A DNA stretch of 64,000 nt from the human T2T-CHM13v2.0 reference genome, Homo sapiens. Made by a program: the position numbers and the translations under genes. The notes below the pieces were generated by a model. That model did not search any database and was not told the origin of the DNA. It saw only the letters and a program-made list of their open reading frames with translations. The DNA lies in NCBI RefSeq assembly GCF_009914755.1, contig NC_060935.1; one strand, given 5' to 3'. Below, piece by piece: positions 1 through 64,000 of the stretch (position 1 is the stretch's first letter; every line of letters starts with the position of its first letter).

Positions 1-172
1 GTCCCGAGTTGGGTGGCCACTTGGGCTACTCCAGGACTTTGGGCAAGGTGGCTCTATAAGTGATTCAATCCTTGAAGGAACTGACAGTGAAGGCTATTGG
101 CCAACAGCACTCTCAACACTGGGAAAAGAAGTCACTGGAGGGAGGCCTGGGTCACACATCACAGTATCCACA
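1..172. mobile_element. Old MaLR (MLT1J/K-like) LTR remnant
   Basis: Ends in 'gaggcctgggtcacacatcacagtatccaca', resembling an MLT1-class LTR terminus; highly diverged. Confidence 0.35.
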
Positions 173-269
173 CCAAAGAAGCTTATGATTAATCACATTC
201 TGTCCTGCTATTTATCTTCCCCTTCTTCTCCCTACCTCGACACTGTTTTACCTATGTAAAATTATTTAC

Positions 270-593
270 AGATCCTCAAACACGACATGAAAGCATTTTT
301 TTTAACAACCTCCAGCATTACCATCCTGACCTACTACTTCTGTGTTCTCAACTTAGGGATCACTTTCTTCTGAATGCTTTCCAGGACAACCTGGTATTGT
401 CCAAGTTTCTTACTCTGTGCTCACTATTGGCCATTAGTCATTCTTTCTTCATGCATCTGACTACCCTTATAAATGGAACCAACTTGAAAGTATTTAATGG
501 GTCTTCTTATATCTAGCACATATGAGGTACATATAGTAAATACCAGATGCATCTTTGTTGAAAACAAACAGACAAGTAAATGAATGCATGAAT
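270..593 (+). mobile_element. L2 LINE 3' end remnant
   Basis: 'tctagcacatatgaggtacatatagtaaata...ttgttgaa...tgaatgcatgaat' resembles the L2 3' terminus. Confidence 0.5.
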
Positions 594-673
594 TTCAGAG
601 ATAGTAAATTAAAACGACAATGCAAGTACGTCAATCTAAAAATCTGAGAAACAATCGGAAAAATTAAAAGCTA

Positions 674-940
674 AATCCAATACCTCATGTTCTTACTTAT
701 AAGAAGGAACTTAATGGTGAGAACACGCGGACACATAGAGGGGAAGAACATATTCTGGGGCCTGTCAGAGGTTGGAGGTTGGGAGGAGGGGGAGGATCAG
801 GAAAAATAACTAATGTATACTAGGCTTAAGACTTGGGTGATGAAATAATCTGTATAGCAAACCCCCACGACACAAGTTTATCTATATAGCAAACCTGCAC
901 TTGTACCCCTAACTTAAAACAAAAGTTAAAAAAAGAAAAA
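674..940 (+). mobile_element. L1 3' UTR fragment (L1PA13-16-like)
   Basis: 'gagaacacgcggacacatagagggg...ggaggatcaggaaaaataactaatg...gacacaagttta...cctgcacttgtacccct' followed by A-rich tail. Confidence 0.85.
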
Positions 941-1524
941 TTATATAATTTATAGTGGCTTATGTTAAAAAATTAAAAATTGTAACGTTACCAATAACAG
1001 AAAAAAAACAGGGTTGAGACAGAAACAGAAGCTAAATTTCTCTGAATATATCTTGTTTTGATAGATTCAACTTGAACTAAATAGTTACATAATTATAAAA
1101 CAAAATACAAACTTTGCAAAACTATAAAAAACAAAATTAAAACAAATTATGAAAAGAGAAAATACCAATTTGACATAGGAGCTTTTTTCGTCATGAAATG
1201 TTCTGCATAAAGTGCCCAGGAGTGCACCTGCACTAGCAGAAGCCTGCGGGAGAGGCGCGGAGCTGTCTATGACTCACGGTTGTTTCCCTAACTGCGTTTC
1301 TTAGTGTTATCTTCTAATTTTGAGGTTTGATTTCTACTACCCCTTGGTTATTGGTCTCTTTTGTCTTCAGACTTCAAAGAAAAGAAGAAAAAACAAGAAC
1401 CTCCATGCATGTGTACACTGTTGCACAACCTATAAGCAGCAATTTTAAATCAGTATTCTTGGCAAAGCTGTTAAAATGCCTTCATTCCTGGTTCTTCAGG
1501 TATTCTAATCGTTTATTTCCTGGA

Positions 1525-1830
<306 letters not shown>

Positions 1831-1954
1831 TTTACTGGATATTTTAAATGGCATTTCATATCACTTATCTTTAAATCAAATGCTTTTACATTTTTAATCC
1901 CTTTTATCATTAAAATAGTCCAGGGTGGGATATATTGGAGTCAATATTTTTCAC

Positions 1955-2072
1955 GTAAATTACAGGAGACTCAGAGAGGCCACAGAGTTGCTTAAAGTCA
2001 CACAGTTAGGTAGAATCTGCTCCCAAACCCAGTTGTTTGAATTCTACCCTGCGTCCCCTTTATATTACCATA
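1955..2072 (-). mobile_element. MIR remnant
   Basis: 'gagactcagagaggccacagagttgcttaaagtcacacagtta' matches antisense MIR core. Confidence 0.6.
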
Positions 2073-2284
2073 GCTGAAGTAAGAATCTTACCATATTGTC
2101 TCTAATACCAACATTAGAGACATATTTATTTGGTACTTACAGGTCTTGGTGCTCTAAGAAATAAAAGACGAATATTCCTAAGAAGGGAATATGTGTCTAA
2201 TGATGTAAAAGCAGAAAAGAAGCAGCAACTATTGCCTAGTGATTTAAGGTTGCCATCTCCTTTACTTTTTCAAAAACCCCAGTA

Positions 2285-2420
2285 TACACATTCCTTTTAC
2301 AGACAAAGAAATCAAGGCTCAGAGCGGTTGAACTACTTGCTTAAGATCCACAACCAATTATGGAAAAATTATGATTGGAACTCAATTATTTCCGGCTCCA
2401 AAACCTCTTGTCTTTTTATT
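2285..2420 (-). mobile_element. MIR remnant
   Basis: 'ttttacagacaaagaaatcaaggctcagagcggttgaactacttgcttaagatccac' matches antisense MIR core. Confidence 0.75.
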
Positions 2421-3048
2421 ATACATTCATATACCCTCCAGGTTTCAGACTTTCATCCTCCTTCACACTTAGAAAATAGCATCAACAAGTTTAAATCAAA
2501 CCAAATTGCTCTGGTCCCTTGTGGGAACTGAAGTTCACGCCCCCACCTGCAATTCTGAGTGAGACTGCTAGATCCAGAGCTATGCATCATTTAAGATCAT
2601 TAGTGTAAAATCAATAGCTGCAGGAAATAATTGTAAGTATCCCCGTGACCTTGCCCCCTGTGATACTTCATCTTTGAAGGTTATTTAATTAAAGTCCAAG
2701 CAAGATGGGTTAGCTCTGGAGTGTCACGTAAAGTGGAATTGACATGACCCAACAGGATAACGGCCTTCACTACTAGCCTTGCAATGTGTGGCTCAGGAAG
2801 AGAAGGTCTCAAAATATTTGGAGCCAGAAGACCTAAGATTCTGTGAAGGATCACTGCCTTGTAGGTGATTAGATTGTCTCTGACATTATAAGACATAAGC
2901 TGTGTACCAAACGTAGGCAGTTATTTAGTAAATATCTACGGAAATGCTACTGTATGCTAAATTTTCATGCTGTAATGAAGCTGAATATAATATCAACCCT
3001 AATTAGCCTCCAGGAGATCATATTTGAATGGAGGCAAATGTCCAATAA

Positions 3049-3408
3049 CTATCTTAGTTGGTTCAGGCTGCTGTAACAAAATGCTATAGCCTAGGGGACT
3101 TACACAAAATACATTGATGTCTCACAGTTCTGGAGGCTGAAAGTTCAAAATCAGGGTGCCAGCATGATTGGGTTCTGGGAGGGTTATCTTCCAGATTGCA
3201 GATTGTTGAATTCCTCTTGTATCCTCGCATAGCAGAAAGAAGGCTCTCTGGGACCCCCTGTAAAGGGCCACACACTAATCTCATTTACGATGGGGTCGCC
3301 CTTATTACCTAATTACCTGTAAAAGACCCCACCTCCTAATACTATCATATTGGGATTAGATGTCAACATTTGAATTTTGGGAGGAAAAAAATATTTCACT
3401 TTGTAGCC
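3049..3408 (-). mobile_element. MaLR solo LTR (MLT1A/MSTD-like)
   Basis: 'tcttagttggttcaggctgctgtaacaaaat...ctcacagttctggaggctgaaagttcaaaatcagggtgccagca...ccccacctcctaatactatcatattggg'. Confidence 0.85.
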
Positions 3409-3520
3409 CAATGTCTTCTGGTGTATGATATCTGCATAGACATAATTGCAGTATATACCTTTCAACAATCTAGATTCTGTCAAATCTTGTAAACATTTTA
3501 AGAGGGGGTAAATTTGAATA

Positions 3521-3922
3521 CAATTGACCCTTGAACAACACAGGTTTGAACTTCATGGGTCCACTTCTATATGTGGATTTCCTTTTGCCTCTGCCACCCC
3601 TGAGACATCCTTTTCTTCCTCCTTTTAAGCCTACTCAACATAAAGACAACGAGGATGAATGATCTTTATAATGATTTGCTTCCACCTAATAAATAGTAAA
3701 TATATTTTCTCTTCCTTATGACTTGTTAAATATCATTTTCTTTTCTCTAGCTTACTTTATTGTAAGAATACAGTATATAGTATACATAGCATACAATATA
3801 TGTGTTAATTGACTGTTTATATTATAGGCTTCTGGTCAACAGGGGAGTTAAAATTGATCCATAGATTTTCAACTATGTGTGGGTCAGCACCCATACCCAC
3901 TGCATTGTTCAAGAGTCAACTG
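3521..3922. mobile_element. Tigger2a-like non-autonomous TcMar DNA transposon
   Basis: Terminal inverted repeats caattgacccttgaacaa / ttgttcaagagtcaactg, left TA flank, about 400 bp. Confidence 0.85.
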
Positions 3923-3938
3923 TGTTTTTGTTCCATGT

Positions 3939-4575
3939 TGATACAGGAGCTAGAAAGAAATTACTTAGGCAGTTATTGAGGGTAAAAGAGTCCTCAGTAA
4001 GACTTTCCCTGTAATAAAAAGCAGCCCCCAAATCATTTCTTTTCTAACAATGATCAGCCTGAAAAATCAAGCTGCAGACATAGATAAGCAAGCTGGACAC
4101 TTGCATAGGTAAATGCCGGCAGCTGTGCCAGTAGAAAAAGGCTACCTGGGGCCAGGCATATTCAACATGGAGGCTCCATCTTTCCTTTTCTTTGTCAAGC
4201 ACATGTGCATTAAAGAAGCAGGCAACATGGCACCAGCCAGGTGGAGAACCTATCTGCATAGTAAAAGATTAGGGTGGATTGGCCAGCTTCTTTGCGTGCA
4301 GAGTAAATGGCACACCCTGTGCAACCAATCCTTTGTGCCCTATGTAAATCAGACACCACCTCATCAAGCTCGTCTATAAAGCCCTGTGCATTTCACCACA
4401 GAATCAGAAGACCCACTCGGGAGCCCCTCTCTCTCTGCAGGAAAAAGACCTTCTCTCTTTCTTTTTCCTATTAAACCTCTGCTCTTAACCTCACTCCTTG
4501 TGTGTCCACATCCTTGATTTCCTTGGCATGAGGCAACAATCCTCATGTGTTACCCAGATGAATGATACCACTTCA
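3939..4575 (+). mobile_element. ERV1 solo LTR (MER50-like)
   Basis: TG...CA termini, perfect 4-bp TSD atgt (3935-3938, 4576-4579), TATA-like ctataaaag near 4375, attaaa near 4470. Confidence 0.85.
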
Positions 4576-4939
4576 ATGTCACCTCCCTTTGGAATTCAGA
4601 CCACAGCCTGAATTTCCACGAGAGCATCTCCAATTCCCAGACTGCTGGGGTTCACACTTCCCTTGACAATGCTTGCTTTGCTTCCAATACTTGCAGGTTA
4701 TTATCTACCCCTAAATTAATGCTGCTTCTATTTTGTAGTAATAGCACACTTAACTACTTGGCACCAAACATAAACTCAGAACTCACTTTATTTTAGGTCA
4801 CAAATCAGTAAAAACATCCATTTATTCATTATTTCAACACATATTTGTTAAGAATCGACAGTTGTAGTTCTTTTATTAGTGAATAATTATTTTATAATCA
4901 TATTAAATTATTTTTCTTACCATAATTAATTCTGATTTT

Positions 4940-5230
4940 ATCTAATTCATATAACAGACATTTTCAGTGTACACACTAAGTGCTATGTAGTATTTAAAAT
5001 GCCATGGATACAACCATAAATGAAACAGGTTATTTGCCCTGAGGAACTTACATTCCATTTGGAGAGGCAAACTAAAGAAATAAAAAGCAAACAAATCAAT
5101 AATTAAATCTACTTTTATAGTTCTATGAAAAAATACAGGTAAATTAATTGGATACACAGTGTCTGGGGTGGGTATGAATATTCTCATTGATTGGGTGACC
5201 CTGAAAGAATACTACAAGAATATGAGAGTT
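4940..5230 (-). mobile_element. L2 remnant
   Basis: 'ccctgaggaacttacattccatttggagaggcaaac' is typical of the antisense L2 3' region. Confidence 0.55.
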
Positions 5231-5376
5231 GAGATTCATATTTTACTAAAATATTTACTGAAGACATAGCAAAAACAAACTTTAACCCGGAAACTAGGTA
5301 TGGCTCTTCTCAAGTCTATAGCCCCACCCCAGCTCAAAGTGTGTACCTCTGTAATAGAGACCTGTGCTTACATTTT

Positions 5377-5835
5377 GTACTGTCAACTGGGTTCATTTAG
5401 GACTTTCATTTCCTAAAAGTCTTTTCTTGTATGACTCTGAGTTATTATTAAAGCAAACACTTACATTCTGAAGGTCTTAGATAGAATGTAAAGAATAGAT
5501 AAAATGTCTTCTCTGCCTCTTCCCTCACCAAGTCCCACTGTCTTTCCTGATTGTTGACCTTGGGTAACAACAACATCCCCAGACTATTGTACAGTTAGGA
5601 AGAAGCTTTCCAGAGATAGCTCCATGGGCTTCCCCTTGGTGATCCCACCTGGCAGTTGGATGTGCTTGATGTCTTAGACTTCCCTACAAGTTCTAATGTA
5701 TTCAACCATGTGTTTTAAGAGAAATACTCAGGGGCATTTTTAAATTGTCTTCCTACTTCTTTTCTAGACATGAGTCTTCCTATTTCTCCCACAATTCTGT
5801 ACTTTCTAACTCCTTTTAAAAATATCTTATACCAT
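5377..5835 (+). mobile_element. ERVL LTR (LTR41-like), 5' part, interrupted by L1
   Basis: Diverged similarity to LTR41-type LTR ('gatcccacctggcagttggatgtgcttg...ctcccacaattctgta'); resumes after the L1 TSD at 12117. Confidence 0.55.
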
Positions 5836-7136
5836 TCCCGGGCAAGAAGGTCGAATAGGAAGAGTTCTGGTCTGCAGCTCCCAACAAGACCAGTACAGAA
5901 GGTGGGTGATTTCCACATTTCCAACTGAGGTAGCTGGCTCATCTCATTGGGACTGGTTAGACAGTGGGTGCAGCCCAAGGAAAGAGAGCAGAAGCAGGGT
6001 GGGGTGTCACCTCACCCGGAAAGTGCAAGAGGTCAGGGAACTCCCTCCCCTAGCCAAGGGAAACCATCAGTGAGGGATGGTGCTATCCAGCCCAGATACT
6101 ACGCTTTTCCCACTGCCTTCACAACCTGCAGACCAGGAGATTCCCTCGAGTGACTATACCACCAGGGCCCTGGGTTTCAAGCACAAAACTGGGCAGCCAT
6201 TTCGGCAGACACCCAGCTACCTGCAGAGTTTTTTTTCATACCCCAGTGGCACCTGGAATACCAGCAAGACAGAACCATTCACTCCCCTGAAAAAGGGGCT
6301 GAAGCCAGGGAGGCAGTCTTGCTCAGCAGATCCCACCCCACAAAGCCCAACAAGCTAAGATCCACTGGCTTGAAATTCTTGCTGCCATCACAGCAGTCTG
6401 AAGTCAACCTGAGATGCTTGAGCTTGGTGAGGGGAGGGGTTGTTTACCATTACTGAGGCCTGAGTAGGCGGTTTTCTCTCACTGTGTAAACAAAGCTGCC
6501 AGGAAGTTTGGACTGGGCAGAGTCCACTGCAGGGCCACAAAGCCACTGTAGCCAAACTGTCTCTCTAGATTCCTCCTCTATAGGCAGGGCATCTCTGAAA
6601 GAAAGGCAGCAGCCCCAGTCAGAGGCTTATAAATAAAACTCCCACCTCCCTGGGACAGAGCACCTGGGGGAAGGGGTGGCTGTGGGTGCAGCTTCAGCAG
6701 ACTTAAACGTTCCTACCTGCCAGCTCTGAAGAGAGCAATGGATCTCCTAGCACAGTGCTCAAGCTCTGCTAAGGGACAGATTGCCTCAAGTGGGTTCCTG
6801 ACCCCTGTGCCTTCTATCAGGGGAGATACTTCCAAGCAGGGGTCAACAGACACCTCATACAGGAGAGCTCTGGCTGGCATCTGGCAGGTGCCAGAGGAAG
6901 GAACAGGCAGCAATCTTTGCTGTTCTGCAGCCTCTGCTGGTGATACCCAGGCAAACAGGGTCTGGAATGGACCTCCAGCAAACACCAGCAGACCTGCAAC
7001 AGAGGGGCCTGACTGTTAGAAGGTAAACTAACAAAGAGAAAGCAATAGCATCAACATCAACAAAAAGGATGACCACGCAAAAACCCCATCCGAAGATCAT
7101 CAACATCAAAGACCAAAGGTAGATAAATTCACAAAG

Positions 7137-8157
7137 ATGAGGAAAAACCAGCGCAAAAAGTCTGAAAATTCCCAAAACCAGAATGCCTCTTCTCCTCCAA
7201 AGGATCAGAACTCCTTGCCAGCAAGGGAACAAAACTGGATGGAGAATGAGTTTGACAAATTGACAGAAGTAGGCTTCAGAAGGTGGGTAATAACAAACTC
7301 CTCCAAGCTAAAAGAGCATGTTCTAACCCAATACAAGCAAGCTGAGAACCTTGATAAAAGGTTACAGGAACTGCTAACTAGAATAACCAGTTTAGAGAGA
7401 AACATAAATGACCTGATGGAGCTGAAAAACACAGCACGAGAACTTCATGAAGCATACACAAGTATCAATAGCCGAATCGATCAAGTAGAAGAAAGGATAT
7501 GAGAGATTGAAGATCAACTTAATGAAATAAAGCATGAAGACAAGATTAAAGAAAAAAGAATGAAAAGGAATGAACAAAGCCTTCATGAAATATGGGACTA
7601 TGTGAAAAGACCAAACCTACATTTGATTGGTGTACCTGAAAGTGATGGGGAGAATGGAACCAAGTTGGAAAACACTCTTCAGGATATTATCCAGGAGAAC
7701 TTCCCCAACCTAGTAAGACAGACCAACATTCAAATTCAGGAAATACAGAAAACGTCACAAAGATACTCCTTGAGAAGAGCAACCCCAAGACACATAATTG
7801 TCAGATTCACCAAGGTTGAAATGAAGGAAAAAATGTTAAGGGCAGCCAGAGAGAAAGGTTGGGTTACCCACAAAGGGAAGCCCATCAGACTAACAGTGGA
7901 TCTCTTGGCAGAAACCCTATAAGCCAGAAGACAGTGAAGGTTAACATTCAACATTTGTAAAAGAATTTTCACCGAGAATTTCATATCCAGCCAAACTAAG
8001 CTTCATAAGTGAAGGAGAAATAAAATCCATTACAGACAAGCAAATGCTGAGGGATTTTGTTACCACCAGGCCTGCCTTACAAGAGCTCCTGTAGGAAGCA
8101 CTAAATGTGGAAAGGAAAAACCAGTACCAGCCACTGCAAAAACATACCAAAATATGA
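7137..8157 (+). pseudogene. L1 ORF1p, disrupted
   Basis: Fragments MRKNQRKKSENS... and ...EIWDYVKRPNLHLIGVPE... separated by stops and frameshifts. Confidence 0.92.
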
Positions 8158-8220
8158 AGACCATTGACAATATGAAGAAACTGCATCAACTAATGGGCAA
8201 AATAACCAGCTAGCATCATA

Positions 8221-11857
<3,637 letters not shown>

Positions 11858-12058
11858 ACAATGAGAACACATGGACATAGGGAGGAGAACATCACACAGT
11901 GGGGCCTGTCGAGGGGGTGGAGGACACACTGAGGGACAGCATTAAGAGAAATAACTAATGTAGATGACTAGTTGATGGGTGCAGCAAACCACCATGGCAC
12001 ATGTATACCTATGTAACAAGCCTGCATGTTCTGCATATGTATCCCAGAACTTAAGGTA

Positions 12059-12106
12059 TTTTATATATATATATAAATAAATATATATATATATATATAT
12101 ATATAT
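12059..12106. repeat. (TA)n microsatellite derived from L1 tail
   Basis: TA dinucleotide run directly after the L1 3' end. Confidence 0.95.
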
Positions 12107-12116
12107 CTTATACCAT

Positions 12117-12500
12117 AACATTTACAGTACTTCTGTTTCTCTGAAGGATAATTATACTGATCCTGAAAGTGGTTCCAAAGAACATAATCTTAAGAATGGA
12201 AATCCACAGTTGGTTCTCTGATGGGCTAGAGTTAAAGACACTAATAACATGTTTGCCAGTAATAAATGGAGTGATGGTAGTTCATAGCATGCAATGGAAG
12301 AACTGTCATTTAAATTATTCACCTGTAGTTATCTGGAATCAGATGTGTATAAAAGACAAAGCTTTGTCAGACTATAAAACAATTCAGTAGAAATGAAAAG
12401 TATACAACTTATGAAGCTGGTTGATTGGTTGATTAATTTACAAGTGTGCTTATGCATATAGAAAAAAAAATGATGAACACAGGTTTAAATTCTCAGCTCA
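12117..12500 (+). mobile_element. End of ERVL LTR plus start of ERVL internal region
   Basis: 'ttctgtttctctga...actgat' LTR end, then 'aagtggttccaaagaacataatcttaagaatgg...ggttctctgatgggctagagttaaagacactaat' resembling an ERVL leader. Confidence 0.55.
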
Positions 12501-12544
12501 AGTTTTTGTTTGTTTGTTTGTTTTCAGAAGCTAGAAAGTTGTTA

Positions 12545-12800
12545 TTACTGGAAGGAGGGACTTTGGGAAGAGCAGAGTGAGAACCTCTATACGTTTTACT
12601 CTATAGAAGCAAAAAGAAAACTGGCAAAGTTGTTCAAATCAACTTTTTTAGAACTCTGGAAATTAACCAAAGAATTTCAACAATCCAAGGAGCATTTATC
12701 TAAGAAAACTGCCTAATTTCAGTAAGAAGAGTGGAGATTTGTGTCATTTTAACCTGGTTGACTCCCATGCCCCACTCTGTAACACCATGGTAAGTCTTTG
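12545..12800 (+). mobile_element. Old L1M 5'-end fragment
   Basis: 'aaaactggcaaag...aatcaacttttttagaactctggaaattaaccaaag' resembles L1MC/MD 5' ends. Confidence 0.55.
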
Positions 12801-12807
12801 AAACAGG

Positions 12808-15599
<2,792 letters not shown>

Positions 15600-15728
15600 G
15601 AGTACAAGATTTGTATACTGAAAATCACAAAACATGACTAAGGGAAATTAAGGATCTAAGTGAATTGAGAAACATACAATACTCATGTACTGGAATACTC
15701 AATATTGCTAAGATGAAAATTATTTTCT
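15600..15728 (+). mobile_element. Old L1M ORF2 fragment
   Basis: 'caagatttgtatactgaaaatcacaaaaca...ggaaattaaggatcta...ctcaatattgctaagatg' is homologous to the ORF2 KDLYxENYKTL..EIKED..NIVKM region. Confidence 0.65.
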
Positions 15729-15758
15729 ATCCCATCCCGCAGTCCTGTTGCTTCTTGA

Positions 15759-17643
<1,885 letters not shown>

Positions 17644-18977
17644 GAATTGAAGAGGAAAACAGGTCCCATGAAACCACTGTCTGTCCAGAAAAGTAGAGGG
17701 CTGACACTGTGAAGTCAGAGCACACTTCTCCTAGGTTTCTGGGTACCTAAGGAAACCAATGAGCCAAGACACTTAAGGCACTGAAGCCTTCCCTCCTCCC
17801 AGTAGTTTGTTGTTACTAGCCAAAAATAGCATAGCAAAACAAAAATAAAGGTGCCCACCTTTATTTAGCTGAATCTCCTTGTTGCCACAGAAATTACTTC
17901 ACTTTTGCCATTCTCATGCTGTCAAAGGCTATCAAATATCCCTCTCTGAATGTAGAAGGGAATAAACTAGACAGAATGTAGGACTGGACTAGCCACATTG
18001 TAGAACATAGAGTTAGCATGGTGGAAAGGGAAAGAATCCTGTTTTTAAATTTTTTTAAATTGTCTTTGAGCTGTGCAGTTAGCCTCTTAACATATGCAAT
18101 GTAGACTTCAGAAGAGCTTACCAGAATGGGAATTTGAGCACGCAAGACGGCCCAGAAAAAGAAGAAGTGATATGCAGAGAAGTTCTAGGTGAAGACAGAA
18201 AGTGGAGCCCTGAGATACTCCTATAGCTCATATTTTATGAGGAACAAGTGTTACGATTTGGGTCCTAGAATTGTAGCCTAAGAACTAGTGTCTGGAAAAC
18301 TGAGGTTTAAACTTGGGAAACATGAGGGTAAGAGGAAATAAATGTTAGGTTCCTGGACACAAGGAAAGGAAGGTGGCAGGAAGGTAATTGGGGATCCTGA
18401 TGGCGCTTTAAAACGTTCGTCATTTTTGCCTGGAAAGTAAATAAAGATGATTTTCAAACTTCCCTGCAAATGAGGTAAAGCCTGTGGCTGTTCTCTCAGA
18501 GGGGGTCCAGTGTTCCTAGGCTGAAGGTATTTACAGTAAAGGTGCATAATCAGGTGTCATAGTCATTAGCAGGTGCCCCAGAATTCTTTATACATGACTA
18601 GAATGGGGGATAGAAGTGGACTAAGATACAGGATCATGAAATGGTAAAAAAACAAAAACAGAAACAAAAAAACACAAAAAAAAACCCTACTGTTCAACAT
18701 ATGATTAAAAAAAAATGTGGATTCACCAGAAAAAAATTGATGAAACTGTATTTTAACATTGGCTGATGGCTAGTGCCTTTTACAGTGGGTTTGGCATCAT
18801 TTAAACAAAATATGTGTCAACCAGAATGGTATGTATGGATAAATATCTATTATCACTTTGGATTTTTAATTTCTAATATGTATTCCATAAGACATAATCT
18901 AAAGATTTGCAATCACCTTGTATCCATTTCATGTTATTAGATGTTGCCATAGACTTTCCTCTAGATTAAAATTGACA

Positions 18978-19224
18978 AAAGATTGCGTGAGCCCAGGAGT
19001 TTGAAACCAGCCTGGGCAATATAGTGAGACCTCCTCTCTACTAAAAATAAAAAGGTTAGCTGGGCATACTGGTGAATGCCTGTAGTCCCAGCTACTTAGG
19101 AGGCTGGAGCTGAAGGATCCCTTGAGCCCATGAGGTTGAGGCTGCAGTGAGCCATGATCATGCCACTGCATTCCAGCCTGGGTGACACAGTGAGACTCTG
19201 TCTCAAAATAAAATAAAATAAATA
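18978..19224 (+). mobile_element. 5'-truncated AluJ
   Basis: 'gagcccaggagtttgaaaccagcctgggcaa...gaggctgcagtgagccatgat' J-type; (AAAAT)n tail. Confidence 0.9.
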
Positions 19225-19444
<220 letters not shown>

Positions 19445-20984
19445 TCATCAAGTGTCTTCTCTAATGACAATGGAATAAAACTAGAAATCAATAAGAGGAA
19501 TTTTAGAAACTATACAAACACTTGGAAATTAACCAGTATGGTCCAGAATGACCAGAGGATCAATGAAGAAATTAAGAAGAAAACTTTAAAATTTATTGAA
19601 ACCAATGTTAATGGAAACACAACATACCAAAACCTATGGAATACAATGAAAAGGGTACCAAGAAAGAAGTTTATAGCTATAAGTGCCTACTTCAAACAAG
19701 AAGAAAAACTTCAAATAAACAACCTAACAATGCCTCATAAATAACTGGAAAAGTGGGAGTATAGCAAACACAAAGTTAGTAGAAAAGAAATAATAAAGAC
19801 CAGAAGAGAAATAAGTGAAATTGAAATGAAGGAAACAATACAAATGATCAAGGAATCAAAAAGCTGGTCTTTTGAAAAGATAAATAAAGCCAGACTACCT
19901 AAAAAAAGAAGCCAGAAGACCCAAATAAATAAAATCAGACATGAAATAAAACATTACAACTGATACTACATATGTACAAAGGATCATTAGAGATTATTAT
20001 GAGCACCTATATGCCAATAAGTTGGAAAATCTAGAAGGAGTGGATAAATTCCTAGACACATACAACCTACCAATATTGAATCATGAAGAAATCCAAAATC
20101 TGAAAAGACCAATAACATGTAACAAAATAGAAGCCAAAATAAAAAGTCTCCTCTCAAAGAAAAGACCAGGAACTGAAGGATTCACTGCTGAATTTTTCAA
20201 ATATTTAATGAAGAACTAATACAAATCCTACTCAAACTATTCTGAAAAACGAGGCAGAAAGAATACTTCCAAACTCATTATATCAGACAAGTCCCACCCT
20301 GATACCAAAACCAGACAAAGACACATCAAAAAAAAAAAAACTACGGTTCAATATCTGATGATTATTGATGCAAAAATCCTCAATATAATACTAGCAAGAC
20401 AAATGCAACAACACATTAAGAAGGTCATTCATCATGACCAAGTGGGATTTATCCCAGGGATGCAAGGATGGTTTGACATATGTAAATCAACCAAGGTGAT
20501 ACATCATATCAACTTAATGAAGGACAAAAACCATATGATTATTTCAATTGTTGCTGAAAAAGCATTTGATAAAATTCAATATCATTTTATTATTATAAAT
20601 TCCCCAAAAACTGGGTATAGGAGGAACATACCTTAACACAATAAAAGCCATATATGACAGATCCACAGCTAGTATCATACTGAATGGGGAAAAACTAAAA
20701 GTCTTTCTTCTAAGATCTGGAACACAATAAGGCTGCCCACTTCCACCACTGTTATTCAACATAATACTGAAAGTCCTTGCTACAGAAATCAGACAAGAGA
20801 AAAAAATAAAAGACATTCAAATTGTAAAGGAAGAGGTCAAATCATCCTTGTTTGCAGATGATATAATCTTACATTTTGAAAAACCAAAGACTCCACCAAA
20901 AAACTACTAGAACTGAACTGTTAGAACAAATTCTGTAAAGTTGCAGGATATAAAACTGACATACAAAAAGCAGTAGTATTTCTA

Positions 20985-21272
<288 letters not shown>

Positions 21273-21875
21273 TTAAATACCTAAGAATTAAATTAACCAA
21301 TGTAATGAAAAATCTCTACAATGAAAACTGTAAAACACTGATGCAAGCATTTGAAGAGGGCACAAAAATTGGAAAGATACTGCATGTTTATGGATTGGAA
21401 TAATCAATATTGTTAAAACACCCATACTACCCAAAGTTAAATCCCTATCAAAATACAAATGACATTCTTCACAGAAAAAAAAATTCTAAAAGTTATATGG
21501 AACCACAAAAGATCCAGAATAGCCAAAACTATCCTAAGCAAAAACAACAAAACTGGAGGAATCACATTACCTGACTTCTAATTATACTACAGAGCTACAG
21601 AAACCAAAACAGCATAAAAACTGGCATAAAAACAGATACACAGAGCCATGGAACAGAATAGAGAACCCAGAAACAAAACCCTAGATCTACAGTGAATTCA
21701 ATTTCAACAAAGGTGCCAAGAACATACATTGGGGAAAGGACCGTCCCTTTCAATTAATGAGGCAGGGAAAACTGGATACGCATAAGCAGAAGAATAAAAC
21801 TAGAACCCTATCTCTTGCCATATATAAAAATCAAATCAAAATGGATTAAAGACTTACATCTAAGACCTCAAACTA

Positions 21876-21966
21876 TTAAGTTGGTGCAAAAGTAATTGCG
21901 TGGGTTTTTTTTTTTTTTGCCACTAAAAGTAACTGCAAAAACTGTGATTGCTTTTACACCAACTAA
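21876..21966. mobile_element. MADE1 MITE (Hsmar1 derivative)
   Basis: ttaagttggtgcaaaagtaattgcg ... gattgcttttacaccaactaa with TA on both sides. Confidence 0.92.
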
Positions 21967-22725
21967 TATAAAACTACTGCAAGAAAACATTGGATAAAAT
22001 ATCCAGGACATTGGAGTGGACGAAAATTTCTTGAGTAATAGCCCATAGGCACAGGCAACCAAAGTAAAAATGTACAAATGAGATCATATCCAGTTAAAAG
22101 CCTGCACAGCAAAGGAAACAATCAACAGAGTGAAGAGACAACCCACAGAATAGGAGAAAATACTTATAAACTATCCTTCTGACAAAATATTAATAATCAG
22201 AATATGGAAGTCGAACAAATAACTCTATAGGAAAAAATCTAATGCTCTGATTTTTAAAATGGGCAAAATACACGAATAGATATTTTTCAAATGAAAACAT
22301 ACAAATGGCAAACAGGTATATGAAAAGGTGCTCCACATCCTTGATAATTAGAGAAATGCAGATCAAAACTAAAATGGCATAGTATCCCACCCTAGTTAAA
22401 ATGGTTTTTGTTTATCTAAACGACAGGAAATAACAAATGCTAGTGAGGATGTGGAGAAAAAAGAACCGTCATACACTGATGTTCAAATGTAAATCAGCAC
22501 AACCACTTAGAGAACCGTTTGGAGGTTCCTCAAAAAACTAAAAATTGAGCTAATAAATGATCCGTTAATTCCACTGCTAGGTATATACCCAAAAGAAAGA
22601 AAACCAATATATCAAAGGAATATCTGCCCTCTCGTGTTTATTGCAGCACCATTCATAATAGCCAAGATGTGGAAGTAACCTAAGTGTCTGTCAATAGTCG
22701 AATGAATAAATAAAATGTGGTATAT

Positions 22726-23435
22726 GCCATCTCACGCCAGTTAGAATGGCGATTATGAAAAAGTCAGGAAGCAACATATGCTGGAGAACATGAGGAGAAA
22801 TAGGAACACTTTTACACTGTTGGTGGGAGTGTAAATTAGTTCAACCATTATGGAAGACAGTGTGGTGATTCCTCAAGGATCTAGAACCAGAAACACAATT
22901 TGATCCAGCAATCCCATTACTGGGTATTTACCCAAAGGATTATAAATTATTCTACTATAAAGACACATGCACACGTATGGTTATTGCAGCAATATTCACA
23001 ATAACCAAGACTTGGAACCAACCCAAATGCCCATCAAGGATAGACTGGATAAAGAAAATGTGGCACATATATACCATGGAATACTACGCAGCCATAAAAA
23101 AGAACGAGTTCATGTCCTTGCAGGGACATGGATGAAGCTGGAAACCATCATTCTCAGCAAACTAACACAGGAACAGAAAACCAAACACCGCATGCTCTCA
23201 CTCATAAGTGGGAGTTGAACAATGAGAATACATGGACACAGGGAAGAGAACATCACATACCTGGGCTCGTTGGGGGCTGGGGGACAAGTGGAGGGATAGC
23301 ATTAGGAGAAATACCTAATGTGGATGATGGTTTGATGGGTGCAGCAAACCACCATGGCACAGGTATACCTATGTAACAAACATGCACATTCTGCACATGT
23401 ATCCCAGAACTTAAAGTATAATAATAATAATAATA
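22726..23435 (+). mobile_element. L1PA7/8-like 3' fragment nested in L1MA
   Basis: L1PA 3' end with (TAA)n tail; 18-bp TSD aaataaaatgtggtatat / aaagaaaatgtgatatat. Confidence 0.92.
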
Positions 23436-24152
23436 AAAGAAAATGTGATATATATACACAATGGAGTACTAGTCAGCCACAAAGATGGAAGAAGATCCTT
23501 TCATTAGAAAAAAACATAAATGGAACTGAATGGTTTATTTAAGTGAAATAAACCAGGGACAGAAAGACCAACTTTGCATGTTCTCACTTATTTGTGGAAG
23601 CTAAAAATTAAAACAATTGAAATCATTGAGATAGAAAGGAGAATGATGGTTACCAGAGGCTGGAAAGGGTAGTGAGGAGATGGGGGAAGTGGAGATTGTT
23701 AATGGGTACAAATAATAGCTAGAAAAAACTAATAAGATCTAGTATTTAATAGCACACCAGGGTGATTACAGTAAATAATAATTTAAATGTACAATTTAAC
23801 TAAAAGAGTATAATTGGAGTATTTGTAACACAAAGGATAAATGCTCGAGGTGATGGATTGCCCATTTACCATGATGTGATTATTACACATTGTATGCCTG
23901 TATCAAAATATCCCATATACCCCATAAATATATACCCATACTATGTACACACGAAAATTAAAAATAAAAAAAATCCACCTATAATTCATAATTAGAATTA
24001 GCTAATAGTGTGCTTCATAACTGCAAGATTTCTCTCATTCTTTTTGTTGTAATTTTAATATCTATTTTCCATAGCATACAGGCCTTTTACAAATATCTAA
24101 ATGAGTGGATAAATGAATAAAATGATGAATACATTATAAGTGTACAAGTTAA

Positions 24153-24533
<381 letters not shown>

Positions 24534-26698
24534 GTGTATTTTTTCTTTTTTATATGATTGCAAGTATACCATGTATACACTATTGATTAATTCCTTTTTA
24601 TTTATCATTTCTAAATTATCATGTGTCTGTAAACTATAAAATATCAATTAAAATTGCTGTATAGTATTCCACTGAGTGATTGATTAATTTATCTTGCCAG
24701 TATTATCTCTTTAGATATCGAGGCTGCTTTCCATTATTTTTATTATAACTAGCACAACCAGCAATATCTTTATTCAGAACCACAAGCATATTTGATACAT
24801 GGCATAATAACATTATGAACTTATTCTTATCCTCAAATACTTATCTTTACACCCCACCGGCAAAAACACATTTGCTAAGTTTTTCAAAAAAATTTTTTTT
24901 GTGTGAAAAATGTTTGTGGGCTTAGATTTTGCTACAAAGAGCATTTAATTTTATTTCTTCTTGTTGTTTTGAGAAAAATGTTCAACGATTTATGCATTAT
25001 TAACATACTGCACATTGTATTGGATTAAAACGTTCAGAGCCCATTTACATGCTCTGTATGCTGCTCTAAGGTTGAAATTTAGACAAAGCTTTTCCCATAT
25101 TCCTGGCTGACTTCCAGGGAGAAAATTGCTTGACTAGGTGAGAAGCAAGGTACAAGGCAGGTATTATTCCAGTTGATACAGTTTATACATGTATCAGTGT
25201 GCTAATTTGCCAAGGAAGGAATAAATTTTGGACATTCTTCCCACCAACAAAATTTTTTAGAAACTTATTCTTACTCACAGATTTTTATGCTGTATATAAT
25301 AAAACACTCTCCATTGCAGAGACTTCCTCACTTTATGAACTGATTATGCCACACAGAGGTTTCCCAGGCAGCATCTGTTGCTACGACTATTTGCTCTTTA
25401 TCCAGACATTGGCTTAACATTTGAACCCACAGGCTGAGTTTAAATACGTTGGATTAGTTATAGGCCACATGCTTTTGTATTTTATTATGTTATTAGATAA
25501 AATTACAGATACATGAATTGCTAACCAATTTTGCTTTTGTAATACAATGGACTGGTATGGAAACGCAAGTAAAAAATAGTGGAAAAATTATGTTATAAAT
25601 CTAAAAAAAGAGGCTGATAAATCTCATGAAGAAATGCAAACTGAGAAAACCTAATTGTGATACAACCCATGGCTTCTTGTAACACATTACATGGTTTTTT
25701 GAAGACTTACTTTACTTATCTGTCTCTCCCACTTAAGATAATCTCCTTGAGGACAATAGTTTTGTATATTACATTTCTATATAAGCATAACTTAGCCCAA
25801 GTGTCATAAAAGATATTTAATAAATCTAGGCCTATCAAATAAGTATAATATAAACCAACACCAATGGTGTGACACAATTAGTTTTGAAAGAGAACAGATG
25901 ACATTGTAGGTATAAACATCAGTTTGGTGGATAACTCAGATGAGGCCATTATACGATCACGCAGAGTAATGAAGTTATGCAGGTAAATCTCCTTAAAAGC
26001 AGCAAACATCCTTTACCTTTTTATTTTAAAAAATTAAACAGAAAATTAAATGCAGCAACATATATTAATTACTATATTGAGTACAAAGTTAAACAGCCAC
26101 TAAATCATGAAGTGCAAAAAGTTTTTCCTATAATTGTAAACCCATCCACGTTAAGCAAATGTTGGATTTTAATTTGTAATCAAGCTCCAGAATACATTCT
26201 TTAATTAAATAAAAACCCTCCTTTAATGCAAAGTTAAATTTTCAAATTTAAGCCACCAAAATTAAGAAAAAAATCAAAGCTAAGCTTCTTGTGAGAGCAT
26301 GGAGTACATAATAAACAATGAGCAAATAACATCTTATATTAGATGCTATAATGTAAGCAAATATTGTTGTAAGCAGCTTAGTGTCTGTCTACATTTAACA
26401 ACTTTGTTGCTTTCATTTTCAAGATTAAGTCCTTTCCATGACTAATGCTTTTTGATAGATATTTTCTTTTTATTTTTTCTTTTTTTGTGGAGGTGGTGGG
26501 TGGGGTGGAATTTAAGGCTAGTTGTACTTCATTGGGGGTAAAGTTTGAAAATCTTATTTTCAAACTAAACCTCTCTAAAGAGTGCCTGCCTCCATTTTGT
26601 ACCTTTATAGCAGTACAGGAAAGCCATTCACCTGCCCCCAGCTTTCAAAGAAAGCATTTGCATATCCTACTTCTGTTCTTGCTTGGGTCCTAGTTCCT

Positions 26699-26991
26699 TT
26701 TTTTTTTTTTTTTTTGAGATAAGTCTTGCTCTTGTCCCCCAGGCTTGAGTGCAATGGCTGGATCTTGGCTCACTGCAACTTCCACCTCCAGATTCAAATG
26801 ATTCTCCTGTCTCTGACTCCCAAGTAGCTGGGATTAAGGCGCCCCCATGCCCAGCTAATTTTTGTATTTTTAGTAGATACGGGGTTTCACCATGTTGGCC
26901 AGGCTGGTCTGGAACTCCTGACCTCGGGTGATCTGCCCACCTCGGCCTCCCAAAGTGATGGAATTACAGGCATGAGCCTCTGAGCCAGGAC
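26699..26991 (-). mobile_element. AluS (Sq/Sp-like)
   Basis: Poly-T, antisense Alu, TSD cctagttcct. Confidence 0.95.
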
Positions 26992-27859
26992 CCTAGTTCC
27001 TCTTATTTTGAGGCCACTTTTCTTTCTCATCTTCTCTTTCATTTCTCTGTCTCAGATTAACTTGCGCTTTAAACTTTGGTCTTCTAGCCCAGTCAATCCT
27101 CAACTGCCACAGGGTCACTTTGGGCATGAATCTGATTCCCAGTATTTTTCTTGGACTTTATTGATGCTTCAACAGACGAAGAGCAGAAATGAACTTGCAA
27201 AACTGTACAAATTTCAATAGAAAGCATTGTTTTTGTTGTTGTTGATCTTATCTAGTTTTATAGTAAGTCCCGAAGTCCCAGAAGTTTAGCATTTAAATCT
27301 TTGAATCATTACCTTTAAAAAAAAAATGATCATTAACAGATATCAAAGCATCTGAAATCAAAACTAGGCTTGCAAAACTGATACCAAGCACCATTAGAGA
27401 TCAGTACTACCACTTGTTTGCCTTTAAAAAAATGTGGGGTCACTCAGTAATGAATTTTGCTCCCCTTTAGTAGGATGCTAAATGAATACTGCCAGTAATT
27501 GTATAAAATTAAGACTTTATACTGGCTGCATTCAATCCCAGGAATGGATAATGAAATACATAAAGGTCTTGCAATTACTCCAGGAGAGGATGCTTTTAGA
27601 ATATGGTCTTCCTCTAATAAAACTCATCCCTAACTCAAGCTCATTTACATTGTTGTTTGTGAATATCCCTCATTAGAATCGCCCTTACTCAAAGTATCTT
27701 TCCTGTTTGTTCAGTGTTCAGTGTTCCTGGGGGGAAAAAATCTCATACCTTAGCAGTGTTAAGTTTAGTTGCCAAAAACCATGTCTCAAATACAAAATTT
27801 TTATAAAGGCTGCTGTTACGAAAAGCATGAGGGGCTTTGCAAGGGATGGGAACACCGGG

Positions 27860-28030
27860 ACTATATCCTGCTTGACCACTTGTTAGCTGCAGAACTGTGG
27901 GCAAGTCAATTTACCTCTTATAGTCTCAGATTCCTTGTCTCTAAACTGGACATAAAAATGATTTCTCAAATATTTAGGACTGCATGTGCAATTTAAATGA
28001 ATGCATATAGTGTAGTTGGCAGGCATAAGA
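27860..28030 (+). mobile_element. MIR remnant
   Basis: 'ccacttgttagctgcagaactgtgggcaagtcaatttacctc...ctcagattccttgtctctaaa'. Confidence 0.7.
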
Positions 28031-28399
28031 GCTGACAGATACCAGAATCTTCAAATGGTAAATAGTAGCTCTTATTGGCTTTCTGAGTACTTATAACAGT
28101 GGCTCTGCAGCTGAGCTGCTTTGAAAAAAAAAGCAATATTTATTCATGTTTTACATTTAAACATTGAGTGAATGAGTAGATTTTTAAAATTTTTAATTTT
28201 TTACCCCTGATTGTTTTATCTTTCTAAAACATTAAGTACTTGGCACATTTTTTTCAAATGAGTATTTGAATATGAGGAAAATACACAGAACAACAAAGCA
28301 ATCATAACCAAACAATTTCTCCTCCTAAACGCCCATGTTAATAAGTTTAGTTTTTATTCTATTAGCTTAATTAGTTTTTTTTCTTAGAATGGTAAGATA

Positions 28400-28590
28400 G
28401 CAGAGTGATGAGAAGTATAAAATCTTGAACCACATTGCACTGGTGGTCTACTAAGTTGTAAGACTTTAGGCAAATCACCTTAGCTCTTTTGTCGCAGGTT
28501 CTTCACAGGTTAAATTGATACTATGGTAGTATCTCTTCAGAGCGATTTTGATATAAATTAATCAATATTTTTAAAGATATTACAACAAAA
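28400..28590 (+). mobile_element. MIR remnant
   Basis: 'ctactaagttgtaagactttaggcaaatcaccttagctct'. Confidence 0.5.
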
Positions 28591-29066
28591 CTTAATTATA
28601 AAATAAATAGCTAACCAAAGCAAATGGATAGGATGGATTTAATATGCTAGAACTATATTAGTATTTTATGTGCTGCATTGCCTAGAAATTAAGATTTTCC
28701 TTGAAATTAAGATTTTCAAGCAGAAAAGATTGGGGAAGAAAAGATGAGAAACTAATCAGAAACTAAAGCCTTCAGCAGTATCTCTCCTAGGTTATTTTAA
28801 CAGGCATGGGACGTACTAAAAAGAAACTGTATATCCTGGATGTAGATATACAAACTGTATTCAGTTGGCTCAAATGCAGACCTGGAGATCTGAAGTCACA
28901 TTAATCTCTGCCTGGAGGGCTTTAATTTATTGCTATATTTCCCAGTTGATGTTTCTGTCAAGAACAGCTCTTTTTGGGCCAAACCTGGGTGTCTGCCAGG
29001 GCTGGAGGCTTTTACACCCCACATAGATGTAGAGGGCAAAGTTTGGAGATATAATAACATCTAGAG

Positions 29067-29287
29067 AAGGGTTTCTCAACCATAGCTCTAATGACATTTA
29101 GGGCCAGATAATTTTACATTATGGGCATTTGTCCTGTGCATTGTGAGATGTTTAGCAGCATCTCTGGCCTCTACCTACTGGATGCTAGTAACACCTCTCT
29201 CCCCTAGTTTAGGACAGCATACAAATTTTTCTAAACATTATCAAATGTCACCTGGGAGACAAAATTTCACCCAGTGGAGAACTGCTG
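29067..29287 (-). mobile_element. MER20 hAT DNA transposon
   Basis: 'gggtttctcaacc...gatgtttagcagcatctctggcctctacctactggatgctagta...gagaactgctg'; 8-bp TSD atctagag/ctctagag. Confidence 0.9.
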
Positions 29288-29649
29288 CTCTAGAGATAAG
29301 ATAACTATAAGAAGCTATAAATTATTGGCTATAAATAATCTCATTGTCTCTATATGAAAACCTTAAGTAGAGTATCACCAAAAGAACACCACAAAGAATT
29401 AAAACATTAACACAACCTAAACAAATAATGTAGAAGCTGAGAATGAAGGATGGTTTGATATCAAGAAATCTGTTTATCAAGACATAATGTGGTTGGTAGG
29501 TGCCAAGAATTAAAGAACTTAATCATATCTCAATTTCTTCCAGAAAGGTATTTTTTAAAGCTCAAAAATTATTTTAAATAAAAGATACATACAAGAATAA
29601 TAAATAGTGGGGTATTTTTTAAACATGTAAAAATAATCTTTTAAAATGT

Positions 29650-31790
29650 GTTTACCAATTCAACAAATATGTTAATATCTGTACTATTTTATTTACTATA
29701 TGTGTGGTCAAAATATAGCGAGTTTTAGAAAACATAGAAGTCCCTACTTTTAGGGAGCTTACATTCTAGATGTGCTTGTAGAGTAGAGAAAATAAATACA
29801 CAAAATGATTAAAAACATGAGGGGAAAGAAAGCTCTTAGATAGAGTGGTCAAGGAATGAGCCTTAACAAAGTGGCATTTTAGCTAAAACCTGAGGAATAA
29901 AGAACATCCAGCCACAAGGAGAGCCTGGAGATAAGCATTAGGGGAATTGATGAAAGCTAAGATATTAAAGCTGAAAAGAGCTTAGAACCACAACAAAGGA
30001 AACAGAGTAGTTGAGTGTGTGAGCGAAGGAAAGGCAAAGCACAATAAGACCAGAGGGGCAAACAGACACCAAGTATTGATGAGAGATTGGATTTTATTCT
30101 AAGTGCAGTGGAAAGCAGTGTTAAGGTTTAAGTGGGAAGATGGCAGAATACGATTTCCATTTTTAAAAGAGTCCCCTGCTGTGTGACAAATGGAATTGAG
30201 CAGAGGCAACAGTAGGAGCAGAGAAATCAGTATTTAGAAATCAGTGCTATAGTAGCTTATGCTTAACATGGTTGTGCCTTGGTGTGGAGAGTGGAGATGG
30301 AGTTGGGGGAAAGTGGATAGATTTGAGATATTTTGAAGACAGAACTGATAGAGCTTGCAAATTGTGTGGAAGGAAAGCATCAAGACTCTATTACATTATT
30401 GGCTTAAGCAACTGGAGAAATAATGATATTGTTTGGTGATATGCAAGACAGAGAGTGATTTTTAGGAGAAGCAGGGGCCACAGATCAAAGTTTCAGTAAC
30501 AGCAGGGAGACAGTTGCATACATGAACATGAATATGCAAGCTCAGGGGAGAAGTCATAACATGAGGTAAGGCATTTGGGGGTCACTAAAAAATTAGTATT
30601 TTTTTTTTGTTTTTGAGACAGAGTCTTGCTCTGTCTCCCAGGCTGAAGTGCAATGGCATCATCTCAGCTCATCCCTAGTAGCTAGGATTACAGGTGCATG
30701 CCACCATGGCCAGCTAATTTTATTTGTATTTTTCGTAGAGATGGGGTTTTGCCATGTTAACCAGGTTGTTCTCAAACTCCTGACCTCAGGTGATCCACCC
30801 ACCTCAGCCTCCCAAAGTGTTGGGATTACAGGCATGAGCCAGTGTGCCCAGCCAAAAATAAGTAGTATTTAAAACCATGGGAAACAATTTGAACAGCCAA
30901 ATAGATATGACAGAGAAAGGGGAGGAGGAGGATCCGAAACTTGGCCCCGGTGTTCTAAACACAAGAGATTGAGTAGGGAAGATGGAGTAAACGAAAGTAA
31001 AAGTTGCAACAACAGGGTTAATAAAACCAAAATGAAAATTGTTTCAAAAAGGCAAAGCATGCTGAATATGCTGATGTGTTAAGTAAGTCTAAGACTCAGG
31101 ATTGTTCCTTAGTCTTGATAACATCCAGGTCATTGGTGACTGTGACATGAGTTTGGCAGAATAGTGGGAGAGGGAGCCAGAATGAAATGGGTTAAAGAGG
31201 CAGAAAAGGGCAGAAAAAAGGCAAAACTTAAGGCAAGATATGTTCTCAAATGAGGTTTTGCTTTGTTTTCAACAGGAATGATACTAGACCATGTTGTTTT
31301 GTCGGTGGTGGTAATTTATGGAGAGAGAGGAGGGCAAGGAGAATAAAACAGTAAAAGAGAAAATGAATAAATAAGTTTTCTGCAGAGGCAAATTACTTGC
31401 TCAAAGAAAATACACTGGGATCCAGTATACTAATGGATTTATTGGTAGAGAGGAGCAGGGTTCTGTCATTTTAATGAGAAAATATGGATAAAGATGTAGG
31501 TGCATTTGTAGATGTGATGAAGGTAAAACAAGGGAACACCAGTCAGATGGTCTCTATTTTTTCAAAGTAACAGGAAGGAAGGTCGTCAGCTAAGAACAAG
31601 TGGGTAAGGGGTCTGTGAGAGGTTTCAGGAAAGAAAAGAGGTTATGAGTGAAAATCCAAAATTGTACTGAGTTGTGAAACTGTAGGATTTTTACATTACA
31701 TGGTAAAGAAGAATAGCCACAATTTAAGAGACATTGGAAAGAAGGAAATTGATAAAGCTCTATTTGCAGATTGAAGTGTTTGTACACTGA
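29650..31790 (-). mobile_element. Long L2 remnant (interrupted by Alu)
   Basis: Purine-rich antisense L2 motifs: 'gggagcttacattctag', 'ttggattttattctaagtgcagtggaaagc', 'ggcttaagcaactgg', 'aggtcattggtgact'. Confidence 0.75.
30599..30853 (-). mobile_element. Alu with internal deletion in right arm
   Basis: Antisense Alu missing about 45 bp after 'ctcagctca'; flanks aaaaattagtattt / aaaaataagtagtattt. Confidence 0.92.
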
Positions 31791-33799
31791 GATCCAAGAA
31801 ATTTCCTATTAATGGCAATTCATTAAAGTGGCTGGTTAGAGAATACAAACGTAAGTCTCAGCAGCATTTATAGATATCGGCAATAATTTCTTAAAAAACA
31901 AAATGGACAATTACCACTTTCTCATATTATATCTGTATTTAATATCATGGCTAAGCTATACTTTGAACTATTGATCCATGCATTTTTTGTGTAATTTTCT
32001 TCCTTCAGATCTTTCAGTGGTATCTTGAAGGCCCCTTTTCTTCTCCCCTTATGTCTGCTGAGAAAAACACTGGAGAGGTCACAGACCCAAGAGCCAGCAG
32101 GAAAGATTCAGATGATTAGAAAGAAAATGAATTGTGAATTGCTCATATATCCTCCCCTGTGAAAAAGTCTTCAACACTCTGGACAACTGTAAGCCCCTCT
32201 AAATGGAAGGATGGCAAACTTGTACTCCTTGGAGTCGGAAAAGAGGGGGCAAATATAGAATATTGTTCCATAGCCAAGAAACAACTGGACTTAACTAATT
32301 AGAAACGCCACCCCTGCTGCATATGTTTACTTGTTTATTGTCACTTTAACAATTCCCTAATGATAGTCAATAAGCTATTTGCAATATTACTGTAAGGCAC
32401 ATTCTTTGTATGTGTCTTTGATTTCATGCATACTGTGCCTTTTTGGTTGATCCTCAGAATAGGGCCACCACTAATTTTTACCACCACCAGCAATGACTGG
32501 CAACTTGTTGTCAAATTGGCAGAACTTTTTGGCTATTTTCTTTCATAACCTTCCAATGAAATTATGTGGCATATGTAACTACTATATTTTGTAATTTGTT
32601 TGTATTTGTTTCTACATGTGGCCCTGTTGATGCCCAATTATTTTAAGGAAAGGAGAGAGGTGTTTAAAATGCATTAATATGCCAATTTTCTGGTGTTATT
32701 GAAATCGTCACCTAAATCTACTCCAAAGTTGTTCAGGACTCTCTCACTTTAGAGACACTTAACCAAGTTAGTCCAGGGTCAGCTGACCAATTCCCATTTT
32801 CCTTCCTTTGCTGGTTTTGTTTTGAGTGTCCAGGGGTTGCCTTAGGCTGGGTAGTTGGTCTCTCTAGTTTCAATATCAACTCTAGGTGTGACCCACTAGA
32901 GAGCTTTACATTCTGCGTAGAAAGCTTGTTTCTCGCAGTAAATTTGCACTTAAGTGTCTCCATGGTTCTCTAAGGGGAACCCAGGGGAAGCTGCTTTTAT
33001 CTCCAAGTCATCTTGTCCCAGACATGATACAAGATGTGAGTTGTCTGCACATCTCTGTTGCTCCATTAGCCAGATCCCTTCTGCTTTCTATGTTCTAGTC
33101 ATTCTTCAAATGGTCTCAGCAACAATTTATCATTTTTTAGTGCTCTTCACCAAAGAAGAGCACTAAAGTCTTTTAAACTTTGACGTCCTTATTTTTAATT
33201 TACAATATTTCGACTATTTCTTATTCATAGAAATCTGTTATTGTTTCATATGCCTTGAGTCCTTCTAGGGATAAATAATTTAATTAAAGGTAAAGTTTTC
33301 CATCATTTATTTAAGGCTACCTTGAACATTACTTCTGGTTGTTGTGTGTTTTTTCTTTGGTGTTGCTCTTCCTTACACATTGAGTGAGTTTTGGATATCC
33401 ATTTATTCCTGTGGTTGAAATACATGAAAATTCCTGTTCACCTGCTGAGACTACGTGTTCTAGGTATTGAGAAGGCATCAATACATTAGAGCAGGCATGA
33501 GAGAAAATCACTTCGCAGAGCATCCCCTAGTTTCCTGGCTTGAGGGTTCACTGGGGAATGGCTGTCTTTGCAACTTTAAACAGAAGCCTAAAGCCTGCAA
33601 AGAAGCCTTTGCCTTCTGCCTCCCTCGGCTATATGTGTGTTGCTTTAGTGATTCTGATTCTTTCTGCATCCCAGCAGTCATGCTGGGAGTCCTCCCCAGG
33701 CAGATACATTACCGTTTTCCAGACCATTTTAATACAATCACAGAAGGGAGAAAGAGGAAGCATAGGAAATGTACTAGGGCAAGGGAGGCTGAGCCGCTT

Positions 33800-33945
33800 T
33801 TCTTAATCATTCATTATACTGTGTACATCATGCTACAATGTTTTTATTCATCTCATTTAATCCTCTCAGCAGCTTTTCAAGATAGTTATTATTCAGCATT
33901 TTATGGGTAAAGAAAATGAGAGATACAGGTCAAATAAATTGATAG
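33800..33945 (-). mobile_element. MIR remnant
   Basis: 'tctcatttaatcctctcagcagc...tattattcagcattttatgggtaaagaaaatgag'. Confidence 0.65.
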
Positions 33946-36409
33946 GTTCAAAAGGAGACAAAAAGTTCGCATTTAATTTTAATTTTTATCTTTAGACCAG
34001 TCTTTTGCCTTAGGAAGTAGTAATATGGTTTACTTTAACCACACTTAGGTAGACTTCCTCAAACCCAATAACCATCCTTTTATTACTCTCTAGGTTTAGA
34101 AAAACCTTTGCTAAATTTTCTCCAGTTTCCAGCTTGGGAAGCTGTGGCTCAGTCAGATATATCATAACAGGTCATATTCCAATAGCAAGGGAAAGTCATT
34201 CATTTTGTAAATTAGAAGGTATTTTTCAACAAAGATCATATATTTTAGTTAGGTGTCTTCATCCCCAGCAGCAGCAGAATGTGCATGATATGATTGAGAC
34301 ATTGGCCATATCAGTAGCTGTCACAATTTATATTGATTGTACTAGCTAGGCTGTGTCCTCTTTTCCCCTCACCACCCCTAATATATCCCTTTGGACTCAT
34401 TCTCTGGAAATAATAATGAAAACCAATCATTAATTATGAGTACAACCTCAAAAATTTTAGAAGTTACCTGGGAAGAGAAGAGGAGTTTATAAGAAGGCAG
34501 ATATAAACATCTAAGATAATAGGTTGGAGAGATGGAATGATCAGGTTAAAAGGGCCTGAATTTGAGAATCACTTGGTTTTTGAAGTCTGGGACCCAGCTG
34601 GATGAAAGGCATGTTGTCTTCAACAGTACTTACTGATAAATATCTATGGGATATTGTTATGGGGATAAAAAGATTTTAGAGGGGCAGCATAAGATAAAAG
34701 ACTGTCTCCAGTTTTGTTTTTGCCATTAACTAACTCTTCTTCTCCAGCCACCTACCCTCTTTTTGTGTAAAACGAAGCAGTTGCCCTAATTTTAAGTGTC
34801 CTTCTAACTTTAAGAGACTATGAAACTGACATGTATCCCACAAGCTAGAGTGCAAGGTTATCTACAGGAAAAGAGGAGGAGAGCAACCAGACAGCACATT
34901 TAAGTGCCAGGAGGGCAAGAGAATAAATGTCTCACAAACCAAAGGAAGGAATAAAGCTCATGCCCAGCCTCTTCTAAGGTTTACGTGAGCAAAGGATTTT
35001 AGAAGTCCTTTGCAAACTGGGAAGTTCTATATAAACGTGAGAGCTGATTTTCTTTTTTCGTAGTCATTTACAGATCTCCTTATCTGTGCCAGCCACTTTT
35101 TTAGGCACCAAAAATGCTAAAGACTCTTGCTTAGCAATGTAGAAAGCAGTCTTTATTGTGGGCAGGGAACATTTTTGCAGATAATATGACTTCACAGAGC
35201 ATTTCCAATTAAAAGTTGGGTACAAAACAGAGATTTTTGGGTGATTGCCTTGGGGTAAGGCTTGAAAGGATAAGTCATAGGGAACTCCTGTCATAAAGAC
35301 CATGAGCTGTCTGCTGTAACCCAGCAGCCTGAGGGCTGAAGAGAGTGGTTCTAATAGGTGGATGAAATTATAGTCACTGCCTTCCAAAATATCTTATTCT
35401 ATTTCCATAATAAGCTAGACTATAAATGAGTTATGTTGAAAGATAATAAATAAAAATGTGAAGGCTTACTTCTGAGTGTATGAAAAACTTGGCTCTCCTT
35501 TACAAATCACTGGGATTCCAAAGCACCAGACAAATCCCATCACCAATGACTTCTACTGATGCACTGGAGAGGGATGAGTCATAAAATGCAGAGTAGAGGG
35601 AGGACAGACAACAAGCAAATAGTCTTATCTATAAATGCACGCAGTCCTTTGTTCTAATGCTGAAGGAGTAGAACATAGTTCAGTGACAGAGTTGAATAAG
35701 AAAGTCCTAATTTAGATTGGGTGGCCAATATGAAGAGGCAAGTTTTAAACTGAGTCAGAAAGAGTGAGTAGGAGTAGCCAGCCGCAGACTTGAGAGCCAA
35801 GAGTAGCAGCATGGAGGAAAAAAGCCAGGGCATAAAAGAACCGGGCACATTTGAGCAGGCTTCACCTTCAGAAATCCTATTCATCTAACCTGGGAAATGC
35901 CAGAGACCACTAGGAAAGCCTCCATAAAGTTACTTTTTTTTTTTCAGCTGCTTCCTAGTCAACAAATCTTTTGTATATCAATGAACTCGTCATTAAAATA
36001 AAAACAAGAACAACAAAAACAAAAGGCTCCCAAATTTAGGAAGGCGACATAAGAATAGTAGCCCACTGTTCCATTATTGCTCAAAGTACTTTAACTGTTA
36101 CCTTATTTATAGAAACTCTCCCATATTTATGCTCAAAGCTATATTTGCTTGACTAGTAGAAAATTTCAAAAAAGACCAAGAATTAGGAAGTTTGTACCAT
36201 TCTGTCTAAGACAAGGTCCCTTTGCTACATAAAGTCCCCTGGATGGACAGAAAGTTGAACCTTTAGCATTAGTGCCTACCACCTATTCTGTCTCCCTTTC
36301 TGGTTGTTCTCTTCCATTTTAGTAGTTTCCTAGAGTTGTTGTGTTATGTTTATACATAACAGATATATGTAATCTGTGTATTATGTTTACATAATTACTT
36401 GTTACATAA

Positions 36410-36760
36410 TTATGTAACACATTCTAATAAAATTAGAGGCTTACAACAACAGAAATTTATTTTTTCATAGTTCTGGACATCAGAAATCCAAAATCAGTTT
36501 CAATGTGTCATATCAAGGTATTAGTAGGACTGTACTTCTTCAGAGGTGCTAGGGGAGAAGCTGTTTCCTAGCCTCTTTCAGCTTCTAGTGGCTGCCAGTG
36601 GATTTGTCAGTGGCTGCTTCACTGCAATCTCTGCCTGTGTGGTCACACTGCATTTTCCTCTCACATTGAAGACTGCATTTAAAGTCATCCTGGATAATCC
36701 AGTATAATCGCCGTATCTCAAGGTGCTTAACCTAATGGCATCTGCAAAGACCCATTCTTT
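36410..36760 (-). mobile_element. MLT1C/D-like LTR, first part (resumes at about 38285-38371)
   Basis: 'ggcttacaacaacagaaatttat...ctaggggagaagctgtttcctagcctctttcagcttctagtggctgcc...catctgcaaagaccc'. Confidence 0.8.
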
Positions 36761-36761
36761 A

Positions 36762-37272
36762 AAAATCATTCTATTATAAAGACACATGCATGCATATGTT
36801 CATTGCAAGACTATTTACAATAGCAAAGATATGGAATCAACCTAAATACTCATCAGTGATAGACTGGATGAAGAAAATATGATACATATACTCATGGAAT
36901 ACTATGCAGCCATAACAAAGAATGAGATCATGTCCTCTGCAGGGATATGGATGGAGCTGGAGGCCATTATCCTTAGCAAACTAACACAGGAACAAAAAAA
37001 AAAAAAACAAAGACTGCATGTTTTCACTTAAAAGTGGAAGCTAAGTGATGAGAATACATGGACACATAGAGGGCAACAAAACACACTGAGGCCTATCAGA
37101 GGGTGGAGGATGGAAGGAGGAAGAGGATCAGGAAGAATAAGTAATGGGTACTAGGCATAATACGTGGGTGATGAAATTAGTTGTACAACAAACTCATATG
37201 ACACAAGTTTACCTGTGTAACAAATCTGCACGTGTACCCCTCAGGTTAAAAGTTAGAAAATATAAAAAATAA
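36762..37272 (+). mobile_element. L1PA13-16-like 3' end
   Basis: 'aaagacacatgcatgcatatgttcattgca...gaggatcaggaagaataa...gacacaagtttacctgtgtaacaaa'. Confidence 0.9.
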
Positions 37273-37284
37273 AAGTGAAAATTT

Positions 37285-38280
37285 TAAAAATAGTTAATGC
37301 ATAACAGATGCATATAGTTTTGGGGTACATGTGATAATTTAAAACATTCATATCATCTGTAAAGATCAAATCAATGTACTTGAGATATCCATTACCTTAA
37401 ATGTTTGTCTTTATGCTAGAAACATTGAAATTATTCTCTTCTACCTATTTTGAAATGTATAATACATTACCATAAACTATTGTCATCCAACTGATCTATC
37501 TAACACTAGGTTTCATTTCTCCTATCAACCCATATATGCATACCAATTAATCAAAGACCTTTTCATGTACCTTTTTAAAAATTTGGTTTTGACATTTAAT
37601 AACTGTATATATGTATAAAGTATAGTGTGATGTTTTAATACATGAATACATTGTGTAAAAACCAGAGTATTTGAGATATCTATTACCTCATACATTAATC
37701 ATTTCTTTATTGGGAAAACATTCAAAATCTTCTCTTCTAGCTATTTTGAAATACACAATACAGTATAATCACAAACTACAGTCATACTACTCTGCAGTGA
37801 AATACCAGAATTTATTCCTCCTATCTCACTGGAACCTTGTTCTCCTTGGCCAATCTTGCCTTATTCCTTCTTTCCCCCCATCCTCCCCAGTCTCTGACAA
37901 CCACTATTCTACTCTCAACTTCAATGAGAGCAGCTTCTTCTGATTTCACATATAAGCAAGATCATGTGATATTTGTCTATGTTCCTGGCACATTTCACTT
38001 AAAATAATATCCTCCAGTTCATCCATGTTGCCACAAATACAGAATTTTTTTATGGCTTAATAGTATTCCATTGTGTATATATACAATATTTTCTTTATCC
38101 ATTGATCTGTTAGACACTTAGGTTGATTATATATGTTGGCTTTTGTAAATAGTGCTGCAATAAACATGAGAGTGCAGATATCTCTCAGACATACTAATTC
38201 CATCTCTTTGGCTATATACCTAGAAGTGAGGTTGTTGAATCATCATGGTAGTTCTACATTTAACTTTTTGAAGAACCTCA
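37285..38280 (-). mobile_element. L1MA 3' ends (two tandem antisense fragments: about 37285-37570 and 37575-38280)
   Basis: 'ttttggggtacatgtgataattt', 'ctcttctagctattttgaaatacacaata', 'gtgctgcaataaacatgagagtgcagatatctct'. Confidence 0.85.
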
Positions 38281-41004
38281 AAAAAATACCCTTTTTACAT
38301 ATAAATTAGCATTTCCAGTTTCTAGCCATTAGGTTCTGATATCTTTGGGTGATATTTTTCTGTCTATGACACCCTCCCTCCCACATTACTCTATTGCTCT
38401 ACTGCCTAGAGGTGTCAGTTCATGGTCATACATTGCAAAATTCTCCAGGGCCTTGACTTTTTTTAGGCTACTACATATCTCTTCTAAGCCTCCAGGGCTC
38501 TCCTCCCTCCCCATAGTATGAAAATAATTTTGTTTCACACTTTCTCTTTTTTTACAGGGTGTTCTCACAGAAGAGCTTCTAGGGCTCCTAATTAGAGAGC
38601 TTTTTCCTTTATACCAGAGACCTGCCCATGTGAGATGAGTCACAGAGACAAGAAGGAATCCAAGCTGGATCTAGAATTACTAATCCCCCTATCATCCACG
38701 TTCCATTCCTAAGTCAGGGATCATTCTGCTATAATGTATTGTTTCACATAATGATTTTCTTATAGCTGTGTGTTTGTCTTTCCCAGTGCCAGGCTTTGTT
38801 CAGTCCCTCGATTCACTAGAAATATGTAAGAGTAGAGAAATCCTATTTGCCAGTAGAGTCACTTACCTTCTTATACTGGAGAGAGATTATTCCCCTTATC
38901 CCCTGCCCCACCACACACACATACGATGGAGTGCTGTTACAAGAAAAATAAAGCAGGTCATAAGTGAAAAAACATCACATGGGAATTCCATACTAAAGAC
39001 CATTTGGTGAAAGCACTATGCTAGGTATGTTATGTTTGGCTACATCCTCTCACTTATTTTTTCTGGGGTTAATTAGATTGTTTTGGTTGCAAAAAATTAA
39101 GAGTTACTCGAGTAACCCAAGCAATGAATATTTATTGAATGGTAACAAATACTTTACAGCTAAATTACTGCAGGCATCTTGTAGAAATAATTAAGACCTT
39201 AGCTGTGCTTCCAGGCCACATCAAAATGAAGATGGTTACACAGCTATAAGCCTACAAAATCGTAAGAAAATCACAAGAAAAGATGCATAATCAGAATTAT
39301 AAAAACAATAAACAGGAAAGGATGTATAGTAAAAAGTTAAAGAGAAAAACCTAGCTTAGCAACTGAAAGGTTAGTCTGTATTCTATATATATCTTTTGAC
39401 CTCACTGGCTCTTCTTTACCTGCATAGAAAGAGTTTGCCAATGCCCACTCTGGTGCTCTGTCATTATCCCAAGTAGGCTATTCATTACGTATCTTGGCAC
39501 ATCTACTTGTGGCCCTTCTACCAATCTCCAAACTATCTTTATATATTTCAAGATATAATTCCTCCAGGAAGAGGATTGATCCACCAAGTGTCCATTGGAC
39601 TTGTTGGGCAGAGCTTTCTTTACAGCTCACCTCCATGGACCTGCAGACTGACTTTCTTTGGGGTAAGTGTCCATTTGTGGACCAATCAGCTATGGATGGT
39701 GAGGCCATGTGGTACTGGCCAGCATCATAGATGATTGTAGATGATTAAATTGAAGACCACAACAAATTGGAGATGGGAACCTCATAGAAGGTGAATTTGA
39801 GTGTGGAAGGTATGTAAGTCTTAGCCTATGGAGGACACCTACTTGCTCAGAGACCATGGAAATGAGCCCCACATCATTGGCATTTGAGCTTAGTGCAAAG
39901 CTTTCTTTCCCTCTCAGAATGACAGCAGGAGAGCTCGGTTATATAACGGATGTATCTGGAGACTAGTAACCATGCACACACAGTCTGACCCTGCCTGGAA
40001 TGAGATCCCCAAAGAGACAACTAGGTAATGTGTTAAACCTTTAACATGAGCCAAGGGCTGAGTCAGCACTGAGGTAGCCACTCTCCTTGGCGCTGTTAGA
40101 TACACATGGCAAGACTTCATTCTCATCATGTTTATGGCTCCAGCATTGCCTAAGGGAGTTATAAAAGCTAGTAGCGGCCTGTGTAATTTTTTCTGGCATG
40201 GCTAAGAGAAAAGCCTTGAACTTGGAGACTGATCTCTGGGTATAAAGTGGTAATGGGCGATCATTCACACCTTTCCTTCCCAGCTGCATTAAATAACACT
40301 TTGGTATTCAGCCATAATTCACAATCTGCAGCGGCTGTGTCAGAGGGAAGGGGGACGTTCATTCACTGTTTGACTGCAATTTCAAACACAAATGCAGTGA
40401 GGAATAGTCTTGCTGAGCCTAGAGAAATTATTATTCTAGATGCGGCTTTTTTAATTTGTGCAAATGTTGGATCCTGTACTTACAGAAAAAAAGGAAAAAA
40501 GTGGCTGTGACCAGGCAGATGGTTGCATCTTCGAGTAGTGGGGATAAGGCACAATTTTCCTTTAATGAGGTGATTTTTTTTTCTGCTGAAGTCTTGAACT
40601 CTGAAAAAGAAAATTGTGTTTGAACATATAAAAGGAACGCAGATGGAGTGTCCTCAGTGAGGTGTTAAAACACAAAGTCATTCCATTTCTGGGAGACGTA
40701 ACACATAAATTTGCAATCTCAAATGATGGCAATGTCTCTGGGGGTGGGTGGGACTGCTGTCCTTGTGAAATGCCCATCCTGTCCCTGAACACTTGGGCTC
40801 AGGAGCACTAGACATTCAAGTTCATGGCAGAGAAGACATGCCCCTCCTGTACATTTCCAGAGCAGCCCCTTCTAATAAGCCACATAAGGTAAAGGAAGAG
40901 AAAGCAGAGGTCTGTGAGATAGAGGAATGGATAAAGAATGTTCTTTCCTTGGCTTCTTGGAGCTAAATTGAGAACAAGTGAAAACCATTAATGTCTGATA
41001 TGCA

Positions 41005-41240
41005 TGGAGGCAGTATAATACAGTTTAATATTAATTATTATTATTATAGATTTCACAGTCAGGTAGGCTTTGATTTGAATTCCAGTCTCTCATTTCCTAG
41101 CGGAAAGACCTCAGACAAGTCACATTAGTTGTCCCAATTTTGGTTCCTTCAACTGTCAGAGAATGATATTAATACGTACAAGGTGCTATGATAATTAAAT
41201 TGGGTAGTGTCTGTAAAGCACTTAGCATAGTGCCTAAAAA
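41005..41240 (+). mobile_element. MIR remnant
   Basis: 'tttgaattccagtctctcatttcctagcggaaagacctcagacaagtcac...tgtaaagcacttagcatagtgcct'. Confidence 0.75.
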
Positions 41241-41259
41241 AATGAACGTGACCTAGCTC

Positions 41260-41770
41260 AGCATGAGCTGACTCCTGCCTTTCTTGCCGGCCTCATCTGA
41301 ACCAATTTCCTAATTTGTCTCTACCCTTATGACACCCTGGCCTTATTTTTTTGTTTCTCAAATCCTTCCGGCTTTTTCTAGTTTATGAACCATTGACTGT
41401 AATGTCTCTACTGCATAGTCTCCCAGTCTCTAACACTTCTGTTGCCAGTGTAATGTTTTTCAACATTTACTTTCACCTCTTAAATGAGGTTCCTCAAATA
41501 AATACATCAGTCTTTCTTTACACAGAATACGTGAGATTGTGATTATGTGTGTGTTTTGTTTTTTCTTAGCACCTTGCAGTTTTCTGCCACTGCATTTATT
41601 ATAGTTTTAGTTATTATATAACTTGTCTTTTAAAATGTTAGCATCTTGTGTTGAACTGAAAGCTTTATGAAGGAAAAAAACCTGCGTGGTCTTATTCACC
41701 AGTTACCTCCAGCCCCTGTCACAGTAACTAGTACCCAGGAGTTATTAAACCTTGTGGATTAAGTGATAAT
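41260..41770 (+). mobile_element. L2 3' remnant
   Basis: 'gaactgaaagctttatgaagga...tcttattcacc...tccagcccctgtcacagtaactagtacccagga'. Confidence 0.55.
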
Positions 41771-41953
41771 TCCATTCTCTGAATGTGAATCACAGGAAGA
41801 AAATCAGTGATCATTACCCACCTGGAAGGATGAGACGGCATCTGTGTAGCAAATGGGAAATATTTTCTGGGTCCAGACAAGCGATCATGGTCCTACAAAG
41901 AACAGAATTGCATCTCTGTTTTCCTTTTCCTTCTTCTATTTCTCAATGTATAG

Positions 41954-42319
41954 TGTCTTAGTTTGAGCTGCTTTAACAAATAGTCACAGACTGGGTAGTT
42001 TAAACAACAGAAATGTAATTTCTCACAGTTGTGGAGGCTGGAAGTCCAAGATAAAGGTGCCAGCAGATCTGGTGTCTGTTGCAGGGTGGCTTCCTGGTTT
42101 GCAAATGCCCATCTTCTCATTGTGGCCTCACATGGCAGCGAGCAGAGACAAAGAGCATCTTCTCCTGTCTCTTCTAATAAAGACCTAATCTAATTCATTA
42201 GTGTTCCACCTTCATTAATGAACTAACTCCCAAAGTCCCCACCTCCTAATACCAGCACATTGGGGGTTAGGATTTCAATATATGAATTTCGGAGGGACAC
42301 AAATATTCAGTGCATAACA
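41954..42319 (-). mobile_element. MLT1A-like solo LTR
   Basis: tgtcttagt...cataaca termini; 5-bp TSD tatag/tatac. Confidence 0.9.
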
Positions 42320-42929
42320 TATACCCAACACAAGAGAGTCAATCAGAATGCACGGGCCCTTTACAGATAGGCCAGTTCTCCTGACAGAACTCGCACATGT
42401 TTCTCAGCCCAATTTTGATTGTACTCATTGATTTGGTAAGACATGGTCCAAAGGGTTTTCAGGAAGATTCAACATATCTGATAATGTGGCTATGTTCCCA
42501 AGTAGATATTTTAATTTCAGGACCATATTTAACTGTGAAATTTAGCTTCCTCAATGCCAAAAGGTAGTTCATACAACTTGACAAAAATCAGCCACAAAGA
42601 CTCAAACTCCTGGTGTATACACATTCTACTATTATATGATTCTCTTGGAAGAAAGGTGTGTTTTCTTGTTTCTGGGTCTCCAGGGCCTGAAACAGTACCT
42701 AATATACGCTGGCACTTCATACATTTGTTGAATGAGTGAATGAATTGCTCAAACATAAGCTGATAACCCACATTGCAAGTATATATGGGAAACAAATTTA
42801 TTGAGTGTCTGTTGCAGATATGTTTCATTTAGTAACTTATTTATTTCATACAACAATCTTACTGAAATGTAGCCCCTATTTACAGATAAAAATTCTGACC
42901 AAATCTGTCTTTTATTAAGCACAACACAG

Positions 42930-43360
42930 AGCTGGTCCCAGACTTCACGGAGTGTAAGAAAGATAATTACAGTGCTGCCTGGGGAGGTCTAACGTAGAAA
43001 TTATATTGAGAAACTCTCTGTAAAAGAATATAGGAGTCCGTGAAAGAACACTTAAAATCTCCATGGACAAGATACAATTTTTGAAAGAAGTAATTTTATT
43101 CTGAACCCAAAATAATGAGAAGCAAATACTCAGATGACAAGCAGTAGATGAGATTTCCAGAAACAGAAAACAGCTAATGTGAATGCTTGTCTTAGAGGTT
43201 TGATTGGCAAACCTGAGAAAGACACAGAATGTTGGTGGGGATGGAAGGTAGAGCTTACGTGAGGAGCTGTGAGAGATTAGGCTGGCAGGGACTGGACTCA
43301 CAGCAGTCCCATAATCCTAAGGTACAGAAAAACTATTACAAGCTTTTGAGCCAGGAAAGT

Positions 43361-43401
<41 letters not shown>

Positions 43402-43580
43402 TAATTTTCCAAAATTATATTCTGTTATAGCATTGAAAATGGATTGAGGAAGGGTACAACTGCAAGAAGTAAGTGAGGGCCAGAAACAAAGGATTCCTCA
43501 GTAAGAAATAAGGGTGGTCCACAATAAAGAAGGTAAATTATCTGGGATGGGGGATACGGATATATTTTGGAATATTCAGA
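42930..43580 (-). mobile_element. L2 remnant containing (TA)n at 43364-43397
   Basis: Purine-rich antisense L2-like tract with a TA microsatellite. Confidence 0.5.
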
Positions 43581-45674
43581 AAAGAATCAACACCTTGTGT
43601 GGTGGGTATTATGTCTAATTTATAGATACAAGATTCTAAGGTAAATGGAGGAAAATTGATGTGTCTGATGTGTCTGAGAACAGAGGGGGATCTCAAGACC
43701 AGGTAGCCCCCAGAGCTTAACTCTTCTCACCATGTGAAACCGTCTCCCAGTAGCCTAATGACCCAGACCTGTGAACTCTGTCATCTCCAACAGAGACCAC
43801 CATTATCCACAACACAGCTTGAGCCTTCTCTGTATGGCAATCACACCACCTTCTGTTTCTTCCCCTTAAATATTGGCTGTTGTGCAAAGCACTTCAAATT
43901 ATTAAATGCAAATTATCTTAGAAAATCGATTTCAGGATGCTTAGCCAGAGACTTTATTAAGCAGTTATTGATTGAAAGCAGAAAAGTTAACATGCAAATC
44001 AAATCTAGATTACCGGAGTCTCTCTCACACACATCTTCTAATACAGAGAGGATGCTGCTACTTAAAAAACAAACAAAAATGTTCCTTGTTGGCACCTCAG
44101 AAGCAAGCACCTCTTTGCTTATTTGTTTCTCTCCTTGACAAAAATAAACAAATCTTTAAAAACATAATGAGTCAGGACATTCTCTCTGTGGTAAATAAGT
44201 GGCTCTAAGGGACTCCAGAAGGCCCCTGTTGAGGGTCATTACCCCTTTGGGGCCCTCTGGGAAGCATTCAGTAAATAATTGCTTCCCCACCTTACATGGA
44301 CACCCCAGTGTTCTAAGCATGGGCCAGGGCCAGAGAGTAACTTCTAAACTGGGAGGATTTGGCTGATTAACTTTCCATTAAACGTTTCCCAACTCCATGC
44401 TGAAACTTCAGGGATCAAGCTGAGAGCGGAGAAAAAAGTAACAATCTGAATGCTTGGCTGGTAATTAACATCACCAGGTGACAAATCAATACTACCTGGC
44501 TGTTCCCATAAACAATGATAACAGGGAGGACTAGACTTCCAGCCTTTAGCCTCCTGGTTATTTTTCTGTGGCTCCTATTGCTTTAAAGACAAAAGGTGAA
44601 ACAGGGCCGGGTGGTATTTCTTCAGCTGTAGGTGGTATTGAGGTCTAAAAATGCAAACAGGTATTTCAAAGAAAAGAGTTTTGGCTGAAAAGTAAATACG
44701 ATATAACCTGGAATGTTGAACAAAAATGTGAATTTAGGTGAGTGGTTTTTCAATGTTAACATATATAAGAATAACTAGATGATTTATTTATAAAGTAGAT
44801 TTCAGAAATTAAGTTTCAGGAGTATTCATAAGTTTTCCAGGAGATTTTGGTGTGGGTAGGTCACAAATTACATGTGAAGAATCATGTTAAATACACAACT
44901 GTTTCATTTATTAGGTAGTTTTATCCAAAAAACTTAACAAGTATTTGTTTCTTAACAACTTATAGCTCTCTGAAAAAGTAATGCATATAATTTCCAAGAA
45001 AAAGTGATGTTCTTCTTTCTTAAATGACCACAAGTGGTGATTGCTAATGGGAGGTATGCACGTGTGGGGCACTGCCCACCTTTTCAAAGCTTGCAATGAG
45101 GTCAAGACACTGCCCTCCTCATTTCCTGTTTCACATTGAAACATGGGGTTTCATTTTTATCCCAGCAACTGCTGAAAACTCAGCTTCCCAAAGATATGAC
45201 AGCATTGAAGCGAATGTAAAGCAAACTAGCAATTCACACTGTGCCTGTCAGAAATGAGTATCACTTGGTTTTCCTAACAAGTTAAAATGTCCCAGTGTGT
45301 CCCTGGAATTTGGTGTAGCATCTCAATGTGCCTCAGCACACACCTTGGGAATCATGGGTGTAAGCAGCAGTAAAACCAGGCAGATTAGATGGGCTCTGAC
45401 CCCCAGGGCCTATGTTAATTGGCAGATAATGGGCAGTTGAATGGAAGTTTGAGAATGAGGGATTGCCCATCCTTTTGGAAATAGAAGATGCTTTTTAATT
45501 TCAGGGCAAATGGTCTCTAGCATTCTAACTTGAGGCTTCTCAGTAAGCCTAACTGGAAGAATTTGTTACTAAATGGTATGGTTTTGTTAAGCCTAAAGAA
45601 CTTTTAATTTAGAAATGCTATTTCTTTTCTGCATACCTACTGCGATGACTCGGGAAAATAGTAAAATACATACA

Positions 45675-45850
45675 TTAGCTTATTTAATCTGCCCAACACA
45701 TCTATGAAATATCGTTAGCCCTATTTTCTAGTTGAGGAAGCTAGAAATCAAATTGGCTAAGATACTTACCCAATATCCTACAGAGAGTAAATACTGCAGT
45801 GAGTCCCAGAACCCGTGTCTGACTCAAAAGCCCAAACTCTTTCCTCTATA
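45675..45850 (-). mobile_element. MIR remnant
   Basis: 'cttatttaatctgcccaaca...ctattttctagttgaggaagctag...cagaacccgtgtctgactcaaaagcccaaactctttcc'. Confidence 0.75.
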
Positions 45851-45975
45851 AGCAAGGGCTTCAATTTTGAGAGAAAGCTACTTCTCAGGTGCCCACTATG
45901 TAGATCTGGAAGGTTCAGTTTGAGATTCCAATAAATTCCAGGTATAGATAACTCCCCTCTGACACCCAGATTTTT

Positions 45976-46197
45976 TTTTTAGTTAAGTTATTTGAGTAAA
46001 TCATGTTATCACCTTATCTTATTGGGATTTAGTTCTTTTATCTACTTATGTTTACATAAAATAATGTTATCTGTGTTATTCTGTCAACCCAGGTCACTTA
46101 AAATCATCAGATTTTCATTGAGCCTTAAAAATGTCTCAAGCACTAAACTATGGGTGACAAATATATGGATTAGAAATTCTCTACACACTGGATGCTA

Positions 46198-46238
<41 letters not shown>

Positions 46239-46634
46239 AGAGAGATATATATATATATAATTGGAGACACAAAAGGAGATGCAGTTTCATTGTGCCAGGA
46301 TCAATAAAAGGGGATTTTTTTTGTCCTATTTTGTAACTTATACTAAAACAGACACCACTCCTCATATCTTCTGTGCTTCTACTAATTTACTACTCACACA
46401 AACAGTTTTTAGCACCTAGTGTGTAGAGAATTTCTAATCCATATATTTGTCACCCATAGTTTAGAGCTTGAGATATTTTTAAGGCTCAATTAAAATCTGA
46501 TGATTTTAAGTGAACTGGTTTAACATTAGAATAACACAGATAGCATTATTTTAGGTAAACATAAGTAGATAAAGGAACTAAGTCTCAAAGAGATAAGGTG
46601 ATAACATGATTTACTCAAGTGACATAACTAAAAA
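45976..46634. repeat. Long inverted repeat (arms 45976-46212 and 46395-46634, spacer about 180 bp)
   Basis: Manual alignment: 19 substitutions plus one 3-nt indel over about 237 bp; longest perfect stretch 47 bp. Confidence 0.97.
46203..46259. repeat. Compound microsatellite (TG)n(GA)n(TA)n
   Basis: Directly visible at the inner edge of the left IR arm. Confidence 0.95.
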
Positions 46635-47714
46635 GCTGAACAATTTTTTGAGAACCATTTATAGCCATTAACTGTTCTTTTTCCCCTATTTTTAAAAATT
46701 TGTTTTCAGAGCGTTAACTATGTGTAAGTGGTTGAAGGAAACATAGAATCCATAAAAACTCTTACCTAAACATAATGCTCTAACCTAACTAAAGGTTAAA
46801 GAATCTAAGGAAACTTTGTGTTTAGTACCACTAAAAACACACAAAAGTACTGATATTCATAGATTTTTAGGGCCTACAATTGTCCTTAATGTTATTCAAT
46901 ATTAAATACTCGTATTAGCTACTGTTATTATTAAAGAGTATTTAAATCTCTAACTCAAAATATATAGATGTTATTTGTATAGATAATGACATAGATATGC
47001 ACACAGATATACATATCGAGTTAAAAACTGTCAGTGTTTTCTCTTCACATTCTGGGATTTCCCTAATATTTTAGTCATATTGATATGTCAATTTCCAAGG
47101 CAGGAAAAAGCAAGGAAGCAATTATTTTAATTATTTTCTGTTAGCTTTCTGATCCCAATTACTAAAGAATGGTATTAACCTGAAGTATTTATTTATTCAT
47201 GTGTGTGTGTGTATTTATATATATATATATATAAAATATAAGTATATATATTTACATACACCACTGTTCAATTGATATGTATATATTGAACCGTGGTTTA
47301 CAGAGAGTGGGGACGAAGGGGAAGAAGCATTGATTTTGTTTTGGTAATTTTCATTTCAATTTCCATTTCATTATTAAGCAGAAAAACGTGCACATTAAGC
47401 TGAAAACATGAGTGACATAATTCTCTTTAGTACTACAGAGGTTTACATTTTAACATTTACTTGACTGTGTTTATGCTCCATGGATAAATGGGTAAGTGGT
47501 TAAGAGAGCACATACAGAAATTAAAAAAAAAATATTATGGTATCTTCAAACCAGAGAAGGAGAAAACATTTAATTACAGAGTGAAATTGCTGCTGTTTTG
47601 ATAGCTGAAAGTACAATCTTCTACCTCTAAATTATATTAATTAGAAGGTGGAGGTTTTCAGCCCCTATTACACGCTCAGCATGGTGCTTGGGTTGGGGGT
47701 TCAGTAATAAACAA

Positions 47715-47930
47715 GAAAGATTCAATTTCTTGGCATTTGCGGCATCACTTAGTTTTATACAATCCTCACAGCAGCCTCTGTAGGTAGATCTTGTCTTCTT
47801 CATTTTACAAATGTGCAAACCAAATTCAAGGAGGTGAAGTAATTTGTCTATGATCACATATGTAGGAAGTGTTGGAGTCGTAACATGAACTCAAGCCTTT
47901 TTTATTTTGAAGTCTAATTATTTTCGCTAT
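47715..47930 (-). mobile_element. MIR remnant
   Basis: 'aatcctcacagcagcctctgtaggtag...cattttacaaatgtgcaaac...aggaggtgaagtaatttgtc'. Confidence 0.75.
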
Positions 47931-48242
47931 ACTTGGATTCCTCTCAGTCCAGACATATTAAAGATAAACAACTAATTACTTATTAATTGCTTCTCAATCT
48001 TTTTTCAACTTAGACTGGTTTCATAGATAATTTTACACTCTCTAGAAAACACGATAATCTTAACTTTGAATATAGTCTAATATTACATATGATAATGGTA
48101 ATCACTCATTTCAGAAACCATAGGATTCCCTCTAACTTTTTACATCTCAGGTTTATCACCATTAGGCTTGCAAAAGTAATTAGGAAGAATCACCATGTTC
48201 CATTTATACCCCCATTTCAAACAATTAATGGTGTAGAGCTGT

Positions 48243-48637
48243 TGTATTAGTACGTTCTCACATTGCTATAAAGAACTGCCTGAGACTGGGTAATTTATAA
48301 AGAAGAAGAGGTTTAATTGACTCACAGTTCCACAGGCTGTATAGAAAGCATGGCTGAGGAGGCCTCAGGAAACTTACAATCATTGCGGAAGGCCAAGGGA
48401 AAGCAGGCAAGTCTCATTCTCACATGGCGGGAAATGAAGGAAGAGAGAGAGAGAAGGGGAAGGTGCTACACACTTTTAAACAACCAGATCTCATAAGAAC
48501 TCACTCCTTATCATGAGAACAGCAAAGCGGAAATCTGCCATCATGATCTGATCATCTTGCATCAGGCCCCTCCTCCAACACCGGGAATTAGAATTCAACA
48601 TGAGATTTGGGCAGAGACACAAATACAAACCATATCA
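48243..48637 (-). mobile_element. MSTA-like solo LTR
   Basis: tgtattagt...aaaccatatca termini; TSD gctgt/actgt. Confidence 0.92.
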
Positions 48638-48686
48638 ACTGTCTTTTCTAAATTCTGTCCCCTGATCGACTACTTCATCCTCATCA

Positions 48687-49026
<340 letters not shown>

Positions 49027-49410
49027 AAAATGAGATTTTCTACCCTCTATTGAATTAGCATTTCTAGGAGATAAAAAAAAAAAAAAAGCCTGAGGAGTCC
49101 GATTTTAATCCATTTGCCTAGGTCATTTCAGTCTAAAACCACTATGAGAACTACTTCTATATGAAATACTATACTATATATGGAGTAGAAGTATATCTCA
49201 TGCCCTTTATTACTAAAGCTGATTATTAAAAGGTCAAAACCTCAACTGGAATAGTAGCAAGTTCAGTACTGTTCTTTTAGAGGGGACTGGACTTCTCACC
49301 ACTGTTGTTGAGAAAACAAACCAAAAAATCAAAAAATAAAGATTTATGCAAAATGGATTCTATTCCTAGGACAAAACAGGGAAAGTCCTGGACTATAAGT
49401 GTTTTACTGA

Positions 49411-49825
<415 letters not shown>

Positions 49826-51411
49826 TCAATCATTTGAGACTGAGCATGGAAATCTGCTCAGTACTTCAACTCCAATTTTCATCCTCAACACAGCTATCCA
49901 CCTAAGTCTCCCTAGGAGTTATGTCTAATGTGGCCTCCATATCCTGCCCTCAATTCAAAAGCAAAGTAGTGCCTTCTACTCCCTTTCTCAGTCAAGAGAG
50001 CTTGACGGCTTCCAGTGGACATAGACCTCTGAATTAAGACACGCCCATTTGTGAAAAGTTCCCAGTATTTCCTCTACCTTATCTCTGGAAACTTTTCATT
50101 CTTTATTACAAAGGATGATTATACTATTCCTTCTTTCCAATAGAGCTTAATTGTCTTTTAAAAGGTCGAGACTTTAAAACCACTAAAGATGTTTTCCTGA
50201 GAGGGTCATTCATGCCGGGTCTGCAATACAATTCACTCTTCCCAGGATCACCAAATGAATCTCTGAGTCTTCTTAAAAATAATAAAAGTAACAGCAGAAA
50301 TTCATGTTAGGGCTTTGTAGCATGGATATAAATGCATGCATTCCTTATTACTGACATCATGGTCTCCATTTTTTTCAATTACTATGTTCCCTATGTCAAG
50401 ACGAAACAAAGGAGAAAAAGCTGCTTTTTAAGAATGTACACTAATTCCCTCCTAAATCATTGTGCTAAAATATCAAAAGAAATTATAGCTGTCTGCGCTA
50501 GAGATGTATGAAGTGATGTGTCCACACCTTTTCAGTTCCTGTTAGTAATCAAAACAAGTGTTTCTAAACCACTTTCTCTTTGCTCCGTAGAACACAAATT
50601 CTAGAGGATGATAATATGTTTTACACACACAACACAATTTCCTCCATCAAGTGTTATAGAAAACAACCAGTACAACAAAATCTTTTACTGCAGATTCCAT
50701 AAATCAATCTGAATCTTCAGAAAAAAATTGTAATTTTATAGTTTTCCTCAAGCTAAATTCATGGAACCATTTTTCCACTGAATATCTTGAATGACTGACA
50801 TTTTACAAAGTTCACCCTAGGAAATGTTAATTGCAGCCAACTTCTGTTATTCATCATTCAGTCAACCAATTTTGAATACCAGCAATGTTATCAGCAATCC
50901 TATGAGAAATGGTGTAGGAATGGAAAAGTGTCTAGGAAGGAAAGGAAAACAATACACAATATGATAAACATTATCTTACTTGTCATACACTATGATATAA
51001 TAACACTAATAGTTATCGTAACTACCTCATATGCATTCTCATTTAACTCTTTCCAATGTTTTCTGAACTCCAGCAACCGTGCAGAGCACATAGAAGTCAC
51101 AATAGAAATATGAAGTCATTCACCGACACTTTTTCCTTCCTTGCATAAGAATATGTTTTAAAAATCTGTATCTATGAATACACAAATACAGTATCATAGT
51201 CATGCAAAAAGGTATCATATTATACATATTATGACTGTGTGTTTTAAGTGCAATATGTTTTTTCTTTTAGATATACCATCCCCATAATAGATACCGCATG
51301 TTAGGCTTATATACCATAGTTTTTTCCATGATCATATGATTACATACATATGCCTGTACATCTTTAAAGCCTGTAGACACAGCTGGAATTCTCATTTAAG
51401 AAACATCAGTG

Positions 51412-51794
<383 letters not shown>

Positions 51795-51949
51795 TCAGAA
51801 GAGTTCTGCCATGGATATGAATAAGTTTTAATGAAATTTGATCAATTTTTTTTACATGTTCATTTTTAGGTATGAATAAAGTTATATAAGATAAGCTTCG
51901 ATACTTAGTAGAATCTAAATGAGCACTTCAAATGAGAGTTAATTTTTTA

Positions 51950-52228
<279 letters not shown>

Positions 52229-52309
52229 TTATATGAAATGATAGTGGGTTTTGCAATCAATGATACCTTAGGTTCAATAAAATATAGTACATAAACACAT
52301 ATGCATACA

Positions 52310-53870
52310 TATGAATTTTTTATCTTTTTTATGAAAATAGAATCATAGTTTATATAGTTTAATATTACATTGTTTTTCTCAATGCTATCTTATGGAAATT
52401 TCTCCAAATCTAAATAATATATCTCAAATTAATCTATTTTATTGGCTAAATATTTCCCAATGAATTCATTATTGCATTCCTCTATTGATAGGCATTCACT
52501 TTATTCTGCTTTGTTTCCACTATAAACAATGGTATAATAAATATGCTTATAAATGTGTCTTTACATACTGTAGATTTGTTTATTTGCAATAGATTTACAG
52601 AAATGGGATTGTTGGGTCAAGATGAGTATGGCTATAGTTTGAATATGTGCCCTCCAAAATCAGGTATTGCCAATGTGTTAATATTAAAAGCTGGTGCCTG
52701 TAAGAGGTCATGGTTGTTCCTCCTTCATTGATGGGATTAAAACCCTTATAAGCCCCACATAGCATTAGGCTATCGTTTGCCCTTCTGCATTTTGCCAAGT
52801 GAAGACACAGTGTTCCTACCCTCCAGAGGATAAAGTGTCAAGGCAGCATCTTGGAAGCAGAGAATGAGCCCTCACCAGGCAACCAAACCTGCTGGTATTA
52901 ATACATTGTTCTGGGACTTCCCAACCACCAGAACCGTGGGAAAATAAATTTATATTCTTTATAAGTGACTCAGTCTGAGGTGTTCTGTTATAACAGCACA
53001 AATTGACTAAGACATGTATCCAATATAAAATCTGATAGACCTTGCCAGTTTGCTTTCCTGAAGGATGAAAAGACTCTAACTTATTTTAGCAGTGTGTGAA
53101 AATATTTTTTCTTACAATCATAACAGAAATAGATATTATGATTCTTTTTGAAGTTGGCTATACTTTAACTGATTTTTGAATACCTTGTCTATATTTATAT
53201 GTCATTAGGTTTTTTTTAAGGATTTTCCTATTGATATATTTTATCTATTTTTCTATTTGGCTATCTTTTTGTCAGTTTATAGGAACTATTTGTATATGAT
53301 AGGTAAAATATTTTTGTTATCAGAAATATATTTGTTCCAAATCTTTGACTACTGTCTTTATATATGAAAATTTTTCCTCATTAAATTATTCTTAATTTTT
53401 CATCTTTATCTTTAATCTTATTACTCCAGAGTATGCAGATTTGGTTAATTTCTACTAGATTTTCTTGCAAGTTTTTTGTTGCTCTTTTGTTCTTTTAATT
53501 TTTTATTCCTTTTGGAATTTATTTTGTATACATTAAAATCGATGTTGAATTTTATTTTTATCCAGTATGTCATCACCACTTACTAAATATTGCATCCTAT
53601 CCCACTTATTTGACTGGACTCTTAATTTTACATATACTACCTTCTTATATACACAGATACATGATCTGAATTATCTTTCAGGTTCCGGTGACATGTTGAT
53701 CTATCCCTCTACCAATAGCACATTGACTATCACAAGGCTTGATAATGTATTAATAGCTAGATGACAAATACCTCTCACTAATCTTTTATTTTCCCCCCAA
53801 CTCCTTCTCTTACCTATTCCCAGACATTTATTCTGCTATGTAAGCTTTAAGAAATTTTCTTCCAACCCTT
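52310..53870 (-). mobile_element. Old L1ME-like fragment (interrupted by LTR)
   Basis: T-rich antisense L1 motifs 'cctctattgataggcatt', 'gaaatgggattgttgggtcaa', 'aatagctagatgacaaatacctctc'. Confidence 0.6.
52630..53014 (+). mobile_element. MSTC/D-like solo LTR
   Basis: 'gctatagtttgaatatgtgccctccaaaat...gactaagaca'; TSD agtat/tgtat. Confidence 0.85.
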
Positions 53871-54164
53871 TTTAGCAGCTGTCACTGTTTAAAGAAGGAA
53901 GAAGGAAGAATTTAACCTAACATTAGTGAGATAATGTATATAAAGTAACATACTTTGTGAATGGCAGAGGGAATATTTTATCCAGCCCAATCTGATAGAT
54001 CTGATTGTAAAATAATTAGCATTACACCCAATTCTACCTACATGGTTTCCTTTGATGCTTACCAAAGACTTGTAGCTATAGTTTTCTATTTTTACAGATA
54101 AGGAAGTGAGATGACTAAAAGGGGAACTAATTTGTGCATGTCATTTTTAGGCATATTTCCTTAT

Positions 54165-54341
<177 letters not shown>

Positions 54342-55042
54342 TAAGTACCTGTCTAAATACCAAAATACCTTTATCCTCAGCATGAAAATGCCTGTGCACT
54401 TTGCAGAAATCAGTCTAAGCAGCTCTGGACATGAAAGTGAAGCAAAGTGGGTGTGATCATCTGAGGAAAAAAAAAATCTGCATTCAATGTGCAACATCAC
54501 AATCAGTAGGGCATTCTGTTGCCAGTAACCTGGATACTGAGCCTGGTTTTGACCAACGGCAAATTTTCGGAACTCCTGACAATGCAGCAGGAATCACAAG
54601 CCTTTTGAATCAAATCCTGTGATTCAGGTCTTAAAACCTGAACTTGACTGCCTCCCCATGGGAGTCACAAGTTCAGAACTACTGGCTTTTGTAAAATTAG
54701 ATCAATGAAAACCTTGATACAATCCTTGTCCACATCTTCAAAACCAGAAGACCTCATATTCCAGTTTGCCCAGAATAGTCCAGGTTTATGTCTATTGTCC
54801 AAGTTTGCTTAATAAGAAAGTCCCTTTACTCTCAAAATTATCTCAGCAGGGATAATACATTATATGGTCATGCTATTCAGAAAGAGACAATGTGAGACAT
54901 GGCATATGTAGTAGTACAGAGCTGAACGAGCTCACAGGGTAAGGTTTACAGGGTTATTAGCAGAGAGCCAGAGGGCAAAAACTCCAGGAAAAAACAGCCA
55001 TCACTTGTTATATGTTATTGCTATCTTAAAGAACCATTTTCT

Positions 55043-55155
55043 GGTCAGGTGAGGTGGCTAAAGCCTGTAATCACAGCACTTTGGGAGGCTAAGGCAGGCA
55101 GATCACTTGAGGCCAGAGTTCAAGATCAGCCTGGTCAACATGACAAAACCCCATC
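55043..55155 (+). mobile_element. Alu left-arm fragment
   Basis: 'ggtcaggtgaggtggctaaagcctgtaatcacagcactttgggaggc...aaaaccccatc'. Confidence 0.9.
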
Positions 55156-55156
55156 A

Positions 55157-55327
55157 CTTTGCCTGTTGCCATCCATGTAAGATGTGACTTGCTCTTTCTT
55201 GCCTTCCACCATGATTATGAGGCTTCTGCAGCCACGTGGAACTGTAAGTGCAATTAAACCTAGTTCTTTTGTAAATTACCCAGTCTCAGGTATGTCTTTA
55301 TCAGCAGCATGAAAATGAACTAATATA
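55157..55327 (+). mobile_element. THE1 LTR 3' half
   Basis: 'gccatccatgtaagatgtgacttgctc...ccagtctcaggtatgtctttatcagcagcatgaaaatgaactaatata'. Confidence 0.9.
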
Positions 55328-55329
55328 AC

Positions 55330-56180
55330 ACTCAACCTCTCTTTTCTGTCTATATGAAGTTACCTATTATCAATATTTTATATAAATAAAAACATACAAT
55401 ATGTGATATTTTGTACACATATACACATATATACACATATACACATTTATAATATAAATAAAGCACATATATAAAATGCATATATAATTTATATTTCTTT
55501 CCATATATATAAAAATACAAAAAAAACACATTTTTTGTGTTTATCCATTGATCGACATTTGGGTTTTTCTACCTTTGGTTATTATGAATAGCAGTGTTAT
55601 GAACATTGATGTGAAATTATTTGTTTTCAGTTTTGGGAGGGTATATATACCTACCTAGGATTGAAATTGCTGTGTCATATGGTAACTCTATGTTTAAATT
55701 TTTTAGATGATTGCTGAACCATGTTCTACAGTGGATATCATGTTACATTCCCGCCAGCAATGTACAACTGTTCTACTTTCACCCTATCCTTGCCAACACT
55801 TTTTTTTTTCATTTTTTAAAATTCTAGTAGGTGTGAAGTGCTATCCATTGTGAATTTTCTATATCTGGGATTTTGTAATCTGTAAATAGAGATAGTTTTA
55901 CCTCTTCCTTTTTAATTTGGACATTATTTATTTATTTTTGCTAATTGCTTCACTGAGAACTTCCAGTACAGTGTTAAACAGAAGGATCAAAGTTAGCATT
56001 CTAACTTTTCTTTCTCCTGATGTTAGCGGGAGAGCTTTCAGTCTTTAACCATTGAATATGATTGTGGTTGTTGATTCTTCATAAATGACTTTTATCAGGT
56101 TGAGGAAGTTATCTCTACTCCTAGTTTGTTGAGCATTTTATCATAAAAGTCTGATGGATTTTGTTATATGTCCTTTCTCA
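55330..56180 (-). mobile_element. Old L1 (L1MB/MC-like) fragments
   Basis: 'gaaattgctgtgtcatatggtaactctatgttta', 'ttacattcccgccagcaatgta', 'aggttgaggaagttatctctactcctagtttgttgag'. Confidence 0.8.
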
Positions 56181-56404
56181 TAAATAAGATTCTGGGTAAA
56201 ACAAAATAAAAGATGAAAAGAATAATGAATGATTGATCAGGAAAACTAAAATTAAAGGATGAGTTGATTTATAATTAGATAGAAGAGAAATGAGAATTAC
56301 TTTAGATGTAGAAGGAACAACATGATCAAACCCTCATAGGCCTATGTAAGCATGATATAAGAATAGTAGGTGACTTTAGCTGCTTTTCAGTAACTCCCTA
56401 CATT

Positions 56405-56668
56405 ATGTTTGAAAACAATTCTATGTAGGTGTTCCAACAGCCCCAGCTGAGATCTCAGATAACAGCCAGTGTCAATTGTTAAGCAGGTGAGTAAAGAAGT
56501 TTTCATGATGATTTCTGACCAAGCCATAATCTCTTAACTGTGTGATGCTGATTAAGAACCACCTGACTGAAATCAGTAAATCCCCAAACCTATCAGAGAT
56601 AAATAAAGAAATGATTGTTTTTGCTTTAAGCTGCTGAGTTTGGGGGCATTCTGTCACACAGTAGTAGA
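56405..56668 (+). mobile_element. MLT1H/J-like LTR fragment
   Basis: 'ccaacagccccagctgag...ttttgctttaagctgctgagtttgggggcattctgtcacacagtagtagata'. Confidence 0.7.
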
Positions 56669-56784
56669 TAAATGAAAAACAGAAACAAAACAAAAACTCC
56701 ATAATCATACTGTAGAAGTAAGGTTGGATTATGCAGAGAGAAGTAGATTTCATACAAGGCTTGAGTAGAGTTGTTTATAAATTC

Positions 56785-57500
<716 letters not shown>

Positions 57501-58429
57501 TCTGTACTCTGAAGGAAGACAATCACTAAGATGAATATTAGCATAATATATTATACAAAGATAAAAAGACATCCTGATGACTTCAGATTTTTTTTAGGAG
57601 AAAAGGGGTTTTCTCATCAGAATCACTATAAGCTATACTGTCTTTCTTAGCAAACAGTACAGAAAATACAGTCTAGTCACCGTAAGAGCCCTTTGGAAAG
57701 GGATTGGTCATTTAAATTAAGTCATAATATGCACGTAAAATTTAACGGATGATATCAAATGGTATCTCTTCTAACTTCCCTCTTCTCTTTTCTGACTATA
57801 TTTCTCTTTACTACTACTATACACACAAAACCTCCAATTAAATAAGAATTATTCATATATCCTTCCATAACAACTTCCTTACAAAGAATAATAAAATGAT
57901 AATCACAAATACAACTAAAAAGTGCTATCAAGTGAAGGCATTAGTGCACCTCTATGATCCAATCACCACATTAACACTTGGAGACATAGTTCCAAGCCTT
58001 CCCAAAGTATCTTTTTTCTCTGATTATGACAGAGCTCTTGATCATCCTTCCTGGCAGCCTTCTTTCACTGCAAGTCAAAAATTATGATGACCCTTTGGAA
58101 TATACTGTTCAAATTTTAAAATGTCAGCTTAAATATCTCACTGAAGCTTGTGAACCCCTAGCAAAGAATAGGAATGCAGCTTCCAAATAAACAACTGATT
58201 TGCTTGGATGGTGTCCAAAAAGGGTGATAAGTGTCCCCTTGAAAGGGTGCATTGGAATTACATTACCCTGGGTCTATATAAAATATTATTACTAATATAT
58301 TCTGCATGCATGTTTACTATTAATAATACTATTAAATAATAATAGCTATGTGCCTGATGATGATCTTAGCACTTTTGTTGATTAAGTCATTTAATCTCCA
58401 CAGTCAGCATTATAAGATAGTTATCTCTC

Positions 58430-58727
58430 ATTTGGGATGCTCACTCTTGGAACCCAGCCACCATGTTGTGAGAAAGCTCAGGCCACATGCAGAGGCCACA
58501 TGTGAGTATTTCAGCCAACAGCTCCAGCTGAGGCCCCAGCCAGCAAACAATGTCAACTTCAGGCATGTGTACCAATGAGCCTTCAGATACTAGCGTCTCA
58601 GCCTTGGAGTTCTGCAGCTGAGACCCTAGAAACCATGGAGCATCCCTCCTGTGCCCTGTATAAATTCCTGACCCACAGAAACTGTGAGAATGGTATGGTA
58701 ATTTATAATGCAAAAACAGATAACTAA
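58430..58727 (+). mobile_element. MLT1F-H-like LTR inserted in a MIR
   Basis: 'cactcttggaacccagccaccatgttgtgagaaagc...aattcctgacccacagaaactgtgaga...agataactaata'; MIR pieces on both sides. Confidence 0.8.
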
Positions 58728-58789
58728 TAGAGTAATAGAGTGGGTAACTAATATTTACACATTGCAGATGAGGAAACACTGCTGTAACT

Positions 58790-58925
58790 ATTTCTTACAG
58801 TGTCTGTTTTCTCCAATAAGCTTCATTAGGCCAAAGATCAAGTCTTATTCATCTTTGTATTGTTTGCCCTAAGCACTGGTCCTGGCACTAATAGCAAGCA
58901 ATGAACATCTGTTCAATAAAAGGAG
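58790..58925 (+). mobile_element. L2 3' end
   Basis: 'tcttattcatctttgtat...ctaagcactggtcctggcactaatag...tgttcaataaa'. Confidence 0.65.
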
Positions 58926-59399
58926 AATGAGAACTGTAGTTAGAGAGTAGAAAGAGCCATTCTCCTAAGTGAACTTATCCTTTCTTTACCCAATTCTCCC
59001 TGAGGACAGTCATTATTCACATAAGCAAGAAAACTAAACTATTCATTTATTACAGAAAGTGAAGCCTGTGAAAATTGAATAAAGGAGGTGAATCACAATC
59101 TGGAGCTGACTTAAGAGGTATTTTTGCAGGAAGACTGTTGAACCTAAAGTATCTTTCCACCAACTACTGAGACAAAGGAATCTTCTTTTTTCCTAACATT
59201 ATTTTTAGCAATGGAAGTCTTCTAAACCAATAGATGGCAATGCCAGCTAGTAATGAAAGAGCCCAGAGACCAGAATCCTTCCTATCTTTAAACTTTAATT
59301 TATTATACGTTGTCTCCCTCAGATGCTGTGGCCCGCTCCCTGGTTTTATGTACAAATAGCAGAGAAACACCTATAAGCCTCTAGCAATACTTTCAGTTC

Positions 59400-59803
59400 C
59401 TTTTCTGTGTCTGTGCTTCCCTTGGCAGGATTCTGTGTGTGCTTTGCATCCAGTGGGGTGTTACTGTAATGCTTTGTAACAGAATCTGCCCTTGCACTAC
59501 TGGTACCATTTGGCAAAAAGGGCTAGGAGTTGAAGTCCCCCTGAGGTATCCCATAGACAATGACTGATGGATGTAAGCTTATGAAGCTCAGCTCTTCTTG
59601 ACTTAGGAAAAATTCTTCAGAGTGATTTACATTCCAGAACTCCCCTTCAGGATCCATTTGAGGCCAGAACTTATGATTTTCTTCCTTGCCCAGCTTACCT
59701 TAGTATCTTAAAGGTTTGTCCTGGGTGTATGATTTTTTTAAAATAAATCAATTGTCACAAATCCTAATCATAGAGTCTGCTTCTGGAAAACTAACTTCAA
59801 GCA
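59400..59803 (+). mobile_element. ERVL LTR16-like solo LTR
   Basis: 'caatgactgatgg...aataaatcaattgtcacaaatcctaatcatagagtctgcttctgg'. Confidence 0.6.
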
Positions 59804-60091
59804 AAAGTGTATCAGCAACTTTTTTGAGAAAAAGAAGTAAGATCCTGTTAACAAATGATCATAAAGGAGGGCACTATTTTAACTCCCTTAGCTATTATTT
59901 AACTTCCCAATTGTATTCAAATTTCCCTAGAGTATTACAACAATGTGCAAAAAACAGGCATCCACCAGGCACAAAGAAAATAGAGAATAGTGACTTCAGT
60001 ATCAGTGAGAAGTAATGATTACTTTATGACATTAGCTGTCATCTTAGGTGCAAGCTCTATGAGAGCTCACATATTCAAATGTGTCAGATTA

Positions 60092-60117
60092 TACACACAC
60101 ACACACACACACACACA
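60092..60117. repeat. (AC)n microsatellite
   Basis: Directly visible. Confidence 0.95.
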
Positions 60118-61486
60118 GCATATCACAATTTTCTCCTAGTTTAACACTCTTTTTATGTCCAACAATTTCCATTACCACAACAACTCACATTCCATAATAC
60201 CCAATCAGGATATCAAGAGATAGTTGGGAGGAGGCAGCTTACAAGTAAAACATGTCCTCCTAGGATGAAGATATTTGTTCTTGGTTGTATGATTTACATC
60301 CTCATTTTCTCCTTGTGAACCTTCCAACATTTTCTTGACAACAATGCCAATTGGCACTGCTGAATTCCAAACACATAAGAGTATTTCCAATAATTTTGGA
60401 TCTGAGTTATATAAATATTGTGTTGTACATAGGTAAAGAGAAAACTACATTTTTTGCCCAAATCACATAAAAGGTCTGTAACCCATCTGAAAGTAATACA
60501 AAGTATAGGCAGGTTTCCTTTTCTATGCCAAGAAAATATGAATGTGAAACTAGGTAAAAGCAAAAGATGTGTACTTACTGCTTGAGCAAGACTCACAACT
60601 GTTAACCTTAACTCTGTTGGAATATTCTCCTTTGTAAACCTACCTAACAAGATACTTCAACTCTGAAGTAATAGCTTATCATAACTCAACAACATACTTA
60701 TTCTACCTGTCATACAATGATAGATGTGCCACCTCCACATAATTTTGTTTGACACAAGGACTGTTGTGGCCTAATAATCACCACTCAAAATATAGTCAAA
60801 TCTTATCAGGGTAAGGAATAAGTTCAATTTTACTACAAGCCAGACACTTTGCCAATAATGCTGATCCTATGCTAAACGGATTAAGTAAGGGTCATTGGGA
60901 AGGGCAGAGAAAGACCAACTTTGACCACAGGGTTGACCCCATCCATCAAGTTCAAACCTTAGATATAACAAAATCTAAGTCAAAAATTGCAATCTCTAGG
61001 GCATGGTATAAAATAACATTCAGTCTGGAGAACTGTACAGGAAAGTCTGGTTTGGGTGGAAGCTGGGTGATCTACAGAGTGCCGCACTGGGGTTTTAAGC
61101 AGCAAATCTTGGTATTGAATAAGAATCAAAATTATCATTTGATAGTAATTCATGTGAGAGTAATCAAACCCAGAATATGAGTCCCTGGAAAAGAAGCTAG
61201 CATAGATAAGATGATGGATTCAGATTCAGAAACAGCTTGCAGATTATTGAATAAAAATCAGGCAGCAGAGACCCACGGATGTTGACTAATATGGCACACA
61301 GTGAAATTAGTAAAGAGACTGCATTGCAATTCTCCACTGTGTTAAGGATTGATATAGTGAACCCCTCTCTGCTTTCACCCAGGCAAGTGATGCAGGGTAG
61401 AGACTTTTGAAGTATGTACAGATCCCACTGGTCATGAGGAAGAGGTGGCAGTGCCCAACTGTACAGGATTCTAATAGGTTCTAGCA

Positions 61487-61562
61487 TCTTCTTCCTCCTT
61501 CTCCTTCTCCTCTTCCTCCTCCTCCTTTTCTTCTCCTTCTTTTCATCCCCCTCCTCCCTCCT
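61487..61562. repeat. Polypyrimidine (CTT/CCT)n low-complexity tract
   Basis: Directly visible; explains the Arg/Lys-rich ORF 61197-61583. Confidence 0.9.
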
Positions 61563-61577
61563 AATGATGATGATCAT

Positions 61578-61810
61578 CATCAAAATTTATTGAGCTCTTG
61601 CCATGTGCCAAGTACTGTTGTAAACACTTCGCATATAATAACTGATTTAATCTTTACAACATTGATACCAGAAAGGTGGTGTACAGACCCAATTTTACAG
61701 AAAAGGAAGCTAAAGCACAGAGTTCTTATATAATTTGCTCTAGTTTCCAGGATAGTTAAGGGTGGTTCCAAAAGTTAAACTCAGGCAGGTATTAGAGCCC
61801 CACAGTCTAG
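61578..61810 (-). mobile_element. MIR, near full length
   Basis: 'atttattgagctcttgccatgtgccaagtactg...ttttacagaaaaggaagctaaagcacagag'. Confidence 0.8.
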
Positions 61811-61904
61811 GAAAATACATCCCAGTGGCCAGTGATTTCTATACTAGCAAGTACTGTTATGCATGGCAGACTGTGTCTTATATTCAAAGGAATTGCCTTT
61901 GAAT

Positions 61905-62180
61905 TTGCAGAAAGAAATTCATGTGTCTCTCTTAAATCTCATTTTAAACTATCATTTCTAAAATTCCCCTAAGATTCATCTACTCCACAGGTAGCTCTTC
62001 ATCTTCTGAAATCCTTTATTGCTTATTTGAGACTTACTGTTTATACCGAATCACTAGTTCTCACTGTATTTGTTTGCCTTGTAAGCCTAACTGTGCTGAA
62101 TTATTTTTGAAGAAAGATATTAGAGGTACTGCATATATAGAGCCTGGCATAGAGTCAGCACTTAATAGAATCCTGTTGAC
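61905..62180 (+). mobile_element. L2 3' remnant
   Basis: 'agagcctggcatagagtcagcacttaatagaatcctgttga'. Confidence 0.5.
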
Positions 62181-62464
62181 AGATTAATTGCAGATTTGAT
62201 AAAACAGGGATTTTCCCACAATGGGATATATTGCCAAGAAGATGCCATCAAATCCCCTTTCAGGAGATATTTATAAATAAGATTCATTTTCAGCCACTTC
62301 AGGTCATTTACTGAGTTCCTACTAGAAGTGAAAGGAATGGCCTCCAAAATTCCCTTCTAAGCGTGTGATTTGTTAACACTGGGAACTGTCTTTCTAAACT
62401 CCCATATCCCTTTCCTTCAAGGTATTTACAACAATGAGACTCAATAATCCTGCCCTTATCCATA

Positions 62465-62715
62465 ATATAATGTTTTGGAAAGATCATAAGCTTTGGGATT
62501 AGTCAGTTTGGGATATTCATTTTTAGTCTATAATGTAAAATCTTGGAAAACGTGATCAGTTTTTACCTCTCTAAGCTGCTGTTTTTTTTTTTCACTTGCA
62601 GAATGAATTCAATGACAGCTACCTCATAGGTTTGTTCTAAAAAAAAATGTAAAATTGTGTAAGTTAACACAGTGTCTGTAAAACCATAAACACTCAAAAG
62701 ATTTTAGTGCTCTTT
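62465..62715 (+). mobile_element. MIR remnant
   Basis: 'acctctctaagc...cagctacctcataggtttgtt...acagtgtctg...cactcaaaagattttag'. Confidence 0.65.
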
Positions 62716-64000
62716 AATTTCTTCTAACTTAATCTTTGATAAAAAGATATTCCCATAAGTTATTATGTTTCAGTAGAGAATGGCCATTTGTCATGGGTTA
62801 GTTTGTGAATATGCATGAATATATATATAAGATTGTTACACCACAAAGCTCAAATTAATTAGAAGATAGATAAACTCTAGATATCAACCCTGGGGATGGC
62901 TACAATCTGATAACACAAAAAAGTAATCCATATAGCACTTCTAAATAATAAAAAAATTACTAGCATTTAGATAATAAATTGTTTGTTTCCAGAAAGTGAG
63001 TGGCTATAATACGATGGCCGTCCATTGCAGAGCTCAGAGAGACAAGGACTCCCCAAGCAGTTGCCAAAGCTATAAAAAGAAAATGTTAACAACTGGAAAG
63101 ATTTTAACATTTATATAAATCAGTGTGGTAGCAAATAACATAAACAGCAAAATAACTAATAAAAATGTAGTTCATTATTTCTATACCAGAATATCTCAGC
63201 TTTGAAAAGTTACAGAGGGAGACAAAGAATAACGTGAAATTGACATATTAACATTGGTATTAGTAAGGGGTTGTATCATTTAGGACTGGGAAAGAGTGCT
63301 GAAAGAGGTATCAAAAGATTATTTCAAACCAGGACACGGTTCAGAGATACATGAGAGATCAGAACTAAGACAAACATAATCATGAGCCATTCCAGAGTAA
63401 GACATATTTTTAATCTCTCTACAGAGTTAAGATCCTTAAAAAACCACTTTAGTTTGTTACAGATAGAAATTTTAACAAAAGGTGTAGTCAATGTCTTGGT
63501 TTCCAGAATGGCCTGATTCCAAAGTTAATCAGTGGCTTTTATTAATACAGCCCTAAATTATACTTGACCTTTTGTGGGTGGTAAAAGAATTTGTCATCAT
63601 AAAATATAAACCAAATATATGCAATGATTTTTGTGAGCATGCACACACACATACTCACTCACAATTTAGTTCCAATATAGTAACCTGTGGGGGAAAAATT
63701 ACTTTAATATTATAAAATCCACAAAGCAAATAAGTCAATTCAGGATTCACTGACTTCTTAGACTAGGGCAGAATTCCAAACACTTTTATGTTAGAAAAAT
63801 CAACTCCCAGGAAATGAATGTCGTCAGTAACTAACAGTAAATATGAATGATCTCCACATATAACAGATCATAAATGCCGGAAATATTTATACATATTTAA
63901 AATACATGAATGCTTCTCTTTTGGTGACTGTATAAATGAAATTCACTTAAACTTTTGCATTTGTGATGCTTCTTGAGTTAGTGTTTAATAGCAATTATAA

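What the first reader, a model, noticed from the sequence alone, without database searches (positions are those of the whole stretch)
45976..46634. Long inverted repeat of mostly unique sequence: candidate long-hairpin RNA or foldback element
Seen: arms 45976-46212 and 46395-46634 are reverse complements at about 92% (19 substitutions and one 3-nt indel by hand), including a 47-bp perfect stem (ctaaactatgggtgac...ctacacact). They are not an inverted Alu/L1 pair. The outer 70 bp or so look like a heavily decayed MIR core, and both arms share that decay, so the inversion-duplication post-dates it or the arms are being homogenised by gene conversion. Known: closely spaced long IRs are recombinogenic in DNA, and if transcribed give >200-bp dsRNA, a substrate for ADAR, Dicer (endo-siRNA) and PKR/MDA5. 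Inference: a locally born hairpin locus, possibly functional. It is the strongest candidate for undescribed biology in this window.
Basis: partly seen in the sequence, partly recalled or inferred. Interest (0 to 1): 0.8.

Follow-up and report, generated by a model that had tools for sequence, protein, structure and literature searches.

The report
Single-copy 240-bp inverted duplication
Two 240-base stretches lying 176 bases apart in an intron of a human non-coding RNA gene are reverse-complement copies of each other, most likely an old, harmless copying accident and not a jumping gene or a proven RNA gene.

Summary
Arms 45976-46215 and 46392-46634 are reverse complements: 220 of 240 aligned bases, 20 substitutions, one 3-nt indel, and a 47-bp perfect stretch. 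Either strand would fold into a long hairpin.

A whole-genome search finds only the two arms. Two ordinary repeats from the same window gave 10,173 and 5,153 candidates. There are no target-site duplications, no homology beyond the arms and no Rfam family.

Mismatches are spread as chance would spread them. Divergence of K=0.089 puts the event very roughly 20-45 My ago.

Best reading: a one-off local inverted duplication, by fold-back or template switch, in intron 1 of LINC02740, evolving neutrally. A hairpin-RNA function is neither supported nor excluded. Expression, editing, small-RNA and orthologue data were out of reach. Interest is low.

The parts
45976..46215 (.). Left arm of the inverted repeat (240 nt, 30% G+C, no CpG). 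Its outer end lies in a T10 run (45971-45980). Its inner end runs into (TG)n.
46216..46391 (.). Single-copy spacer or loop of 176 nt. Its left part continues a compound microsatellite (TG)n(GA)n(TA)n that starts in the left arm at about 46203 and ends at about 46262. Its two halves are not complementary.
   Evidence: (direct-repeat family D1). It has no other copy in the genome.
46392..46634 (.). Right arm (243 nt), reverse complement of the left arm with a 3-nt insertion at about 46511-46513 (placement within the local TAATGT is arbitrary). Its outer end is an A5 run. Its outer 66 nt give a weak, non-significant match to MIR profile positions 128-186 on the - strand.
46143..46189 (.). Longest perfect stretch of the stem (47 bp; partner 46418-46464). 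It is not longer than expected for 20 mismatches placed at random on 240 positions.
   Evidence: P = 0.22. A 26-mer from it, allowing up to 3 mismatches, occurs only at the two arms in the genome.
41893..54368 (-). Intron of LINC02740 (between exons 41822-41892 and 54369-54445) that contains the whole repeat. The repeat starts about 7.8 kb downstream of the annotated transcript start at 54445.
   Evidence: Hub annotation given with the finding. It was not tested with expression data.

Best explanation
This is a one-off, local inverted duplication of about 240 bp of unique, AT-rich intronic DNA, with the copy placed 176 bp from its source. The likeliest mechanism is DNA-level. Either a broken or stalled 3' end folded back on short inverted homology (the inner arm ends read CTGTGTGTG and CACACAAACAG) and copied its own strand, or the polymerase switched template during replication and then rejoined. 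Since then both arms have drifted apart neutrally to 8.3% difference (K = 0.089), which dates the event very roughly to 20-45 million years ago, within anthropoid primates. Today it is a passive structure. In DNA it can form a hairpin or cruciform, but this is weakened by the 176-nt loop and the 20 mismatches. In RNA it would make a 240-bp imperfect duplex inside intron 1 of the LINC02740 precursor. That duplex would be a plausible incidental ADAR substrate and would be removed with the intron. Shown here: the repeat, its uniqueness, its sharp ends, the lack of transposon hallmarks, and the even spread of mismatches. Inferred: the mechanism, the date, which arm is the copy, and neutrality.
For: (1) Only two copies exist, the arms. 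With the arm as query the first look found 2 candidates and scored both. With 1.8 kb around it, it found 1 candidate locus. A 26-mer of the stem with up to 3 mismatches gave 2 hits against 0 for the reversed control. The same tool gave 10,173 and 5,153 candidates for two repeats of the window at 73-94% identity, so sister copies as diverged as the arms themselves would have been seen. (2) No significant direct repeat flanks the whole unit, the left arm or the right arm (177, 54 and 388 of 500 shuffles score as high). (3) Homology stops sharply at both ends. (4) The single-copy spacer and the short inverted homology at the arm-spacer junctions match the anatomy of fold-back inverted duplications: a spacer in 21 of 21 sequenced junctions and 2-8 bp of inverted microhomology in 13 (PMC3907307, passages read). 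Template switching is a described source of new hairpins (PMC8794818 and PMC10710096, search listing only). (5) Mismatch spacing is consistent with uniform decay: longest run 47, P = 0.22; outer versus inner half 13 versus 7, p = 0.26. (6) No Rfam family reaches its gathering score.
Against: No outgroup or second haplotype could be examined, so the pre-duplication allele, the junction microhomology and the date are all untested. The TG/CA homology at the inner ends is part of the arms and sits beside a microsatellite, so it may be secondary. The size is unusual: 240 nt is longer than the short-range template switches reported in great apes (median 12, maximum 128 nt; PMC7954356, section 8 passages), and far smaller than the clinical fold-back duplications. 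No Dfam or RepeatMasker library was available, so origin from an old, low-copy or strongly decayed repeat family is not excluded. The genome search missed the MIR at 45668-45845 that lay inside the 1.8-kb query, so it is blind at that level of divergence. The 9:2 excess of G:U-compatible transitions on the + strand (p = 0.065) is unexplained. Neutrality is a default and was not measured.
Confidence: 0.68

Rival explanations
1. It is a functional long-hairpin RNA locus. The stem is transcribed, as part of the LINC02740 precursor or from an unannotated + strand unit. It acts as a selected substrate of ADAR, Dicer or dsRNA sensors, or it shapes splicing of the lncRNA.
For: Both strands fold into a 240-bp duplex, at -370 and -339 kcal/mol. 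It lies inside an annotated transcription unit (hub annotation). Non-repetitive dsRNA-forming loci are sparse, at about 2 per Mb (PMC11838218, section 9 read). 9 of 11 transitions keep G:U pairing on the + strand.
Against: The wobble bias favours the strand opposite to the only annotated transcript and is not significant (p = 0.065). Mismatches are spread evenly, with no protected segment. No Rfam family matches. The 7 papers that mention LINC02740 were seen only as titles and abstract starts in the search listing, and none of those points to a hairpin. At 240 bp and 92-95% paired it falls below the class of more than 300 bp and more than 96% paired that the preprint singled out as putative MDA5 substrates (PMC11838218, section 10). 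An intronic position means it is removed by splicing.
Confidence: 0.08
2. It is a non-autonomous DNA transposon or foldback element with about 240-bp terminal inverted repeats. It is either from a very low-copy family or so old that other copies are beyond the search, with its arms kept alike by gene conversion.
For: The overall anatomy (long TIRs and a short loop) resembles foldback elements and MITEs. No repeat library could be consulted. The genome search is insensitive to divergence of MIR grade. A 22-mer of the arm with up to 3 mismatches is about 2-fold over its reversed control (142 against 72).
Against: There are no other copies at the arms' own level of divergence, although controls return thousands. 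No target-site duplication flanks the unit (177 of 500 shuffles as good). The only possible 'TA' duplication is a palindrome inside the repeat and carries no information. Nothing in the mismatch spacing points to conversion tracts. The 2-fold excess involves an AT-rich word and shows no coherent family.
Confidence: 0.1
3. One arm is a retrocopy. A local transcript was reverse-transcribed by the L1 machinery and inserted in inverted orientation next to its source. The T10 run at the outer end of the left arm would be what remains of the poly(A) tail.
For: On the - strand the left arm ends in A10, whereas the right arm ends in only A5. If the weak MIR match is real, all 8 differences in the outer 66 bp are derived in the left arm, and 5 of them are C-to-T on the + strand. 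That would fit an error-prone or deaminated copy.
Against: There is no significant target-site duplication around either arm (54 and 388 of 500 shuffles as good). The source itself has an A-run at the same place, so the T/A run is part of the homology. The polarity of the 8 differences rests on a 2-3-bit match that cannot be told from a spurious alignment chosen because it favours the right arm.
Confidence: 0.06
4. The arms are two independent insertions of an old SINE (MIR) in opposite orientation.
For: The right arm's outer 66 nt weakly resemble MIR profile positions 128-186. MIR copies are common nearby.
Against: Independent MIR copies here are not detectably alike pairwise. The MIR at 45700-45860 finds no other copy at E below 9.9 in 264 kb, a sample in which the profile finds 37 copies. 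The arms, by contrast, match at E = 8e-51 over their full 240 nt. The match to the profile is not significant and covers only a quarter of the arm.
Confidence: 0.01

Closest known systems
Fold-back inverted duplications with a single-copy spacer (Hermetz et al. 2014, PMC3907307)
   Same: Two inverted copies separated by a non-duplicated spacer, with short inverted homology where the spacer meets the arm (TGTGTG/CACACA here).
   Different: Those are constitutional events of kb to Mb, with spacers of 766-70,466 bp and terminal deletions. This one is 240 bp with a 176-bp spacer, interstitial, fixed in this assembly and old. Its junction homology cannot be separated from the arms.
Short-range template-switch mutations that create hairpins (PMC7954356; PMC8794818 and PMC10710096 seen in the listing only)
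   Same: A local reverse-complement copy made close to its source in one step, which yields a new stem-loop.
   Different: Reported copied fragments have a median of 12 nt and a maximum of 128 nt in great apes. This one is 240 nt.
Non-repetitive predicted dsRNAs of the human dsRNAome (dsRNAscan, Andrews and Bass preprint, PMC11838218)
   Same: An intramolecular stem with both arms within 10 kb, more than 70% paired and apparently not built from interspersed repeats. By the published criteria (section 5) a locus like this should be called.
   Different: I could not check whether this locus is in that resource. It is shorter and less well paired than their class of more than 300 bp and more than 96% paired.
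Foldback elements and MITEs with long terminal inverted repeats
   Same: Long inverted arms around a short loop.
   Different: No other copies, no target-site duplication and no recognisable terminal motif. No repeat library was available to test further.
hpRNA and endo-siRNA hairpin loci (fly; mouse oocyte), and LIRBase long inverted repeats (PMC8728187)
   Same: A genomic inverted repeat that would give a long hairpin RNA if transcribed.
   Different: No small-RNA evidence exists here. LIRBase keeps only arms longer than 400 nt, so this one would be filtered out. Mammalian somatic Dicer handles long dsRNA poorly (abstract starts of PMC11239679 and PMC6391682 in the listing).

Membership tests
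TIR DNA transposon / MITE / foldback element | Multiple copies in the genome | tested here: not met
   Arm query: 2 candidates, both of them the arms. 1.8-kb query: 1 locus. 26-mer with up to 3 mismatches: 2 hits against 0 for the control. Control repeats: 10,173 and 5,153 candidates. The search is blind to divergence of MIR grade.
TIR DNA transposon / MITE / foldback element | Target-site duplication flanking the inverted termini | tested here: not met
   The best direct repeat between the two flanks is 6 nt (ATTTTT), and 177 of 500 shuffles score as high. A 'TA' reading is a palindrome inside the repeat and is uninformative.
TIR DNA transposon / MITE / foldback element | Match to a curated repeat consensus (Dfam/Repbase) | not testable with these tools
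   No repeat library is on hand.
MIR SINE (origin of the arms' outer part) | Significant match to a MIR profile | tested here: inconclusive
   A profile was built from natural copies with the repeat masked. It finds 11 copies in the window at E of 1e-3 or better. Window search: right arm 3.5 bits, E 0.55; left arm only 1.8 bits, E 1.8, in the orientation opposite to that expected. Arms-only search: right arm 2.1 bits, no hit for the left arm or for the masked shared sequence. 22 of 1,014 background tiles score at least 2.1 bits.
Fold-back / template-switch inverted duplication | Inverted copies around a non-duplicated spacer, with both copies local | tested here: met
Fold-back / template-switch inverted duplication | Short inverted microhomology at the spacer-copy junction, and a pre-event allele without one arm | not testable with these tools
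   The inner ends read CTGTGTGTG and CACACAAACAG, but they are part of the arms. No outgroup genome is held.
Processed retrocopy (L1-mediated) | Poly(A) tail plus target-site duplication around one arm | tested here: not met
   A T10/A5 run lies at the outer ends. There is no significant duplication: 54 and 388 of 500 shuffles score as high.
hpRNA / endo-siRNA or editing-enriched dsRNA locus | Long intramolecular duplex | tested here: met
   Paired fraction is 229 of 240 (+ strand) and 222 of 240 (- strand), counting G:U.
hpRNA / endo-siRNA or editing-enriched dsRNA locus | Transcription through both arms, with 21-23-nt reads or A-to-I clusters | not testable with these tools
   The only evidence is the annotation that places it in a LINC02740 intron. 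No expression, editing or small-RNA data are held.
Known RNA families (Rfam 15, including miRNA precursors) | Score at or above the family's gathering threshold | tested here: not met
   The best hits inside the repeat are SCARNA7 at 22.7 bits against 65, and mir-297 at 24 bits against 90. Both fall on the TG/TA microsatellite.

The most novel reading that the evidence does not exclude
This would be a primate-born, single-copy 240-bp hairpin, created in one step by an unusually long template switch, that has been taken up as a nuclear dsRNA element of the LINC02740 locus. It might serve, for example, as an ADAR-bound or Dicer-processed stem that controls the lncRNA's processing, or it might be read from an unannotated + strand transcript, on which 229 of 240 positions still pair.
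Probability: 0.06. Interest if true: 0.55.

Novelty: new member of a known kind. Interest (0 to 1): 0.2.

Why it matters
If the reading is right, this is an ordinary relic. It is one of the few thousand non-repetitive stem-forming loci of the human genome, and its only value is as a clean, datable example of a mid-sized inverted duplication. At 240 bp it falls between short template switches and the large fold-back events. It would matter more only if expression, editing or small-RNA data showed that the stem is used. A simple look at primate alignments and public RNA data would settle that.

Tried and rejected
(1) Multicopy element: rejected by genome searches with positive controls.

(2) Whole arm as a MIR copy. 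My own reading by eye suggested that the full arm was colinear with MIR. A profile built from natural copies did not bear this out. Only positions 128-186 match, weakly, on the right arm. A second 1.8-bit hit on the left arm lies in the wrong orientation.

(3) Using MIR as an outgroup to polarise the differences. At 8 of 8 differing sites in the outer 66 nt the right arm carries the profile's consensus base. The alignment exists only because of those bases. By my own arithmetic from the 40 of 58 matches, the chance of this under a spurious alignment is about 0.03-0.05. I therefore draw no conclusion from it.

(4) Single-sequence nhmmer and relaxed blastn of the arms against 264 kb of neighbouring sequence: no hit at E of 10 or better by nhmmer, and only short weak blastn hits, the best at E 0.002.

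(5) A first attempt to seed a MIR profile from the AT-rich neighbourhood failed: 7 motif hits, and the best of them drifted to an adjacent repeat.

(6) Target-site duplications in three scenarios: none.

(7) Extension of the repeat beyond its ends, or into the spacer: none.

(8) Gene-conversion tracts or a protected segment: none. The longest run has P = 0.22.

(9) Rfam: nothing at gathering score.

(11) Literature. The 7 papers that mention LINC02740 were seen only as titles and abstract starts in the search listing, and none of those points to this structure. I did not search for the locus by coordinates. Supplementary tables of the dsRNA and editing catalogues were not opened and may list it.

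Full report
**Observation.**
- The repeat finder reports it as two adjoining pairs, 46082-46215/46392-46525 and 45976-46082/46528-46634.
- A global alignment joins them. 45976-46215 pairs with the reverse complement of 46392-46634 at 220 of 240 aligned positions, with 20 substitutions (11 transitions, 9 transversions) and one 3-nt indel.
- The perfect 47-bp stretch is 46143-46189.
- The spacer is 176 nt. Its left part continues a compound (TG)n(GA)n(TA)n microsatellite that begins in the left arm.
- The match cannot be chance: E = 8e-51 in the window and 2e-89 in the genome.
- As RNA, the + strand folds at -370.3 kcal/mol and the - strand at -338.8, against about -137 and -121 for shuffles. 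As single-stranded DNA the fold is -221 against -56 kcal/mol.

**Copy number.** The window's own 3.1-Gb assembly was searched.
- The arm finds two candidates, which are itself and the other arm.
- A 1.8-kb query around the repeat finds only its own locus.
- A 26-mer from the perfect stem, allowing 3 mismatches, occurs twice against 0 for the reversed control.
- A 22-mer from an AT-rich part occurs 142 times against 72 for the control, with no coherent family.
- Positive controls: two masked repeats of the window gave 10,173 and 5,153 first-look candidates at 73-94% identity.
- Sister copies as diverged as the arms are from each other would therefore have been found.
- The search has a limit. 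It did not recover any relative of the MIR at 45668-45845, which lay inside the 1.8-kb query, so very old families are beyond it.

**Transposon and retrocopy hallmarks.**
- No significant direct repeat flanks the whole unit, the left arm or the right arm (177, 54 and 388 of 500 shuffles score as high).
- Homology ends sharply. The outer flanks and the two halves of the spacer are no more complementary than shuffles.
- The outer ends sit in a T10 run (left) and an A5 run (right). This could be read as a poly(A) remnant, but without a duplication it carries little weight.

**The MIR claim.**
- No repeat library was available, so I built a profile from natural copies. A short core motif, recalled from memory, occurs 1,491 times in the genome against 0 for its reversed control.
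- Thirty loci around such sites seeded an iterated nhmmer profile, trained on 354.6 kb with the repeat masked out. It gathered 114 copies.
- The profile finds clear copies in the window, among them 45668-45845 (E = 5.5e-23) and 47753-47947 (E = 5.7e-23), both on the - strand.
- On the arms it gives only 3.5 bits (E 0.55) for 46567-46632 against profile positions 128-186, and 1.8 bits on the left arm in the wrong orientation.
- Searched alone, the right arm scores 2.1 bits. The left arm and the shared sequence with differing columns masked give no hit at all.
- Of 1,014 background tiles of 243 nt that lie outside profile hits, 22 score at least 2.1 bits.
- At all 8 differing sites in that stretch the right arm carries the profile's consensus base. 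The alignment depends on those very bases, so I draw no polarity from it.
- Two independent MIR insertions are excluded. Independent copies here are not detectably alike pairwise, whereas the arms are 91.7% identical over their full length.

**Decay.**
- The 20 mismatches are spread as chance would spread them: longest run 47, P = 0.22; 13 in the outer half against 7 in the inner half, p = 0.26.
- This gives no sign of conversion tracts or of a protected segment.
- There are no CpGs in either arm.
- K2P distance is 0.089 (standard error about 0.02). At 1.0-2.2e-9 substitutions per site per year (rates recalled, not measured here), this means roughly 20-45 My, with wide error.
- Nine of the 11 transitions leave G:U pairs on the + strand and two on the - strand (p = 0.065), which explains the 31 kcal/mol difference between the strands.
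- The only annotated transcript, LINC02740, is on the - strand. If this trend means anything, it does not speak for selection on that RNA.

**Context.**
- By the annotation supplied with the finding, the repeat lies in the intron between LINC02740 exons 41822-41892 and 54369-54445, about 7.8 kb from the transcript start.
- Seven papers mention the gene. I saw only their titles and abstract starts in the search listing, and none of those points to this structure.
- No Rfam family reaches its threshold. The weak SCARNA7 and mir-297 hits fall on the microsatellite.

**Comparison with what is known.**
- The anatomy is two inverted copies, a non-duplicated spacer, and short inverted homology (TGTGTG/CACACA) where arm meets spacer. 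This is the anatomy of fold-back inverted duplications, which had a spacer in 21 of 21 sequenced junctions and 2-8 bp of inverted microhomology in 13 (PMC3907307, abstract and passages).
- Those events are kb to Mb in size, with spacers of 766 bp or more.
- Short-range template switches make local reverse-complement copies and new hairpins (PMC8794818 and PMC10710096, listing only). In great apes the copied piece has a median of 12 nt and a maximum of 128 nt (PMC7954356, passages).
- This 240-nt event lies between the two scales.
- As a potential dsRNA it belongs to the sparse "non-repetitive" class of the dsRNAscan preprint, at about 2 per Mb. It is below that paper's class of more than 300 bp and more than 96% paired (PMC11838218, sections 5, 9 and 10 read). 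I could not check whether the locus is listed there.
- LIRBase keeps only arms over 400 nt (PMC8728187, passages).

**Verdict.**
- This is a real, single-locus inverted duplication of unique sequence. It was most likely made once, by a fold-back or template-switch error in an anthropoid ancestor, and has decayed neutrally since (confidence about 0.68).
- Rival readings: a functional hairpin RNA (about 0.08), an old or very low-copy TIR element (about 0.10), and a retrocopy origin (about 0.06).
- These rivals are not excluded, because orthologues, repeat libraries and expression, editing and small-RNA data were out of reach.
- It is a new member of a known kind, and interest is low.

Noticed in passing
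window 45668-45845 (-), 47753-47947 (-), 61574-61808 (-), 41057-41242 (+), 27834-28008 (+), 2293-2407 (-), and five weaker hits: Eleven copies of an old SINE, which I take to be MIR from a recalled core motif, match a profile built here at E of 1e-3 or better. One of them ends 130 bp before the left arm of the repeat.
   Followed up: partly
window 51539-51669, 52020-52152 and 57223-57350, each paired with 54208-54340: Three further inverted-repeat pairs of 128-133 nt at 75-85% complementarity share one arm that lies just beside LINC02740 exon 1 (54369-54445). They are probably copies of one interspersed repeat family in opposite orientations. They were not identified.
   Followed up: no
window 46203-46262 and 47192-47266: Two compound TG/TA microsatellites about 1 kb apart give sub-threshold Rfam hits to mir-297 and mir-466 (18.7-29.6 bits against thresholds of 85-90). 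These are low-complexity matches, not miRNA genes.
   Followed up: partly
window 45976-46215 against 46392-46634: Nine of the 11 transition differences between the arms are G:U-compatible on the + strand and only 2 on the - strand (p = 0.065). In 6 of the 7 C/T differences the T is in the left arm. The cause is unexplained. It may be chance, strand-biased mutation, or a burst of changes in one arm when it was copied.
   Followed up: partly
genome G000, e.g. C3:176210894, C5:168284013, C7:153079503: One identical 22-nt variant of the arm word, with 3 mismatches, recurs at three unrelated loci, and a close variant occurs at a fourth (C4:42877537). This hints at a small repeat family that shares this AT-rich word.
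   Followed up: no
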